Source of the DNA: a virus
Taxonomy: Duplodnaviria > Heunggongvirae > Uroviricota > Caudoviricetes
Reading direction: 5' to 3' (one strand)
DNA length: 10,302 nucleotides
Virus record (IMG/VR): IMGVR_UViG_2718217859_000003
Part shown: piece after piece, positions 1-10,302 of the stretch
Numbering within the stretch: position 1 is the stretch's first letter
How the letters are laid out: the number at the start of each line of letters is the position of its first letter
The notes under the pieces: model-generated
Told to the model about the DNA's origin: nothing
Seen by the model: only the letters and a program-made list of their open reading frames with translations
Database searches by the model: none
Translations under genes and position numbers: made by a program

Positions 1-372
1 TTACTTCCTGCGTTTATCCCGCTTTGTATGTCCGTGCTGAATGCCCCGCAGTGGATCTTCTTTTTTCAGGTCGATCCCCATGTCCGTTAGTGTTTTTGTG
101 GCGGCGGTTCTTATGGCACAAATCAGGTCTCTTTCCGGTTCCCGGGTTATGGTTGCCTTCCGGATACATGCCGTTCGTCGTTCCGTTACATACTGACGCG
201 CTTCATCACTTGCCGCCTGTTTCAGTAACTCACCCCAGCGATTAGCCGCCCGTCGCCATAAACCTTTCGCTTCCAGTTCTTCCGCTTTGTCATCATGCAC
301 CATAAGCATAATCCCATTGATACCTGTTAAATCTGAATGGTTGGTTTCCGTTCTTTTGATAATTTCCCTCAT
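1..372 (-). CDS. PerC-family transcriptional activator-like protein (start codon ambiguous: ATG at 372, 309 or 303)
   Basis: Complete ORF with stop at 1-3. The motif EELEAKGLWRRAANRW resembles the conserved core I recall for PerC/Pch-type activators. No clear SD upstream of the ATG at 372, so the true start may be an internal Met. Confidence 0.5.
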   Translation of the reverse strand: MREIIKRTETNHSDLTGINGIMLMVHDDKAEELEAKGLWRRAANRWGELLKQAASDEARQYVTERRTACIRKATITREPERDLICAIRTAATKTLTDMGIDLKKEDPLRGIQHGHTKRDKRRK

Positions 373-384
373 AGCTTATTGTAT

Positions 385-396
385 GACAGTACTGTC
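385..396. promoter_or_regulatory. Perfect 12-bp palindrome GACAGTACTGTC in the divergent region between the PerC-like gene and the 416-715 gene
   Basis: Read directly from sequence; the position suits an operator overlapping divergent promoters. Confidence 0.35.
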
Positions 397-415
397 CCAC
401 AATAAGGAATCACAC

Positions 416-715
416 ATGAGAATGACCAGGCACAAAAAACAGATTCTTGAACTTTACAAACCTGAGTATCGCGATTGGGTGCGGGTGGAGGCCGGAGATC
501 CGCCTTTTGATGTTCGTGGTGTGACAGTGCTGCTCTATGGTTCCGAATATCAGCGATATCACATAGAGGCAACCCGACGAACGTTAAACGCTATGGTAAA
601 TGATGGGATCCTGTACCGCGTGAAAGTGCGCGAACCCCGCTTTGATGTGCGTATCGGTAGCGATGGCGCTCACTGTACGGTAATCCGGTACGGGCTGGGT
701 AAATCAGATGATTAA
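416..715 (+). CDS. Hypothetical protein, 99 aa, possible winged-helix DNA-binding fold
   Basis: ATG at 416 is preceded by AAGGAA (404-409). The longer track ORF from 287 would overlap the PerC-like gene and lacks an RBS. The fold guess rests on the segment ATRRTLNAMVNDGILYRVKV and is weak. Confidence 0.5.
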   Translation: MRMTRHKKQILELYKPEYRDWVRVEAGDPPFDVRGVTVLLYGSEYQRYHIEATRRTLNAMVNDGILYRVKVREPRFDVRIGSDGAHCTVIRYGLGKSDD

Positions 716-720
716 ATCAC

Positions 721-817
721 CAGAATGTAAATTTACATTCTGCCAGCCACCAGCTACAGAACGCAAATTTGCACTTTGCTGAAATATTAACGGGTTAGGC
801 CAGAGTGCAAATTTGCA
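721..817. promoter_or_regulatory. Triad of related AAATTT-centred palindromes between convergent genes
   Basis: CAGAATGTAAATTTACATTCTG at 721-742 is a 22-bp perfect palindrome; GCAAATTTGC at 763-772; TGCAAATTTGCA at 806-817. Sites 2 and 3 with their flanks (763-775 and 804-816) are also inverted copies of each other. Confidence 0.5.
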
Positions 818-838
818 TTATGCTTTAACTTCAGCAAG

Positions 839-1120
839 TTACCGCCGTAACCGCTCCGGCTTCTTCCACTGGTACGTTATTTTGGCTTTTTCCCTGTACG
901 TCTGTATCCGGCGACGGTAGGCCAGCATTTCAAGAACGCGGATCCGTATGTCGCGCATATCCGCATCATTAAGCTGGATACCATCACGGTGCATCACCTC
1001 AGCAACCACACGAACATAATTTTCTGCGGTCACGCTGTCCGGCTGCGTGGCCTGTTCGTCAGCCTGCTGGTTGATTCCGGCGACGCGGCGGATTAATCGC
1101 AGTAGTTCGGTTTCTGTCAT
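839..1120 (-). CDS. Hypothetical protein, 93 aa
   Basis: ATG at 1120 with a GGGGG SD-like run upstream on the minus strand. It sits immediately downstream of repeat copy A. No recognisable motif. Confidence 0.5.
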   Translation of the reverse strand: MTETELLRLIRRVAGINQQADEQATQPDSVTAENYVRVVAEVMHRDGIQLNDADMRDIRIRVLEMLAYRRRIQTYREKAKITYQWKKPERLRR

Positions 1121-1158
1121 TGTGCCCCCATCGCGCTGGTTAAGAAAACAAGCTCAGA

Positions 1159-1375
1159 TTTTTTGTAAAGAATCTGTCACGCTAAAAGATGTCGAACAAA
1201 AAACAACCTTCTCCATCATCTTTTTTGCATCGATTACATTAAAAACAACAGGTTACATACATGATGATGATGACGATAAAATCACAAAAATGCGCTTTTT
1301 TCCGCGCCCGCCCGCCCCGTGTTCATACCCACCCCACCAGGAGGACCCGCAAAAAAGGCGGCTGGTGCCGCCTTG
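1159..1375. repeat. Direct repeat copy A (~220 bp, diverged) flanking the capsid module
   Basis: Aligns block-wise with 3698-3914: TTTTTGTAAA, GAACAAAAAACAACCT, an (ATG)n versus (GTG)n triplet tract, ATAAAATCA-AAAAATGCGC, the identical 20-mer CCGCGCCCGCCCGCCCCGTG (1302-1321), then CCCACC, CCAGGAG and an A-run plus hairpin. Confidence 0.8.
1351..1372 (-). terminator. Rho-independent terminator downstream of the protease-capsid gene
   Basis: On the minus strand: GGCGGC-ACCA-GCCGCC followed by TTTTTT, 7 nt after the stop of the 1379-3268 gene. Confidence 0.65.
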
Positions 1376-1378
1376 TTG

Positions 1379-3268
1379 TCATAGTGAATCGGTACCGCCT
1401 GATTTGACCATACCGCGATAATCCAGAGCGGCCACACCAGCATCAATACGGACTTTCCAGGCCACACCGTCAACGATGAAACCTTCCTGCTGTTCAAGGT
1501 AAGGCTCGTCATTGCCATCAAGATAAGCCACCTCGATTGTGTCCGTTCCCTGTGCGGAAAGCATGTACCATTGTTTTTCGCTGATATCATCAAGGCGGGG
1601 ATCGACGATAATATCCAGTAGTTTGTGATACGGGTTAAAGATCCCGCTGTTTTTATCTGCCCCGAAAGGTGCGGTTGAGTTAATCATCTGCAACGCGCGA
1701 TCTTCCAGTGCTGCCGGAACTAAAAGGAATTTAGGCGCAATATTCAGCACTTCGCCATTTTTGTCCTTCTGTGTGCGCATCAGGTGACGTGCTGCACTAA
1801 GTCCCGGTGTTGTCAGTCCTGCTTCAATCAGGTTGCTGTGTTTTTTGTCAAACAGCGCTATTCCATCAGAAAGTTTTACGTTGCCTGTAAGCACCAGATT
1901 AACCAGATTTCCCACCGTTCTTGATGCTGCACGGCCCATAGCCATTGGCACCGTTGATAACTGATCAAGGTCATCATTGATTATCGCCTGGCGGGTAATG
2001 CTGAAAATATTCCCGTAAGTAGCCAGCGCGATGGGTTCACCGCGATCGCTGGTGGTGATGTATTTATATTCTGCCCCTTCCGGCACTTTGTTTAACGTAG
2101 AGAAACCATTCAGACCAACGCGGCGGGCTTCACGAAAGTTTGAAAGGGAACCTTTTTTCGTCCACTGGCGGAATGTTTCGCCGCTGTGCTCCCAGCCTGC
2201 AAGCACTGATTTTTCAGCACCACCAGCAAGGATATCGGTAAAATCGCTGCTGCTGTGGTTGAATGCCGCGTTTACTATCTGCGAGCGTGTTCCGTAGCTG
2301 CCCGTGCTTATACCACGATGGGTTAATGATGCCTGTGCCATATCGAAAAGGCTCATCATGGCGTAAGGATTACCGCGTTCGGCCCGTTCGTGACCAAGAC
2401 GCGCATTAAGCCCCTGGCGCATTGCATCGCCGGTTATGTTGCCGTTATCCGTGTACGCGTAGTAAAGATTTGCGGGGGTGGTTTTATTTGTTGGCGTTGA
2501 TTCTTTACCCATAGCGAGTAAAAGGCGTTCGCGTGCATTCTCAACGCTACATTCTGAATCAGCAAGACAACTTATAGCCAGGTCGTTATATCTTCCGTTG
2601 AACGTGCCAAACAATTCACGGATGCCGTTAAGTCGTTCCTGTTCGCCACTGCCAGTTTTCTGGCTGATCATGCTTTTAATTTTTTCCGGCATATTTGAAA
2701 AATCTCCGATTCGTTTTGATTCAATTCGGGCCATTGCTGTAATCGCGGGTATAACCTCATCTGCGAAGCCGTTAGCCTTACACTCATTGCCATCCATCCA
2801 GGTTTCCGCCTCCATCATGGCGGTGATTTCCTGTTTGCTCCTGCCCGTTCTTCCGGCGTAGGTTTCAGCCATCGTGTCGCCCAGCTTGTCCATCAGGTCA
2901 GCAAAGCGGCGAACGTCGCCCGACACTCCGGCAGTAACACCACGGGGGGCATGTATCATCATCATTGCGTTTTCAGGCATAACGATGTGATCGCCACACA
3001 TGGCAATAAACGAGGCCATAGAAGCCGCCATGCCTTCAATGTGTACAATTTTCTTTGCCGGATGATTTTTCAGGGCGTTATAGATAGCCAGCCCTTCAAA
3101 GATGTCGCCACCAGGTGAATGGATGCGAAGATGGATTTCAGACGCATTACCACACGCGTTGATCTCGTCAGTAAGTGCCGATGCTTTTACACCGTACCCG
3201 CCGATCTCGTCATAAATGCGCACATAGACAACATCTGCCATAGCCTTAATGGAAAACCATGTTTTCAT
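1379..3268 (-). CDS. Prohead protease (ClpP-like serine protease) fused to an HK97-fold major capsid protein, single 629-aa polypeptide
   Basis: Strong SD (AGGAG, 8 nt upstream of the ATG at 3268). N-terminal third carries ClpP-type motifs: IHSPGGDIFEGLAIYNAL, GMAASMASF (Ser) and MMMIHAP (His). The C-terminal segment FSITRQAIINDDLDQLS resembles the HK97 gp5 stretch ASRQVMDDAPMLQS as I recall it. Confidence 0.8.
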   Translation of the reverse strand: MKTWFSIKAMADVVYVRIYDEIGGYGVKASALTDEINACGNASEIHLRIHSPGGDIFEGLAIYNALKNHPAKKIVHIEGMAASMASFIAMCGDHIVMPENAMMMIHAPRGVTAGVSGDVRRFADLMDKLGDTMAETYAGRTGRSKQEITAMMEAETWMDGNECKANGFADEVIPAITAMARIESKRIGDFSNMPEKIKSMISQKTGSGEQERLNGIRELFGTFNGRYNDLAISCLADSECSVENARERLLLAMGKESTPTNKTTPANLYYAYTDNGNITGDAMRQGLNARLGHERAERGNPYAMMSLFDMAQASLTHRGISTGSYGTRSQIVNAAFNHSSSDFTDILAGGAEKSVLAGWEHSGETFRQWTKKGSLSNFREARRVGLNGFSTLNKVPEGAEYKYITTSDRGEPIALATYGNIFSITRQAIINDDLDQLSTVPMAMGRAASRTVGNLVNLVLTGNVKLSDGIALFDKKHSNLIEAGLTTPGLSAARHLMRTQKDKNGEVLNIAPKFLLVPAALEDRALQMINSTAPFGADKNSGIFNPYHKLLDIIVDPRLDDISEKQWYMLSAQGTDTIEVAYLDGNDEPYLEQQEGFIVDGVAWKVRIDAGVAALDYRGMVKSGGTDSL

Positions 3269-3459
3269 AGCCAGGCTCCTAACGTTGCCCTGTACCAGTA
3301 TTCAACCGCGCTGCGTGTGATTTGTCCTTTCGTGGGTACCGGCATACCCGGGTGATTGTCTTTGATGAACTGCTGATAGCGTTCGATCTTCTCCATAGTT
3401 CCGGCGTCTATGTGTACCGTGGCACTTTTATCCGGCTTTCTGGTGTTGTTCTCTGGCAT
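3265..3459 (-). CDS. Hypothetical small protein (64 aa from ATG at 3459; 75 aa if ATG at 3492), translationally coupled to the protease-capsid gene
   Basis: GGAGG SD 8 nt upstream of the ATG at 3459. Its stop overlaps the capsid start as ATGA at 3265-3268. Confidence 0.5.
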   Translation of the reverse strand: MPENNTRKPDKSATVHIDAGTMEKIERYQQFIKDNHPGMPVPTKGQITRSAVEYWYRATLGAWL

Positions 3460-3541
3460 AAATCCGCCTCCGTTTTGATTAACGGGCATCATTATTGATC
3501 GATAAAAGTAATAGATAAATCATTTTCTACCTGAAAATTAG

Positions 3542-3547
3542 ATTATA
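3542..3547 (-). promoter_or_regulatory. Candidate -10 element (TATAAT on minus strand) for the capsid operon, no good -35
   Basis: Perfect TATAAT on the minus strand in the AT-rich region upstream of the small gene. The missing -35 would fit an activator-dependent promoter. Speculative. Confidence 0.25.
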
Positions 3548-3654
3548 TTTTTTCTGATTATTCTCAGAGAGGCAAAGCCATTGACGCATTTTTGCTATTG
3601 AAGCAATATTAAGACTCGTCATCCTGGCGATAAAAACTCCTTTGTCGTGTAAAA

Positions 3655-3691
3655 GCGCCTCCGGTAACAGCAATCGAGGGCGCTTTTTTTT
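3655..3691 (+). terminator. Rho-independent terminator-like hairpin on the plus strand
   Basis: GCGCCTCCG, an 11-nt loop, then CGAGGGCGC (one mismatch, one GU pair) followed by T8. No plus-strand gene lies upstream, so it may end a small RNA or act bidirectionally. Confidence 0.45.
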
Positions 3692-3697
3692 GCGCCT

Positions 3698-3914
3698 GTT
3701 TTTTTGTAAATGTTTTCGGGAACGCTCCAGTGATGAACAAAAAACAACCTGATTCGACACTAAAAATTTTTATTCCTCAATATATCAATAACTTATAGTG
3801 GTGGTGATGGTGCCATAAAAATCAAAAAATGCGCCTTTTTCCGCGCCCGCCCGCCCCGTGGACAGGCCCACCAAGCCAGGAGTACCTACAAAAAAGCCGG
3901 ATTGCTCCGGCTGT
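3698..3914. repeat. Direct repeat copy B (~220 bp, diverged) flanking the capsid module
   Basis: Same conserved blocks as copy A in the same order and orientation; identical 20-mer CCGCGCCCGCCCGCCCCGTG at 3841-3860. Confidence 0.8.
3890..3911 (-). terminator. Rho-independent terminator downstream of the 3931-4170 gene
   Basis: On the minus strand: GCCGGA-GCAA-TCCGGC followed by TTTTTT. It is positionally homologous to the hairpin in copy A but has a different stem sequence. Confidence 0.65.
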
Positions 3915-3930
3915 GTGCTCACTTCTTCGG

Positions 3931-4170
3931 TTATTCTCCAGCGCTTTTAACGTTGATGGTTGTAACCTGTTCCGCTTCGGCAATCTCCCGCTCTGTCAGC
4001 GTGGCAAAGTTTGCCGCCGTCGTGGTCATGAATGCGCTTATCAGTTCAGGATGTGCTTTCGCGTATCCTTCTCCCGCGTTGCGGTCGATGATTTTTATCG
4101 CCACCCTCAGCCAGTGTTCTGTCAAATCAAGGGCGTGAGATTGTGGTTTTTTTGCGTGCTTCGTTGTCAC
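3931..4170 (-). CDS. Hypothetical protein, 79 aa, GTG start
   Basis: GTG start with GAGGT SD about 7 nt upstream; lies between the iteron cluster and terminator B. No recognisable motif. Confidence 0.5.
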   Translation of the reverse strand: MTTKHAKKPQSHALDLTEHWLRVAIKIIDRNAGEGYAKAHPELISAFMTTTAANFATLTEREIAEAEQVTTINVKSAGE

Positions 4171-4214
4171 AGGCTTTACCTCACAGCAATAAAATAAAAT
4201 TTTTGCATTTTAAC

Positions 4215-4434
4215 CCTTCACCTGTTCACTTTTTGCGATTTTCCCTTTTTATTCATGATGTTAAGTGGTGAACAGTTTCACAAAAACTATTCACCAACTG
4301 TTCACCCTTAAAGCTCAATAAACAATCAAAAAGGTGAACAGTGAATAGTTTGGTGAACAGTTCATAAATAACTGCCCACCCTGTAATATACTGATATAAA
4401 AGACATTTATGACATGGTGAACAGTGGTGAACAG
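4215..4434. repeat. Iteron cluster: putative replication origin (P4 ori/crr-like) bound by the adjacent primase-helicase
   Basis: Six exact copies of the octamer TGTTCACC / GGTGAACA, as GGTGAACAG at 4267, 4333, 4352, 4416 and 4426 and inverted CTGTTCACC at 4298-4306. There is also an 8/9 copy at 4222-4229 and TTCACC half-sites. An AT-rich tract at 4361-4415 separates the tandem pair from the rest. Confidence 0.8.
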
Positions 4435-4447
4435 TTATTCCATAAGT

Positions 4448-6253
4448 TTAATTTTTGCTATCGTCATTAGTGACCGATACACATGATGGCATCCAGTCTT
4501 CTGATTCCTCCTTCAGTGTCACGTTTGAACGCAAACCGTGCTTCGTTTTCCGTTTCATATACTCCCTGCCATATTCCGCCATTGCCCCCGGAATATCTTT
4601 ACCGAAGCGCGTCAGTGTTACAGGCTTACCGAATCCGTGTGCCCTCATATATGCCAGATAGGCGTGATAAAGATACCTGCGCGGACTGAACGGAATAATT
4701 TCGGCATTACCCACTAACAGACCATCACACATTACCGACGACATGAGATAGCCGCAGAAGTCCACCAGCGAATCGCCCTCGCGTTTTATCACCAGAGCTT
4801 CTTCTGATTTCTGCTGCTCATACAGCAAGCGTTTAGCTTCGTCCTGGTCAGAAAAACGAGTAAGCAGGTGGCGAATCACAACCGCCAGCTCTCCTTCTAT
4901 TTTTTCTGCCAGCATGGAGTCGCGTTCGTTTTCCGGTACAACCTCCGAAAAATTGAATATCACCCGACGACGTGAGATCCCCCCGCTGCGGTCACTGAAT
5001 GACATGGCGTTATTGTTCACCGCCAGCACGACCGCCTGAATGCGTGTTGAGTAGGGGGCTTTATGCTTCGGGTCGATTGCCACCTTGTCACCGCCTGTAA
5101 TGGCCTTAATTCCTGCGCCATCACCAGCGTAGCGGGTCATATCCGGCATGATAATCAGCGAAAAGCCAACCACTAACGCGCGTTCCCTGGCATCTTCCAG
5201 CGCCTTCATGCTTGCCGATACCGTGTTGGCCTTACCCGCCAGCATGGTGCAAATCTCCGCCATTACGCTTTTACCGCTCCCACCCGGCCCCGTTACCTCA
5301 AGAAATAACTGCCAGTCGTATCGGTTCGCCAGCACCATGAATAACGCCGCCAGTACGCGATCCGCTTTACGGTCATTCTCTGCCACCGAACGGCGCAACC
5401 ATTTCCAGAAATTCGGCGCATGCGTTGCCAGCGTTTCCCCCTCTGCTGGCGGGCTGAACGGTAATTCACTGGCAATTAACAGCCAGTCGTTTTTGTCATG
5501 CTCCCGAAAATCGCCTGTCCGGGTATCAAAAACACCGTTACTGAATCCAATCAGGTTACGGGCGGTATTCCCCATTACGGGCAAACTTAACTTCATGGTA
5601 TCGACCGCCGATTTGATGGCGTTCTGCGAATAACTAATCTCCGCATCAATAAAAATCTGCGCCATAGCCCGCTGTAACTCTTTATCCTGTACCGGCTCCC
5701 ATACAACGCCGTTGTAGTGGTGAACGGTGTCAGAGTCCGCATTGATTGCCAGTTCACCGCCATAACGTGCCAGGAGAACTTCGCCGCGCTGGCTTGCTCC
5801 CATCTGGTTAAGAGCCAGTGGTGCGGCGTTGTCTTCTGTTTTTTTCTTAACAGGAAGCTGAATAACCAGACCATCAGAAAGATTCTGGCGCTCACGGGCC
5901 AGATATTCGCGCCAGTTTTCCACCTCCTGACCGTGCATTCCCTCAGGGTAATATCTCGCATCCCGTACACCTGCCGCCGCCAGCTTTTGCCCGATGGCAT
6001 TAATATTTGACGGCTTGATGTGGCCTGCCTTGTACAGCCGGACATAATAGCGACCATCGTCGATAATTTTCAGGTCTGCCAGTTCATCAAGCTGGCTGTC
6101 TCCCAGCCATACAGGCGGGACGTTATCGCCAGCAAGTCGCCCGTCCTGTTCCTGCCATTGTTTCGCGTGCGCCCAGGCATCACTACCCGCAAAAATAATG
6201 ACTTCGGTCATTTTGTCGTGCGGCTGTTTTTTTAAGTTTGGTGCCAGTTTCAT
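4448..6253 (-). CDS. Replicative primase-helicase, P4 alpha-like (phage/plasmid primase with P-loop NTPase and C-terminal DNA-binding region)
   Basis: 601-aa ORF with SD-like AGGGG upstream. Walker A motif VTGPGGSGKSV in the middle; the N-terminal region fits a primase domain. Its position directly upstream of the cognate iterons matches P4 alpha and PICI pri-rep genes. Confidence 0.85.
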   Translation of the reverse strand: MKLAPNLKKQPHDKMTEVIIFAGSDAWAHAKQWQEQDGRLAGDNVPPVWLGDSQLDELADLKIIDDGRYYVRLYKAGHIKPSNINAIGQKLAAAGVRDARYYPEGMHGQEVENWREYLARERQNLSDGLVIQLPVKKKTEDNAAPLALNQMGASQRGEVLLARYGGELAINADSDTVHHYNGVVWEPVQDKELQRAMAQIFIDAEISYSQNAIKSAVDTMKLSLPVMGNTARNLIGFSNGVFDTRTGDFREHDKNDWLLIASELPFSPPAEGETLATHAPNFWKWLRRSVAENDRKADRVLAALFMVLANRYDWQLFLEVTGPGGSGKSVMAEICTMLAGKANTVSASMKALEDARERALVVGFSLIIMPDMTRYAGDGAGIKAITGGDKVAIDPKHKAPYSTRIQAVVLAVNNNAMSFSDRSGGISRRRVIFNFSEVVPENERDSMLAEKIEGELAVVIRHLLTRFSDQDEAKRLLYEQQKSEEALVIKREGDSLVDFCGYLMSSVMCDGLLVGNAEIIPFSPRRYLYHAYLAYMRAHGFGKPVTLTRFGKDIPGAMAEYGREYMKRKTKHGLRSNVTLKEESEDWMPSCVSVTNDDSKN

Positions 6254-6549
6254 TTTTTACCCCTGAATCCGTTAATCATGGTTTTCAGCTTCTGGATGTT
6301 TGCCCGTGCCCTGGCGTTGCTGGTGGGCACGTTATGCGGCGCGGTCTGTACCAGAGAAAAATCACGCCGGAACTGATAAACAGGCATCACGCAATCATAT
6401 TCGTAACCTTCACGGCGGTAAGTTACGCACCGTCCCGCCACGCCCTTAATCATTACCGTGCCGCCGTACTGGTCGCGGTAAATATCACCGCGCGTAATTT
6501 TAGGGTGAGTGTTGCCACTGGCAGTTAAGCTAGAATATTTAAGTTTCAT
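6250..6549 (-). CDS. Hypothetical protein, 99 aa, translationally coupled to the primase-helicase
   Basis: Its stop and the primase start overlap as ATGA at 6250-6253. Part of the leftward operon. Confidence 0.55.
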   Translation of the reverse strand: MKLKYSSLTASGNTHPKITRGDIYRDQYGGTVMIKGVAGRCVTYRREGYEYDCVMPVYQFRRDFSLVQTAPHNVPTSNARARANIQKLKTMINGFRGKK

Positions 6550-6555
6550 TATTTT

Positions 6556-6789
6556 TTATTCTCCGGTGTGCTGTTCTTTATATCTGTCGTGCAATTGGTC
6601 TATTTCTTGTAGCTCCATTATTACAGGCTCAAGAAGCGTTATTAATGATGTAATAATCCGCGTTTTTTTTGCATTACGTTCATTATCGCCAAAGGATTCA
6701 AGGCACATCCGCAATATTTCCATCATGTTTTCACTGTGAGAAAGTGCAAGTGATGCGCGGTCTATTGTTTCAAGATAAATATCACGCAT
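6556..6789 (-). CDS. Hypothetical protein, 77 aa
   Basis: ATG at 6789 with GGACGGGG SD-like sequence 7 nt upstream; 6-nt gap to the next gene. Confidence 0.5.
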   Translation of the reverse strand: MRDIYLETIDRASLALSHSENMMEILRMCLESFGDNERNAKKTRIITSLITLLEPVIMELQEIDQLHDRYKEQHTGE

Positions 6790-6813
6790 ATTAATCCCCG
6801 TCCGTTGTTTTTC

Positions 6814-7242
6814 TTAAAACAGCTTCGTCACGAAATCAGCATAGTTAGCGGCAATATCAAGAATATTTAGCCCTGTATCTCTGTGCTCATCAGTGCAAAG
6901 AAAGAAAAAAGCCACCCGCATAATTTCAGATATTGACGAAAGCGCATCAGCCGCATCATCAGGAACGCCGGAAAATTCCTGTTTCAGGGCATTAAAACGA
7001 TCATCACGCATAACCCCCCCATTTTCACAATCAGCAATCAGGATGGCTTTAGCCTCATTCAGTGCCATATCAGCGGTAAGCTGTGCGTAGGCCAGCGAAT
7101 GGGGGATTATTGCCCCTGTATATTCCGGCTCTCTGGTAATGTGTTTTTCTGCGGTTGCTGCCGTGCATGAAATATCAATCAGCGCATCCATCAGCGTTTT
7201 GATGGCTTCGGCGGCTGCGTCCGGACGGGGGTTATTGCACAT
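6814..7242 (-). CDS. Hypothetical protein, 142 aa
   Basis: ATG at 7242 with a strong AGGAGG SD 6 nt upstream; overlaps the end of the upstream 68-aa ORF by 11 nt. Confidence 0.6.
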   Translation of the reverse strand: MCNNPRPDAAAEAIKTLMDALIDISCTAATAEKHITREPEYTGAIIPHSLAYAQLTADMALNEAKAILIADCENGGVMRDDRFNALKQEFSGVPDDAADALSSISEIMRVAFFFLCTDEHRDTGLNILDIAANYADFVTKLF

Positions 7243-7438
7243 GGCGCACCTCCTGACGAATACGGGCGGCGAATACCATCACGCAGCCAGCCGGGGATTG
7301 CTGGCGGGCTTCCTGTTCGCTGGTGGCCTCGATGGTAATCACGCGCGGTTGTGCCGTGCTCAGGGCGATAAAACGCCAGATGTATTTATTCAGGTTGTGC
7401 GAATCCCGCCCTTGCGGGTGTGTGGTATGATTTCTCAT
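7232..7438 (-). CDS. Hypothetical protein, 68 aa, first gene of the leftward replication operon
   Basis: This is the C-terminal part of the 367-aa track ORF, starting at its first plausible ATG (7438), which has a GAGG SD. The rest of that long ORF crosses the control region and is rejected. Confidence 0.45.
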   Translation of the reverse strand: MRNHTTHPQGRDSHNLNKYIWRFIALSTAQPRVITIEATSEQEARQQSPAGCVMVFAARIRQEVRHVQ

Positions 7439-7522
7439 AGCTGCCTCGATACTCTTTCTATCGTTGGTGGTTAGACGCCCTGCATGTGTGCCACCACTGC
7501 GGGGCGTTGCGTTTTTTGATGC

Positions 7523-7579
7523 ACACGTGTTAAGGTGTACACCTACAAAGCAAAAACATAACGCCATAGGTGTACACAT
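7523..7579. promoter_or_regulatory. Divergent control region with palindromic operators
   Basis: ACACGTGT at 7523-7530; perfect 12-bp palindrome AGGTGTACACCT at 7533-7544; near-copy AGGTGTACACAT at 7568-7579 overlapping the SD and start of the RHH gene. Confidence 0.55.
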
Positions 7580-7772
7580 GTCAACAGTTATTAAGCGCGA
7601 TAAAAAACAAAAAGGCACAGGAAAGACCCCACCGTTCCATATGCGTATAGTTCCTGAATTGAAGGAGCAGTTTGATAACGAAGCCAGTAACGATGGAGTA
7701 AGTCTTGCCAACTGGCTTAAAGAGTTGGGGCGCGCCGAACTAAAGCGACGCGGCATTGAACCTAAAGGCTGA
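7578..7772 (+). CDS. Ribbon-helix-helix (Arc/CopG-like) DNA-binding protein, 64 aa
   Basis: ATG at 7578 with an AGGTG SD. The segment FHMRIVPELKEQFDNEAS...SLANWLKELGRAEL fits a strand-helix-helix pattern. The track's longer version starts at a TTG inside the control region and is unlikely. Confidence 0.55.
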   Translation: MSTVIKRDKKQKGTGKTPPFHMRIVPELKEQFDNEASNDGVSLANWLKELGRAELKRRGIEPKG

Positions 7773-7775
7773 TGT

Positions 7776-7895
7776 ATGACCGATAACAAACTTTCTCTAA
7801 CAGAGAATAAACCATCAGGCTTCTTACCAAGAAAAATCCTTGATGAGATCAAACGCCGCCAGCGTAAAAAATCCAAAGGAGCAGACACGGAATAG
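7776..7895 (+). CDS. Micro-ORF, 39 aa, basic C-terminus (not in the ORF track)
   Basis: Translated by hand as MTDNKLSLTENKPSGFLPRKILDEIKRRQRKKSKGADTE. The ATG is 3 nt after the RHH stop, with a weak AAGG SD. Confidence 0.3.
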   Translation: MTDNKLSLTENKPSGFLPRKILDEIKRRQRKKSKGADTE

Positions 7896-7898
7896 CTT

Positions 7899-8063
7899 AT
7901 GCAACAAATACCATACTGGCTTGGCTCTCTGTTTGTATTTGCATTTCTCATGAAATATTGCATTAGCAATGAACTTGTCGGTAATGAAAGTGCATGCGCG
8001 AGCGCTGAAAAAAATATTCCACTTCTCGTATATGAAAACGAAAGCCCTGTGAACCGCAATTGA
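7899..8063 (+). CDS. Micro-ORF, 54 aa, with hydrophobic N-terminal segment (not in the ORF track)
   Basis: Translated by hand as MQQIPYWLGSLFVFAFLMKYCISNELVGNESACASAEKNIPLLVYENESPVNRN. The ATG is 3 nt after the 39-aa stop; the region is AT-rich. Confidence 0.3.
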   Translation: MQQIPYWLGSLFVFAFLMKYCISNELVGNESACASAEKNIPLLVYENESPVNRN

Positions 8064-8159
8064 GCGAAATTTAATGAATTCACTCTTTGCCCACCAGCCG
8101 CAAATGTGGCATTGTTGGCGATGCTCATGCGTTGGGGATAACGTGTAGCTTGTGTCGAA

Positions 8160-8188
8160 GGGCCATCGTGACAGGTGGCCTTTTCTTT
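8160..8188 (+). terminator. Candidate rho-independent terminator for the rightward micro-operon
   Basis: GGGCCA, a 10-nt loop, then TGGCCT (one GU pair), followed by TTTTCTTT. Confidence 0.4.
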
Positions 8189-8226
8189 ACCTGTTATCTG
8201 GCAATTGTGGCGCTTCGTCACACGGT

Positions 8227-8235
8227 TGATATAAT
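8227..8235 (+). promoter_or_regulatory. Candidate extended -10 promoter (TGaTATAAT)
   Basis: Perfect TATAAT at 8230-8235 with TG at 8227-8228; a weak -35-like TTGTGG at 8205-8210. Oriented toward the 3' end of alpA. Confidence 0.3.
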
Positions 8236-8284
8236 TCCCCTGCACTGATCCATTTTTTTCGCAGCAGGTTAATTGTTCGCAAGG

Positions 8285-8309
8285 GCGCTCCGGCAACGGG
8301 GCGCTTTTT
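8285..8309 (+). terminator. Rho-independent terminator with GNRA tetraloop
   Basis: GCGCTCCG-GCAA-CGGGGCGC (8-bp stem including one GU pair) followed by TTTTT. Strand-specific: there is no U-run on the minus strand. Confidence 0.6.
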
Positions 8310-8339
8310 GTTATGTTCATCACGTTACGCCTCACACCA

Positions 8340-8546
8340 TTACGCAGCCGTTCCGCGCGCTTCTTCCTCGCGCTCTTTCAGCCAGGCCAGCACTTCATCT
8401 TCATACCAGCCAACACGACGCAGACCGATTTTGAAGCCTTTCGGAAATTTTCCGGCGTTGATCATGTCCTGTAGCGAACTGTCTGCCTTGATGCGCAGAA
8501 TATTTTTTACTTCCTGACGGGTAAGAATTTTTCTGATTGTTTCCAC
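8340..8546 (-). CDS. alpA: AlpA-family phage transcriptional regulator / excisionase-like HTH protein
   Basis: 68 aa, GTG start with AGGT SD. The pattern FPKGFKIGLRRVGWYEDEVLAWL matches the AlpA core I recall. Small regulator near the integrase, as in P4-like elements and Gram-negative PICIs. Confidence 0.8.
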   Translation of the reverse strand: METIRKILTRQEVKNILRIKADSSLQDMINAGKFPKGFKIGLRRVGWYEDEVLAWLKEREEEARGTAA

Positions 8547-8615
8547 TATGTTTTACCTCGTTAATCCGGCGTATTCCGGTGATAAATACGGTAAAACAGG
8601 GCAGGGCGGGAAAAA

Positions 8616-8651
8616 CAGTACCCACCGTTTTAAAACGGTACCCACTGTTTT
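8616..8651. promoter_or_regulatory. Two tandem 20-bp repeats AAAACRGTACCCACYGTTTT upstream of alpA
   Basis: cAGTACCCACcGTTTT at 8616-8631 and cGGTACCCACtGTTTT at 8636-8651, 20 bp centre to centre, with the palindrome CCGTTTTAAAACGG (8625-8638) bridging them. Confidence 0.5.
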
Positions 8652-8681
8652 TTATCTTATTGATTACGCTTTTCTTTCTGC

Positions 8682-8710
8682 AAAAAAATAGCGACCGCAA
8701 GGGGCCGCTA
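8682..8710 (-). terminator. Candidate rho-independent terminator after the 80-aa gene
   Basis: On the minus strand: TAGCGGCC, loop, GGTCGCTA (one mismatch) followed by T7, a few nt after the stop at 8717. Confidence 0.45.
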
Positions 8711-8716
8711 TTGTGA

Positions 8717-8959
8717 TTACCGTTTCCACTTCTTAGGTCGCCCACCGCATTTAAGGCTGGTGGGCCTCAGCACCTTGTCGATGCTTTCAGCCAGATTTTT
8801 CGATGCGCCACGCGAGCGCAAAAAACTGACTACCTCGTGTTTTGTGGGGGCAGTTGATTTGTCTTCCGGATCGTACGTTGACCAGAATTCACGATTTGCC
8901 ATTAAGGCCAACTGAAGGCCTTCACCATAGGCAGGGGATACCTTTTCATTGAAAAACAC
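8717..8959 (-). CDS. Hypothetical small basic protein, 80 aa, GTG start, between integrase and alpA
   Basis: Perfect AAGGAG SD 8 nt upstream of the GTG at 8959. The basic C-terminus (GGRPKKWKR) suggests nucleic-acid binding. Its own terminator implies co-transcription with int. Confidence 0.5.
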   Translation of the reverse strand: MFFNEKVSPAYGEGLQLALMANREFWSTYDPEDKSTAPTKHEVVSFLRSRGASKNLAESIDKVLRPTSLKCGGRPKKWKR

Positions 8960-9060
8960 TCGGATAACTCCTTGAATTTCAAGAGTCGGGTCTCTCTGTA
9001 TATGGTGATTATACGATGGTTTAGCATGGTTTGCATCGCTTTTACTGGTTTTTTGTACAG

Positions 9061-10302
9061 TTACACGGCACGGATACCCCTTTTACCACTGGCTATGGTC
9101 ACTCCGGTTGCTGCGGCCTCTACAAATTCCCCCCACCAGCGCATAAGCACCACGCGCTTTTCCAGGTAGTTACTTCGGTTATATGCTCGCCTTACCTCGT
9201 TCGTGTCCACGTGTGCGAGTGCGGCCTCGATTACGTCCGGCTCGAATCCTTCCTCGTTCGCTGCTGTGCTGAATATGGCGCGTAATCCATGAGACACCAG
9301 CACGCCAGCGAATCCCATTCGCCGCAATGCTGCGTTGGCGGTCTGGCTGTTCATAGGCTGCCGTGGGTCTTTCAGGCTAGGGAAAACGTGCTCGCGGTGG
9401 TGGCTGATTGGCTTCATGGCCTCCAGTACCGCCATAGCCTGACTACAAAGCGGGATAACGTGATCACGCCGCATCTTCATGCGTCCGGCGGGGATCGTCC
9501 ATTGTTGCGCGTCCATGTCGATTTCTTCCCAGCGTGCTGACGATGCTTCAACCGGACGGGTTACAGTCAGTAGCTGCCATTCAATCAGTAATCTGGTCTG
9601 CCGTTCTGTTGCTGATACGGATAAAGCCTGCATAAGCTCCGGCAACTGTTCGGGGCGGATTGTTGGCATATGTTTTTTTACAGGGGAGGGGAACGCCTTA
9701 CGCACATTCATAGCCGGATTGGCATCAATCAGCCCACTGTTGGCGGCGTAATCCATTACCTCATTAACGCGCTGTAAAACCCGCTTGAGTGTTTCCAGGT
9801 TGCCGCGCTCCTTGATGGGTGTAAGCACCTCAACGAACCTTCGGGCAGTGAGGGTATCTATTGGCGTGTTGCCGATGAACGGGAATACATATTTATCCAG
9901 CGAACGCCAGATGTCTTTAATCGTGTTGGGGGCCAGATTCTGGCTGATTTTCACCTGGTACCATGCCGCCGCCACATTTTCGAACGTGTTCCCTTGTCTT
10001 CGGGCCTCTGCCTCTCGTTTTTTCTTCTCATGGTCCTGCGGGTCAGTTCCGGCACTGATTAACGTCCTGTACTCGCTACGGCGTTTTCTGGCATCAGCCA
10101 GGGAAACATCTTCAAGAGATCCAAAACTCAGCAATATTCTTTTTTTGTCCGATGGTCGGTAGTAGGAAAATCGCCAGAGTTTTGATCCGGACGGTTTTAC
10201 CAGGAGAAAAAGCCCACCGCCGTCCTGTAGGGTGTACTCCTTTTGCGCTGGTCTGGCTGCTTTGATCTGCACTGTGGTTAATGGGGGTGTTTTTCTCGCC
10301 AT
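9061..10302 (-). CDS. int: Tyrosine site-specific integrase, P4-type (phage integrase family)
   Basis: 413 aa; the start codon sits exactly at the window edge. N-terminal arm-binding-like region (GGGLFLLVKPSGSKLWRFSYY), C-terminal catalytic signatures HGLRAIFST and a tyrosine in RRAYNRSNYLEKR. Confidence 0.93.
   Translation of the reverse strand: MARKTPPLTTVQIKAARPAQKEYTLQDGGGLFLLVKPSGSKLWRFSYYRPSDKKRILLSFGSLEDVSLADARKRRSEYRTLISAGTDPQDHEKKKREAEARRQGNTFENVAAAWYQVKISQNLAPNTIKDIWRSLDKYVFPFIGNTPIDTLTARRFVEVLTPIKERGNLETLKRVLQRVNEVMDYAANSGLIDANPAMNVRKAFPSPVKKHMPTIRPEQLPELMQALSVSATERQTRLLIEWQLLTVTRPVEASSARWEEIDMDAQQWTIPAGRMKMRRDHVIPLCSQAMAVLEAMKPISHHREHVFPSLKDPRQPMNSQTANAALRRMGFAGVLVSHGLRAIFSTAANEEGFEPDVIEAALAHVDTNEVRRAYNRSNYLEKRVVLMRWWGEFVEAAATGVTIASGKRGIRAV

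Follow-up and report, generated by a model that had tools for sequence, protein, structure and literature searches.

Results

Two direct repeats flank the capsid gene of a phage-inducible chromosomal island

The window analysed here is the whole stretch of 10,302 nucleotides, and it is an EcCICFT073-like phage-inducible chromosomal island (PICI), an E. coli satellite of lambdoid phages. The island is about 11 kb in size and adjoins tRNA-Pro. It carries int, an AlpA-like HTH gene, a D5-type primase gene followed by iterons, a capsid fusion and PerC, all oriented leftward. The hallmarks of Gram-negative PICIs, namely int, an alpA-like regulator, a primase/replicase with adjacent ori iterons, unidirectional genes, a size of 10-20 kb and a specific att site, were all found in the island. 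It was collinear with EcCICFT073, and the shared blocks showed 81-92% nucleotide identity. The features of the repeat region are listed in Table 1.

The product of the capsid fusion gene shared 51% identity with its counterpart in an Sp15-type prophage. Its relatives in species-representative genomes, mostly from prophage head modules, reached no more than 62% identity. The 93-aa gene corresponds, at 83% identity, to the gene that ends EcCICFT073 and lies behind cos2 there. We found neither rpp nor terS in the window. In tblastn searches of the window, RppA gave a best E of 1.9, and RppA, three DUF1441 TerS proteins, a Nu1-like TerS and lambda Nu1 all gave E > 0.03. Searches of the small ORFs (93, 75 and 142 aa) with Pfam, PHROGs and three PDB sequence searches revealed no terS or rpp either. 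Rpp is not universal in the EcCICFT073-like family, as related islands have a DUF1441 terS, a Nu1-like terS or nothing. Rfam at gathering thresholds gave no matches over the whole window.

Table 1. Predicted features of the two repeats and their neighbourhood, in window coordinates
Feature	Coordinates	Strand	Basis and remarks
93-aa gene, first after copy A	839..1120	-	phrog_1561; function unassigned
Copy A, complete cos region (cosQ to end of cosB side), Sp15/VT1-Sakai class	1159..1348	-	End-to-end alignment with Sp15 cos
Copy A GGTTGTTTTTTGTTCGACATCTTT block	1185..1208	-	Common block and class-specific R1-like end
Copy A inverted GATGATGG element, R2-like	1213..1220	-	GATGATG kept between Sp15 and A-class island sites
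Copy A R3-position element CGTCATCATCATCATG	1260..1275	-	bp 43-58 from putative left end
Copy A cosN core	1302..1321	-	Minus strand CACG-GGGCGGGCGGGC-GCGG; lambda-analogous 12-nt end at 1306-1317, nicks by analogy only
Copy A cosQ heptamer GGGTCCT	1342..1348	-	Identical to lambda 48473-48479
Intrinsic terminator of capsid gene	1351..1374	-	AAGGCGGC-ACCA-GCCGCCUU and U run; directly 5' of copy A cosQ
ClpP-like prohead protease/major capsid fusion gene	1379..3268	-	Between the two cos sites; Pfam Phage_capsid_4 8e-55, CLP_protease 3e-33
75-aa gene, first after copy B	3265..3492	-	phrog_4934, E 1.8e-51; function unassigned
Second hairpin, T runs on both strands	3651..3697	.	Immediately after copy B, outside the repeat
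Copy B, cos region with altered cosQ, 1720a-02/CP-1639/TW14359 class	3698..3887	-	Phage/prophage homology
Copy B GGTTGTTTTTTGTTCATCACTGG block	3727..3749	-	Alignment with copy A and phages
Copy B AGTGTCGAAT element, R2-like position	3752..3761	-	Kept between B-class phages and islands
Copy B R3-position element GGCACCATCACCACCAC	3798..3814	-	Phage/island comparison
Copy B cosN core	3841..3860	-	Identical to copy A cosN core in this island
Copy B altered cosQ, AGGTACT in place of GGGTCCT	3881..3887	-	Sequence comparison; two changes
Intrinsic terminator of 79-aa gene	3890..3912	-	AGCCGGA-GCAA-UCCGGCU and U run; directly 5' of copy B

The first-pass annotation had described two direct repeats of about 220 bp, at 1159-1375 (copy A) and 3698-3914 (copy B), that share an identical 20-mer, CCGCGCCCGCCCGCCCCGTG. 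Both observations were confirmed. MAFFT aligned ordered blocks across the full ~220 nt. The 20-mer occurred exactly twice, at 1302-1321 and 3841-3860, with 0 occurrences expected from 200 shuffles, even allowing two mismatches. The gapless 98-nt core of the repeats (1276-1373 versus 3815-3912) was 79% identical, and the copies share one 25-nt identical stretch in this island. As annotated, each copy lies between the end of one gene and the start of the next on the minus strand.

The hairpin form described for both copies, with a stem, a 4-nt loop and a minus-strand U run, was also found on folding. The terminator of the capsid gene folded at -15.6 kcal/mol (z -2.1) and that of the 79-aa gene at -14.8 kcal/mol (z -2.8). 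Both are G+C-rich hairpins with a U run at a gene end, as expected of intrinsic terminators; the copy B hairpin was the only one of the two listed by a pattern scan. The capsid-gene terminator hairpin also precedes the A site in three related islands, and the copy B hairpin recurs at the equivalent place in EcCICFT073, there with no cos behind it. Phage relatives have an AT-rich palindrome with a T run at this position instead. The terminators thus belong to the upstream genes and not to the cos part described below. The second hairpin, behind copy B, folded at -15.4 kcal/mol (z -1.3) and was not distinguished from shuffles. In the island Z0117EC0040, the cos cassette at the copy B position likewise lies between two terminator-like hairpins.

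Both repeats resemble complete lambdoid cos regions

The GC box had been likened to cos cores in a hedged aside, and this likeness held on comparison with phages, where the GC box takes the place of the cosN core within a complete cos site. Both repeats are predicted to be full lambdoid cos regions on the minus strand, each with a cosQ, a G-rich cosN and a cosB side of ~165 nt. A search of helper phage cos sites showed full-length homology of both copies to the cos region that immediately precedes terS in lambdoid phages. The homologues lie between the lysis genes and terS in VT1-Sakai, 1720a-02, mEp460 and prophages of O157 strains 9234 and TW14359. The phage counterpart is flanked by Rz on one side and by a DUF1441 TerS and a lambda-A-like TerL on the other, and the mEp460 homologue abuts the terS start codon. 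Unlike these counterparts, the island has no terS behind its cos. TerS of the phage relatives belongs to the Pfam class DUF1441, not Phage_Nu1. A search of the host chromosome record counted three cos-like places, the third being given no coordinates.

Like lambda, the phage homologues and copy A have the cosQ GGGTCCT; copy B reads AGGTACT at this place. ACGGGGCGG likewise occurs in lambda. The distance from cosQ of copy A to the ACG preceding the cohesive end is 21 nt, compared to 20 nt in lambda. At the aligned cosN position lambda reads ACG-GGGCGGCGACCT-CGCG, and the flanks ACG and GCGCGG were invariant in all sites compared. The two-fold symmetry of cosN covers 6/16 positions here by our own count, compared to 10/16 in lambda (PMC9026076). 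The one physical indication of a cut comes from mEp460_4F5, whose linear, virion-derived record ends 5 nt ahead of the predicted nick. A literature search for the cosN strings returned only papers on G-quadruplexes and unrelated subjects.

Copy A aligned end to end with the cos of Sp15, which lies between Rz and a DUF1441 terS. Window positions 1270-1355 were 93-98% identical to Stx/VT1-Sakai-type phages, and the cosB side (1150-1285) was 80-82% identical to the same phages with its R-like elements intact. In lambda, R3 spans bp 50-65, of which bp 55-63 are contacted by TerS (PMC9026076). The R3-position element of copy A was identical in Sp15 and in every A-class island site, and is class-specific. 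The spacers flanking the R2-like element diverge between Sp15 and the A-class island sites.

Copy B was 90.5% identical to phage 1720a-02 over 168 nt. Its cosB side was about 94% identical over 114 nt to a prophage of O157:H7 TW14359, in which the counterpart sits between a lysis gene and a DUF1441 terS. At the R3 position, phages 1720a-02 and TW14359 and every B-class island site had the identical GGCACCATCACCACCA, which is class-specific against A. The AGTGTCGAAT element of copy B differs from A in the matching columns. Further on, GGTTGTTTTTTGTTC is common to A, B, Sp15 and 1720a-02, with the variant GATTGTTTTTTGTTC in mEp460; it is followed by CGACATC in A and by ATCACTG in B, which is again class-specific. 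Outside the cosQ-cosN core, the cosB sides of the two copies are only about 67% alike. Copy A and copy B each resemble the cos of a different phage more than they resemble one another, and are therefore not recent duplicates.

The cosB class co-varies with the DNA-binding domain of the small terminase

As the two copies fall into two cosB classes, we compared the terminases of Sp15 and 1720a-02. TerL was 99.7% identical between these phages and the TerS C-terminus 95%, compared to 60% for the TerS N-terminus. The cos regions followed the same pattern, with 99% identity in cosQ-cosN and 66% in cosB. In IMG/VR, all 18 A-class sites were followed by an A-type TerS N-domain (98% versus 59%), and all 25 B-class phage sites by a B-type N-domain (99% versus 61%). 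The class-specific cosB columns are the R3 position (bp ~43-60) and two further elements. These results indicate that the class-specific cosB elements co-vary with the N-terminal DNA-binding domain of TerS, and they are putative small-terminase binding elements.

The pair of sites was also found in related islands. In all 18 IMG/VR islands with enough sequence, the B site was upstream and an A-class site with an intact cosQ followed 2.5 kb downstream. The B-plus-A pair occurred in four E. coli islands that occupy three different integration sites, and the 75-aa gene comes after a B-class cos in 30 IMG/VR island loci. One close relative of the island is embedded in the terL gene of an Sp15-type prophage whose cos is A-class. 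One relative has three cos sites, and lambda-type and Sp15-type sites occur together in one island.

The cosN centre differs between the two sites in most related islands and varies among phages too. As read from the printed site pairs, only 2 of 18 related islands had the same centre at both sites, and the identical 20-mer is a peculiarity of the present island. The idea that matching cohesive ends require an identical cosN at both sites was considered and rejected as a general rule, since the two sites are unlike in most related islands.

Proposed function of the two sites

We propose that the repeats are helper-phage cos sites of two cosB classes in an EcCICFT073-like PICI, and that the helper terminase recognises both directly, which we regard as very probable. 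Because the island has neither terS nor rpp of its own, the helper terminase must read both sites directly. Each copy would run from the terminator of the upstream gene through cosQ, about 21 nt and the G-rich cosN to about 165 nt of cosB. The terminase would cut at cosN, with its small subunit bound at the R-like elements of cosB. Copy A would be the signal for Sp15/VT1-Sakai-type helpers, and copy B that for 1720a-02/TW14359-type helpers. It could go either way, with roughly balanced chances, whether each copy is an initiation signal for one helper specificity and so widens the range of usable helpers.

The two sites differ in the state of cosQ. In IMG/VR, the GGGTCCT heptamer was intact at all 43 phage sites examined. 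Alterations were confined to the island B sites, 18 of 30 of which had two changes. The cosN centre showed seven variants in the island B sites, compared to one in the B-class phages. In addition, the segment comprising copy B, the 75-aa gene and the capsid gene was 94-98% identical among four islands, with neutral-looking intergenic DNA included, and the genes outside it were 77-92% identical. A previous report showed that the second cos site of EcCICFT073 is dispensable, and that its deletion even increases lambda-mediated transfer (PMC6092414). These observations would fit an island with one working cos, copy A, and a passenger copy B, non-functional or decaying, that the capsid cassette (cos, the 75-aa gene and the protease-capsid gene) carried in when it came from a phage or some other satellite. 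We consider this unlikely. Across the stretch from cosN to the third R-like element, copy B is about 94% identical to a live prophage class with all class-specific elements intact, its changes are concentrated toward the cosQ side, and 12 of the 30 island B sites keep a perfect heptamer. Moreover, islands with other capsid modules (Z0117EC0040, strain 53) have a cos cassette of a different class at the copy B position, which suggests repeated acquisition and not accident. The conservation of copy B was dropped as a sign of selection: the whole cassette, intergenic DNA included, shows 96-98% identity across the islands, and in a block that is uniformly young it is uninformative on selection.

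In the reading that we prefer, with both copies as helper cos sites, termination would take place mainly at copy A, since cosQ of copy B is often mutated. We tentatively suggest a "two-key" satellite, an idea that we hold with somewhat less than even confidence. Such an island would have one initiation signal per helper terminase specificity, with a shared cutting subunit, and its upstream cosQ would be disabled so that sites 2.5 kb apart spare the genome from chopping. The differing cosN centres of A and B fit the decay of one site as well as a division of labour.

The repeats as recombination substrates or as transcription signals

The first-pass annotation had suggested that direct repeats around a module fit its gain or loss by recombination, with related islands varying in the region between them. 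The variation was indeed found. The cos positions are mosaic boundaries, and the late region of the islands contained two protease-capsid fusion types, a lambda E/D type, a pac-like terS with a capsid, or a deletion. The route of loss was not borne out, as one island has lost its capsid gene and still keeps both cos copies and a 3' remnant of the capsid gene. This loss was therefore an internal deletion and not repeat-by-repeat recombination. We also examined the broader reading that the repeats are mainly recombination substrates, through which the capsid cassette is lost or exchanged. The 25-nt stretch shared by the copies would serve this in the present island, but the identical stretch is shorter in most islands, where the cosN centres differ, and no hybrid single site with a B cosQ and an A cosB was found among the islands examined. 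Such a role would account for the evolution of the locus but not for the sequence being phage cos, and we regard it as improbable.

The repeats had also been interpreted as a reusable terminator-plus-promoter cassette that closes one leftward transcription unit and opens the next. The terminators at the start of both copies are convincing and the first gene of a new unit follows each, but the promoter half was unsupported: no sigma-70-like promoter (-35/-10, 16-18 nt spacing) was found on the minus strand at 1140-1400 or 3690-3920 in a scan that is blind to activator-dependent promoters, a perfect TATAAT near 3546-3551 on the minus strand falls outside the repeat, some 190 of the ~220 nt have their homologue in phage cos DNA, which lies within the late transcript of phages and not at a promoter, and the terminators are the very portion not common to phages, which leaves this reading hardly tenable. 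P2/P4-type late-promoter sites (TGT-N12-ACA) were also considered and, judged by eye, gave no match at the right spacing.

Discussion

In this study, we found that two repeats around the capsid gene of a PICI resemble the cos regions of two phage classes. Two cos sites in one PICI are already known. EcCICFT073 has cos1 and cos2, which are experimentally functional (PMC6092414; PMC6739421), and the sites that we located in EcCICFT073 are the published ones. In the present island, each copy appears, by sequence, to match a different helper packaging specificity.

The present island shares with EcCICFT073 two late-region cos sites, each behind a terminator and with helper-like cosQ and cosN, one of them directly ahead of the conserved 93-aa last gene. 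However, the cosN of EcCICFT073 is of the lambda type (GGGCGGCGACCT), whereas the present island has an Sp15-type cosN. The cosB of EcCICFT073 resembles no phage cosB, and it is recognised through Rpp, an island protein that binds helper TerS. In contrast, the cosB sides described here resemble real phage cosB of two classes, in an island with no rpp or terS. The EcCICFT073 sites are inverted and flank rppA, whereas those found here are direct repeats flanking the capsid gene.

The order and spacing also resemble those of lambda: GGGTCCT is followed after 20-21 nt by ACG and a G-rich 12-mer, and the R3-position element falls near bp 43-60. The cos of the phage relatives likewise lies between the lysis genes and terS. 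The two phage classes parallel lambda and phage 21 in having distinct cosB sequences and distinct TerS DNA-binding domains, with the rest of the terminase in common. Differences from lambda are the TerS family (DUF1441 in the phage relatives, Phage_Nu1 in lambda), a cosN that is not that of lambda and has less two-fold symmetry, and R elements with triplet-periodic motifs unrelated to those of lambda.

A previous report described a helper-embedded PICI, 11capE, in which a 258-bp segment at the cos position is 90% identical to the helper (PMC10111431). Like the present island, 11capE is a PICI with no terS and a near copy of a helper cos, and a relative of the present island is also embedded in a helper, in its terL gene. 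A single shared segment was reported for 11capE, whereas the present island has two of different classes. P4 (with the P2 cos), SaPIbov5 and SaPIbov4 similarly carry a helper cos with no terminase gene and are packaged via the helper's own signal. SaPIbov5 encodes a capsid homologue too, and SaPIbov4 is cited as having two putative cos sites, like the present island. These satellites differ from it in having unrelated sequences, different hosts and different helper families.

The cos sites determine which phages move an island, along with the virulence or defence genes aboard. The published model island depends on its own adaptor, Rpp, for packaging, and the present island appears to copy the signals of its helpers, one per class. 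If each copy serves a different helper, the helper range could be read from sequence, and the presence of several cos sites per island would be explained. Through the co-variation between the cosB class and the TerS DNA-binding domain, the DUF1441 terminases of Shiga-toxin-type prophages offer a natural specificity pair, comparable to that of lambda and phage 21.

Results

The window matches the chromosome of E. coli 08-00022 (NZ_CP013662.1) at 100% identity. The island, of about 11 kb, adjoins tRNA-Pro between yejM and yejO, and nearly all of its genes run leftward. It is collinear with EcCICFT073, the model Gram-negative PICI, with common blocks 81-92% identical, and both end in the same 93-aa gene (83% amino-acid identity). 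Neither terS nor rpp is encoded in the window. Six or more copies of GGTGAACAG(T), some in each orientation, directly follow the primase on the gene strand, at the place and in the form expected of the island's replication origin. Three TG(T/C)AAATTT(A/G)CA palindromes between a rightward 99-aa ORF and the end of the 93-aa gene look like operator sites of some regulator, and two adjoining inverted copies of 20-21 nt upstream of the AlpA-like gene may bind a regulator or a recombination directionality factor.

Coordinates of features in the window and in compared genomes
Feature	Sequence	Position	Remark
PerC	window	1-372	
99-aa ORF	window	416-715	rightward
Palindromes	window	726-745, 763-776, 807-820	
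Copies A, B	window	1159-1375, 3698-3914	
R3-position elements	window	1260-1275, 3798-3814	also B sites of L088 and L093 (ETEC1716)
R3-position element	EcCICFT073 (L004)	about 7608-7621	
GC box CCGCGCCCGCCCGCCCCGTG	window	1302-1321, 3841-3860	
G+C-rich terminator hairpin, T run	window	1351-1374, 3890-3912	
ClpP-protease/major-capsid fusion	window	1379-3268	
Fusion homologue	L092, Sp15-type prophage	3688-5667	
TATAAT	window	3546-3551	minus
Iterons	window	4257-4440	
D5-type primase	window	4448-6253	then GGTGAACAG iterons
AlpA-like HTH gene	window	8340-8546	minus
Inverted copies	window	8611-8652	AAAACAGTACCCACCGTTTT, AAAACGGTACCCACTGTTTT
Integrase	window	9061-10302	
AT-rich palindrome, T run	lambda (L007)	48440-48472	just 5' of cosQ
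AT-rich palindrome, T run	L001, Sp15-type phage	about 4085-4105	just 5' of cosQ
cosQ	lambda	48473-48479	GGGTCCT
B-position comparison	EcCICFT073 (L004)	5208-5463	
B-position comparison	Z0117EC0040 (L089)	9788-10204	
Capsid-gene loss	ETEC1716 (L093)	9861-10761	
Island in terL	ERL06-2442 relative (L090, NZ_CP032801.1)	9332-19750	also L094

The repeats were placed and described correctly in the first-pass annotation. Ordered blocks align throughout the ~220 nt, with 79% identity over 98 gapless nt around the 20-mer, which occurs twice where chance predicts none. The two hairpins fold as described, and on the minus strand a U run comes after each. A search of phage genomes with the GC-box region matched Stx/VT1-Sakai-type phages at 93-98% and, more weakly, mEp460. 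The matching stretch of VT1-Sakai (Sp15) is flanked by Rz on one side and on the other by a 158-aa gene, whose DUF1441 product serves these phages as small terminase and which precedes the gene of a lambda-A-like large terminase. The mEp460 record begins at the terS start codon and the match is its last ~190 nt, the position of cos.

On the minus strand, copy A consists, in order, of the terminator, GCGGGTCCT, 21 nt, ACG GGGCGGGCGGGC GCGG and a stretch rich in A/T, in which lie (CAT)4, an inverted GATGATG and GGTTGTTTTTTGTTCGACATC. The lambda counterparts in the alignment are cosQ, 20 nt, ACG, GGGCGGCGACCT and CGCG. Copy A and the Sp15 cos could be aligned from cosQ up to a point at most 40 nt short of the next start codon. 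The linear mEp460_4F5 record ends with ...GGTGGCCTG and starts with CCACGGGGCGGG, 5 nt before the lambda-predicted nick, a weak physical hint that DNA is cut in the GC box. The same pattern in EcCICFT073 located the published sites cos1, in direct orientation ahead of rppA, and cos2, inverted and ahead of the 93-aa gene, each of which was shown experimentally to confer phage-mediated transfer (PMC6092414). In mEp460_ev081 (LR597641.1), about 120 nt of the cosB side is duplicated in tandem within the last ~370 nt, as either a real duplication or an artefact of assembly where the genome ends.

Two sites with the same 20-mer are not a general feature: the cosN centre varies among islands and among phages; the flanks ACG and GCGCGG are invariant in those compared. 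Just 5' of cosQ, lambda and Sp15-type phages carry an AT-rich palindrome (TGATAA-N-TTATCA) with a T run, exactly where the islands have their G+C-rich terminator. Of the proposed terminator-plus-promoter cassette, the terminators are real but the satellites' own; a scan of the gene strand for sigma-70-like promoters inside both repeats found none. A perfect TATAAT stands ~55 nt ahead of the 75-aa gene, outside the repeat; it has no recognisable -35 and is a candidate for an activator-dependent promoter that drives the capsid operon.

The two copies fall into different cos classes. Copy B was 90.5% identical to phages 1720a-02 and CP-1639 over 168 nt, and its cosB side was ~94% identical to a prophage of O157:H7 TW14359, where the match lies just before a DUF1441 terS. 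On the cosB side, copy A was 82% identical to Sp15 and 64% to 1720a-02, whereas copy B was 66% and 80% identical, respectively (A versus B, 67%). The Sp15 and 1720a-02 lineages hardly differ in TerL (99.7% identity), in the C-terminus of TerS (95%) or in cosQ-cosN (99%), but diverge in cosB (66%) and the first 80 TerS residues (60%). The class-specific columns lie in three elements, the first of them at the location of lambda R3, ~43-60 bp in from the putative end. As an independent test, IMG/VR was scanned with one 48-nt pattern per class. An A-type TerS N-domain lay downstream of every one of the 18 A-class sites that had enough sequence (98% versus 59% identity), and a B-type one downstream of all 25 B-class phage sites (99% versus 61%); a further 30 B-class sites preceded the island's 75-aa gene. 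The pairing of cosB and TerS classes had no exception among these phylogenetically non-independent contigs. The R3-position element is a triplet-periodic, class-dependent motif: (CAT)4, CACCATCACCACCAC or GGCGGCGGC, and ACCACCACCAC in EcCICFT073 cos1. By these motifs, the EcCICFT073 site read by Rpp resembles the B/mEp460 phage class shifted by ~3 bp.

Four E. coli islands, which between them occupy three integration sites (tRNA-Pro, clpS/cspD and the interior of a terL gene in a prophage), had a B-class site before and an A-class site after the capsid cassette. In IMG/VR, an A-class site with intact cosQ followed the B site by 2.5 kb in 18 of the 18 islands with enough sequence. Strain 53 and ETEC1716 carry two mEp460-type sites with unlike R3-position motifs and an island-encoded DUF1441 terS after the second. 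Z0117EC0040 has three cos sites of two cosN types, A-class at the B position plus homologues of the lambda-type cos1 and cos2. At the B position of EcCICFT073, the ~195-nt cos cassette of Z0117EC0040 is missing, a clean indel between two terminator-like hairpins. The suggestion that modules are gained or lost at the repeats is borne out insofar as cos positions are module boundaries and the late region varies among islands, but in the one observed capsid loss (ETEC1716, most of the gene) both cos sites were retained. In ERL06-2442, a close relative of the present island interrupts the large-terminase gene of an Sp15-type prophage, and the cos of that prophage is A-class. Satellite and helper are thus paired in nature, as a helper-embedded PICI of the kind in PMC10111431.

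The island's protease-capsid fusion has 51% identity to its homologue in an Sp15-type prophage that carries an A-class cos, as does the one observed helper. SaPIbov5 Ccm, a capsid homologue that resizes helper capsids, stands in the same relation to its helper.

Discussion

In contrast to EcCICFT073, the cosB sides of both copies resemble real phage cosB; their R-like elements are identical to those of phages, with diverged spacers between them. Since the window also encodes no TerS or Rpp, the simplest reading is that helper terminase would bind and cut both copies directly. TerS-A helpers would then use copy A as their signal and TerS-B helpers copy B, a dual specificity to which we give roughly even odds.

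Two cos sites 2.5 kb apart pose a termination problem. Feiss and Siegele reportedly found in 1979 that terminase passes over cos sites as long as the head is not yet full. In lambda, cosQ is needed for termination. Such passing over is also proposed in PMC6092414. The cosQ of copy B is altered (AGGTACT), as in 18 of 30 island B sites versus none of 43 phage sites in IMG/VR. This fits copy B as a start-only site, which would serve, if at all, only to initiate packaging. The alteration is also compatible with decay of copy B as a passenger of the capsid cassette, which we regard as rather unlikely. Conservation of copy B does not decide between start-only use and decay, because everything from copy B through the capsid gene, intergenic DNA included, is 94-98% identical among islands.

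Two cos sites have been published for EcCICFT073, with SaPIbov4 cited as a parallel (PMC6092414), as has a terS-less PICI whose cos position is taken up by 258 bp of helper-like sequence (PMC10111431). Capsid genes are the commonest late genes in these islands (PMC10111431). The island belongs with the two-cos PICIs already described; its contribution is that both sites are phage-like, direct and of two defined classes, without an adaptor protein.

Follow-up and report, generated by a model that had tools for sequence, protein, structure and literature searches.

A tripartite protease-capsid gene between two helper-like cos sites in an Escherichia coli PICI

Why would a small satellite carry a gene for the shell of a phage head and no other head gene? 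The question is raised by a stretch of 10,302 nucleotides filed as a virus of the Caudoviricetes (IMGVR_UViG_2718217859_000003; hereafter the window), which corresponds to positions 2699994-2710295 of E. coli 08-00022 (NZ_CP013662.1). A sequence-only reading had described in it a 629-aa gene joining a ClpP-like prohead protease to an HK97-like capsid protein, preceded by a translationally coupled 64-aa gene, and had seen there a capsid module reduced to a single polyprotein, which might either assemble a satellite-specific capsid or act as an interfering or decoy capsomer against a helper phage.

The window is a complete Gram-negative PICI of the EcCI type. The complete island measures 10.87 kb (~10.9 kb) and extends from tRNA-Pro/yejM to yejO, its edges lying at att repeats ~480 bp beyond the left end of the window and ~90 bp beyond the right (14520-14547 and 25366-25392 in locus L001). 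These repeats agree with the published PICI core at yejM-luxR, TTTGTAGTTATACGTTTG(G/T)..., and the same core has been published for EcCIATCC25922, ED1a.1 and 11128, PICIs that also have backbone genes in common with the island. The backbone features in the window are listed below.

9061-10302, minus strand: tyrosine integrase (Pfam), adjoining tRNA-Pro
8340-8546, minus strand: AlpA-family regulator (Pfam Phage_AlpA)
4448-6253, minus strand: primase/helicase with a P4-family primase (D5_N, DUF5906 and Pox_D5; Pfam, NCBIfam, PHROG)
4254-4449, no strand assigned: iteron-like GGTGAACAGT repeats, presumed replication origin directly 3' of the primase gene (repeat search)
3931-4170, minus strand: 79-aa conserved PICI gene downstream of the origin (PHROG 1231)
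839-1120, minus strand: 93-aa conserved PICI gene after cos site 2 (PHROG 1561)

The PICI marker genes for integrase, AlpA, D5/P4 primase and DUF4222 were all found by Pfam, and the integrase, alpA, primase, capsid and 93-aa genes all lie on the minus strand, giving a unidirectional order. The iterons, which comprise the repeat families D2, D3, D5, D8, D13 and I7, I18, I23, follow the primase gene, and PICI origins are located 3' of the replication gene (PMC6092414). The 79-aa gene shares 78-85% identity with genes of EcCI11128 and EcCIIHE3034, and the 93-aa gene 81% with the last gene of EcCIIHE3034; the latter gene also stands behind the capsid cassette in four other loci (L002, L006, L012 and L013). 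The size of the island fits the ~8-15 kb of PICIs, and lysis, tail and further structural genes are absent. An Icd-like pseudogene lies within the island. A tRNA scan of the window found none, tRNA-Pro sitting just outside, and an Rfam scan of the window found no family reaching the gathering score. Since a promoter scan returned fewer sites than shuffled sequence, no late promoter can be proposed.

Does the rest of a head module lie nearby? No portal, terminase or head-tail gene was found anywhere in the island by ORF analysis, Pfam, NCBIfam, PHROG or genome context, so that the absence first noticed in the window holds for all 10.87 kb. The chromosomal genes next to the island are yejO and narP at one end and tRNA-Pro and yejM at the other, and therefore no portal or terminase gene stands just outside the window; inspection of the left flank, proposed as a check, met chromosomal genes in place of a full head module. 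The reading had assumed, however, that a known satellite has either a head module of several genes or no head gene at all. This was wrong, as a lone capsid homologue is typical of classical Gram-negative PICIs. Such a gene is reported for 21 of 29 reference PICIs (PMC10111431), c1499 of EcCICFT073 being one example (PMC6092414), and capsid morphogenesis is one of the five PICI core components in SatelliteFinder (PMC10085698). The late zone of the island holds a gene of this listed class. A lone capsid gene is normal for PICIs, and a single capsid gene does not amount to a novelty.

The resemblance to the E. coli PICIs EcCICFT073, EcCIATCC25922, EcCI11128 and EcCIIHE3034 (Fillol-Salom et al. 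2018, PMC6092414) is extensive. The common backbone consists of integrase, AlpA, Icd-like gene, DUF4222, primase, origin, 79-aa gene, late zone, 93-aa gene and PerC; these PICIs also have unidirectional genes, a length of ~11 kb, two cos sites and a lone capsid homologue behind a small coupled ORF, and the att site of EcCIATCC25922 and EcCI11128 is identical to that of the island. They differ in the type of capsid gene, which is either lambda-E-like with a decoration gene or a 307-aa major capsid protein (MCP) gene there and tripartite here. PICIs with the same backbone and att site can accordingly carry varied capsid cassettes (lambda E plus D-like, 307-aa MCP or tripartite).

The late zone of the island is organized as follows.

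3660-3912, minus strand: cos-like site 1, cosN-like core at 3836-3859 (direct repeat D1; phage alignment)
3265-3459, minus strand: 64-aa ORF coupled to the capsid gene (ATGA overlap; GGAGG before the start)
1379-3268, minus strand: tripartite capsid gene, 629 aa, with protease, scaffold-like linker and major capsid protein (ORF, NCBIfam, Pfam)
2714-3268, minus strand: ClpP-like prohead protease domain, residues 1-185 (Pfam CLP_protease, NF045542)
2282-2713, minus strand: linker or scaffold-like segment, residues 186-329 (alignment)
1382-2281, minus strand: major capsid protein domain, residues 330-629 (Pfam Phage_capsid_4, Mu-like_gpT)
1130-1373, minus strand: cos-like site 2, cosN-like core at 1297-1320 (Stx phage and mEp460 matches)

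The union of a ClpP-like protease with a capsid protein was borne out by separate Pfam domains, by NCBIfam and by profile matches to the PDB. The whole 629-aa protein matches the full-length model NF045540 ('ClpP-like prohead protease/major capsid protein fusion protein') with 889.8 bits against a cut-off of 475, and PHROG 133 with 932 bits. In the protease domain, Pfam CLP_protease covers residues 41-173 (E 3e-33) and the head maturation protease model NF045542 residues 16-172. Ser83 (GMAASMAS) and His106 (MMIHAP) are the predicted catalytic residues and are invariant across the satellite and phage copies. Pfam Phage_capsid_4 covers residues 330-623, nearly its entire model (E 8e-55). A PDB search with the single 629-aa sequence reached ClpP only, in an alignment spanning the Ser and His motifs; capsid structures were reached by profile search alone, the C-terminal domain matching the capsid proteins 8rkc/8rkx (E 2.5e-13) and 9jod (E 8.5e-13). 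The sequence evidence that this domain is an HK97-type coat is thus strong. AlphaFold2 modeling of the full 629 aa from a 12-sequence alignment gave a mean pLDDT of 44, with 70-88 in the protease domain and values below 50 in the coat domain, which is unusable; the linker is mostly helical in this low-confidence model. Homologous sequences form 10,805 clusters at 50% identity, the top ones being mostly fusions.

Is the single polyprotein a reduction made by the satellite? Calling it so is misleading, as phages of the helper type also encode protease, scaffold and coat as one gene. The same single tripartite gene adjoins the portal gene in Stx2_12E129, VT1-Sakai, mEp460 and Gifsy-2-like phages, and the fusion is ~51% identical along its entire length to the corresponding capsid/protease gene in Stx, mEp460, cdtI and VT1-Sakai phages. 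The Gifsy-2-like tripartite gene, described by Effantin et al. 2010 as cited in PMC8538268 and PMC12315714, likewise encodes in one ORF a ClpP-like protease, a middle segment and, at the C-terminal end, a coat, and from this gene we infer the scaffold role of the linker (PMC12315714, PMC8538268). The satellite carries the ordinary shell gene of the Gifsy-2/mEp460/Stx head type, a homologue of the sole shell gene in these lambdoid siphophages, not a satellite-specific reduction. Its setting differs: the phage order is terS, terL, a gpW-like gene, portal, tripartite gene, decoration/cement gene and tail genes, whereas the satellite fusion stands alone behind the 64-aa ORF. The proteins also differ in a consistent manner. 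Satellite copies are without ~30-35 aa of a Pro/Ala/Thr-rich linker spacer that the aligned phage copies contain, and the fixed differences between satellite and phage copies cluster at residues 181-210 and 271-360, including some, common to the satellite copies, close to where the coat domain begins. Judging from these alignments, the fusion gene appears to have been copied long ago from the helper phage type.

The coupling of the 64-aa gene to the fusion was confirmed as well. The upstream ORF (3265-3492) encodes 75 aa from its first ATG, and an internal ATG at 3459, with GGAGG 7 nt upstream, yields the 64-aa form that PGAP annotates in relatives; its stop codon and the start codon of the fusion overlap in the tetranucleotide ATGA, and AGGAG lies 8 nt before that start. 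The ORF belongs to PHROG 4934, a family of unknown function, its homologue search returned 6 clusters only, and weak relatives stand upstream of capsid genes in other PICI cassettes. Pfam searches with the single sequence and with an alignment gave no match, a PDB profile search nothing significant, and Foldseek nothing below E = 3 for the AlphaFold2 model (pLDDT 62; an extended N-terminus and two helices). A ribbon-helix-helix identity, considered for this protein, was unsupported by Pfam, PDB profile or Foldseek and was rejected.

The 64-aa ORF and the fusion are bracketed by two direct cos-like copies, both 96-98% identical to the Stx phage cos region. A terminator hairpin at 3895-3912 stands ahead of site 1, which can be aligned with the cos region that Stx2_12E129_yecE has between its lysis genes and terS; the core of the site is identical to that of the phage. 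Site 2 opens with a hairpin and T-run, 6 nt past the stop codon of the capsid gene; it is 96-98% identical to non-coding DNA upstream of terS in Stx phages, and it matches the ends of the mEp460 genome. An alignment of this site takes in cosB-like boxes downstream. A tblastn search of the window with three proteins from PICIs and phages found no homologue of TerS or Rpp, nor did Pfam or NCBIfam, leaving two helper-like cos sites without either gene as the packaging features. Here the island departs from the published E. coli PICIs, as it is without an Rpp or TerS-like gene and its cos is near-identical to that of the helper phage over cosN and the downstream region. Moreover, the cosN copies of EcCICFT073 are inverted and flank rppA, whereas those of the island are direct repeats around the capsid cassette. 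A search for this cos type across the host genome returned the two copies of the island only, so no resident helper is evident.

Is the cassette maintained? Of 5,426 complete E. coli genomes, 143 carry the fusion intact. In three satellite comparisons dN/dS was 0.025, 0.093 and 0.18, and the constraint on each of the three domains is about that seen between two phages, values that point to a functional gene under purifying selection. Two satellite lineages, encoding proteins of 629 and 637 aa, are 62-64% identical and share the linker deletion and the fixed differences; the order cos, small ORF, fusion, cos is kept in both, with synonymous sites saturated. The fusion thus appears, from these comparisons, to have long resided in satellites. 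Near-identical cassettes occur in satellites inserted within terL of prophages that bear a homologous fusion: the 64-aa ORF and a 629/628-aa fusion recur with 91-99% identity in terL-inserted PICIs of O157:H7, O111:H8 and SCU-171, the embedded fusion being 51-54% identical to the gene of the co-resident prophage. Helper-embedded PICIs (Mageeney et al. 2023, PMC10111431) thus share the cassette, and differ from the island of the window in that the latter is chromosomal, on the tRNA-Pro side of yejM. That study describes a 'late zone' made up of genes derived from helpers, the capsid gene being the commonest among them; the protease-capsid fusion type is not mentioned in its available text. Our literature search found no study on this cassette or on PICIs mobilized by Stx phages.

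The explanation that we prefer, tentatively and with slightly less than even confidence, is that this EcCI-type PICI uses its helper-matched tripartite gene to build shells on helper portals and has them filled through its helper-like cos sites. A helper of the mEp460/Stx type would induce the island, and the late zone would be expressed. On the portals of the helper, the polyprotein would then assemble by itself or together with helper coat protein, and its own protease would remove the protease-scaffold part. Helper terminase would recognize the phage-like cos sites directly and fill the shells, head completion proteins and tails coming from the helper. The linker deletion and N-arm changes would probably alter assembly, be it shell size or segregation from helper coat, in favor of the satellite. 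Because the satellite scaffold and coat are only ~50-57% identical to those of the helper, compatibility with the helper portal is an assumption. Between the two coat proteins identity is ~51-55%, so that nearly every second residue differs.

Precedents for a shell-forming role come from PmCI172, which has small capsids as well as a capsid homologue (PMC6092414), and from the staphylococcal satellite SaPIbov5, whose Ccm is a capsid homologue making small capsids, as cited in PMC6092414 and in the cf-PICI preprint. Both are satellites with a homologue of the helper major capsid protein that rely on helper cos packaging, as proposed here; Ccm differs in having no protease domain. The lambda-E-type homologue of EcCICFT073 speaks against our preferred explanation, as neither its loss nor its over-expression had an effect with lambda: its deletion gave no relief of lambda interference, transfer still occurred when the gene was swapped for a marker, and its over-expression did not inhibit lambda, only RppA acting (PMC6092414). 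The packaged DNA of EcCICFT073 was all phage-sized (PMC6092414). The length of our island fits four copies per helper-sized head or one per small head and therefore gives no verdict.

A bolder form of this explanation, which we find rather doubtful, holds that one tripartite gene suffices to make a satellite capsid-forming, its own shells being built on stolen helper portals. Such shells might be smaller through the shortened scaffold linker, and the bracketing cos sites might set the packaged length at one unit or at one unit plus the 2.5-kb cassette.

Could the gene instead act against the helper, as the decoy proposal had it? The polyprotein would then co-assemble with the helper procapsid, or its protease would mis-process it, poisoning heads while satellite transfer is unaided. 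Helper interference is a general PICI trait (PMC6092414, PMC6739421), the satellite copy is a diverged (~51%) yet full-length homologue of the helper coat, and its fixed linker and N-arm differences could render mixed assemblies defective. However, the three domains and the catalytic residues are conserved as in phages, beyond what a simple poison subunit would need, lambda was left unaffected by deletion or over-expression of the EcCICFT073 homologue, only RppA acting, and a poison would also hurt the packaging of the satellite itself unless separate shells form. We regard this role as unlikely.

It is similarly improbable that the fusion is conserved cargo, captured from helpers, with another selected role. 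The options include a spare coat aiding the helper, a match to the helper range and an interplay with capsid-sensing host defenses. In PMC10111431, late genes have been proposed as helper-captured, maybe as back-up copies, and a capsid knock-out was tolerated; one PICI is reported to aid its helper (PMC11773190), and the variation of capsid cassettes among PICIs with the same backbone and att site is in line with such a role. Yet it is terL that helper-embedded copies interrupt rather than the coat gene, which means that the fusion does not back up a disrupted gene, and the 51-54% identity to the co-resident prophage gene, together with the satellite-specific shared changes, argues against a recent capture.

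Decay from a prophage, leaving the fusion as a leftover of a full head module with no current function, is very unlikely. Islands of this kind have been annotated as defective prophages (PMC6092414) and the Icd-like pseudogene would suit a remnant, but the att boundaries are precise, the PICI gene set is full, the cassette is intact in 143 complete genomes at a dN/dS of 0.025-0.18, and its order is kept in two synonymous-saturated lineages; we rejected this explanation as contradicted by the selection data.

Least probable of all is that the island is a cf-PICI building complete heads of its own: it shares with cf-PICIs of the EcCIEDL933 type the PICI backbone and a satellite-borne coat and protease, it is predicted to supply coat, scaffold and protease functions, and fused capsid-protease genes have been noted in Firmicutes cf-PICIs (PMC10085698), but it encodes no portal, head-tail adaptor, connector, TerL, TerS or HNH, the core components of cf-PICIs (PMC10085698; cf-PICI preprint), and this gene content contradicts the idea. 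A P4-like satellite was also rejected, as what it has in common with the island is limited to an integrase, an AlpA-like regulator and a P4-family primase domain, and no scanned ORF matched Sid, Psu or Delta in Pfam, NCBIfam or PHROG.

What the gene does matters because lone capsid homologues are reported for 21 of the 29 reference PICIs, yet the sole one tested, c1499 of EcCICFT073, was without phenotype. The tripartite version offers a clean test case: a single, strongly conserved gene with protease, scaffold and coat, departing from the helper copy in the parts expected to govern assembly, and lying between two cos sites of a helper type that can be named (mEp460- or Stx-like phages). Should one such gene indeed make a satellite capsid-forming, the island would stand as a minimal form halfway from classical PICIs to cf-PICIs, and the unexplained capsid genes of PICIs would gain a function. 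Many copies of the cassette lie inside Stx-type prophages of O157, O111, O121 and O145 strains, and any effect on head assembly could therefore bear on Stx phage production.

The window is an exact match to E. coli 08-00022 NZ_CP013662.1 2699994-2710295, reverse strand, and constitutes most of a Gram-negative PICI whose genes lie nearly all on the minus strand.

Features of the island in the window, from the integrase side
9061-10302, minus strand: tyrosine integrase
8340-8546, minus strand: AlpA-family regulator
7232-7483: Icd-like cell division inhibitor pseudogene (RefSeq annotation)
Between the Icd-like pseudogene and the primase: several small ORFs, including a DUF4222 protein
4448-6253, minus strand: D5/P4-type primase
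4254-4449: iteron-like GGTGAACAGT repeats (repeat search), next after the primase in gene order
Between the iteron-like repeats and the 64-aa ORF: 79-aa gene
Start at 3459, minus strand: 64-aa ORF, directly upstream of the fusion
1379-3268, minus strand: 629-aa fusion ORF (protease, linker and coat)
1276-1373 and 3815-3912: 98-nt direct repeat (repeat search)
Between the 629-aa ORF and the PerC-family regulator: 93-aa gene
416-715, plus strand: 99-aa ORF (PGAP annotation)
1-372, minus strand: PerC-family transcriptional regulator (Pfam PerC, E 8e-23), at the far island end

In the 15-kb flanks, tRNA-Pro with yejM beyond it was found on the integrase side, and a yejO pseudogene and narP on the PerC side. 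Repeats at 14520-14547 and 25366-25392 of L001 (the window with its flanks) fit the published att core of PICIs located at 'yejM-luxR', and the island is therefore ~10.87 kb long. The sequence-only reading had seen no portal, terminase or other head gene, and this held beyond the window, as neither 15-kb flank contains a full head module. Related PICIs carry intact copies of the Icd-like gene. PerC alleles are known PICI cargo (PMC6092414), and that of this island may bear on how the locus of enterocyte effacement is regulated in a Shiga-toxin-type background. Three palindromes spaced by ~44 nt at 730-841 (TGCAAATTTGCA, GTGCAAATTTGCG and TGTAAATTTACA), between the 93-aa gene and the plus-strand ORF, look like operators.

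Profile searches with the 629-aa protein bore out its description as a ClpP-like protease joined to a capsid protein. In Pfam, residues 41-173 correspond to CLP_protease and residues 330-623 to Phage_capsid_4 (E 8e-55), and the protein matches NCBIfam NF045540 ('ClpP-like prohead protease/major capsid protein fusion protein') with 890 bits against a cut-off of 475, and PHROG 133 with 932 bits. The catalytic pair, Ser83 (GMAASMAS) and His106 (MMIHAP), does not vary among the aligned satellite and phage copies. A PDB search with the 629-aa sequence alone returned ClpP as the sole match, and a C-terminal-domain profile built from diverse representatives matched the capsid structures 8rkc/8rkx (E 2.5e-13) and 9jod (E 8.5e-13). 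Because the input alignment was shallow, the structure model of the coat domain stayed below a pLDDT of 50 and was unusable; the case for a capsid fold is therefore one made from sequence. At 50% identity, homologues of the coat domain form 10,805 clusters, and the best of these are mostly fusions of 620-850 aa.

The translationally coupled upstream ORF also proved real, its end joined to the fusion start by an ATGA overlap and its own start lying behind GGAGG. This ORF (window 3265-3459) and its relatives share the pattern K-G-x-S/T-V-x-I/L-D ... P ... G-x-I/L-x-R (small-ORF alignments A3, A5 and A6). Such an ORF precedes the capsid gene in PICIs of three different capsid types, examples being the 68-aa ORFs of CFT073 and IHE3034 and the 69-aa ORF of L006, a satellite locus with a 637-aa fusion; in EcCI11128, the corresponding 64-aa ORF sits upstream of a terS-like gene rather than a capsid gene. 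The small ORF resembles a conserved leader gene of the late zone.

Aligned end to end, the fusion shares ~51% identity with the gene called 'protease/scaffold' in VT1-Sakai, several Stx2 phages, CP-1639, mEp460, cdtI and others. These phages carry, in order, terS, terL, a gpW-like gene, portal, the fusion, a decoration-type gene and tail genes, and no second coat gene was present beside the fusion in the head modules examined. Since the fusion is the sole coat gene in this class of phages, the single polyprotein is no satellite invention but the usual shell gene for heads of this type. Such a fusion is known in the literature as the tripartite capsid gene of Gifsy-2, reportedly after Effantin et al. 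(2010). In O157 Sakai, the homologous fusion of the Stx1 prophage is broken by IS629 (VT1-Sakai, AP000400.1 23251-26522), which leaves this prophage unable to produce a coat protein of its own.

The sequence-only reading had also regarded a one-gene capsid module as an unusual satellite design. This was mistaken, because the island is a Gram-negative PICI with the usual lone capsid gene, here of its helper's tripartite type. PMC10111431 reports a major capsid gene for 21 of 29 reference Gram-negative PICIs, being the commonest late gene there, and SatelliteFinder counts 'capsid morphogenesis' among five PICI core components (PMC10085698). We inspected six reference PICIs, three of which (ATCC25922, 11128 and 11368.1) also use the att site of this island. 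A lambda-E-like gene with a decoration gene was found in CFT073, IHE3034 and ATCC25922, a 307-aa MCP in 11128 and 11368.1, and no capsid gene in RM13514. The tripartite gene was absent from all six, and the cassette is therefore a further variety of a known PICI component. EcCICFT073, which has the capsid homologue c1499 and a decoration homologue, packages phage-sized DNA; deletion of c1499 left lambda interference in place, and transfer still occurred when c1499 was swapped for a marker (PMC6092414). When post-origin genes were over-expressed singly, only rppA inhibited lambda (PMC6739421). By analogy with these negative results, obtained with a different capsid homologue, the fusion gene may be dispensable for transfer.

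The 98-nt repeats bracketing the cassette are cos sites of helper type. In Stx phages, the non-coding DNA separating the lysis genes from terS is 96-98% identical to these repeats, which also match the genome ends of mEp460. Past the cosN-like core ACGGGGCGGGCGGGCGCGG, the alignment with phage continues for ~170 nt and takes in conserved boxes towards terS; phage Stx2_12E129_yecE and the two satellite copies have an identical core, and a hairpin with a T-run lies ahead of each copy. The two cosN copies of EcCICFT073 are inverted around rppA, whereas those of the window island are direct copies around the cassette. No TerS or Rpp homologue was found in the island by tblastn, and we infer that the helper terminase would recognize the phage-like cos sites directly. 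No further cos copy of this type exists in NZ_CP013662.1 beyond the island's own two, so no resident helper is evident; any helper of the 08-00022 island would need to arrive from elsewhere or to have another cos type.

The 64-aa ORF and fusion occur at >97% DNA identity in 143 of 5,426 complete E. coli genomes, including O157:H7, O121:H19, O145:H28, O111:H8 and strain 042, where a ~9-kb island flanked by cspD and clpS carries the cassette and has no portal or terminase gene. A second satellite lineage, of the same island kind, encodes a 637-aa fusion (62-64% identical; its best represented cluster, P0084, is on 365 contigs), with a small terminase-type gene (DUF1441 or Nu1-like) next after it. 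Strain 042, the embedded PICI of 8E and the 637-aa lineage all preserve the order cos, small ORF, fusion, cos, the two cos copies being ~2.53-2.54 kb apart; the direct repeats of the 637-aa lineage (L006 9390-9483 and 11924-12017; L012 2705-2759 and 5242-5296) have a different cosN-like core, CACGGGGCGGGAGCG... More distant relatives on metagenome contigs have the small ORF upstream and no portal; the relative at L019 is placed in a normal phage head module. One metagenome contig (L017 467-8015) has an integrase, then a 70-aa ORF with a 647-aa fusion (coat domain 59% identical), then a TMP_2 protein and IncFII RepA, and looks like a plasmid-like element with a lone tripartite gene.

Satellite and helper type also meet within single genomes. 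In the commensal SCU-171, O111:H8 8E and O157:H7 Z1835, a cassette-bearing PICI has inserted into a prophage and splits its terminase large-subunit gene, terL (cassettes at L010 8994-11071, L013 6548-8628 and L014 11001-12890). The interrupted prophage keeps a homologous 659-680-aa fusion as its own coat gene, adjoining portal, which associates the island, its fusion and its cos sites with helpers of the same head type. The co-resident satellite and prophage copies are only 54% identical.

A decaying relic is ruled out by dN/dS across satellite copies, which was 0.025 between the window and strain 042, 0.093 between the window and SCU-171, and 0.18 between the 629-aa and 637-aa lineages; protease, linker and coat are all under selection, each constrained about as between two phages (0.18). 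In alignment, the Pro/Ala/Thr-rich linker is ~30-35 aa shorter in both satellite lineages than in all three phage copies. At 64 positions, the satellites agree mutually and differ from the phages, and these differences peak near the linker and where the coat domain begins (residues 181-210 and 271-360), with 9 per 30-residue window versus ~3 expected, a density that is suggestive only.

We propose that a helper of matching head type would induce the island, and that the polyprotein, either by itself or mixed with helper coat protein, would assemble at the helper's portals and undergo self-processing. The shells would then be filled by the helper terminase via the satellite cos sites, and the changed linker and N-arm could shift assembly in the satellite's favour. 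Four island units make 43.5 kb, or 46.0 kb with the cassette, against helper genomes of 44.5-46.3 kb, while one unit of 10.9 kb, or 13.4 kb with the cassette, suits a small head; this arithmetic fits both head sizes alike and does not decide between them. The advances are modest, namely, a cos-bracketed two-gene cassette without Rpp, a linker deletion specific to satellites, and a clear helper assignment for the island. The cassette would be well suited to testing what PICI capsid genes do.

What the first reader, a model, noticed from the sequence alone, without database searches (positions are those of the whole stretch)
4215..4434. Exact P4 type-I iterons immediately downstream of the primase-helicase
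Six exact copies of TGTTCACC / GGTGAACA, plus partial copies and an AT-rich tract, lie within 220 bp just past the primase stop. As I recall, this octamer is the P4 type-I iteron bound by the C-terminal domain of alpha at ori and crr. That makes this the likely origin and ties the 601-aa protein to P4-alpha-type origin recognition despite other differences from P4.
Basis: partly seen in the sequence, partly recalled or inferred. Interest (0 to 1): 0.5.

Follow-up and report, generated by a model that had tools for sequence, protein, structure and literature searches.

The report
Replication origin of a phage-satellite island
The repeats are real and are very probably the replication origin of a small phage-parasitic island in Escherichia coli, recognised by its own initiator protein in the way satellite phage P4 recognises its origin; this kind of origin has already been described, so the finding is sound but fairly ordinary.

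Summary
Confirmed. Window 4215-4433 holds six exact GGTGAACA/TGTTCACC octamers (0.35 expected in the whole window) plus five degenerate copies at fixed positions. The P4 RefSeq record annotates this octamer as 'ori type 1 repeat'.

The adjacent 601-aa protein is 50% identical to P4 alpha over the helicase and the C-terminal origin-binding winged helix (PDB 1KA8, E 1.6e-25). It lacks alpha's Zn-ribbon/TOPRIM primase; its N-terminus has only a TOPRIM-like fold.

The window is almost a whole ~10-kb EcCI-type phage-inducible chromosomal island (PICI) at tRNA-Pro/yejM. In this published family the origin lies directly 3' of rep. The rep-ori of EcCICFT073 (Rep 48% identical, same array layout, different iteron) was shown to replicate.

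Across ~30 relatives the layout stays constant while the octamer falls into six classes. The classes track the wing hairpin of the winged helix, and 7 of 7 predictions on new loci were correct.

The array is a P4 ori1-like half joined to a P4 crr-like unit.

Verdict: this is the island's origin, recognised in the P4-alpha manner. It is a new member of a known kind, of modest interest.

The parts
4448..6253 (-). rep gene (601 aa). It encodes an SF3 helicase-initiator related to P4 alpha and to EcCI Pri-Rep.
   Evidence: ORF. Pfam hits D5_N 158-287, DUF5906 321-429 and Pox_D5 492-587. 50% identity to P4 alpha residues 313-771. 48% identity over the full length to EcCICFT073 Pri-Rep.
5861..6253 (-). 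N-terminal module of Rep (residues 1-131). It has a TOPRIM-like alpha/beta fold but no recognisable primase motifs and no Zn ribbon.
4487..4777 (-). C-terminal winged-helix origin-binding domain (residues 493-589).
   Evidence: phmmer hit to PDB 1KA8 (P4 alpha origin-binding domain), E 1.6e-25. Pfam Pox_D5.
4523..4555 (-). Codons of the wing beta-hairpin (residues 567-577, KRKTKHGLRSN). This is the segment that tracks the iteron class.
   Evidence: Alignments by class. Secondary structure of the AF2 model shows strands at 567-570 and 573-576; the model is low confidence. 7 of 7 prospective predictions were correct.
4333..4433 (.). Rep-proximal half of the array, with the layout of P4 ori1. Site offsets are 0, 10, 53(inverted), 74, 86, 93, against 0, 10, 53(inverted), 75, 86, 96 in P4 ori1.
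   Evidence: sequences.
4215..4306 (.). Rep-distal half of the array, with the layout of one P4 crr 120-bp unit. Site offsets are 0, 11, 32, 76, 84, against 0, 14, 32, 75, 84 in crr.
   Evidence: alignment; sequences.
4426..4433 (+). Iteron S1, GGTGAACA, exact.
4416..4423 (+). Iteron S2, GGTGAACA, exact, 10 bp from S1.
4373..4380 (-). Iteron S3, degenerate (TGCCCACC on the + strand). It is an exact TGTTCACC in three E. coli relatives.
4352..4359 (+). Iteron S4, GGTGAACA, exact.
4340..4347 (+). Iteron S5, degenerate (AGTGAATA).
4333..4340 (+). Iteron S6, GGTGAACA, exact.
4299..4306 (-). Iteron S7, TGTTCACC on the + strand, exact, inverted.
4288..4295 (-). Iteron S8, TATTCACC, 1 mismatch.
4267..4274 (+). 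Iteron S9, GGTGAACA, exact.
4223..4230 (-). Iteron S10, TGTTCACT, 1 mismatch. It is exact in E. coli relatives.
4215..4222 (-). Iteron S11, CCTTCACC, 2 mismatches. It forms the terminal pair with S10.
4381..4415 (.). 35-bp AT-rich spacer (77% AT) inside the ori1-like half. Candidate melting region.
   Evidence: The spacer length is the same in P4 ori1 and in relatives.
4307..4332 (.). 26-bp AT-rich centre (77% AT) between the two halves. Candidate melting region.
4231..4266 (.). 36-bp T-rich spacer (72% AT) inside the crr-like half.
4185..4214 (.). A/T run (83% AT; the most AT-rich 25-mer in 4100-4500 starts at 4188). It follows the terminal iteron pair and is conserved in relatives and after the P4 crr units.
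4136..7051 (.). Replication cassette (ori + rep + DUF4222 gene + small ORFs). It is exchanged as one block between islands that are otherwise 99% identical.
   Evidence: blastn of the window against L002: 1-4135 at 99.7%, 7052-10302 at 98.7%, and only 75-77% patches in the centre.

Best explanation
Window 4215-4433 is the replication origin of an EcCI-type phage-inducible chromosomal island (PICI). The window covers almost the whole ~10-kb island.

Proposed mechanism. The island's Rep (4448-6253, minus strand) is a self-loading SF3 helicase-initiator of the P4 alpha / PICI Pri-Rep lineage. Its C-terminal winged-helix domain binds the 8-bp core GGTGAACA (extended GGTGAACAGT). Sequence discrimination comes mainly from the wing beta-hairpin (residues 567-577). 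Eleven sites in a fixed arrangement form two halves:
- a Rep-proximal half built like P4 ori1: ++, a 35-bp AT spacer, -, then +++;
- a distal half built like one P4 crr unit: --, +, a 36-bp spacer, then --.
The bound protomers assemble hexamers on either side of AT-rich DNA, melt it and load themselves.

Priming is probably supplied by the host or the helper phage, because the Zn-ribbon/TOPRIM primase of P4 alpha is missing.

Shown here: the repeats and their enrichment; the homologies; the conserved layout; the covariation; one array per island.

Inferred: binding, the site of melting, helicase loading and the source of primers.
For: Enrichment: 6 exact copies in 167 bp against 0.35 expected per window.

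Iteron identity: the octamer equals the annotated P4 type 1 repeat.

Rep homology: Rep is 50% identical to alpha 313-771, and residues 493-589 match the solved P4 origin-binding domain 1KA8 at E 1.6e-25.

Conserved position and layout: 23 genome loci plus L002, L003 and L027 were examined. Nearly all carry an array within ~250 bp 3' of the rep stop, with near-identical offsets 0+,10+,53-,74+,85+,93+,~126-,138-,148-,169+,213-,221-. The exceptions are the split-origin Erwinia locus L026, L007 (a different layout) and L019 (a truncated array). The octamer differs by class: GGTGAACA, GGTAGACA, GGTAGATA, GGTGGAGA, GGCGGACA and GGTGGACA.

Covariation: within the main clade the recognition helix is nearly invariant while the wing is class-specific. 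Wing identity is 0.76 within classes and 0.39 between classes; body identity is 0.88 and 0.80. No permutation of 5000 reached the observed value. P4 alpha, only 50% identical overall, keeps the wing of the GGTGAACA class.

Prospective test: the iteron class was predicted from the wing for 7 new loci (Xenorhabdus, Thorsellia, Serratia, Pantoea and metagenomes). All 7 were correct, though one (L033) is a decayed remnant array.

Selective constraint: among 9 arrays from different genera, iteron columns are more conserved than spacer columns (0.93 against 0.73).

One array per island: this holds in the window, in L002 and in the complete EcCICFT073.

Experimental precedent: EcCICFT073, whose rep-ori supports plasmid maintenance and loses it on ori deletion (PMC6092414), has the same gene order, a Rep 48% identical over its full length and the same array layout.

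Cassette behaviour: ori and rep are exchanged together between otherwise 99%-identical islands.

Distribution: the array is present at 80% identity or more, next to a 'DNA primase family protein', in 593 of 5426 complete E. coli genomes.
Against: Nothing here is an experiment on this sequence. Binding, melting and initiation are all inferred.

The wing codons lie only ~90 bp from the array, so covariation could partly reflect co-inheritance of neighbouring DNA rather than selection for recognition.

This copy is slightly eroded. Two sites that are exact in its closest E. coli relatives are mutated here (4373-4380, TT to CC; 4230, C to T). Some relatives also carry one more 10-bp unit.

The AF2 model of the C-terminal domain is low confidence (pLDDT 58). 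The wing assignment therefore rests on homology to 1KA8 and on secondary structure only.

The source of primers is unknown.
Confidence: 0.85

Rival explanations
1. The array is only a crr-like cis-acting enhancer, as at the corresponding position in P4. Replication would then start at a separate origin elsewhere.
For: In P4 the region directly 3' of alpha is crr, not ori. The distal half of the array is colinear with a crr unit. A full-length alpha relative in Erwinia (L026) has separate clusters 2 kb upstream and 2.1 kb downstream of the gene.
Against: The Rep-proximal half has the exact ori1 site layout. No second cluster exists in the window, in L002 or in the complete EcCICFT073; only a single stray copy lies inside rep. 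In EcCICFT073 a fragment with rep plus this region sufficed for plasmid maintenance (PMC6092414).
Confidence: 0.05
2. The repeats are mainly operator, copy-control or incompatibility sites. Rep would bind them to regulate the downstream capsid operon or to 'handcuff' copies, rather than to initiate replication.
For: Iterons in plasmid systems often serve both roles. The array sits between rep and the next operon on the same strand. No terminator follows rep.
Against: No promoter-like site was found on the minus strand in 3900-4600. The layout matches two experimentally defined replication elements, P4 ori1 and crr, and the tested EcCICFT073 ori. This role would be additional to the origin function rather than an alternative to it.
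Confidence: 0.04
3. The array is a relic: it was an origin, but this particular copy no longer functions.
For: It has six exact sites against 8-9 in the closest E. coli relatives. There is a double substitution in the conserved inverted site at 4373-4380 and a 10-bp unit is missing. The best match in 5426 complete genomes is only 95.8% identical.
Against: The rep ORF is intact at 601 aa and overlaps the upstream gene by 4 bp. Other apparently intact relatives have as few as 3-5 exact sites. The tandem pair next to rep and the spacers are untouched.
Confidence: 0.06

Closest known systems
Satellite phage P4 replicon: alpha protein with ori (ori1) and crr, type 1 iterons TGTTCACC
   Same: The octamer is identical. 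The helicase and the C-terminal origin-binding winged helix are homologous (50% identity; 1KA8 at E 1.6e-25). The wing sequence is shared. The proximal half reproduces the ori1 site spacing (0,10,53,74,86,93 against 0,10,53,75,86,96) and the distal half reproduces a crr unit (0,11,32,76,84 against 0,14,32,75,84). Like crr, the array lies directly 3' of the initiator gene.
   Different: P4 keeps ori1 and two crr units about 4.5 kb apart; here one ori1-like unit and one crr-like unit are contiguous. Rep lacks alpha's Zn-ribbon and TOPRIM primase. No terminator lies between the gene and the array (P4 has t-alpha). The second site of the crr-like unit is inverted relative to P4. The element is not a P4-like satellite: no sid, psu, delta or epsilon is annotated, and it instead carries a ClpP-protease/capsid fusion and PerC.
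Replication origins of Gram-negative PICIs (EcCI elements, e.g. EcCICFT073; Fillol-Salom et al. 2018, PMC6092414)
   Same: Island type and gene order are the same (int ... Icd-like, DUF4222, rep, ori... PerC, capsid genes). The origin is immediately 3' of rep, with sets of iterons around AT-rich DNA. Rep is 48% identical over its full length, including the N-terminal module. The array layout is the same. PICIs at the yejM site are listed in that paper.
   Different: The iteron class differs: EcCICFT073 uses GGTAGACA/GGTAGATA, with a different wing and a more divergent winged helix. Whether the GGTGAACA class is among the iterons drawn in that paper's Fig. 2a could not be checked, because figures are not held.
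SaPI Rep / PriRep self-loading helicases and SaPI ori (Qiao et al. 2022, PMC9371898)
   Same: It uses the same design. An SF3 helicase-initiator with a C-terminal winged helix binds iterons placed immediately downstream of rep, on both sides of AT-rich DNA and in opposite orientations. The helicase core matches SaPI5 PriRep (7OLA, E 2.8e-10).
   Different: SaPI iterons are 5-6 nt and unrelated in sequence. Only the helicase core is detectably similar. SaPI PriRep5 carries a real primase domain, or a separate pri gene is present.
RFX1-type winged-helix DNA recognition
   Same: The literature aligns the P4 alpha origin-binding domain with RFX, in which DNA contacts are made by helix 3 and the wing (PMC2777425). 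From memory, in RFX1 the wing makes the major-groove contacts. That fits the wing-specific covariation found here.
   Different: No DNA complex of a P4-type domain is available. The role of the wing here is inferred from covariation only.

Membership tests
P4 alpha-type replicon | Clustered type 1 iterons TGTTCACC | tested here: met
   6 exact and 5 degenerate copies in 4215-4433. The same octamer is annotated in P4 ori and crr.
P4 alpha-type replicon | Initiator with the alpha C-terminal winged-helix origin-binding domain | tested here: met
   1KA8 hit at E 1.6e-25 over residues 493-589. The wing KRKTKHGLRSN compares with P4 KRHTKQGIQTN.
P4 alpha-type replicon | SF3 helicase domain (D5_N + P-loop) homologous to alpha | tested here: met
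   50% identity over 459 residues. The Pfam domains D5_N and DUF5906 are present in both.
P4 alpha-type replicon | N-terminal DnaG-type primase (Zn ribbon + TOPRIM) | tested here: not met
P4 alpha-type replicon | Bipartite origin: ori1 and crr kilobases apart | tested here: not met
   One contiguous 219-bp array, with no second cluster in the island.
P4 alpha-type replicon | P4 satellite gene set (sid, psu, delta, epsilon, cI) | tested here: not met
   None appears in the Pfam/NCBIfam hits for the window ORFs or in the RefSeq annotation of the near-identical island. A capsid/protease fusion, PerC and an Icd-like gene are present instead.
P4 alpha-type replicon | Initiator binds the iterons and drives replication from them | not testable with these tools
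   Needs EMSA or footprinting and a replication assay.
Gram-negative PICI (EcCI) origin | Origin immediately 3' of the replication initiator gene | tested here: met
   The first iteron is 14 bp from the rep stop. This is the published family feature.
Gram-negative PICI (EcCI) origin | Sets of iterons in opposite orientations around AT-rich DNA | tested here: met
   Layout. Spacers are 72-83% AT against a window mean of 51%.
Gram-negative PICI (EcCI) origin | Island context: terminal integrase, unidirectional genes, specific att site, PICI accessory genes | tested here: met
   The integrase is at 9061-10302 and all main ORFs are on the minus strand. The near-identical island lies between yejO and tRNA-Pro/yejM and carries PerC. 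PICIs at the yejM site are listed in PMC6092414.
Gram-negative PICI (EcCI) origin | Rep homologous to an experimentally validated PICI Pri-Rep | tested here: met
   48% identity over 592 residues to EcCICFT073 Pri-Rep.
Gram-negative PICI (EcCI) origin | The rep-ori segment replicates autonomously, and the island is induced by a helper phage | not testable with these tools
   Shown for EcCICFT073 only.
SaPI Rep/ori | Sequence-level membership of the SaPI Rep families, with 5-6-nt iterons | tested here: not met
   Only the helicase core matches 7OLA (E 2.8e-10). The iterons here are 8-11 nt. The resemblance is one of design, not membership.

The most novel reading that the evidence does not exclude
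The alpha/Pri-Rep winged helix reads its iteron mainly through the wing hairpin. Natural wing variants form at least six orthogonal initiator-origin pairs, which let several satellites share one cell without cross-talk. One MAG carries two Reps that are nearly identical except for the wing, with GGTGAACA and GGTGGAGA arrays.

P4's puzzling split ori1 + crr would then be a pulled-apart version of the contiguous two-half origin seen here, so that crr is simply the second helicase-loading half.

Because this island and P4 share iteron and wing, P4 alpha and this Rep may cross-activate each other's origins.
Probability: 0.4. Interest if true: 0.5.

Novelty: new member of a known kind. Interest (0 to 1): 0.35.

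Why it matters
The result places the replication origin of a very common E. coli island on firm comparative ground: related arrays occur in 593 of 5426 complete genomes.

It corrects the 'primase' label on the initiator.

It gives three testable leads:
- A simple rule that predicts which iteron an alpha-type initiator recognises from about 11 residues of its wing. This could be used to design orthogonal replicons or to predict incompatibility among satellites.
- An explanation of P4 crr as the second half of a bipartite origin.
- Possible cross-talk between P4 and PICIs that share the same iteron.

None of this changes the established picture of how PICI and P4 replicons work.

Tried and rejected
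- A full-text search for the bare octamer returned only primer lists.
- The primary P4 papers (Lindqvist 1993, Ziegelin 1993) are not held. Alpha binding to the iterons therefore rests on the P4 record annotation, the 1KA8 entry, reference lists and my memory.
- DnaA boxes: none in or near the array.
- Promoter and terminator consensus scan of 3900-4600: nothing on the gene strand and no terminator after rep.
- Rfam: no RNA family anywhere in the window.
- The att sequence published for yejM-site PICIs is not inside the window. The window stops at the integrase start.
- Pfam and NCBIfam gave nothing for the Rep N-terminus. Only a predicted structure gave a lead.
- AF2 of the C-terminal domain was low confidence (pLDDT 58), so no fold search was run on it.
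- The extra octamer at 5014 inside rep was considered as a P4 ori2 analogue and set aside as a probable chance match. It is a single copy, and 0.35 copies are expected per window.
- A cos/pac function for the array was considered and dropped. The layout matches replication elements, and the iteron class covaries with Rep rather than with packaging genes.

Full report
OBSERVATION

The octamer GGTGAACA/TGTTCACC occurs exactly six times between 4267 and 4433 and once more at 5014. Dinucleotide-preserving shuffles of the whole 10.3-kb window give 0.35 on average and never more than 2. An independent repeat finder recovers the same family and extends it to (T)GGTGAACAGT(T).

The stretch 4198-4447 is closed in all six frames. 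It is 65% AT against 51% for the window, with spacers of 72-83% AT.

Outside such arrays the octamer is rare. There are 29 copies in 262 kb of fetched loci, including the P4 and Erwinia origins, and none in 28 kb of E. coli chromosome around a sister island.

The rep stop codon is at 4448-4450, 14 bp from the first iteron.

WHAT THE ELEMENT IS

The window is nearly a complete ~10-kb island. A sister copy in E. coli MFDS1019527 lies between yejO and tRNA-Pro/yejM and runs from a PerC gene to an integrase.

The window encodes the following:
- an integrase (9061-10302);
- an Icd-like segment;
- a DUF4222 protein;
- the 601-aa protein;
- a ClpP-protease/major-capsid fusion (1379-3268).

This is the gene order of the Gram-negative phage-inducible chromosomal islands (EcCI elements) of Fillol-Salom et al. 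2018. That paper lists PICIs at the yejM site and states that the region immediately 3' of the initiator gene is the origin, with sets of iterons around AT-rich DNA.

Their experimentally tested element, EcCICFT073, has the same order, DUF4222-rep-intergenic array. Its Pri-Rep is 48% identical to the window protein over the full length.

THE INITIATOR

The 601-aa protein is 50% identical to P4 alpha over alpha residues 313-771, which cover D5_N, the SF3 helicase and the C-terminal domain. Residues 493-589 match the solved P4 alpha origin-binding domain 1KA8 at E 1.6e-25.

It is not a P4-type primase. Alpha hits Zn_Ribbon_Prim (30-66) and Toprim_3 (210-299), while the window protein hits neither. 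Its first 133 residues are unrelated in sequence to alpha.

I could not recognise the canonical acidic motifs in the sequence. I infer a degenerate TOPRIM remnant and probably no primase activity, but this was not tested.

THE IDENTITY OF THE REPEAT

The P4 RefSeq record annotates exactly this octamer as 'ori type 1 repeat' in ori (9310-9413) and in the two 120-bp crr units (4291-4590). Of the sixteen annotated type 1 repeats (six in ori, ten in crr), eleven are exact copies of the octamer. That alpha binds these repeats through its C-terminal domain is established P4 knowledge. I recall it from Ziegelin et al. 1993 and Yeo et al. 2002; the papers are not held, and the latter is cited.

In P4 the element directly 3' of alpha is crr, not ori.

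ANATOMY

The following counts run from the first iteron after the rep stop, in gene orientation. A prime marks one mismatch and a double prime marks two.

- Window: 0+, 10+, 53-'', 74+, 86+'', 93+, then 127-, 138-', 159+, 203-', 211-''.
- P4 ori1: 0+, 10+, 53-, 75+, 86+, 96+.
- One P4 crr unit: 0-, 14+, 32+', 75-, 84-'.
- The window's distal sites re-zeroed to 127: 0, 11, 32, 76, 84.

The array is therefore an ori1-like half (4333-4433) joined to a crr-like unit (4215-4306). The 35-36-bp AT-rich spacers sit in the same places, and an A/T run follows the terminal pair as in crr.

COMPARATIVE EVIDENCE

A scan of one genome per species returned 23 loci encoding relatives. Together with L002, L003 (vB_KppS-Ant) and EcCICFT073, nearly all carry an array within ~250 bp of the rep stop with nearly the same offsets. 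The exceptions are the Erwinia locus L026 described below, L007 (a different layout) and L019 (a truncated array). The octamer falls into six classes: GGTGAACA, GGTAGACA, GGTAGATA, GGTGGAGA, GGCGGACA and GGTGGACA.

Among nine GGTGAACA arrays from different genera, iteron columns are more conserved than spacer columns (0.93 against 0.73).

Aligning the C-terminal domains by class gives three results:
- Helix 3 is almost invariant in the main clade.
- The following hairpin is class-specific. Examples are KRKT-KHGLRSN for GGTGAACA, KR.KCTKGPDKGR.I.N for GGTAGACA and RKKST-KGNMRSN for GGTGGAGA.
- The excess association of class with wing over body is reached by 0 of 5000 label permutations.

P4 alpha, far more divergent elsewhere, keeps the GGTGAACA-class wing.

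One metagenome-assembled genome carries two Reps with near-identical domains except for the wing, next to GGTGAACA and GGTGGAGA arrays (L019 and L025).

I then predicted the iteron class from the wing for seven further proteins found by a domain search. All seven matched (four GGTGAAYA, one GGTAGACA, two GGTGGAGA); one of the GGTGGAGA loci (L033) is a decayed remnant array.

The AF2 model of the domain is low confidence. Its secondary structure nevertheless puts the class-specific residues on a beta-hairpin after helix 3. This agrees with the RFX-like winged helix described for 1KA8.

Caveat: the wing codons are only ~90 bp from the array, so linkage contributes to the covariation.

MODULARITY AND COPY NUMBER

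Against the sister island, window 1-4135 is 99.7% identical and 7052-10302 is 98.7% identical. In contrast, 4136-7051 (array, rep, DUF4222 and small ORFs) is replaced by the EcCICFT073-type cassette with GGTAGACA iterons. Origin and initiator therefore travel together.

Each island has a single array, which argues against a separate origin elsewhere.

A full-length alpha relative in Erwinia has split clusters as P4 does. A full-length (frameshifted) alpha in Xenorhabdus has the contiguous array. The contiguous form is therefore not tied to loss of the primase.

STATE OF THIS COPY

Arrays at least 80% identical occur in 593 of 5426 complete E. coli genomes; the best match is 95.8% identical. 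Three of these arrays carry exact sites where the window has TGCCCACC (4373-4380) and TGTTCACT (4223-4230), and two of them have one more 10-bp unit. This copy is slightly eroded, but rep is intact.

MECHANISM AND RIVALS

The best-supported reading is an origin at which Rep's winged helix binds eleven phased sites, assembles on both sides of AT-rich DNA, melts it and loads itself. This is the mechanism described for SaPI Reps and P4 alpha. Primers would come from the host or the helper phage.

I give this 0.85. The rivals, a crr-like enhancer only, mainly regulatory sites and a dead relic, get 0.04-0.06 each, for the reasons listed under each.

No DnaA boxes, promoters, terminators or Rfam families were found in the region.

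COMPARISON AND NOVELTY

The array works like P4 ori+crr and like PICI and SaPI origins. As a member, it fits the EcCI PICI origin family on every feature I could test. It fails two defining features of the P4 replicon (the primase domain and the split origin) and lacks the P4 gene set.

The homology of EcCI Pri-Rep to alpha and the position of the origin are already published. The following points may be new, though I cannot exclude that the paper's Fig. 2a already shows this iteron:
- the exact identity of this class's iteron and wing with P4's;
- the ori1+crr composite layout;
- the wing-iteron rule.

Interest is 0.35.

Noticed in passing
window 4136-7051, compared with L002 13136-15785: The whole replication cassette (ori + rep + DUF4222 gene + small ORFs) is swapped between two islands that are 99.7% and 98.7% identical on either side. 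The left breakpoint falls about 80 bp beyond the last iteron, at the start of the next gene.
   Followed up: partly
window 5861-6253 (Rep residues 1-131): This N-terminal module is conserved at 46-94% identity. In other E. coli proteins it is joined, after a 'LPVKKK' linker, to quite different partners: an AAA_25 RepA-like helicase, part of an SSB OB-fold, and a 'VFWVTPKVDK' protein. Some of these may be recombination scars or partial gene calls. The fold is TOPRIM-like but the catalytic motifs are not evident.
   Followed up: partly
window 7534-7543 and 7569-7577: A perfect palindrome GGTGTACACC and a second GGTGTACAC lie 25 bp apart, in a region that is mechanically part of a 367-aa ORF. They could be operator sites of the nearby helix-turn-helix regulator (8340-8546).
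   Followed up: no
window 7232-8335 (-): The only family hit of this 367-aa ORF (GTG start) is an Icd-like cell-division-inhibitor motif at residues 318-361. In the 98.7%-identical sister island the same stretch is annotated as a partial Icd pseudogene plus a + strand hypothetical gene. The long ORF may therefore not be a real gene.
   Followed up: no
window 1262-1373 and 3802-3915: A direct repeat of about 110 bp (about 80% identical) brackets the capsid-gene segment. Read on the gene (minus) strand, it contains a GC-rich hairpin followed by a T run (terminator-like), then a G-rich tract and a second small hairpin.
   Followed up: partly
window 1379-3268 (-): A single 629-aa protein fuses a ClpP-like prohead protease to an HK97-type major capsid protein. 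No portal or large terminase was seen in the window, unlike the fuller head module of the related element vB_KppS-Ant (L003).
   Followed up: no
window 5014-5021: One extra exact TGTTCACC lies inside the helicase-coding part of rep. It is probably chance. From memory, P4 has a second origin (ori2) inside alpha, so I record it here.
   Followed up: no
L019 and L025 (two contigs of MAG SMAGNO137); L028 (Xenorhabdus kozodoii): One genome carries two Reps that are almost identical in the winged helix except for the wing, with different iteron arrays. This suggests diversification for orthogonality. In Xenorhabdus, a full-length alpha (Zn ribbon + Toprim) that has been split by a frameshift is followed by the contiguous GGTGAACA array.
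   Followed up: partly
L001 (P4) 4281-4289: A perfect DnaA-box consensus TTATCCACA abuts the outer edge of P4 crr. L002 and EcCICFT073 have TTATCCAC inside their arrays. The window has none.
   Followed up: no

Follow-up and report, generated by a model that had tools for sequence, protein, structure and literature searches.

Four small genes are packed together on the minus strand ahead of a replicase gene in the 10,302-nt stretch of viral DNA analysed here (the window), raising the question of which element carries them and what they contribute to it. A first-pass annotation, made from the letters, had likened the arrangement to the early operon of P4 and had recognised no motif in any of the four products. 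As judged from its sequence, the window spans one complete phage-inducible chromosomal island (PICI) of about 10 kb, a phage satellite of E. coli that belongs to the Gram-negative EcCICFT073 family. It lies within the ~10–15 kb size range of PICIs and carries int, alpA, pri-rep and packaging or capsid genes; no lysis or tail genes were found in it. In the closest genomes the island is located at tRNA-Pro, between yejO and yejM, and contains int, alpA, the replicase, capsid genes and perC. A P4-like satellite identity was considered for the window and rejected, the element being an EcCICFT073-type PICI.

The explanation that we favor, with somewhat better than even confidence when its proposed regulation and roles are included, is that the early (replication) operon of a PICI of the EcCICFT073 family begins with these four genes. 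We regard the operon as an ordinary module, as yet uncharacterised, of an element that is already known; some regulatory features of the operon are of interest. This module sits inside the best-studied Gram-negative PICI, and parts of it are present in 1825 of 5426 complete E. coli genomes, about a third. Helper-phage induction and transfer have been demonstrated for EcCICFT073 alone (PMC6092414). Searches of GenBank phages by tblastn with the DUF4222 and Icd-like proteins described below gave one weak match each, both in small records (8.6 and 16.5 kb), possibly of satellites.

Conservation and layout of the four genes

All four ORFs are located where the first-pass annotation placed them: gene 1 (68 aa) at 7438..7232, gene 2 (142 aa) at 7242..6814, gene 3 (77 aa) at 6789..6556 and gene 4 (99 aa) at 6549..6250, followed by the 601-aa replicase at 6253..4448. 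The junctions are also as described, with an 11-nt overlap (7232–7242), a 24-nt gap (6790–6813), a 6-nt gap (6550–6555) and an ATGA overlap onto the replicase (6250–6253), and the view that the genes are tightly packed ahead of the replicase as one unit is upheld. When 22–46 distinct homologues from related islands were compared, the annotated frame had a pN/pS of 0.18 for the 68-aa gene, 0.40 for the 142-aa gene, 0.32 for the 77-aa gene and 0.42 for the 99-aa gene, while the other two same-strand frames gave values of 0.8–3.0. The low pN/pS in the annotated frame indicates that these four ORFs are genes under purifying selection and not chance ORFs.

Two details of the layout required revision. 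Of the strong SDs reported, the one ahead of the 142-aa gene stands (AGGAGGTG, duplex −11.6 kcal/mol), whereas the purine motifs at the other starts are moderate (−5.9 to −6.6 kcal/mol; the median for all ATGs of the minus strand is −3.0 and the 10th percentile −6.9). The 24-nt gap is present but secondary, resulting from the loss of 1 nt close to the 3′ end of the 142-aa gene. This deletion costs the gene its usual tail, ending in TEAVLRKTTDGD and a stop; the lost tail is readable in another frame, where it stops 1 nt before the next ATG.

Two of the proteins do contain recognisable domains, contrary to the initial impression. The 68-aa protein matches NCBIfam NF033153 with 69.8 bits (cutoff 25, E=1.5e-19), covering the full 48-position profile, and residues 16–68 of the 99-aa protein match the whole 53-position profile of Pfam DUF4222 (PF13973) with 84.1 bits (gathering threshold 27). 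Comparison with Icd-like proteins, suggested at the outset, was productive in that the 68-aa protein shares the NF033153 domain with the C terminus of P4 eta. Comparison with P4 Epsilon (PF25738), Cnr (PF17345) and the Ash family was not, as none of the four proteins belongs to these. For genes 2 and 3, no informative homologue was found in Pfam, NCBIfam, PADLOC, PDB or BFVD, and a sequence search of the four proteins and the replicase N-terminal domain against PDB chains gave a best E value of 0.44.

A lack of conservation across related islands had been named as one result that would count against the proposal; the ORFs are conserved. In each of the 75 loci with enough upstream DNA, DUF4222 has an Icd-like ORF upstream of it, and the order alpA, Icd, zero to three variable genes, 77-aa gene, DUF4222, replicase recurs, also in a second, more divergent set of loci. 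The minimal form is Icd, 77-aa gene, DUF4222 and replicase. The module can be divided into three parts: an Icd-type effector, a block formed by the 77-aa protein, DUF4222 and the replicase N terminus, and an exchangeable slot with a poly-G tract as its switch.

The Icd-like gene and control of the operon

Gene 1 encodes a basic (pI 10.7) Icd-like protein in a short 'Kil-like' form, which also falls in phrog_6196 and phrog_1743. The NF033153 family takes its name from P1 Icd. By analogy with P1 Icd and P4 Kil/Eta, the gene 1 product may block cell division, or kill the cell, after the island is switched on.

Gene 1 forms the end of a much longer open frame (7232..8335, minus strand), a positional analogue of P4 eta. 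This frame is already open over the last 37 nt of alpA and runs for 367 codons from its first start codon, GTG 8335, located 4 nt past the alpA stop. It is stop-free in 11 of 13 variants, and the alpA-to-Icd interval (504–1486 nt) is fully open in the same frame in 29 of the 64 related loci with a mapped alpA. Within the window, the 299-aa extension has no PHROG match and neither an Ash nor a Bro-N domain, and its conserved 225-nt block shows no amino-acid constraint (pN/pS about 0.8). With no domain matches, this pN/pS value, an odd Cys/Ser/Leu/Arg-rich composition and a middle third that mirrors the frame of a real ribbon-helix-helix (RHH) gene, the 367-codon ORF was rejected as a folded protein for the window. 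The 78 nt just upstream of the gene 1 ATG are without coding constraint (pN/pS 0.84).

Relatives do carry domains in the same frame as Icd, namely Bro-N in locus L053 and Ash in locus L014. Together with the window's unmatched extension and the PGAP label 'incomplete; missing N-terminus' on the homologue in the closest genome, this would suit a decaying remnant of a longer Bro/Ash-Icd gene. We find that reading hardly credible. Apart from the RHH gene, no gene tested is under stronger purifying selection than the 68-aa part, which also has an ATG of its own and a GAGG motif, and PGAP calls the same 68-aa form intact in another genome.

We propose that the operon is transcribed leftward by two routes, its own promoter and read-through from the alpA promoter. 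The first would start at a putative sigma-70-like promoter (7584–7555, minus strand; TTGACA, 18-nt spacer, TATGTT), assigned by its consensus match alone, which at 10 of 12 positions is the best in a region where promoter-type matches occur at the chance rate (6 found, 5.9 expected). Two copies of the palindrome AGGTGTACAC(CT) surround its −10 element (7533..7577) and are candidate operators; 6 matches were obtained where 1.4 were expected, and different palindromes occupy the same position in other islands in two to three copies. These repeats are probably bound by the product of the divergent RHH gene (7578..7772, plus strand), a 64-aa Arc/YlcI-like protein and candidate repressor of the operon. 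This protein matches the Arc-like repressors of phrog_228 (E=8e-6), the gene has a pN/pS of 0.17 in its own frame, and the gene at the same place in other islands is annotated as YlcI/YnfO family. The RHH gene, together with the island-specific palindromes, is a candidate for the repressor left unclear by the 2018 PICI paper.

The second route would be read-through from the helper-induced alpA promoter, with the frame open from alpA to gene 1, as in P4 eta; the P4 eta/kil mechanism is summarised in PMC10111431. In the window, alpA is located at 8340..8546 on the minus strand (PF05930, pN/pS 0.30). [quoted passage not shown] An Rfam scan of the window gave no match at E≤1, hence no C4/CI-type RNA; C4, isrK and c4-a1b1 were found in the sister islands L034, L014, L046 and L025.

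An exchangeable slot and a conserved replication block

Gene 2 encodes an acidic orphan protein (pI 4.4, net charge −12) composed of two modules, 142N (aa 1–77) and 142C (aa 78–142). The modular composition is apparent in several ways: phrog_2512 spans its full length, and phrog_5146 and phrog_24341 match the N and the C half, respectively; matches in a library of 1.84 billion proteins cover either residues 1–77 or 78–141; and in many islands 142N and 142C are separate genes, as in CFT073 with its two 73-aa genes. None of the 49 clusters of distant relatives found in that library has an informative Pfam domain. An AF2 model, of low confidence (mean pLDDT 62), shows two helical hairpins joined by a disordered linker, and its fold search against BFVD gave nothing better than E=1.7.

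At the junction of the two modules lies a poly-G tract (7014..7020, minus strand; C7 on the plus strand), the length of which decides between one fused ORF and two genes. Related loci carry G7 (15 loci), G8 (23), G9 (13), G10 (2) or G11 (1), differences that could in part be homopolymer sequencing errors. G7 and G10 yield one fused ORF, and G8, G9 and G11 yield two genes. Tract length varies between loci with identical 240-nt flanks in 6 of 10 groups. The architecture of the slot differs even from that of the closest island, which has 98% identical flanks, and minimal islands do without gene 2. Gene 2 thus appears to be an exchangeable accessory slot for a fast-evolving, acidic two-module protein, whose fused or split state would be set by the slippage-prone tract. 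We suggest that the protein is probably a protein-binding modulator with a variable phage or host partner as its target.

A rival role, in line with the first-pass annotation, is that of a helper-derepression or helper-manipulation module. P4 Epsilon binds the P2 C repressor, and the small acidic proteins, gene 2 above all, could likewise bind a helper-phage repressor or regulator and so derepress or manipulate the helper. Gene 2 occupies the slot of P4 epsilon directly after the Icd-like ORF, its C half is its most divergent part and the gene content around it varies, as would be the case for a partner-specific binder, and over a short stretch of 24 columns it resembles Epsilon, with 42% identity and an hhalign probability of 22%. 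Nevertheless, we regard this role as decidedly unlikely. No match to PF25738 was obtained for any of the four window proteins (E≤0.1) or for 33 gene 2 relatives (E≤0.001), gene 2 is missing from minimal islands, and induction is reversed in this PICI family, where the helper switches on alpA (PMC6092414).

Both gene 2 and gene 3 encode strongly acidic helical proteins from early in the operon, as might be expected of proteins that, soon after the island enters a new cell, mimic DNA or inhibit restriction or RecBCD. We consider such an anti-defence function very unlikely, since no similarity of either protein to Ocr, ArdA, Gam or any other annotated family was found, confidence in the structure model is low, and gene 3 is tightly conserved beside the replication genes, outside the variable hotspot. 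Gene 3 (pI 5.0, net charge −6; phrog_2196) lies directly upstream of DUF4222 and is present in 71 of 75 surveyed loci (about 95%) and in 15 of 17 loci with upstream DNA in the second, more divergent set. No relatives of it were found in Pfam, NCBIfam, PADLOC or PDB.

Gene 4, the DUF4222 gene, encodes a basic protein (pI 10.2, net charge +11.6) with a predicted SH3/Tudor-like barrel, for which a fold search with the model returned generic small-barrel matches and no more. It is always located immediately upstream of a replicase. The replicase in the window has a P4-alpha-type helicase and C-terminal domain (D5_N, DUF5906, Pox_D5) behind a 130-aa N-terminal domain of no assigned function. This N-terminal domain also occurs on two unrelated replicase types of other islands, and it is the one part, following DUF4222, that the three types have in common. 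We propose that the 77-aa protein, the DUF4222 barrel and the replicase N-terminal domain form a conserved block, in which genes 3 and 4 would most likely aid the initiation of replication or regulate the replicase, comparable to Cnr just before P4 alpha. Variants of the 77-aa protein do not co-vary with replicase type, and a physical link of this protein to the helicase part is therefore unsupported. Additionally, the position of DUF4222 next to the shared N-terminal domain could reflect mere recombination block structure.

Slot and control region can also be combined in a joint reading, which we regard as speculative and, as a whole, rather unlikely. The slot between the Icd-like and 77-aa genes would be a phase-variable specificity module, its two-part acidic protein toggled between fused and split forms by poly-G slippage, and the toggle would alter which phage or host signal frees the Icd-like effector and island replication. 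Silencing would come from the RHH repressor with its island-specific operators and from a cis-antisense RNA opposite a leader that would be translated yet unconserved, in the place taken by the C4/CI RNA in P1, P4 and sister islands. If this were true, the early operon of a satellite would double as a tunable, phage-triggered cell-arrest system.

Relation to known systems

A phenotype is reported for a similar set of genes, the ECOR61 system (Silas et al., bioRxiv 2023), which likewise has an Icd-like gene, overlapping small genes and a primase among six linked genes. There, Tn5 insertions in the Icd-like gene and in the next two small overlapping genes suppress cell death triggered by a phage protein, all six genes, primase included, are required to rebuild the phenotype, and removal of Icd abolishes the effect (bioRxiv 10.1101/2023.04.06.535777). 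In the same screen, alpA, the Icd-like gene (eta) and the primase were needed in a P4 prophage (bioRxiv 10.1101/2023.04.06.535777). As a caveat to the ECOR61 insertions, Tn5 insertions in an operon are polar. Two of our surveyed loci, L024 and L006, are members of the same DUF4222 island family and match ECOR61 in gene size (186 and 192 nt) and in overlap (8 and 1 nt).

These data suggest that the operon could serve mainly against phages, as a module for abortive infection or programmed cell death. Phage proteins would be sensed by the variable small proteins, and the Icd-like protein would be the effector of cell death or arrest; a variable, poly-G-switchable slot would fit such an arms race. 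We hold this to be possible but on balance unlikely for the window. As compared by sizes and overlaps, the two small ECOR61 genes seem to be of other families (F5 and a 63-aa family) and not 142N/142C, and none of eight proteins of the region, those of the operon included, matched the defence HMMs of PADLOC-DB 2.0 at E≤0.1. Additionally, alpA overexpression is known to cause cell death as a side effect, following runaway replication of the island (PMC6092414), so the phenotype may be satellite induction and not dedicated defence. The ECOR61 link raises the possibility that some 'defence' phenotypes stem from the early operons of satellites.

The poly-G tract of the slot invites comparison with homopolymer contingency (phase-variable) loci. 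As in those loci, the G7–G11 tract changes faster than its flanks and shifts the frame. Unlike them, it is not an ON/OFF switch, as both modules are translatable and one fused protein is exchanged for two.

The P1 immI operon consists of the c4 antisense RNA, icd and ant. As far as the family name of Icd goes, the window is alike in that an Icd-family ORF is the first gene behind the immunity switch. It differs in having the RHH gene and palindromic repeats at that place and in having no antirepressor gene after Icd. Sister islands do carry C4 RNA, with its targets, immediately ahead of Icd (RF01695, 72–78 bits).

In the case of P4, whose left operon reads vis, eta/kil with the CI RNA, epsilon, orf151, cnr and alpha, the early-operon echo proved to be real at both ends. 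At one end, P4 Vis (ORF88) and the window AlpA belong to the same PHROG families, and the ORF that immediately precedes epsilon in P4, corresponding to the C-terminal part of eta, matches NF033153 (E=8e-21). At the other, residues 313–771 of P4 alpha and the replicase share 50% identity over 459 aa. The shared Icd-like domain, AlpA/Vis families and alpha identity indicate that the resemblance is homology, beyond layout. In both operons a long ORF starts where the alpA/vis gene stops and has a C-terminal Icd-like domain with a shorter in-frame product (the 68-aa form in the window); small genes and an alpha-type helicase follow. The genes in between fall outside the P4 Epsilon and Cnr families. 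While P4 epsilon and ORF106 match their own families (PF25738, E=9e-51, and the Cnr family DUF5375, PF17345, E=3e-63), no window protein matches Cnr, including the one encoded directly upstream of the replicase. P4 ORF151, which has no Pfam match, shares a G[DE]IYR...RR.FS[LI] pattern with DUF4222, with weak scores (blastp E=0.5, hmmsearch E=0.33, hhalign 15%). Also unlike P4, the window has no C4/CI RNA or target sites for it inside the ORF and no Ash domain, its replicase has no counterpart of the first 312 residues of alpha, where the primase resides, and its late genes and packaging are of the PICI/cos type.

EcCICFT073 itself differs from the window in one additional 76-aa gene after Icd, in having 142N and 142C as separate genes (G8 tract), and in its late region, where it has capsid and decoration genes and the window a ClpP-capsid fusion. 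The gene responsible for its interference with lambda, rppA, lies on the downstream side of the replicase and was identified in cloning experiments that covered genes after ori only (PMC6739421). In other respects the two islands agree. They share the order int, alpA, divergent YlcI/RHH gene, Icd-like gene, small genes, DUF4222, replicase, perC and capsid genes, the ATGA coupling onto the replicase, two cos-like sites and a conserved noncoding block after alpA (89%), and their proteins are 89% (DUF4222), 77% (77-aa protein), 72% (142C) and 47% (142N) identical.

Coding status of the four small genes

Four small minus-strand genes lie ahead of the replicase gene (6253-4448, minus strand; 601 aa): gene 1 (7438-7232, 68 aa), gene 2 (7242-6814, 142 aa), gene 3 (6789-6556, 77 aa) and gene 4 (6549-6250, 99 aa). 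The ORF list and the sequence bear out the sizes, positions and junctions given in the first-pass annotation, namely an 11-nt overlap, gaps of 24 nt and 6 nt, and an ATGA overlap onto the replicase. To assess coding status, we compared each gene with 22-46 distinct homologous sequences. In the annotated frames pN/pS was 0.18 (68 aa), 0.40 (142 aa), 0.32 (77 aa) and 0.42 (99 aa), while the remaining same-strand frames gave values of about 1 or more. Thus, all four are real genes. The strong Shine-Dalgarno sequences claimed for them hold for the 142-aa gene only (-11.6 kcal/mol, relative to a strand-wide median of -3.0 kcal/mol); the other starts are moderate, at -5.9 to -6.6 kcal/mol.

The genes had also been called unknown, which does not apply to two of the four, since gene 1 is Icd-like (NF033153) and gene 4 encodes DUF4222 (PF13973). 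Genes 2 and 3 encode acidic helical orphans. Their only family assignments are to PHROGs without a known function, and searches of Pfam, NCBIfam, PADLOC and PDB found no relative of either. Among the matches listed from a collection of 5.8 billion proteins, their homologues are almost all named Escherichia coli. One E. coli database protein, P0067 (219 aa), fuses the Icd-like protein in frame to a member of the 142-aa family, presumably through a frameshift in the 11-nt overlap. In relatives, the 142-aa gene stops 1 nt short of the next ATG. Comparison with these relatives revealed a 1-nt deletion in the window (6790-6830, minus strand); the 142-aa protein has thereby lost its usual C-terminal tail, and the 24-nt gap exists because this deletion shortens the gene. 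The lost tail (TEAVLRKTTDGD) is still readable in another frame, in which it extends to 1 nt from the following gene.

Conserved core and variable slot

The window matches E. coli chromosomes, the closest at 98% identity over 76% of its length. In that genome the island adjoins tRNA-Pro between yejO and yejM, and its annotation includes an integrase, an AlpA-type regulator, a primase-family protein, a ClpP-protease/major-capsid fusion and PerC. A PerC-family regulator is encoded at the far end of the island (1-372, minus strand), and an 80-aa basic ORF without a family match lies between int and alpA (8717-8959, minus strand). Some part of the 1189-nt module that holds the four genes occurs in 1825 of 5426 complete E. 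coli genomes, and at least 80% of it in 695 of them.

The first-pass annotation made its reading depend on conservation across related islands, and such conservation was found. We surveyed 80 IMG/VR loci with a DUF4222 alignment, together with a second, more divergent set. An Icd-like ORF lies upstream of DUF4222 on the same strand in all 75 loci with enough upstream DNA, and the 77-aa family directly precedes DUF4222 in 71 of these 75. The interval between the two is variable, holding 0-3 genes from about six families, so that the minimal operon consists of Icd, the 77-aa gene, DUF4222 and the replicase. Even in the closest island the flanks are 98% identical to the window, yet the middle genes differ. 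Three of the four small genes belong to the conserved core, and the other is a variable fusion.

Conservation extends into the replicase. Three types occur downstream of DUF4222: a RepA/AAA-like type (465-471 aa), the P4-alpha/D5-like type of the window (582-604 aa) and a 711-aa type. In one E. coli genome PGAP names the protein at this position a "DUF927 domain-containing protein", a name not matched one-to-one to the 711-aa loci. Because the three types have only their first ~130 residues in common, the conserved block consists of the 77-aa gene, DUF4222 and the replicase N-terminal domain, which in other islands stands behind DUF4222 in the two unrelated types as well. No tracking of replicase type by variants of the 77-aa protein was found.

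Gene 2 is composed of two modules. Its homologues align either to residues 1-77 or to residues 78-141, and in CFT073 the modules are two 73-aa genes, the second starting at the Met equivalent to residue 78 of the 142-aa protein. Divergence within this protein is greatest in the C-terminal module, and an AlphaFold model (pLDDT 62) consists of two helical hairpins and a disordered linker. At the junction lies a poly-G tract (7014-7020; the G run is on the minus strand, C7 on the plus strand). Among 54 loci the tract is G7 in 15, G8 in 23, G9 in 13, G10 in 2 and G11 in 1; G7 and G10 give one ORF, and G8, G9 and G11 give two. Tract length differs in 6 of 10 groups of loci with identical 240-nt flanks, indicating that it changes faster than point substitutions accumulate, with the caveat that the differences may in part reflect homopolymer sequencing errors. 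The papers we consulted contain no description of such a fused/split switch.

The region between alpA and gene 1

A sigma-70-like promoter (7584-7555; TTGACA, 18-nt spacer, TATGTT) reads leftward into gene 1, and two copies of the palindrome AGGTGTACAC (7533-7577) surround its -10 element. Diverging from this promoter is a 64-aa ribbon-helix-helix (RHH) gene (7578-7772, plus strand) under strong purifying selection (pN/pS 0.17). In other islands the equivalent position, measured from the Icd ATG, holds 2-3 copies of a perfect palindrome of another sequence. RHH genes and palindromes thus arranged look like repressor/operator pairs of differing specificity, and we regard the RHH gene and the AGGTGTACAC copies as a candidate pair for this island. 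A 2018 PICI paper termed the repressor of Gram-negative PICIs unclear, and the papers we consulted give no account of island-specific palindromes beside an RHH gene.

Other sister islands would use an alternative control, with RNA elements at this position. Directly upstream of Icd, L034 (3888-4073), L014, L046 and L025 encode a C4 antisense RNA (RF01695, 72-78 bits) together with isrK or c4-a1b1, an arrangement like that of P1 and P4, and in some of the C4-carrying islands a single frame encodes two Icd-like domains. An Rfam search detected none of C4, isrK and c4-a1b1 in the window, nor are they present in CFT073.

The frame of gene 1 is open far upstream, running for 367 codons from a GTG at 8335 to 7232 (minus strand), that is, back to the end of alpA. 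It is open over the whole alpA-to-Icd interval (504-1486 nt) in 29 of 64 related loci, and some relatives have a genuine Bro-N or Ash domain at the start of the long ORF. No domain match was found for the window's extension upstream of gene 1. This extension runs antisense through the RHH gene. Within a conserved 225-nt block it displays no amino-acid constraint (pN/pS 0.66-0.83 in all six frames), and it is stop-free in 11 of 13 variants of the block. In P4, the homologue of alpA is coupled to the long ORF eta, translation of which guards against premature termination, and Kil is a shorter in-frame form of eta (PMC10111431). The window's long frame matches this description in its start at the end of alpA and its short in-frame form, and resembles a translated leader of this type.

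The conserved part of this region is a noncoding block (8087-8316) that is 89-96% conserved in 26 loci, including CFT073. On the plus strand it contains, in order, a terminator whose stem shows compensating variants (8160-8188), an extended -10 without variation (TGATATAAT, 8227-8235) and, about 50 nt beyond the latter, a second terminator (8281-8316). Together these elements suggest a plus-strand antisense RNA of ~75 nt that would lie across from the beginning of the long frame. Rfam has no family for this candidate, and neither it nor the shared replicase N-terminal domain is described in the papers we consulted.

Comparison with EcCICFT073, ECOR61 and P4

What the first-pass annotation described is indeed an early operon, that of a satellite type both common and already known. 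The window shares its gene order with EcCICFT073, the model Gram-negative PICI. At the position of its capsid and decoration genes the window instead has a single 629-aa ORF (1379-3268, minus strand), named a ClpP-like prohead protease/major capsid fusion protein by PGAP in the closest genome. Two related stretches (~1159-1355 and 3785-3894) match lambdoid Stx-converting phages at ~87% identity in unannotated sequence. They probably correspond to the pair of cos sites known from EcCICFT073 (PMC6739421). In that island AlpA is an activator induced by the helper, and overexpressed alpA causes runaway island replication that is harmful to the cell (PMC6092414). Interference with lambda maps to rppA, downstream of the replicase, in cloning and interference tests that covered only genes after ori and not the small genes upstream of pri (PMC6739421).

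According to a preprint screen, a phage accessory protein triggers cell death in ECOR61, and Tn5 insertions suppress it when they hit an Icd-like gene or either of the two small genes that follow and overlap (bioRxiv 10.1101/2023.04.06.535777). Removing the Icd-like gene abolishes the effect, and reconstitution needs all six linked genes, including the primase; hits in a P4 prophage were the integrase, alpA, the Icd-like gene (eta), a hypothetical gene and the primase (same preprint). Loci of our DUF4222 set match ECOR61 in gene sizes and overlaps. We infer all functions of the operon proteins. In the best-supported model, an Icd-type host-arrest effector would be coupled to the replicase in the early operon, as would a variable accessory slot (gene 2) and a replication-accessory block; control would lie with a local repressor and with read-through from alpA.

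The resemblance to the P4 early operon rests on homology at the ends of the operon (AlpA to P4 Vis, the Icd-like domain, and the replicase to the helicase and C-terminal part of alpha), but the middle lacks detectable homology. Comparison with P4 Epsilon (PF25738) and Cnr (PF17345), as assigned by a Pfam search of P4 proteins, was negative, with neither family matching any window protein. Gene 2 has a 24-residue stretch similar to Epsilon (hhalign probability 22%), and DUF4222 shares a G[DE]IYR...RR.FS pattern with ORF151 (15%); both similarities are weak, and both pairs are syntenic. The P4 ORF upstream of epsilon, which is the C-terminal part of eta, carries the Icd-like domain of gene 1 (E=8e-21) behind an Ash domain. 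The window replicase is 50% identical to the helicase and C-terminal part of P4 alpha over 459 residues, whereas the N-terminal 312 residues of alpha, which contain the primase, are absent. In their place stands a ~130-aa domain of unknown function (residues 1-133).

Follow-up and report, generated by a model that had tools for sequence, protein, structure and literature searches.

What does a small ribbon-helix-helix (RHH) protein control when its gene stands between the replication operon of a phage satellite and a row of very small open reading frames? The question is raised by a window of 10,302 nucleotides, the whole stretch of DNA analysed here. A preliminary description, made from the letters alone, had seen in it a divergent control region with a possible immunity switch, and had remarked that the same arrangement is also the shape of toxin-antitoxin or exclusion modules.

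The satellite and the layout of its control region

The window is an E. coli PICI-type phage satellite integrated at tRNA-Pro, and the region studied is its control centre. Gram-negative PICIs have int and alpA at one end, a primase-based replication module, co-oriented genes, a size of about 10–15 kb and a specific attachment site, and the ORFs and families of the window agree with this plan. A near-identical record places the element at tRNA-Pro with yejM on one side and yejO on the other, and the gene order matches the zone scheme of PMC10111431. The leftward replication operon, said to lie left of the palindromes, is there as an Icd-like gene (7438–7235), a DUF4222 gene and primase. The RHH-headed unit is the only rightward transcription unit in the window, and the divergent control region is upheld by the positions of the features:

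7235–7438, minus strand: Icd-like gene, 68 aa, first gene of the leftward replication operon (NCBIfam phage_ICD_like, 1.5e-19; phrog_6196, 2.3e-46)
7232–8335, minus strand: 367-codon ORF, from GTG at 8335, 4 nt past the alpA stop, or from ATG at 8320 with a GAGG Shine-Dalgarno
7423–7431, plus strand: candidate antisense-RNA promoter, extended −10 TGgTATGAT, inside Icd-like codons 3–6
7437–7518, plus strand: candidate SymR-like cis-antisense RNA of about 80 nt, over the ribosome site of the Icd-like gene
7528–7536, plus strand: candidate rightward promoter P_R, extended −10 TGtTAAGGT, from conservation
7533–7544: candidate operator O1, perfect palindrome AGGTGTACACCT, overlapping the P_R −10 and start region
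7555–7584, minus strand: candidate leftward promoter P_L, −35 TTGACA (7584–7579), 18-nt spacer, −10 TATGTT (7560–7555)
7567–7579: candidate operator O2, near-palindrome TAGGTGTACACAT with the near-copy AGGTGTACAC at 7568–7577, in the P_L spacer
7578–7772, plus strand: gene for an Arc-like RHH repressor, 64 aa (WP_000108740.1, annotated hypothetical)
7776–7895, plus strand: 39-aa basic ORF of a small conserved protein family
7899–8063, plus strand: 54-aa ORF with a hydrophobic N-terminus, possibly a small membrane peptide
8160–8188, plus strand: terminator-like hairpin GGCCATC...GGTGGCC followed by TTTTCTTT, from sequence reading
8340–8546, minus strand: alpA, 68 aa (Pfam Phage_AlpA, 4.5e-8), upstream of the long ORF

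The control cassette is present in 224 of 5426 complete E. coli genomes, O157:H7 and E2348/69 among them, and is kept from E. coli to Pasteurella. Many of the cargo-rich relatives are selC-linked islands with SymE, not PICIs. AlpA is the known activator type of Gram-negative PICIs (PMC6092414). We found no description in the literature of an RHH protein, Arc or SymR tied to PICIs; PMC11773190 deals with a PerC-like gene, not with the present control locus.

P_L matches the consensus at 10 of 12 positions in a promoter scan, and its −35 overlaps codons 1–3 of the RHH gene. Both TTGACA and a minus-strand TAnnnT are kept across loci, even where the RHH gene starts with TTG. On the rightward side, TGnTAAGGT is kept at −50 to −42 in 62 non-identical loci, with no recognisable −35 for P_R. 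From consensus, conservation and homology we infer activity for P_L, P_R and the antisense-RNA promoter, all three of which are candidates. The Icd-like gene has a GAGG Shine-Dalgarno 5 nt 5' of its ATG, as read from the sequence. At the far end, the hairpin at 8160–8188 is the probable end of the rightward unit; the isrD model matched it, but only with its terminator part, and it is absent from the simple terminator-scan list.

The Arc-like protein and its candidate operators

The 64-aa product had been called an Arc/CopG-like RHH regulator, and sequence and model comparisons agree that it is a genuine Arc-like RHH protein. It matched the Arc-like family phrog_228 (7.8e-6), and a profile of 20 homologues matched Arc repressor 1b28 over residues 12–59 (E = 1.2e-3). 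The AF2 model (pLDDT 78.8) has helices at residues 26–38 and 43–57 after an extended N-terminal segment, in keeping with a strand-helix-helix fold of about 45 residues. DSSP calls no strand in this model, since the strand takes shape only on dimerisation. A Foldseek search with the model gave Arc as the best match (TM 0.76–0.89), then NikA, CopG, AmrZ and ParG. The dN/dS of the gene is 0.03–0.12.

NCBI names the close homologues 'HicB family antitoxin'. The Pfam HicB match to the window protein is weak (0.0079; 16.5 bits, under the 21-bit cutoff) and covers only residues 20–48, a likeness to the C-terminal RHH part of HicB. Membership of HicAB was rejected: there is no adjacent HicA, the protein, with only 64 aa, has no HicB N-terminal RNase H-like domain, and the downstream genes vary, leaving no conserved partner gene on that side. 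Judged across loci, what is kept beside the RHH gene is the control cassette upstream of it. The gene travels with P_L and the antisense-RNA cassette and with no particular cargo, and is present even in two loci with no plus-strand cargo after it (L082 and L090).

Beside this gene, the operator 10-mer has five matches at ≤1 mismatch, against 0.34 expected, a number reached in 0 of 200 shuffles. O1 and O2 are 35 bp apart; O2 also covers the RHH ribosome site and start codon and lies inside the P_L spacer in essentially all loci. Of the GTAC-centred palindromes noted earlier, AGGTGTACACCT and its near-copy are beyond chance and covary with the RHH protein, but ACACGTGT is neither significant nor kept. 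We rejected the latter (7523–7530) as an operator, since one arises in 26 of 200 shuffles and relatives keep only the TG of the extended −10.

In about 65 related loci, both operator copies change together. At least eight operator types occur, each paired with one RHH strand motif. Once the operator class is given, residues 19, 21 and 22 are nearly fixed (0.12, 0.03 and 0.03 bits left), compared with 0.7–1.3 bits for the other variable columns. Arc Q9, N11 and R13 are the aligned counterparts of positions 19, 21 and 23, and the residues that track the operators (19, 21 and 22) fall on Arc's base-reading strand. Strand residues are thus matched to a palindrome with copies over P_R and P_L, as covariation, not as binding. 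O1 and O2 are probable operators of the 64-aa protein on this comparison, in which shared ancestry alone can give covariation between linked features. The natural series of at least eight residue/operator pairs is a ready-made code for RHH–DNA recognition; if the strand residues set specificity, P19Q together with H21R is predicted to shift preference from GTGTACAC to GTGACCAC.

A SymR-like antisense RNA candidate over the Icd-like gene

A profile of 62 cassettes had the 5' region of K-12 symE/symR as its sole match (E = 3.6e-4, modest at 13 bits), and register alignment shows the cassette to be homologous to K-12 symR in position and in register. The element at 7423–7431 aligns with the TAGAAT −10 upstream of K-12 symR, and in about 60 loci a TAnnnT stands at a constant distance from the start-codon complement. 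In stem-loop 1 of the predicted RNA (7438–7473) the loop, CUCUUUC, is complementary to a GAAAGAG that stands shortly before the Icd-like GAGG, and the terminator hairpin (7474–7508) has the tail GCGUUUUUUG. The RNA folds with an MFE of −35.4 kcal/mol (z = −5.0). When both strands of each sequence were folded, the hairpin was stabler as plus-strand RNA in 61 of 61 loci, with G-U pairs numbering 145 versus 25. Computationally, a candidate antisense gene overlaps the 5' end of its target and has a predicted promoter and terminator of its own. Rfam, at gathering and E-value thresholds, gave neither SymR nor another family in the window or in the related locus L036, and RNAalifold found no structure in a MAFFT alignment of 40 hairpins, in which the stems were out of register.

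The SymE/SymR type I toxin-antitoxin locus of E. coli K-12 was reportedly described by Kawano et al. in 2007, and is annotated in NC_000913. With it the candidate shares the −10, the start-codon complement, stem-loop 1 with its anti-SD-like sequence, a G(G/A)TTAG motif and the hairpin, and relatives of the cassette control SymE_toxin genes (in L036 and L053). The window differs in its target, which is Icd-like instead of SymE, and in its transcriptional repressor, which is the RHH protein instead of LexA; its predicted RNA lies under every Rfam threshold. We suggest that a SymR-type antisense RNA probably guards the first gene of the replication operon. The toxin-antitoxin-like component of the locus would be this RNA, overlapping the start of the leftward gene, on the other side from the micro-ORFs.

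The locus as a whole resembles P22 immI, whose Arc, Mnt and sar RNA are said to have been described by Susskind and co-workers, with Arc repressor itself reportedly treated by Raumann et al. in 1994 (PDB 1PAR). In immI, the β-strand of a small RHH repressor reads a palindromic operator, the operators overlap closely spaced opposing promoters, and sar, an antisense RNA of about 70–80 nt, lies over the ribosome site of the gene under control. The window likewise has a small RHH repressor, for which Arc is the best sequence and fold match, opposing promoters with operators, and a small antisense RNA. However, its RHH protein has only about 25% identity to Arc, its operators are 12-bp palindromes 35 bp apart whereas the Arc operator has 21 bp, its target is a satellite Icd-like/replication operon and not an antirepressor, and its RNA is SymR-like, not sar, with no Rfam family at the position.

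The cargo slot, the alpA-coupled frame and control of the satellite

The RHH, 39-aa and 54-aa ORFs lie exactly where they had been placed, in one shared frame with 3 nt between each stop and the next start. The two small ones had been called unreported. PGAP indeed annotates neither in the identical RefSeq record, but relatives of the 39-aa protein are annotated (WP_000136964.1, WP_256142062.1 and WP_284693042.1), and the 54-aa product is in GenBank as a hypothetical protein. Their conservation in relatives also divides: the 39-aa family occurs in three genera, but the 54-aa ORF is confined to E. coli. Neither has a match in Pfam, NCBIfam or PHROGs.

Homologues of the 39-aa protein occur in E. 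coli, Citrobacter and Salmonella; where their position is stated, they start 3 nt past the regulator stop, except in L004 and L077, where they lie further downstream. The large protein search for this family used the 41-aa homologue as query. Length, start position and an invariant GFLP...K..L...K.RQR.K are kept in the three genera, and dN/dS is 0.11–0.36 in frame against 0.7–2.2 off frame. By this comparison the family is under purifying selection, and translational coupling of the ORF to the RHH gene is probable. Its last 24 residues are similar to the end of YlcI/YnfO regulators (BLASTP 4e-7), and derivation of the 39-aa basic protein from a regulator tail is part of our best explanation.

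The 54-aa ORF forms a single cluster, from E. coli only, among 5.8 billion proteins. All four nucleotide variants keep the start and YWLGSLF(V/L)FAFL, and start and hydrophobic segment survive 30% nucleotide divergence; dN/dS is 0.36–0.54, barely under the off-frame values, and the two closest variants are separated by 4 non-synonymous changes and no synonymous one. Its hydrophobic N-terminus, noted earlier, is real but borderline as a membrane helix (Kyte-Doolittle 19-residue maximum 1.5; 1.8–1.9 in relatives). A small membrane peptide is possible, on sequence evidence that is weak to moderate. We rejected as relatives the ORFs of 55–65 aa found after the 39-aa homologues of Salmonella, of Citrobacter and of some E. 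coli, since they are unrelated to it.

Comparison of loci indicates that the DNA after the RHH gene is a variable cargo slot. Both peptides are missing after the RHH gene in 70 loci of other species. Relatives carry Avs5 (E = 0), dCTP deaminase (3e-178), PDC-M01A (3e-223) or an AriA-like protein there, slot proteins also being described as PtuA-like, and an E. coli PICI has PD-T7-1 (1.3e-153) in the same slot. The right flank, 8082–8130, is conserved in about 700 genomes, and variable content with known defence systems is thus found between conserved flanks. In the Pfam, NCBIfam and PHROG searches, the window's own two slot ORFs gave no match to a defence family. YlcI/YnfO-type loci are built in the same way around another regulator and other palindromes, and a Pasteurella PICI shares this architecture. 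Satellite defence hotspots, reportedly described by Rousset et al. in 2022, often hold anti-phage systems between conserved flanks. The present slot resembles them in that its content varies between close relatives and is often anti-phage. It differs in lying between alpA and the PICI replication operon, not at the P4 hotspot, in having a repressor gene in front, from whose promoter the cargo would be transcribed, and in holding only two micro-ORFs here. The slot 3' of the repressor gene is a defined place for seeking small or new anti-phage genes.

Are the two micro-ORFs functional cargo, or non-functional remnants of recombination, the 39-aa ORF being a leftover YlcI/YnfO 3' end and the 54-aa ORF a chance one? 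The homology of the 39-aa tail to the YlcI/YnfO C-terminus, the dN/dS of the 54-aa ORF, barely under its off-frame values, with an all-non-synonymous closest pair, and the lack of either ORF in the PGAP annotation of the identical RefSeq record all suit remnants. This reading is possible but doubtful, in view of the length, start and motif of the 39-aa family kept in three genera at a dN/dS of 0.11–0.36, and of the 54-aa start and hydrophobic segment kept at 30% divergence.

Antisense to the 54-aa, 39-aa and RHH ORFs and to the control region, the 367-codon ORF runs into the Icd-like frame. The preliminary description had missed this frame, antisense to the whole unit and coupled to alpA. It is open for 549–1602 nt in 24 loci and for ≤294 nt in about 40 others, and it begins right beside the preceding stop codon or overlapping it (in relatives with ATGA or 8-nt overlaps, or with gaps of 6–7 nt). 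By resampling, the joint chance of an open and coupled ORF is about 7e-4 for the window alone. The case for the frame rests on the bimodal ORF lengths, the coupling to the upstream stop and the window resampling; a Fisher test of antisense stop avoidance was set aside as circular, its groups being defined by the absence of stops. Wherever the long ORF occurs, the small plus-strand ORFs are all in the single frame compatible with it. The ORF is a wobble-aligned shadow frame, with an unconserved protein, a dN/dS of 0.78 over the micro-ORF region and a composition like that of antisense sequence. Pfam gave nothing for its N-terminal 300 residues, no family matched outside the Icd-like end, and PGAP labels its fragments 'Icd-like, partial'.

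In P4, the vis-eta-PLE leader has a long ORF coupled to vis and an internal early/replication promoter, and translation is proposed to prevent termination (PMC10111431). The window ORF is in eta's position, translationally coupled to alpA, with the replication-operon promoter inside it, and the relative L076 has C4 and isrK RNAs in the same leader. The window differs in having no C4, isrK, Phage_ASH or Bro domain (Rfam found the C4/isrK, or CI/seqA, elements only in L076), and in carrying a complete repressor gene and small ORFs on the opposite strand; we found no description in the P4 literature of a repressor gene opposite an eta-type ORF. Phage_ASH in L076 and L078 is irrelevant to the window, as it coincides with the C4/isrK leader found in L076. 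The continued openness of the frame while its protein drifts gives indirect support for eta-like antitermination.

Taking these results together, we think it moderately likely that an Arc-like repressor with two operators and a SymR-type RNA guard the replication operon, that the slot is cargo, and that the alpA-coupled ORF acts on induction. The sequence features, fold, covariation, homologies and open frame are observed; DNA binding, RNA expression and the whole induction step are what we infer here. RHH dimers would probably bind O1 and O2. Because the operators lie in the P_L spacer and over P_R, the protein would keep the replication operon off and its own unit low: occupancy of O2 would block P_L, and binding at O1, which overlaps the repressor's own P_R facing P_L, would hold the rightward unit at a low steady level. 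As a second lock, the SymR-type RNA, running from the Icd-like start-codon complement to the conserved terminator, would block translation of the Icd-like product, which is probably toxic. The slot would be expressed from P_R, here as the 39-aa basic protein and, doubtfully, the 54-aa membrane peptide. Upon induction, leftward transcription driven by alpA would pass through the rightward unit; translation of the long ORF would shield this transcript from Rho, as proposed for eta in P4, and would interfere with P_R.

The suggested immunity switch fits this geometry, because one operator is in the spacer of the replication-operon promoter, and a role of the RHH protein as repressor of the satellite is plausible from the sequence. 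Stl/Rpr are the experimentally established master repressors of Gram-positive PICIs, and in E. coli PICIs AlpA, which is no repressor, is the one regulator demonstrated by experiment (PMC6092414). As with Stl/Rpr, the repressor gene diverges from the replication operon in mid-island, but Stl is large, belongs to the helix-turn-helix class and is inactivated by helper proteins, and the window protein is a 64-aa predicted RHH. The locus is thus a concrete candidate, with an Arc-type repressor, operators on the replication-operon promoter and a SymR-type antisense RNA. A bolder version, which we consider rather unlikely, makes the Arc-like protein the missing master repressor of Gram-negative PICIs and the locus a bidirectionally coding switch, with a leader ORF selected only for openness. 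In quiescence, the rightward repressor-cargo unit and the SymR-like RNA would silence the Icd-like gene and replication operon; on helper infection, alpA-coupled ribosomes would cross the repressor antisense and defeat Rho, and transcriptional collision would shut off the repressor.

Alternatively, the RHH protein could be a local regulator of the cargo operon, AlpA alone governing induction and the O2/P_L overlap being a by-product of compactness. The RHH gene heads cargo genes in many loci, and AlpA over-expression alone induces EcCICFT073 (PMC6092414). We nevertheless regard so narrow a role as unlikely: the gene is kept with P_L and the antisense-RNA cassette, not with cargo, stands without following plus-strand cargo in L082 and L090, and has O2 within the P_L spacer at practically every locus. 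The influence of the repressor may reach no further than its own unit and the first leftward gene.

Still less probable is a toxin-antitoxin or exclusion module with the RHH protein as antitoxin or autoregulator and the 54-aa or 39-aa peptide as toxin or exclusion factor. The name of the close homologues and the weak HicB match (0.0079), ORF spacing that suits translational coupling, the hydrophobic N-terminus of the 54-aa ORF and the defence genes in the slot of relatives all fit such a module. Yet neither peptide matches HicA or another family, the N-terminal domain of HicB is missing from the RHH protein, and the 54-aa ORF occurs in E. coli alone. The conserved partner is upstream and the following genes vary, neither peptide recurring in the 70 loci from other species; operators over P_L would be unneeded by a pure autoregulator. 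A pairing of the RHH gene with a small peptide in such a module is not supported.

That the minus-strand ORF is the real gene and the plus-strand ORFs its shadows, as the PGAP call of a 247-aa antisense ORF instead of the RHH gene in O157:H7 and the similar preference of gene callers in Salmonella and Citrobacter would have it, is hardly credible beside the lowest dN/dS of the plus frame in every comparison, the Arc fold and specificity covariation of the RHH protein, and the antisense-like composition of a minus ORF with no family match beyond its Icd-like end. Both strands may be translated. The annotation is corrected accordingly for an RHH gene that has been labelled 'HicB antitoxin' or 'hypothetical', or displaced by the antisense ORF in O157:H7.

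The satellite element and its rightward unit

The window is a Gram-negative PICI-type satellite, about 10 kb in length. ORF and family scans place every long gene on the leftward strand, and the sole rightward unit is the RHH gene with its two micro-ORFs, preceded by an intergenic region.

Features of the window
10302-9061, minus strand, int
8546-8340, minus strand, alpA
8335-7232, minus strand, 367-codon long ORF
8063-7899, plus strand (read from 7899), 54-aa ORF
7776-7895, plus strand, 39-aa ORF
7578-7772, plus strand, RHH gene (64 aa)
7567-7579 and 7533-7544, candidate operators O2 and O1
7438-7235, minus strand, Icd-like gene
leftward, DUF4222 gene
6253-4448, minus strand, primase
3268-1379, minus strand, ClpP-like prohead protease/major capsid fusion, 629 aa
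1-372, minus strand, PerC-like (PerC-family regulator) gene

The element encodes a capsid protein, as the protease/capsid fusion, and no portal or terminase gene was found within the window. In another E. coli PICI, a PerC-like gene acts as a repressor of LEE (PMC11773190). The stretch 7200-8400 is 100% identical to RefSeq genome NZ_CP169309 (L001), where the insertion site is tRNA-Pro, between yejM and yejO. However, over 4448-7242 the DUF4222 proteins are 78% identical and the primases only 46%, and the window is thus a mosaic relative. By recombination, therefore, one control and cargo module has come to be combined with different replication modules.

The RHH protein, its candidate operators and the predicted promoters

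The three ORFs and the palindromes lie where the preliminary description had placed them. The palindrome AGGTGTACAC is far beyond chance, with five matches at ≤1 mismatch in the window against 0.34 expected, a number equalled in 0 of 200 shuffles, whereas ACACGTGT does not stand out, since 26 of 200 shuffles have one. The 64-aa ORF, a hypothetical protein to PGAP in the 100% identical record, had been described as RHH, and this was borne out by family scans, profile, and predicted fold. The family signals are weak but consistent (phrog_228 Arc-like, 7.8e-6; TraJ, 1e-3; HicB, 0.008), and a profile of 20 RHH homologues matches P22 Arc (1b28) over residues 12-59 with E = 1.2e-3. The AlphaFold model (pLDDT 78.8) has an extended N-terminus followed by two helices, and its nearest structures are Arc first and other RHH proteins next. 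The protein is Arc-like, and the palindromes are very probably its binding sites.

We compared 70 loci with RHH homologues across Enterobacterales, about 60 of which have the same layout in the upstream 170 nt. In these ca. 60 loci the two copies of the operator vary in step with each other at every locus, and the operator core follows the RHH strand motif, xFxxRI, when loci are compared by type.

RHH strand type and the corresponding operator
PFHM: GTGTACAC
QFRM: GTGACCAC
QFKM: GTGGCCAC
TFQI: GTACGTAC
AFQI/V: GTGTGTAC or GTACATAC
(M/L)FNV: GTATAGAC
IFSV: GTATGGAC
HFKM: TGGGGCCCCA

Given the operator class, the residual variation at positions 19, 21, and 22 is 0.12, 0.03, and 0.03 bits, while the other variable RHH columns keep 0.7-1.3 bits, an association inflated by shared ancestry. 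Positions 19, 21, and 23 align with Q9, N11, and R13 of Arc, which contact the bases in the Arc-operator structure (1PAR). Despite this inflation, the variation is concentrated at the reading residues and in the operator core, each set between conserved flanks, as expected for specificity switching.

A promoter scan gave a single promoter-like site, the predicted leftward promoter P_L, on the minus strand: TTGACA (7584-7579), an 18-nt spacer filled by O2, and TATGTT (7560-7555). The TTGACA is near-invariant in 62 non-identical loci, including those in which the RHH gene starts with TTG instead of ATG, and a minus-strand TAnnnT stands at a constant distance from it. A second conserved element, TGnTAAGGT (window 7528-7536), is overlapped by O1 and is plausibly the extended -10 of the rightward unit, P_R. 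The predicted start sites of P_L and P_R are opposed, a few bases apart. The same architecture is found with a YlcI/YnfO-type regulator in place of the RHH gene, with another palindrome, ACTGGATTCCAGT, in two copies; it is also retained in a Pasteurella PICI, again with a different palindrome.

A candidate antisense RNA and the long leftward frame

On the plus strand, a GC-rich hairpin with a T-run behind it occupies the interval from the Icd-like gene start to the operators. The hairpin is more stable as plus-strand RNA in all 61 loci (mean difference 6.1 kcal/mol), with 145 G-U pairs in the plus folds vs 25 in the minus folds. The stem sequences vary among loci. Upstream of the hairpin, inside the opening codons of the leftward gene, TAnnnT is conserved (TGgTATGAT in the window, 7423-7431). 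The predicted RNA spans about 80 nt (7437-7518) and forms two stem-loops at -35.4 kcal/mol (z = -5.0). Loop 1, CUCUUUC, is complementary to GAAAGAG directly upstream of the GAGG ribosome site, and the corresponding loop in relatives bears CUCC, the anti-SD itself. Rfam reports no family at this position of the window. A profile of 62 cassettes matches only the 5' region of K-12 symE/symR within an 8-kb stretch, on the correct strand (E = 3.6e-4), and the cassette and the K-12 symR region align in register. Furthermore, the leftward gene in one subgroup is SymE_toxin (8e-17, 1e-13). We read the candidate as a diverged antisense RNA of the SymR type, whose target in the window would be the Icd-like gene rather than SymE.

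The long ORF starts at 8335, 4 nt past the alpA stop, ends in the Icd-like frame, and is antisense to all three plus-strand ORFs and the control region. In 24 non-identical loci of many genera, the equivalent wobble-aligned frame stays open over 549-1602 nt, and the other two minus frames reach ≤273 nt; in about 40 other loci the equivalent frame is ≤294 nt. The first start codon of the long ORF and the stop codon of the preceding gene overlap or adjoin (overlapping ATGA in L005, L018, and L021; distances of 6-8 nt elsewhere). For the window alone, resampling of synonymous codons and non-coding parts gives a chance of about 0.175 × 0.145 × 0.026, or ~7e-4. By locus coordinates, 10/10 junctions between plus-strand ORFs are multiples of three in loci with the long ORF, vs 1/9 junctions in loci without it. 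The protein sequence is not conserved (dN/dS in the micro-ORF region 0.78, vs 0.39 for the plus frame), and no family match was found outside the Icd-like end. Because P4 provides the precedent of an eta-type leader (PMC10111431), these observations lead us to read the long ORF as a putative eta-like leader whose frame is kept free of stops so that it can be translated, while the opposite strand harbours the repressor unit.

The long ORF accounts for the 'Icd-like, partial' fragments that PGAP places in this region, and for the antisense ORF annotated over an intact RHH gene in E. coli O157:H7 FRIK804 (L089, 7002-7745, record 2743342-2744085). The RefSeq annotation there has a 247-aa antisense ORF, WP_001304194.1, and lacks a 62-aa plus-strand ORF and the intact RHH gene (63 aa, 7111-7302, TTG start). 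This element has capsid, protease, and portal genes and adjoins roxA and pepT. Coding on the minus strand only was rejected for the RHH gene.

Beyond sequence, fold, and covariation, we infer the following steps. In quiescence, repressor made from P_R would occupy O1 and O2 and hold down P_L and its own expression, the antisense RNA would stop any translation of the Icd-like gene, and P_R would give low-level cargo expression. On induction, helper-dependent AlpA (PMC6092414) would start leftward transcription from upstream, which coupled translation of the leader would take into the replication genes and which would collide with P_R. It is also possible that the RHH protein is a purely local regulator of cargo.

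Other RNA signals were seen nearby. A perfect TATAAT (8231-8236, plus strand) precedes a strong plus-strand terminator (8281-8312) by about 45 nt, and a 75-nt stretch within 8231-8312 has a fold z of -2.6. A second small RNA may be encoded here, antisense to the opening codons of the long ORF just below alpA; conservation of this stretch is seen solely in loci of the same alpA type. One relative, L076, carries C4 (75.9 bits) and isrK (68.8 bits) RNAs in the leftward leader (1778-1966, minus strand), flanked by the RHH-proximal Icd-like fragment on one side and another Icd-like gene on the other. Translated, this stretch is Pfam Phage_ASH, which suggests that the 'protein family' partly reflects conserved RNA. 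The Rfam int-alpA RNA (RF02996, 45 bits) occurs in a Pantoea relative (L014, 6886-6954, minus strand) and had no match in the window.

Micro-ORFs, the cargo slot, and spread

Neither micro-ORF is annotated by PGAP in the identical record, as their earlier description as unreported implied, but the 39-aa family is annotated in other E. coli genomes. The 39-aa family occurs in E. coli, Citrobacter, and Salmonella, the 54-aa ORF in E. coli only. The 39-aa ORF starts 3 nt past the regulator stop in the window, L002, L076, L078, Citrobacter, and Salmonella, and lies further downstream in L004 and L077. Its dN/dS is 0.11-0.36 in frame vs 0.7-2.2 off frame, and its C-terminal 24 residues resemble the YlcI/YnfO regulator C-terminus (4e-7). 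We regard it as a genuine small protein that probably arose from a regulator tail. The 54-aa ORF forms a single cluster among 5.8 billion proteins, solely from E. coli; its start and hydrophobic segment are kept in four nucleotide variants, but its dN/dS of 0.36-0.54 is near the off-frame values. A small membrane peptide and a remnant are both possible readings. If the micro-ORFs are remnants, as they may be, this is likelier for the 54-aa than for the 39-aa ORF.

The content 3' of the RHH gene varies from locus to locus. In relatives this cargo slot holds Avs5 (E = 0), dCTP deaminase (3e-178), PDC-M01A/PtuA-like (3e-223), AriA/OLD-like ATPase, PIN_8, and 2TM effector genes, and PD-T7-1 (1.3e-153) in an E. 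coli PICI that sits inside the capsid gene of a prophage. The missing partner and this variable downstream content contradict a toxin-antitoxin module, whether of RHH plus peptide, as had been raised in the preliminary description, or HicAB-like. Among the most cargo-rich loci, several are SymE-type islands adjoining tRNA-Sec, not PICIs. In the subgroup with the RHH cassette and SymE_toxin (L036, L047, and L057, which adjoin tRNA-Sec, and also L053, L055, and L059), Avs5, dCTP deaminase, PtuA-like, and AriA-like genes follow the RHH gene, and no homologue of the window int, alpA, or primase was found nearby. The right flank of the slot, about 50 bp (8082-8130), has 94-98% identity in about 700 complete E. 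coli genomes, even in elements with other alpA and int; it may be a recombination anchor or binding site. PGAP puts 'Icd-like, partial' pseudogenes over it.

The components are all of types already known, namely those of Arc and Mnt with sar (P22 immI), of SymE/SymR, of the eta leader of P4, and of the defence hotspots of satellites. For Gram-negative PICIs, neither an RHH repressor nor a SymR-like RNA was found described in the searchable literature. The existence of a repressor in these elements was termed unclear (PMC6092414), the zone was defined without mention of the RHH gene (PMC10111431), and 'HicB' and 'YlcI/YnfO' appear among accessory genes by annotation only (PMC13612085). Among 5426 complete E. 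coli genomes, 224 contain the module with at least 80% of the query covered; in phage records it is seldom met.

RHH relatives also occur in satellites inserted within the Phage_cap_E capsid gene of lambdoid prophages (L082-L088). These encode their own capsid and decoration genes and are the helper-embedded PICIs of PMC10111431. Another family of small basic ORFs (55-65 aa, motif RFAPCAF.LE.FLKEYR) enters the same cargo slot (L004, 3616-3672; L076, 2613-2669; L089, 7303-7344), before or after the 39-aa family and always in the same frame, with a conserved hairpin (GCGCCGTGGTGTGAGG..ACGGC) ahead of it in L004 and L089.

Follow-up and report, generated by a model that had tools for sequence, protein, structure and literature searches.

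A short stretch between a plus-strand operon and the convergent alpA gene of an Escherichia coli phage-inducible chromosomal island (PICI) very probably forms a small transcription unit of its own, lacking any open reading frame on the unit's strand. This reading of the comparative data is based on a conserved -10 element, on promoter variants that occupy the same place in otherwise unrelated sequence, on a strand-specific terminator with compensating changes in its stem, and on a further terminator, T1, upstream. We consider it likely that the unit is transcribed as a discrete RNA. More tentatively, and with a confidence a little short of even, we propose that the region could be a self-contained gene for a constitutive cis-antisense RNA of ~70 nt that restrains AlpA-driven expression; all three parts of this proposal, RNA production, pairing in vivo and lowered downstream expression, we infer from sequence.

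The host element is an AlpA-type PICI

The window, as we call the whole stretch of DNA analysed (10,302 nt; IMG/VR record IMGVR_UViG_2718217859_000003), represents a chromosomal island of E. coli whose insertion site is a tRNA-Pro gene beside yejM. Its minus strand bears a series of genes comprising the integrase, a small ORF, alpA, an Icd-like gene, several small genes, the primase and a protease/capsid fusion gene (Table 1). Because this layout matches that of AlpA-type PICIs, the element is assigned to the EcCICFT073 kind of these islands rather than to P4. EcCICFT073 itself has an identical gene order (int, alpA, plus-strand ylcI-like gene, icd-like, DUF4222, primase, capsid genes) and carries a copy of the unit of class A, as defined below. 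The precedent for RNA control that had been invoked in the preliminary description comes from P4, and the RNA resembles neither P4 CI nor P1 c4; the analogy is a loose one.

In EcCICFT073, alpA is the master activator and AlpA switches on its own promoter; reporter fusions positioned behind the alpA stop or within ORF3 depend on AlpA, and AlpA-dependent transcription extends beyond the alpA stop into the next ORF (PMC6092414). On the other side of the unit, the 64-aa protein of the plus-strand operon obtained only sub-threshold family matches (HicB, TraJ) and is labelled hypothetical by PGAP, and it looks like a ribbon-helix-helix protein; counterparts of the operon genes in related islands are annotated YlcI/YnfO. 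The icd-like gene has a promoter of its own (TTGACA-18-TATGTT), set between two GGTGTACACC palindromes that are probable operators, as well as its own ribosome-binding site. The genes downstream may therefore not depend on transcription arriving from alpA, and their control is probably layered.

Table 1 Positions of the features in the window
Feature	Position	Strand	Description
Stop-free frame	7232-8320	-	362 codons from ATG; ends in Icd-like domain
Upstream ylcI-like operon	7578-8063	+	64-aa protein, then 39-aa and 54-aa ORFs; closed by T1
Terminator T1	8157-8188	+	11-bp stem, then UUUUCUUU; ends the upstream ylcI-like operon
Imperfect palindrome	8207-8223		TGTGGCG-CTT-CGTCACA, in the promoter spacer
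Extended -10 element	8227-8235	+	TGATATAAT; sole copy in window; conserved in class A
Predicted non-coding RNA	8242-8312	+	About 68-71 nt; start inferred at G8242, 7 nt past the -10; 3' end in U-run
Conserved single-stranded stretch	8260-8280	+	CGCAGCAGGTTAATTGTTCGC; first half of the shared 3' module
Intrinsic terminator T2	8281-8309	+	Hairpin 8281-8308, GCAA loop, U-run 8305-8309; from terminator scan
Shine-Dalgarno and start codon	8318-8333	-	GAGG (8333-8330) and ATG (8320-8318) of the ORF following alpA
alpA	8340-8546	-	Pfam Phage_AlpA, E = 4.5e-8; annotated HTH regulator; convergent with RNA unit
Integrase	9061-10302	-	

A conserved promoter precedes the unit

The TATAAT with an upstream TG from which the preliminary description started is present at its position exactly as described. 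Taken by itself it carries little weight: TGNTATAAT occurs once in the window, shuffled sequences are expected to hold 0.36 copies and 60/200 of them held at least one, and a single extended -10 match without comparison is at chance level and not significant. The -35 is poor in the window (TTGTGG, with a 19-nt spacer), so that the promoter scan omitted the site and it counts only as an extended -10 promoter. Since one sequence cannot settle whether a gene is present, we carried out a comparative analysis across relatives, using a pattern scan of viral contigs anchored on 8260-8285, which returned 112 loci, and an Icd-anchored search, which provided an independent sample of 80 further loci.

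Among the 36 distinct variants of class A, TGATATAA was unchanged in 36/36 and the final T of the -10 was kept in 35/36. The columns of TTGATATAAT held 0.30 minor alleles each, as against 4.6 in the upstream spacer and 3.8 in the transcribed 5' part, the flanking columns thus varying 10-15 times more than those of the -10, which is a conservation island among these variants. The invariant -10 bases at 8228, 8231 and 8234 fall at third (wobble) codon positions of the only minus-strand frame that is open across the region, implying that the constraint on them is not explained by protein coding.

The loci form classes in which the 3' module (8260-8312) is the only common part, the sequence upstream of it being unrelated from class to class. 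Class A has upstream sequence like that of the window, with TGATATAAT ending 24 nt before the module. An unrelated sequence takes this place in class B, where TTCACT-17-TATAAT ends 27 nt before the module and is the only promoter-like site in 600 bp of the class B locus L008, and the upstream sequence differs once more in class B2, where TTCACA-17-TAAAAT stops 24 nt short of the module. What classes A, B and B2 have in common is the hexamers and where they lie; their spacers and transcribed 5' parts are not alike. In class C there is no good promoter and the 3' module directly terminates the plus-strand operon; in class D the unit is absent and T1 alone terminates the operon. Because classes C and D do without the promoter, the unit is a frequent but dispensable add-on that is not essential to the design of the island. 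It is comparative evidence of this kind, rather than any single sequence, that lifts the case for a separate gene above chance, and the RNA strand has a conserved sigma-70 promoter, as a cis-antisense RNA should.

The promoter spacer also contains the imperfect palindrome listed in Table 1. It is perfect in several relatives, its right half is variable, and one sub-class has another palindrome, TGGTC-ATTTC-GACCA, at the same site; an operator function is possible, if speculative.

The predicted RNA is non-coding and ends at a strand-specific terminator

Folding of the 68-nt RNA predicted here gives -23.9 kcal/mol (z = -2.7). Its strand has no ATG or GTG between 8242 and 8309, and the sole start-like codon, TTG at 8273, opens an ORF that runs through the terminator, antisense to alpA; coding capacity is absent from the RNA strand. 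The earlier statement that no credible ORF with a ribosome-binding site lies in between thus stands for the plus strand and fails for the minus strand, where a long ORF with a Shine-Dalgarno sequence and an ATG crosses the whole unit.

The strong strand-specific terminator proposed at the end of the unit was recovered by our scan as T2, the strongest terminator within the scanned region, and the 8-bp stem described for it turned out to be the G-C core of a 12-pair stem that includes G·T and A·T pairs and 7 G-C pairs and is followed by TTTTT. All of its variants are more stable as plus-strand RNA (36/36; mean -19.0 versus -10.4 kcal/mol). Covariation across the islands, which had been suggested as a check, bears the hairpin out: double compensatory changes occur at two positions (C-G to G-C and C-G to A-T), and every single change that preserves pairing uses U·G, where the other strand would read A·C. 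A U-run is absent after the hairpin on the minus strand, and this, together with the weakness of the hairpin as minus-strand RNA, makes T2 a poor terminator for alpA. The unit therefore has an intrinsic terminator on its own strand, kept by selection, another feature that a cis-antisense RNA should have. T1 is likewise the stronger on the plus strand, at -17.9 kcal/mol (z = -3.0) versus -9.1 (z = -0.7), and in relatives it is swapped for another hairpin, GGCGACC..GGTCGCC followed by TTTGTTTT. The order of operon, T1, promoter, ~70 nt and T2 is the signature of a separate small gene.

The terminator hairpin is the sole structure common to the classes, the 5' 40 nt being unstructured; a small 5' hairpin (8261-8280) predicted in the window was discarded, as other variants do not keep it. 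The RNA can be divided into a variable 5' end of 18-27 nt, the conserved U-rich single-stranded stretch GGUUAAUUGUUC and the terminator, and the first half of the 3' module recurs in classes A, B, B2 and C, whose sequences upstream of the module are otherwise unrelated. With UUAAUUGUUC preceding the hairpin and UUUUUGUU as its tail, the layout matches that of Hfq-type sRNAs (U-rich stretch, hairpin, U tail). In CFT073 the predicted RNA corresponds to NC_004431.1 complement 1380081..1380014. A reading as an attenuator or leader was rejected, as the terminator is not followed by any gene on the plus strand and the partner downstream is not constant.

Neither Rfam nor genome annotation nor the searchable literature contains the RNA unit. 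A scan of the whole window with all Rfam families at E<=1 returned only a spurious snoRNA match; the Rfam int-alpA motif gave no covariance-model match, and the unit lies on the other side of alpA rather than between int and alpA. The unit had no blastn match in a collection of phage records, it was never labelled as RNA in the annotation of the 443 genomes that carry it, and the searchable literature on PICI and alpA small RNAs, Icd-like/YlcI and EcCICFT073 does not describe it. Within the island, the longest non-cis complementarity was 11 nt in the three classes examined, which is in the range of chance (about one 10-mer being expected), and a duplex-folding scan for trans targets inside the island produced only long interrupted duplexes.

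The unit is widespread in E. coli

The block 8087-8312 is common to hundreds of complete E. coli genomes, and in blastn alignments homology often ends directly after the T-run. The promoter-plus-RNA segment was found in 443/5426 complete E. coli genomes (about 8%), with up to 6 copies per genome, whereas among one representative genome per species (GTDB) only E. ruysiae carries the unit, apart from six chance matches; alpA-based and icd-based locus searches returned only close relatives. The unit is thus conserved in related elements, as the proposal of a small-RNA gene had demanded, and it is retained beside differing downstream genes (alpA alleles, ant, BRO) and differing upstream operons. 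Recent recombination, rather than selection, could account for part of the conservation of the shared 3' module. A second family, without evident similarity in sequence (loci L151 and L236-L238, and 43 E. coli genomes) consists of TATAAT or TAATAT, ~45 nt and a terminator whose T-run abuts a TAATG overlap of the alpA stop and the next start. As a prediction, the small-RNA gene candidate is well supported by this comparative evidence.

The unit lies within a long open frame on the minus strand

The unit points at the 3' end of alpA, as had been noted. It was further supposed that readthrough would make it antisense to alpA; the two are convergent, but readthrough is not needed for an antisense relationship, the unit already lying wholly inside the minus-strand frame that follows alpA. 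This ORF begins 19 nt past the alpA stop with GAGG and, after a spacer of 9 nt, ATG. Alleles retain these two elements but differ in the spacer (CGTAACGTG, TGTAACGCA, CATAACACG, CTTGACACG), and another alpA allele has GGGGGGAGCG-ATG at the same place. The frame crosses T2, the RNA, the promoter and T1 and then continues antisense through the plus-strand operon, for about 1.1 kb in total. It is free of stops in 76/99 distinct contexts (median span 1161 nt), against a mean of 20-21 stops in each of the remaining two minus-strand frames in the same 99 contexts. The same long open frame was seen in the independent Icd-anchored sample, and length differences between variants are mostly multiples of 3 (12, 141 and 6 nt; a difference of 1 nt is the one exception).

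A family match is limited to the C-terminal end of the frame (Icd-like domain NF033153, E = 2.4e-18), where it covers residues 318-361, within about the last 48 residues. NCBI gives such frames, of 280-470 residues (362 aa here), the name 'Icd-like protein' and holds 1553 clusters of them; those with a source name are all from Escherichia, and full-length matches go down to 41% identity. Substitutions in 8185-8309 show no third-position excess, with 20, 28 and 18 variable columns at codon positions 1, 2 and 3, and 36 DNA variants of this segment encode 32 different peptides. The product would be rich in cysteine (~3.8%), serine and arginine. Taken together, the minus-strand frame is kept open but is not conserved as a protein. 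The pN/pS values of overlapping plus- and minus-strand frames (0.33 versus 0.43, and 0.82 versus 0.58) do not discriminate, since the frames share wobble positions. GC skew, which might have pointed to C-rich sites for Rho loading on the minus-strand RNA, showed no clear bias.

The predicted 3' end of the RNA (8309-8312) falls at positions +9 to +12 of the minus-strand ORF, giving complementarity from about codon 4 onwards. In alpA-type contexts the conserved Shine-Dalgarno and ATG stand 11 nt beyond the RNA 3' end, and in ant-type contexts the ATG of the frame shares bases with the ant stop (ATGTGTAA) and precedes the paired region by 29 nt. Islands without the unit have T1 placed likewise against a Shine-Dalgarno and ATG, as in L173 (GGGGGAACAT-ATG-ACA-CAT-AAA-ACA-AAG-GCG-ACC). 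Counter-examples are the EcCICFT073-type and L004-type islands, where the first start codon of the minus frame lies 92-248 nt before the paired region, at an ant-gene remnant, and the BRO-type contexts, which have no good minus-frame start nearby. Blocked ribosome loading can therefore not be the general mechanism.

Discussion

If the region is indeed a gene for a cis-antisense RNA, the RNA would be made constitutively in the resting island and would pair with leaky or early AlpA-driven transcripts leaving alpA. Where the start codon is close, pairing could block ribosome loading on the first frame after alpA; alternatively, or in addition, the 68-bp duplex might trigger cleavage, and transcriptional interference is a possible added effect. 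Either way, alpA would stay uncoupled from the icd-like, replication and packaging genes that lie downstream, until induction by a helper phage lifts alpA transcription above the capacity of the RNA.

A more ambitious view, which we regard as speculative and improbable, is that the unit is the RNA half of an unrecognised immunity module of Gram-negative PICIs, in which an antisense RNA sets a threshold for alpA transcription. AlpA-driven transcription would here cross ~1 kb of antisense territory in a stop-free frame that is not conserved at the protein level, with ribosomes escorting RNA polymerase to icd and the replication genes, and the antisense RNA would end this escort at codon 4; where an island lacks the unit, this task would fall to the 3' end of the mRNA from the plus-strand operon. 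Downstream expression would then hinge on the alpA transcription threshold, as a cis-antisense version of the c4-icd-ant logic of P1. Cross-immunity is possible on this view, as the 50-nt 3' module is common to otherwise differing islands and the RNA of one island could silence co-resident or incoming islands.

Several other explanations compete with the cis-antisense proposal. The unit could act at the level of DNA, constitutive convergent transcription from 8242 hindering the alpA polymerase by collision or promoter occupancy, with T2 shielding alpA from antisense transcription and the RNA a by-product. The convergent geometry, in which only ~100 nt separate a strong -10 from the alpA stop, would suit this, as would the upstream plus-strand operon, itself convergent with the alpA transcript, and the wholly different RNA 5' parts of classes A, B and B2, which are to be expected if the sequence is irrelevant. 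We nonetheless think it rather unlikely: a unit of 70 nt leaves a very short zone for interference, the conservation of 8260-8280 between classes exceeds the needs of a terminator, and a T-run set against a start codon of the minus strand turns up in three sequence families unrelated to one another, a recurrence suggesting that a relationship of RNA with RNA or with the ribosome matters. Somewhat less probable still is a trans-acting sRNA of the Hfq type, in which GGUUAAUUGUUC or the class-specific 5' end would pair with mRNAs of the host or helper phage, perhaps so as to hamper the helper or adjust the physiology of the host. Its unstructured 5' region, the U-rich stretch before the hairpin and the U tail are the usual Hfq-binding layout, the 3' module is conserved between classes and several copies may be present per genome; yet complementarity of >=12 nt to other island transcripts was found in none of the three classes and similarity to no phage record, and the 5' end is the most variable part of the RNA, whereas a seed is usually the best conserved.

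It is doubtful that there is no separate gene at all, with T2 serving the plus-strand operon and alpA as a back-up or bidirectional terminator and the TATAAT matching by chance or without function. Such a reading would account for the lack of significance of TGNTATAAT alone in the window, for the direct termination of the operon by the 3' module in class C, which lacks a good promoter, and for the sufficiency of T1 in class D. It does not sit well with three different upstream sequences that each hold a near-consensus promoter at the same distance, with the -10 as a conservation island, or with a hairpin that is weak as minus-strand RNA and lacks a U-run there. That the conservation stems from a real 362-aa 'Icd-like protein', with the plus-strand signals as side effects of its codons, is very unlikely even though the frame is open in 76/99 contexts behind a conserved Shine-Dalgarno and ATG, is annotated by gene callers in many genomes and mostly changes length by multiples of 3. 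Against a protein speak the missing third-position excess in 8185-8309 and the 32 peptides from 36 DNA variants, the wobble positions of the invariant -10 bases, a family match confined to the C-terminal 48 residues of a product with about 3.8% cysteine, and paired hairpin changes that keep base pairing rather than amino acids (SAPLPERP -> AAPIRNRL). We give hardly any credence to homology with the immunity RNAs P4 CI or P1/P7 c4: an Icd-like gene is linked and relatives have an ant gene, as c4 does in P1, but no Rfam match was obtained at E<=1, the unit has its own promoter on the strand opposite icd, the two-loop structure is absent and the element has no short target boxes.

In its working, the putative antisense RNA would most resemble lambda OOP and P22 sar. 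Lambda OOP RNA, of 77 nt, is antisense to the 3' end of cII, is transcribed from a sigma-70 promoter of its own to an intrinsic terminator and is believed to work through an RNA duplex. The likeness lies in a short non-coding RNA of a temperate element, with its own promoter and terminator, convergent to a key regulator gene; OOP, however, overlaps the cII coding region, whereas the present RNA ends 31 nt before reaching alpA, lies over the 5' coding portion of the frame that follows and has no sequence similarity to OOP. P22 sar RNA (68-69 nt) is antisense to the arc-ant junction. Similar size, cis-antisense orientation, an antirepressor region and the translation start of the gene after a small regulator are shared with it, and related islands have ant or BRO genes beside the unit; but sar covers the ant ribosome-binding site, while pairing here would begin ~9-12 nt past the ATG and leave the Shine-Dalgarno and ATG free, and there is no homology.

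With P1/P7 c4 the unit shares linkage to an Icd-like frame, the ant or BRO genes of related islands and, as established in P1 and proposed here, an RNA that limits translation of an icd frame, translation which may be required if transcription is to proceed downstream. Whereas c4 is cut from the same transcript as its target and pairs via two short loops, the present unit lies on the strand opposite icd and its operon, has its own promoter and would not be processed from the target transcript. P4 CI is likewise a case of RNA-based control in an E. coli phage satellite, but CI, which is processed from the left-operon leader, pairs with seqA and seqC and in this way brings about premature termination; the element studied here is a PICI and its RNA shares none of these features of processing and termination. 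Excludons and convergent-promoter switches such as pR/pL of coliphage 186 also have opposed, overlapping units of which one lowers the other, as the plus-strand operon and the RNA here oppose the alpA-driven minus-strand operon. An excludon, however, has long overlapping untranslated regions, not a dedicated 70-nt unit between two terminators.

Gram-negative PICIs are said to lack a repressor. The antisense RNA gene proposed here is a concrete and cheap candidate for this missing negative control: a putative cis-antisense RNA of a mobile element and a testable negative regulator, present in the experimentally tractable laboratory prototype EcCICFT073 as well as in about 8% of complete E. coli genomes. 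It may also matter for the engineering of PICIs as delivery vehicles.

The finding of the RNA unit also flags the annotation of the region, which is inconsistent between genomes: the same DNA appears as a 362-aa 'Icd-like protein', as a pseudogene or as small genes on the opposite strand. The pseudogenes that PGAP calls under the unit ('icd-like', 'BRO-N', 'hypothetical') gave no family match in that frame, and we read these calls as alignments to long-ORF database entries and to a real ant/BRO remnant in EcCICFT073-type islands.

Reading frames around the predicted RNA unit

The predicted RNA unit lies within a long minus-strand frame (see the table). Of 99 distinct contexts, 76 show this frame free of stops, compared with about 20 stops in the other frames, and its variants differ in length mostly by multiples of 3. 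Codon-position bias was not seen in the 8185-8309 part of this frame, and only the last 48 residues of its product have a family match. NCBI names it ‘Icd-like protein’ (362 aa), while PGAP elsewhere annotates a pseudogene. Between the alpA stop and the Icd-like domain, the frame runs antisense to the ylcI-like plus-strand operon.

In the EcCICFT073-type islands (L003 and L234, the latter being the laboratory prototype EcCICFT073 itself), part of an antirepressor gene survives in frame between alpA and the RNA unit, where it forms the start of the long minus-strand frame. This remnant joins an N-terminus resembling AntA (MNTGY..GRGFVRP) to a BRO-like sequence (..MSIISESGFYKLI), which probably explains why PGAP calls a ‘BRO-N domain’ pseudogene in these islands.

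On the plus strand, the three ORFs of the operon are separated in each case by a stop plus one codon, and their frame stays open further, up to a TAA at 8139-8141. The 54-aa product is hydrophobic at its N-terminus. PGAP annotates just the first of the three ORFs. The promoter of the icd-like gene sits between icd and the divergent ylcI-like gene, whose product is probably a ribbon-helix-helix protein, and the two palindromes on either side of this promoter are probably operators for a repressor encoded by the island.

Features of the island around the RNA unit and of related loci (window positions unless a locus is named)
Feature	Position	Strand	Remark
icd-like gene promoter, TTGACA-18-TATGTT	7584-7555	minus	within region 7534-7584
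Palindrome GGTGTACACC, two copies	7534-7543; 7569-7578		either side of icd-like promoter
Three ORFs (64, 39 and 54 aa)	7578-8063	plus	single common frame
Stop-free frame, ~1.1 kb	7232-8335; L234 8767-10053	minus	open from alpA stop into Icd-like domain
38-nt piece, GCCCACCAGCCGCAAATGTGGCATTGTTGGCGATGCTCA	8087-8125		includes Chi complement
Terminator, AATAGCGGCCCCTTGCGGTCGCTATT then TTTTT	8687-8712	minus	between alpA and small ORF after int
Nine Chi sites, GCTGGTGG	747, 2048, 2220, 4762, 6319, 7319, 8091, 8756, 9133	both	
Analogous unit, second island family	L151 ~2693-2790; L236-L238 ~1500-1600	opposite to alpA	

An analogous unit in a second island family

A unit of similar layout, in which TATAAT or TAATAT is followed after about 45 nt by a terminator, is present in a second island family (loci L151 and L236-L238), although no sequence similarity between these units and the RNA unit of the window was evident. 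Its T-run abuts the TAATG stop/start overlap. This unit is carried by 43 E. coli genomes, with about 76% identity to L151. The gene order of this family is int, DUF6387, alpA, hypothetical, ant, DUF4222 and a long Icd-like gene.

Island type, transcription boundary and Chi sites

The products of the island include a fusion of a ClpP-like prohead protease with a major capsid protein, and a PerC-family regulator (window 1379-3268; locus L001, 1868-2170); the island therefore resembles capsid-encoding PICIs and not classical ones. The strong minus-strand terminator on the int side of alpA points to separate transcription of int and alpA.

Nine Chi sites were counted in the 10.3 kb window, against 0.34 expected from shuffled sequences. 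Since Chi occurs on average about once per 4.5 kb in the E. coli genome, the excess over the genome average would be roughly four-fold. Many E. coli genomes contain the 38-nt piece on its own, with 97% identity and in every case directly 3' of the final plus-strand ORF. In some islands there are two copies of CCCACCAGC, spaced by about 33 nt.

Follow-up and report, generated by a model that had tools for sequence, protein, structure and literature searches.

[quoted passage not shown] Helper phages switch alpA on via a factor that was left unidentified, the induction is reported to be independent of the SOS response, and Gram-negative PICIs are reported to be without a known master repressor (PMC6092414). 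How helpers switch alpA is an acknowledged open question that governs the life cycle of Gram-negative satellites (PMC6092414; PMC10803314). In the PICMI satellites of Vibrio, the genes iolg/icg, which fall into 13 families, are located between int and alpA and are expressed with int. For PICMI115, iolg is required for helper-induced excision and transfer, the route of alpA activation being left open; the authors propose a role for iolg/icg in the excision complex rather than in transcription, and describe no cis-element (PMC10803314).

In the satellite P4, the late promoter PLL, upstream of vis (the alpA homologue of P4), carries TGTAAGACAGCCTGAACA as a box of the TGT-N12-ACA type. The P4 box TGT-N12-ACA, a dyad expected near -55, is read by zinc-finger activators (Ogr/delta/Pag family). 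Recombination directionality factors (RDFs) of the Vis/Xis type, such as P4 Vis, lambda Xis, and P2 Cox, have sites both at att and at their own promoter, with one-turn phasing. Operator boxes for an element-encoded regulator at a master-switch promoter are a familiar kind of element.

Here we analyze the alpA control region of one satellite, contained in a window (the whole stretch of DNA that was analyzed) of 10,302 nucleotides. A preliminary description had noticed tandem 20-bp repeats upstream of alpA and proposed them as sites where a signal from a helper phage or an autoregulator acts. To the best of our knowledge, as far as the searchable literature goes, neither these units and their boxes nor the p80 protein family discussed below has been described; what seems to be novel is the sequence of the box, the family of its candidate readers, and the division of the alpA control region into three parts.

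The window is part of a ~10-kb PICI-type satellite located at tRNA-Pro in E. coli, between yejM and yejO, and its E. coli chromosome match is 100% identical. All long ORFs of the window are on the - strand. The features are as follows.

1-372, - strand: PerC-family gene.
1379-3268, - strand: ClpP-protease/major-capsid fusion gene.
4448-6253, - strand: D5/P4-type primase gene.
After alpA in gene order, - strand: DUF4222 gene.
8340..8546, - strand: alpA, 68 aa, with a GTG start at 8546 and a GAGG Shine-Dalgarno sequence at 8556-8559 (Pfam PF05930, 4.5e-8).
8562..8581, - strand: a tandem pair of 10-bp boxes, CACCGGAATA and CGCCGGATTA, situated in the leader or the core promoter of alpA; candidate sites for AlpA.
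8598..8611, - strand: G+C-rich spacer, sense strand TCCCGCCCTGCCCT, separating the boxes from the core region that is conserved.
8612..8631, sense on the - strand: alpA-proximal 20-bp unit; + strand AAAACAGTACCCACCGTTTT, sense AAAACGGTGGGTACTGTTTT, core GGTGGGTAC at 8618-8626; centre 76 bp upstream of the alpA start.
8632..8651, sense on the - strand: alpA-distal 20-bp unit; + strand AAAACGGTACCCACTGTTTT, sense AAAACAGTGGGTACCGTTTT, core AGTGGGTAC at 8638-8646; centre 96 bp upstream of the alpA start.
8687..8712, - strand: intrinsic terminator, a 10-bp stem then a T run, ending the int/p80 transcript.
8717..8959, - strand: p80 gene, encoding an 80-aa basic protein; GTG start, AAGGAG Shine-Dalgarno sequence 8 nt upstream.
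9061..10302, - strand: P4-type tyrosine integrase gene with an Arm-DNA-bind_3 domain, the first gene of the int-p80 unit.

By its gene order, the element is a Gram-negative PICI-type satellite: the int, alpA, primase, PerC, and capsid-protease genes are all on the - strand of a ~10-kb element with a specific att site. The preliminary description had recognized both this setting and the alpA gene; the gene content and the tRNA-Pro location fit a PICI-type satellite, and Pfam PF05930 places the gene product in the AlpA family. The terminator at 8712-8687 insulates alpA from the int/p80 transcript. An Rfam scan of the whole window matched no family.

Among the described systems, P4 PLL can be compared with the alpA control region. 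Both are promoters of an alpA/vis gene that heads the main operon of a satellite, both have a symmetric upstream box with a C-rich stretch after it and a -35 that is poor, and both have a CCGG...CCGG element and an identical ribosome-binding region, ATTAACGAGGTA, before the gene. However, the window has AWNGGTGGGTAC in two direct copies instead of a TGT-N12-ACA box, and the protein proposed to read it, small, helical, and encoded upstream, is not related to the P4 activators. The two regions align only weakly, and we regard the likeness as an analogy. The nearest experimental parallel is that of the PICMI genes iolg/icg, which resemble p80 in being genes of no assigned function between int and alpA, but they are Vibrio genes, whereas the members of the p80-domain family that could be traced are all from Enterobacterales, and the likeness that we draw is one of gene position and of expression with int. 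No fis gene was found beside the distant p80-domain loci. As in the case of Stl of the SaPIs, an island-encoded protein, here putatively DNA-binding, would gate the promoter of the activation gene, and the variable N-termini and conserved C-terminal domain of the p80 family recall the diversification of a sensor. Stl, however, is a repressor whose gene is transcribed divergently and whose action helper proteins counter, whereas the p80 gene is co-directional with alpA, with a terminator between them, and the two proteins have no similarity in sequence or fold. Finally, the units are direct repeats beside an AlpA/Vis-type gene, as are the operators of lambda Xis, P2 Cox, and P4 Vis, but unlike these they repeat every two turns, have no copy at att, and show no co-variation with AlpA. 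It is the 10-bp-phased CACCGGA boxes of the same region that fit the description of excisionase/RDF operators.

The two 20-bp units abut exactly, head to tail, and are identical in 18 of 20 positions. With up to three mismatches allowed, the pattern AAAACRGTACCCACYGTTTT is found in only two places in 10.3 kb, which are the two units, and in none of 200 dinucleotide shuffles (chance expectation 0). The core GGTGGGTAC is the reverse complement of GTACCCAC. Each unit has an internal dyad, AAAACNGT-N4-ACNGTTTT, the palindrome CCGTTTTAAAACGG spans their junction at 8625-8638, and all four AAAAC[AG]GT half-sites in the window are within the unit region. The period is 20 bp, corresponding to ~1.9 helical turns. 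The earlier account of tandem repeats with internal symmetry, a joining palindrome, and two-turn spacing is borne out by these measurements. Its placement of the repeats upstream of alpA is likewise correct: given that the genes are on the - strand, the units are 66-105 bp upstream of the alpA GTG and downstream of the terminator at 8712-8687. Its left edge, 8588, was 24 bp too far to the left and takes in a partial half-site, GGTAAAACAG, at 8590-8599; the units begin at 8612, and the half-site, which lies to their left, is not retained as a repeat in Nissle-type islands. The interval between the terminator and alpA contains no sigma-70 promoter by consensus, and no -35 is recognisable in the spacer at 8598-8611. 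Measured from the start codon, the boxes are placed where an upstream activator box of the P2/P4 late-promoter type could lie. Several weak -10 candidates, none of them compelling, can be read by eye. At 8583-8589, ATTTAT or TATTTA bears a weak likeness to a -10.

When the stretch running from the alpA start to the far end of the units is taken as query, 373 of 5426 complete E. coli genomes match. The window-type island accounts for 96 of these, and a second lineage, represented by Nissle 1917 and ATCC 25922 among others, for ~270, with 77-84% identity and a different terminator. A footprint comparison of 54 copies, representing 20 distinct sequences, shows conservation in two blocks, one formed by the units and the other by the core/leader region; the intervening 14-bp spacer is wholly different in the two E. 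coli lineages. Of the two units, the alpA-proximal one is better conserved. Its box has at most one mismatch to GGTGGGTAC in all 20 distinct natural variants, and across these variants the sense strand of the unit reads AAAACGGTG[G/A]G[T/A]ACTGTTTT. The distal box is looser, with one or two mismatches in most variants, and occurs in the forms AGTGGGTAC, AGTGAGTAC, AGTGGATAC, and GGTGTATAC; among the variants, L123 has a degenerate distal unit and L126 lacks it through an exact 20-bp deletion. Rather than being absent from relatives, the repeats are thus kept in the alpA control region of related islands. Within the E. coli lineage, both core and arms of the units are constrained. A reading of the two E. 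coli lineages in which the dyad arms are the sole conserved part and the GTACCCAC core is unimportant was dropped, because distant loci share the core.

The gene upstream of the terminator encodes the 80-aa basic protein p80, which is 73% identical in the Nissle-type lineage. One island with a frameshifted p80 gene (L239) is still integrated. Neither Pfam, PHROGs, NCBIfam, nor PADLOC contains a match to p80. A profile search of 1.8 billion cluster representatives, on the other hand, returned 598 matches with E up to 1e-3, and in nearly all of these the p80-like part forms the C-terminal ~65 residues of a protein of 170-380 aa. By this match, p80 is a stand-alone copy of an unannotated C-terminal domain, with the consensus HxSEGLELxxxxIxQFWSTYDPxDxxTAPTKxEVIxYLxxxGASKNLAEAIDLILRPxxLxxxGRPxK, and the family consists of variable N-terminal regions joined to this conserved domain. 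Members come from Enterobacter, Escherichia, Salmonella, Citrobacter, Pectobacterium, Pantoea, Arsenophonus, Providencia, Edwardsiella, and Kluyvera; all those that were traced belong to the Enterobacterales and all are annotated as hypothetical.

The gene order int - p80-domain gene - alpA, with an integrase of the P4 type, is found in 11 of the 13 non-redundant genomic contexts that were readable, and the position between int and alpA is seen in Enterobacter, Escherichia, Salmonella, Pectobacterium, Pantoea, Arsenophonus, and Kluyvera. There are two exceptions: in L245, a different small gene follows the p80-domain gene, while L244 has a helicase-like gene upstream and a record that stops short of the following gene. 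The AlpA encoded downstream of p80-domain genes often belongs to another subfamily, 29-39% identical to the AlpA of the window. An AF2 model (pLDDT 82; another model, pLDDT 77) predicts p80 to be a three-helix bundle, with helices at residues 13-25, 40-49, and 54-64, and a basic tail, in which GGRPKKW is conserved. Since three fold searches and sequence searches against solved structures returned nothing significant for p80, its proposed DNA binding draws no support from homology.

The association between motif and domain was measured with a single query, the 9-mer GGTGGGTAC from the proximal unit of the window, allowing one mismatch. In six distant IMG/VR loci, the intergenic DNA between the p80-domain gene and alpA has 8 matches in 1.33 kb (6.0 per kb), as opposed to 0.11 per kb elsewhere, and none of 1000 shuffles did as well. 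Seven contexts retrieved by protein sequence alone gave 5 matches in 1.3 kb (3.8 per kb) versus 0.12 per kb elsewhere, again with 0 of 1000 shuffles; with two mismatches, this set has 14 matches where 1.2 are expected. The box is thereby enriched 30-50-fold in the DNA between the gene and alpA. A control set of 18 regions upstream of alpA, all lacking a p80-domain gene, yielded 1 match in 4.1 kb (0.24 per kb), and this sole match comes from the one locus in which the upstream ORF shows a weak similarity to the p80 profile. Counted by locus, the box is present in 10 of 14 with the gene and 0 of 17 without it (Fisher p = 2e-5, for loci that are non-independent).

Although the flank of the 9-mer was not part of the search, all 16 sites have A at -3 and A or T at -2, which extends the box to the 12-bp AWNGGTGGGTAC. 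The boxes of the window, AAC-GGTGGGTAC and AAC-AGTGGGTAC, fit this extended class. Box arrangement varies with the form of the protein. In loci encoding long proteins, the boxes are inverted pairs 22 bp apart, at conserved positions ~208 (-), 186 (+), 118/110 (-), and 86-88 (+) bp before the alpA start, while the stand-alone short proteins of the window island and of a Salmonella island go with direct repeats, 20 bp and 26-28 bp apart. In the locus set examined, presence of p80 equals presence of the units, and p80 is missing in EcCICFT073 and at 17 loci that have window-type AlpA. The motif occurs with two AlpA subfamilies if a p80-domain gene is present, and is missing with window-type AlpA if the gene is absent. 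This double dissociation is our main argument that it is the p80 domain, and not AlpA, that goes with the boxes. The preliminary description had named the 80-aa basic protein as a candidate to be tested, and by motif-domain association and synteny it is indeed the best lead.

We therefore consider that the units, on balance and with reservations, are probably a pair of operator boxes, with core GGTGGGTAC and extended form AWNGGTGGGTAC, for p80 as their putative reader. In the model that we propose, p80 would be made from the int-p80 transcript, whose end would be the terminator at 8712-8687. Its high-affinity site would be the proximal box, which is strictly conserved, while the distal box would be bound more weakly and would be dispensable in some natural variants. 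The two boxes, at a distance of 20 bp, present nearly the same side of the helix, and p80 bound there would control a promoter in which no -35 can be recognised. AlpA, in turn, would act through the separate CACCGGA boxes in the leader, phased at 10 bp and found also at the attachment site. What the sequences show directly is the repeats, their conservation, the gene order, and the association of motif with domain; the binding of p80 to the boxes, the transcription start of alpA, and the sign of the regulation are what we infer here from sequence comparison.

The alternative that survives best, though we think it unlikely, is that the units are the landing site of a transcription factor of the helper phage or the host, with p80 as a linked passenger or as a cofactor. 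Such a factor would suit the finding that helper phages switch alpA on via a factor left unidentified (PMC6092414), the lack of a recognisable -35 at alpA, and the resemblance to the layout of P4 PLL, with its Ogr/delta dyad box followed by a C-rich stretch; the modules of upstream repeats, moreover, vary with island lineage, as if matching different helpers. IMG/VR scans argue in the other direction. An exact scan with the full unit retrieved the same satellite family only, and scans with the relaxed dyad AAAACNGT-N4-ACNGTTTT retrieved this family plus single matches, many of them in one conserved phage gene, among the matches listed. The tandem arrangement is thus found in satellite contigs only, and the isolated dyads in phage contigs occur in about the number expected by chance and are mostly in coding DNA, again among the matches listed. 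A TGT-N12-ACA box is absent between the terminator and alpA, and tblastn with a p80-domain protein found no match in 50,697 phage records. The motif follows an island gene across genera and across AlpA types, which would be unexpected for a factor of this kind. Direct binding of a helper-phage protein to the units, one of the two roles first suggested for them, is accordingly disfavored by the restriction of tandem units to satellites, among the matches listed, and by the way in which the motif tracks the island gene.

The other suggested role, that of a site for an autoregulator, corresponds to the possibility that the units are AlpA's own operator, through which it activates or represses its promoter. 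AlpA does activate itself in EcCICFT073 and EcCIMP1 (PMC6092414; PMC11773190), autoregulation has genetic support for EcCICFT073 AlpA and for P4 Vis at PLL, and direct repeats in the alpA promoter region, such as the units, are what Xis/Vis-type proteins typically bind. We nevertheless judge this reading improbable. The comparison covered AlpA homologues with 57-72% identity, taken from Pectobacterium, Erwinia, Rahnella, Edwardsiella, Pantoea, Citrobacter, and other Escherichia, together with the EcCICFT073 prototype. The helix-turn-helix and wing (...SDSxxQxMINAGEFPxGFRIGLRRVGW...) are almost invariant across this set. The DNA 40-110 bp upstream of alpA, however, contains different repeats in each lineage, for example: L043 has five copies of AAAACTTCCA, L059 has three repeats of 22 bp, EcCICFT073 has GACACAA-type repeats, and other lineages have other motifs. 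A near-invariant DNA-binding surface amid unrelated repeats is difficult to reconcile with AlpA as their reader. In addition, the box also accompanies the AlpA subfamily that is only 29-39% identical, is missing from 17 promoters of window-type or EcCICFT073 alpA, and, as GGTGGGTAC with at most one mismatch, is absent at both ends of the island, where an RDF should bind.

The CACCGGA boxes, by contrast, look as RDF sites should, with 10-bp phasing and a presence at both leader and att. The 11-kb island has 5 exact copies of the heptamer CACCGGA, against an expectation of 1.1, and all but one of them are in two non-coding clusters, one in the leader and one at att. Phased CACCG(G/A)A boxes adjoin the att core at tRNA-Pro in arrays of three and two, the proximal element ACCGGA-N5-6-CCGG is conserved across genera with the AlpA family, and P4 has GCCGGA-N8-TCCGGT at the equivalent place upstream of vis. 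Given their one-turn phasing and their presence at both the alpA leader and the att core, we infer that the CACCGGA boxes at 8562-8581, rather than the 20-bp units, are the sites of AlpA acting as an RDF. A leader hairpin that would sequester the ribosome-binding site of alpA was also considered. It has a z of -2.3, and one compensatory change is seen between two E. coli lineages. RNAalifold on 12 lineages supports invariant CCGG/CCGG pairs only, and because these pairs show no covariation, the leader element is better explained as a DNA site than as an RNA stem. The antiterminator AlpA of Pseudomonas and its element GGGACG (PMC9371919) were set aside as a model, that protein being much larger and of another architecture (residues 128-142 in contact with DNA, eight helices).

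The weakest alternative, that the units are an RNA hairpin serving as attenuator or as terminator back-up in read-through, or else a neutral 20-bp duplication, appears very improbable, for although the sense strand can form an interrupted 17-bp hairpin of -16.6 kcal/mol, a terminator scan flagged the junction palindrome, and the copy number varies (one unit in L126) as if from slippage, the hairpin has a z of -1.3 with 20 of 200 shuffles folding equally well, has no U-tract after its stem, and loses its pairing in the single-unit and degenerate-distal variants (L126, L123), while conservation is centred on an asymmetric, non-pairing core that recurs in unrelated arrangements at distant loci, which neither a duplication nor a lineage-specific hairpin explains.

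Several known classes of site were also compared with the units and rejected. [quoted passage not shown] The arm repeats of P4, TTGGGGGCAT, have a vague likeness to the units, but those of the island are TTTAGTTATACG. Iterons of a replication origin do not fit two copies located 2.3 kb upstream of the primase gene with no further copy in the window. The LexA box, CTGT-N8-ACAG, has the inverse order and another spacing, as the units read ACAGT...ACTGT. Among sites of host factors, those for NarL/NarP (the heptamer TACYYMT), DnaA, GntR-type regulators (GT-N-AC), PurR, and ArgR were considered, and none fits the conserved positions.

The anonymous repeat has in this way been turned into a 12-bp box, a candidate family of readers comprising ~600 clusters, and a candidate AlpA box common to leader and att. 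If p80 is the reader of the units, the cis-elements and one trans-factor of the induction switch would be in hand, regulatory compatibility between islands could be predicted, and engineered PICI 'drones' would gain new parts. Should p80 fail to bind, a well-conserved operator would still be at hand in these repeats. More tentatively, and as a possibility that we would not yet favor, p80-domain proteins may be the regulators that couple Gram-negative satellites to their helpers, with the C-terminal domain docking on AWNGGTGGGTAC and the variable N-termini sensing helper proteins, in which case the p80 of the window would be a minimal form capable of DNA binding only. Such proteins would be the functional counterpart of SaPI Stl in Enterobacterales, whether as activator or as repressor.

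As to the sign of the regulation, provided that p80 binds, we lean only slightly toward an activator. The reasons are that the boxes are upstream of the core promoter, at about -47/-67 if transcription starts near 8575, that the layout resembles that of the activator-dependent P4 PLL, and that the persistence of the island with a frameshifted p80 gene (L239) is easier to understand as the loss of an activator than as the loss of an essential repressor. Other features would suit a repressor nearly as well. The p80 gene would be expressed together with int, constitutively and behind an insulating terminator, and in the long-form loci the box pairs are ~100 bp apart. In these same loci, as read by eye, a degenerate reverse box overlies the predicted -35 of an extended -10 promoter.

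The alpA leader carries CACCG(G/A)A boxes, and further copies lie beyond the window beside the tRNA-Pro gene:

8562-8581, minus strand: two CACCG(G/A)A boxes in 10-bp phase, in the alpA leader
L001 (the island with its flanks), 16074-16090 and 16148-16174, outside the window: CACCG(G/A)A arrays of two and three beside the tRNA-Pro/att core

The CCGG-N6-CCGG core of the leader boxes shows no variation across genera, and a similar element is present in phage P4 upstream of vis, the gene for the AlpA homologue. The CACCG(G/A)A boxes are probably the true binding site of AlpA, a protein of the Vis/Xis-like kind. The island ends also hold repeats of the integrase arm type:

L001, ~15990-16045 and ~5400-5470, outside the window: arm-type repeats TTTAGTTATACG

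Four copies lie between the att core and the start of int, and three beyond perC. The longest exact match shared by the two island-end regions, of 16 bp (AAACGTATAACTAAAA), falls inside these arm repeats, and their comparison identified no att core repeat.

Islands that encode a near-identical AlpA and have no gene for p80, the 80-aa protein that is the candidate reader of the tandem 20-bp units, have lineage-specific repeats of other kinds 40-230 bp before alpA (L043-L059), for example five copies of AAAACTTCCA, three of CCATTATTTAAAGTCAGAAG, or repeats of TACCAACT or CCCTCAC. EcCICFT073 has GACACAA-type repeats in this position (L064 19161-19525). The int-alpA interval of islands lacking p80 is occupied by differing ORFs of 150-380 aa. 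The combination of lineage-specific repeats and differing int-alpA ORFs with a near-identical AlpA suggests a general design in which a variable upstream module is joined to a conserved AlpA box.

Where the p80 domain is part of a long protein, the upstream boxes are paired in inverted orientation with a 22-bp spacing, and their distances to alpA are conserved (intergenic regions L227-L243); with the two stand-alone short p80 proteins, from E. coli and Salmonella, they are direct repeats. The inverted arrangement would fit dimerisation of the long proteins through their N-terminal part. Three islands represent natural variants of the system:

L126, 12097-12116: a single 20-bp unit, the distal unit being exactly deleted
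L123, 1634-1673: distal unit degenerate
L239, 1221-1460: p80 gene frameshifted, with a stop after 39 codons and the boxes intact

The 90-aa protein P0019, labelled in the database as from the nematode Cooperia oncophora, consists of the N-terminal half of p80 and the C-terminal half of AlpA, and most likely reflects contaminating bacterial DNA together with a deletion or mis-assembly in which the whole control region was lost.

Upstream of alpA, TGTTTTACC (8589-8597, minus strand) can pair with GGTAAAACA (8550-8558, minus strand), a stretch that overlaps the ribosome-binding site of alpA; the fold has z = -2.3. A compensatory change in this pairing is seen in the Nissle lineage, a second E. 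coli island lineage (TGATTTACC / GGTAAATCA). An outer stem received no support from RNAalifold run on 12 lineages. Should the pairing exist, transcription would start upstream of 8597, in which case the core promoter would be overlapped by the 20-bp units. The region resembles the P4 late promoter PLL (L176 9090-9150, minus strand): there, TCCCCCCTG comes after the Ogr/delta box TGTAAGACAGCCTGAACA, and in the window (8598-8631) TCCCGCCCTG comes after the proximal unit with a nearly equal offset. The ribosome-binding region ATTAACGAGGTA is common to alpA and P4 vis. This likeness may have survived from a shared ancestor of these two satellite promoters.

Two further minus-strand genes of the window concern the rest of the island:

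7232-8335, minus strand: 367-aa ORF without RefSeq annotation, starting 4 nt past the alpA stop
1379-3268, minus strand: ClpP-like prohead protease fused to a major capsid protein

With a 4-nt gap the two genes could be translationally coupled, as has been reported for P4 vis-eta. A PHROG match, to a family labelled 'transcriptional repressor', covers only the last ~90 residues of the ORF, and RefSeq lists part of the region as an Icd-like pseudogene. Genes for a portal, a terminase or head completion do not appear in the window. The sister islands L017-L019, which occupy the same tRNA-Pro site, instead have a different capsid, a decoration protein, a small terminase subunit or a RepA helicase, and the late and replication modules are therefore strongly mosaic.
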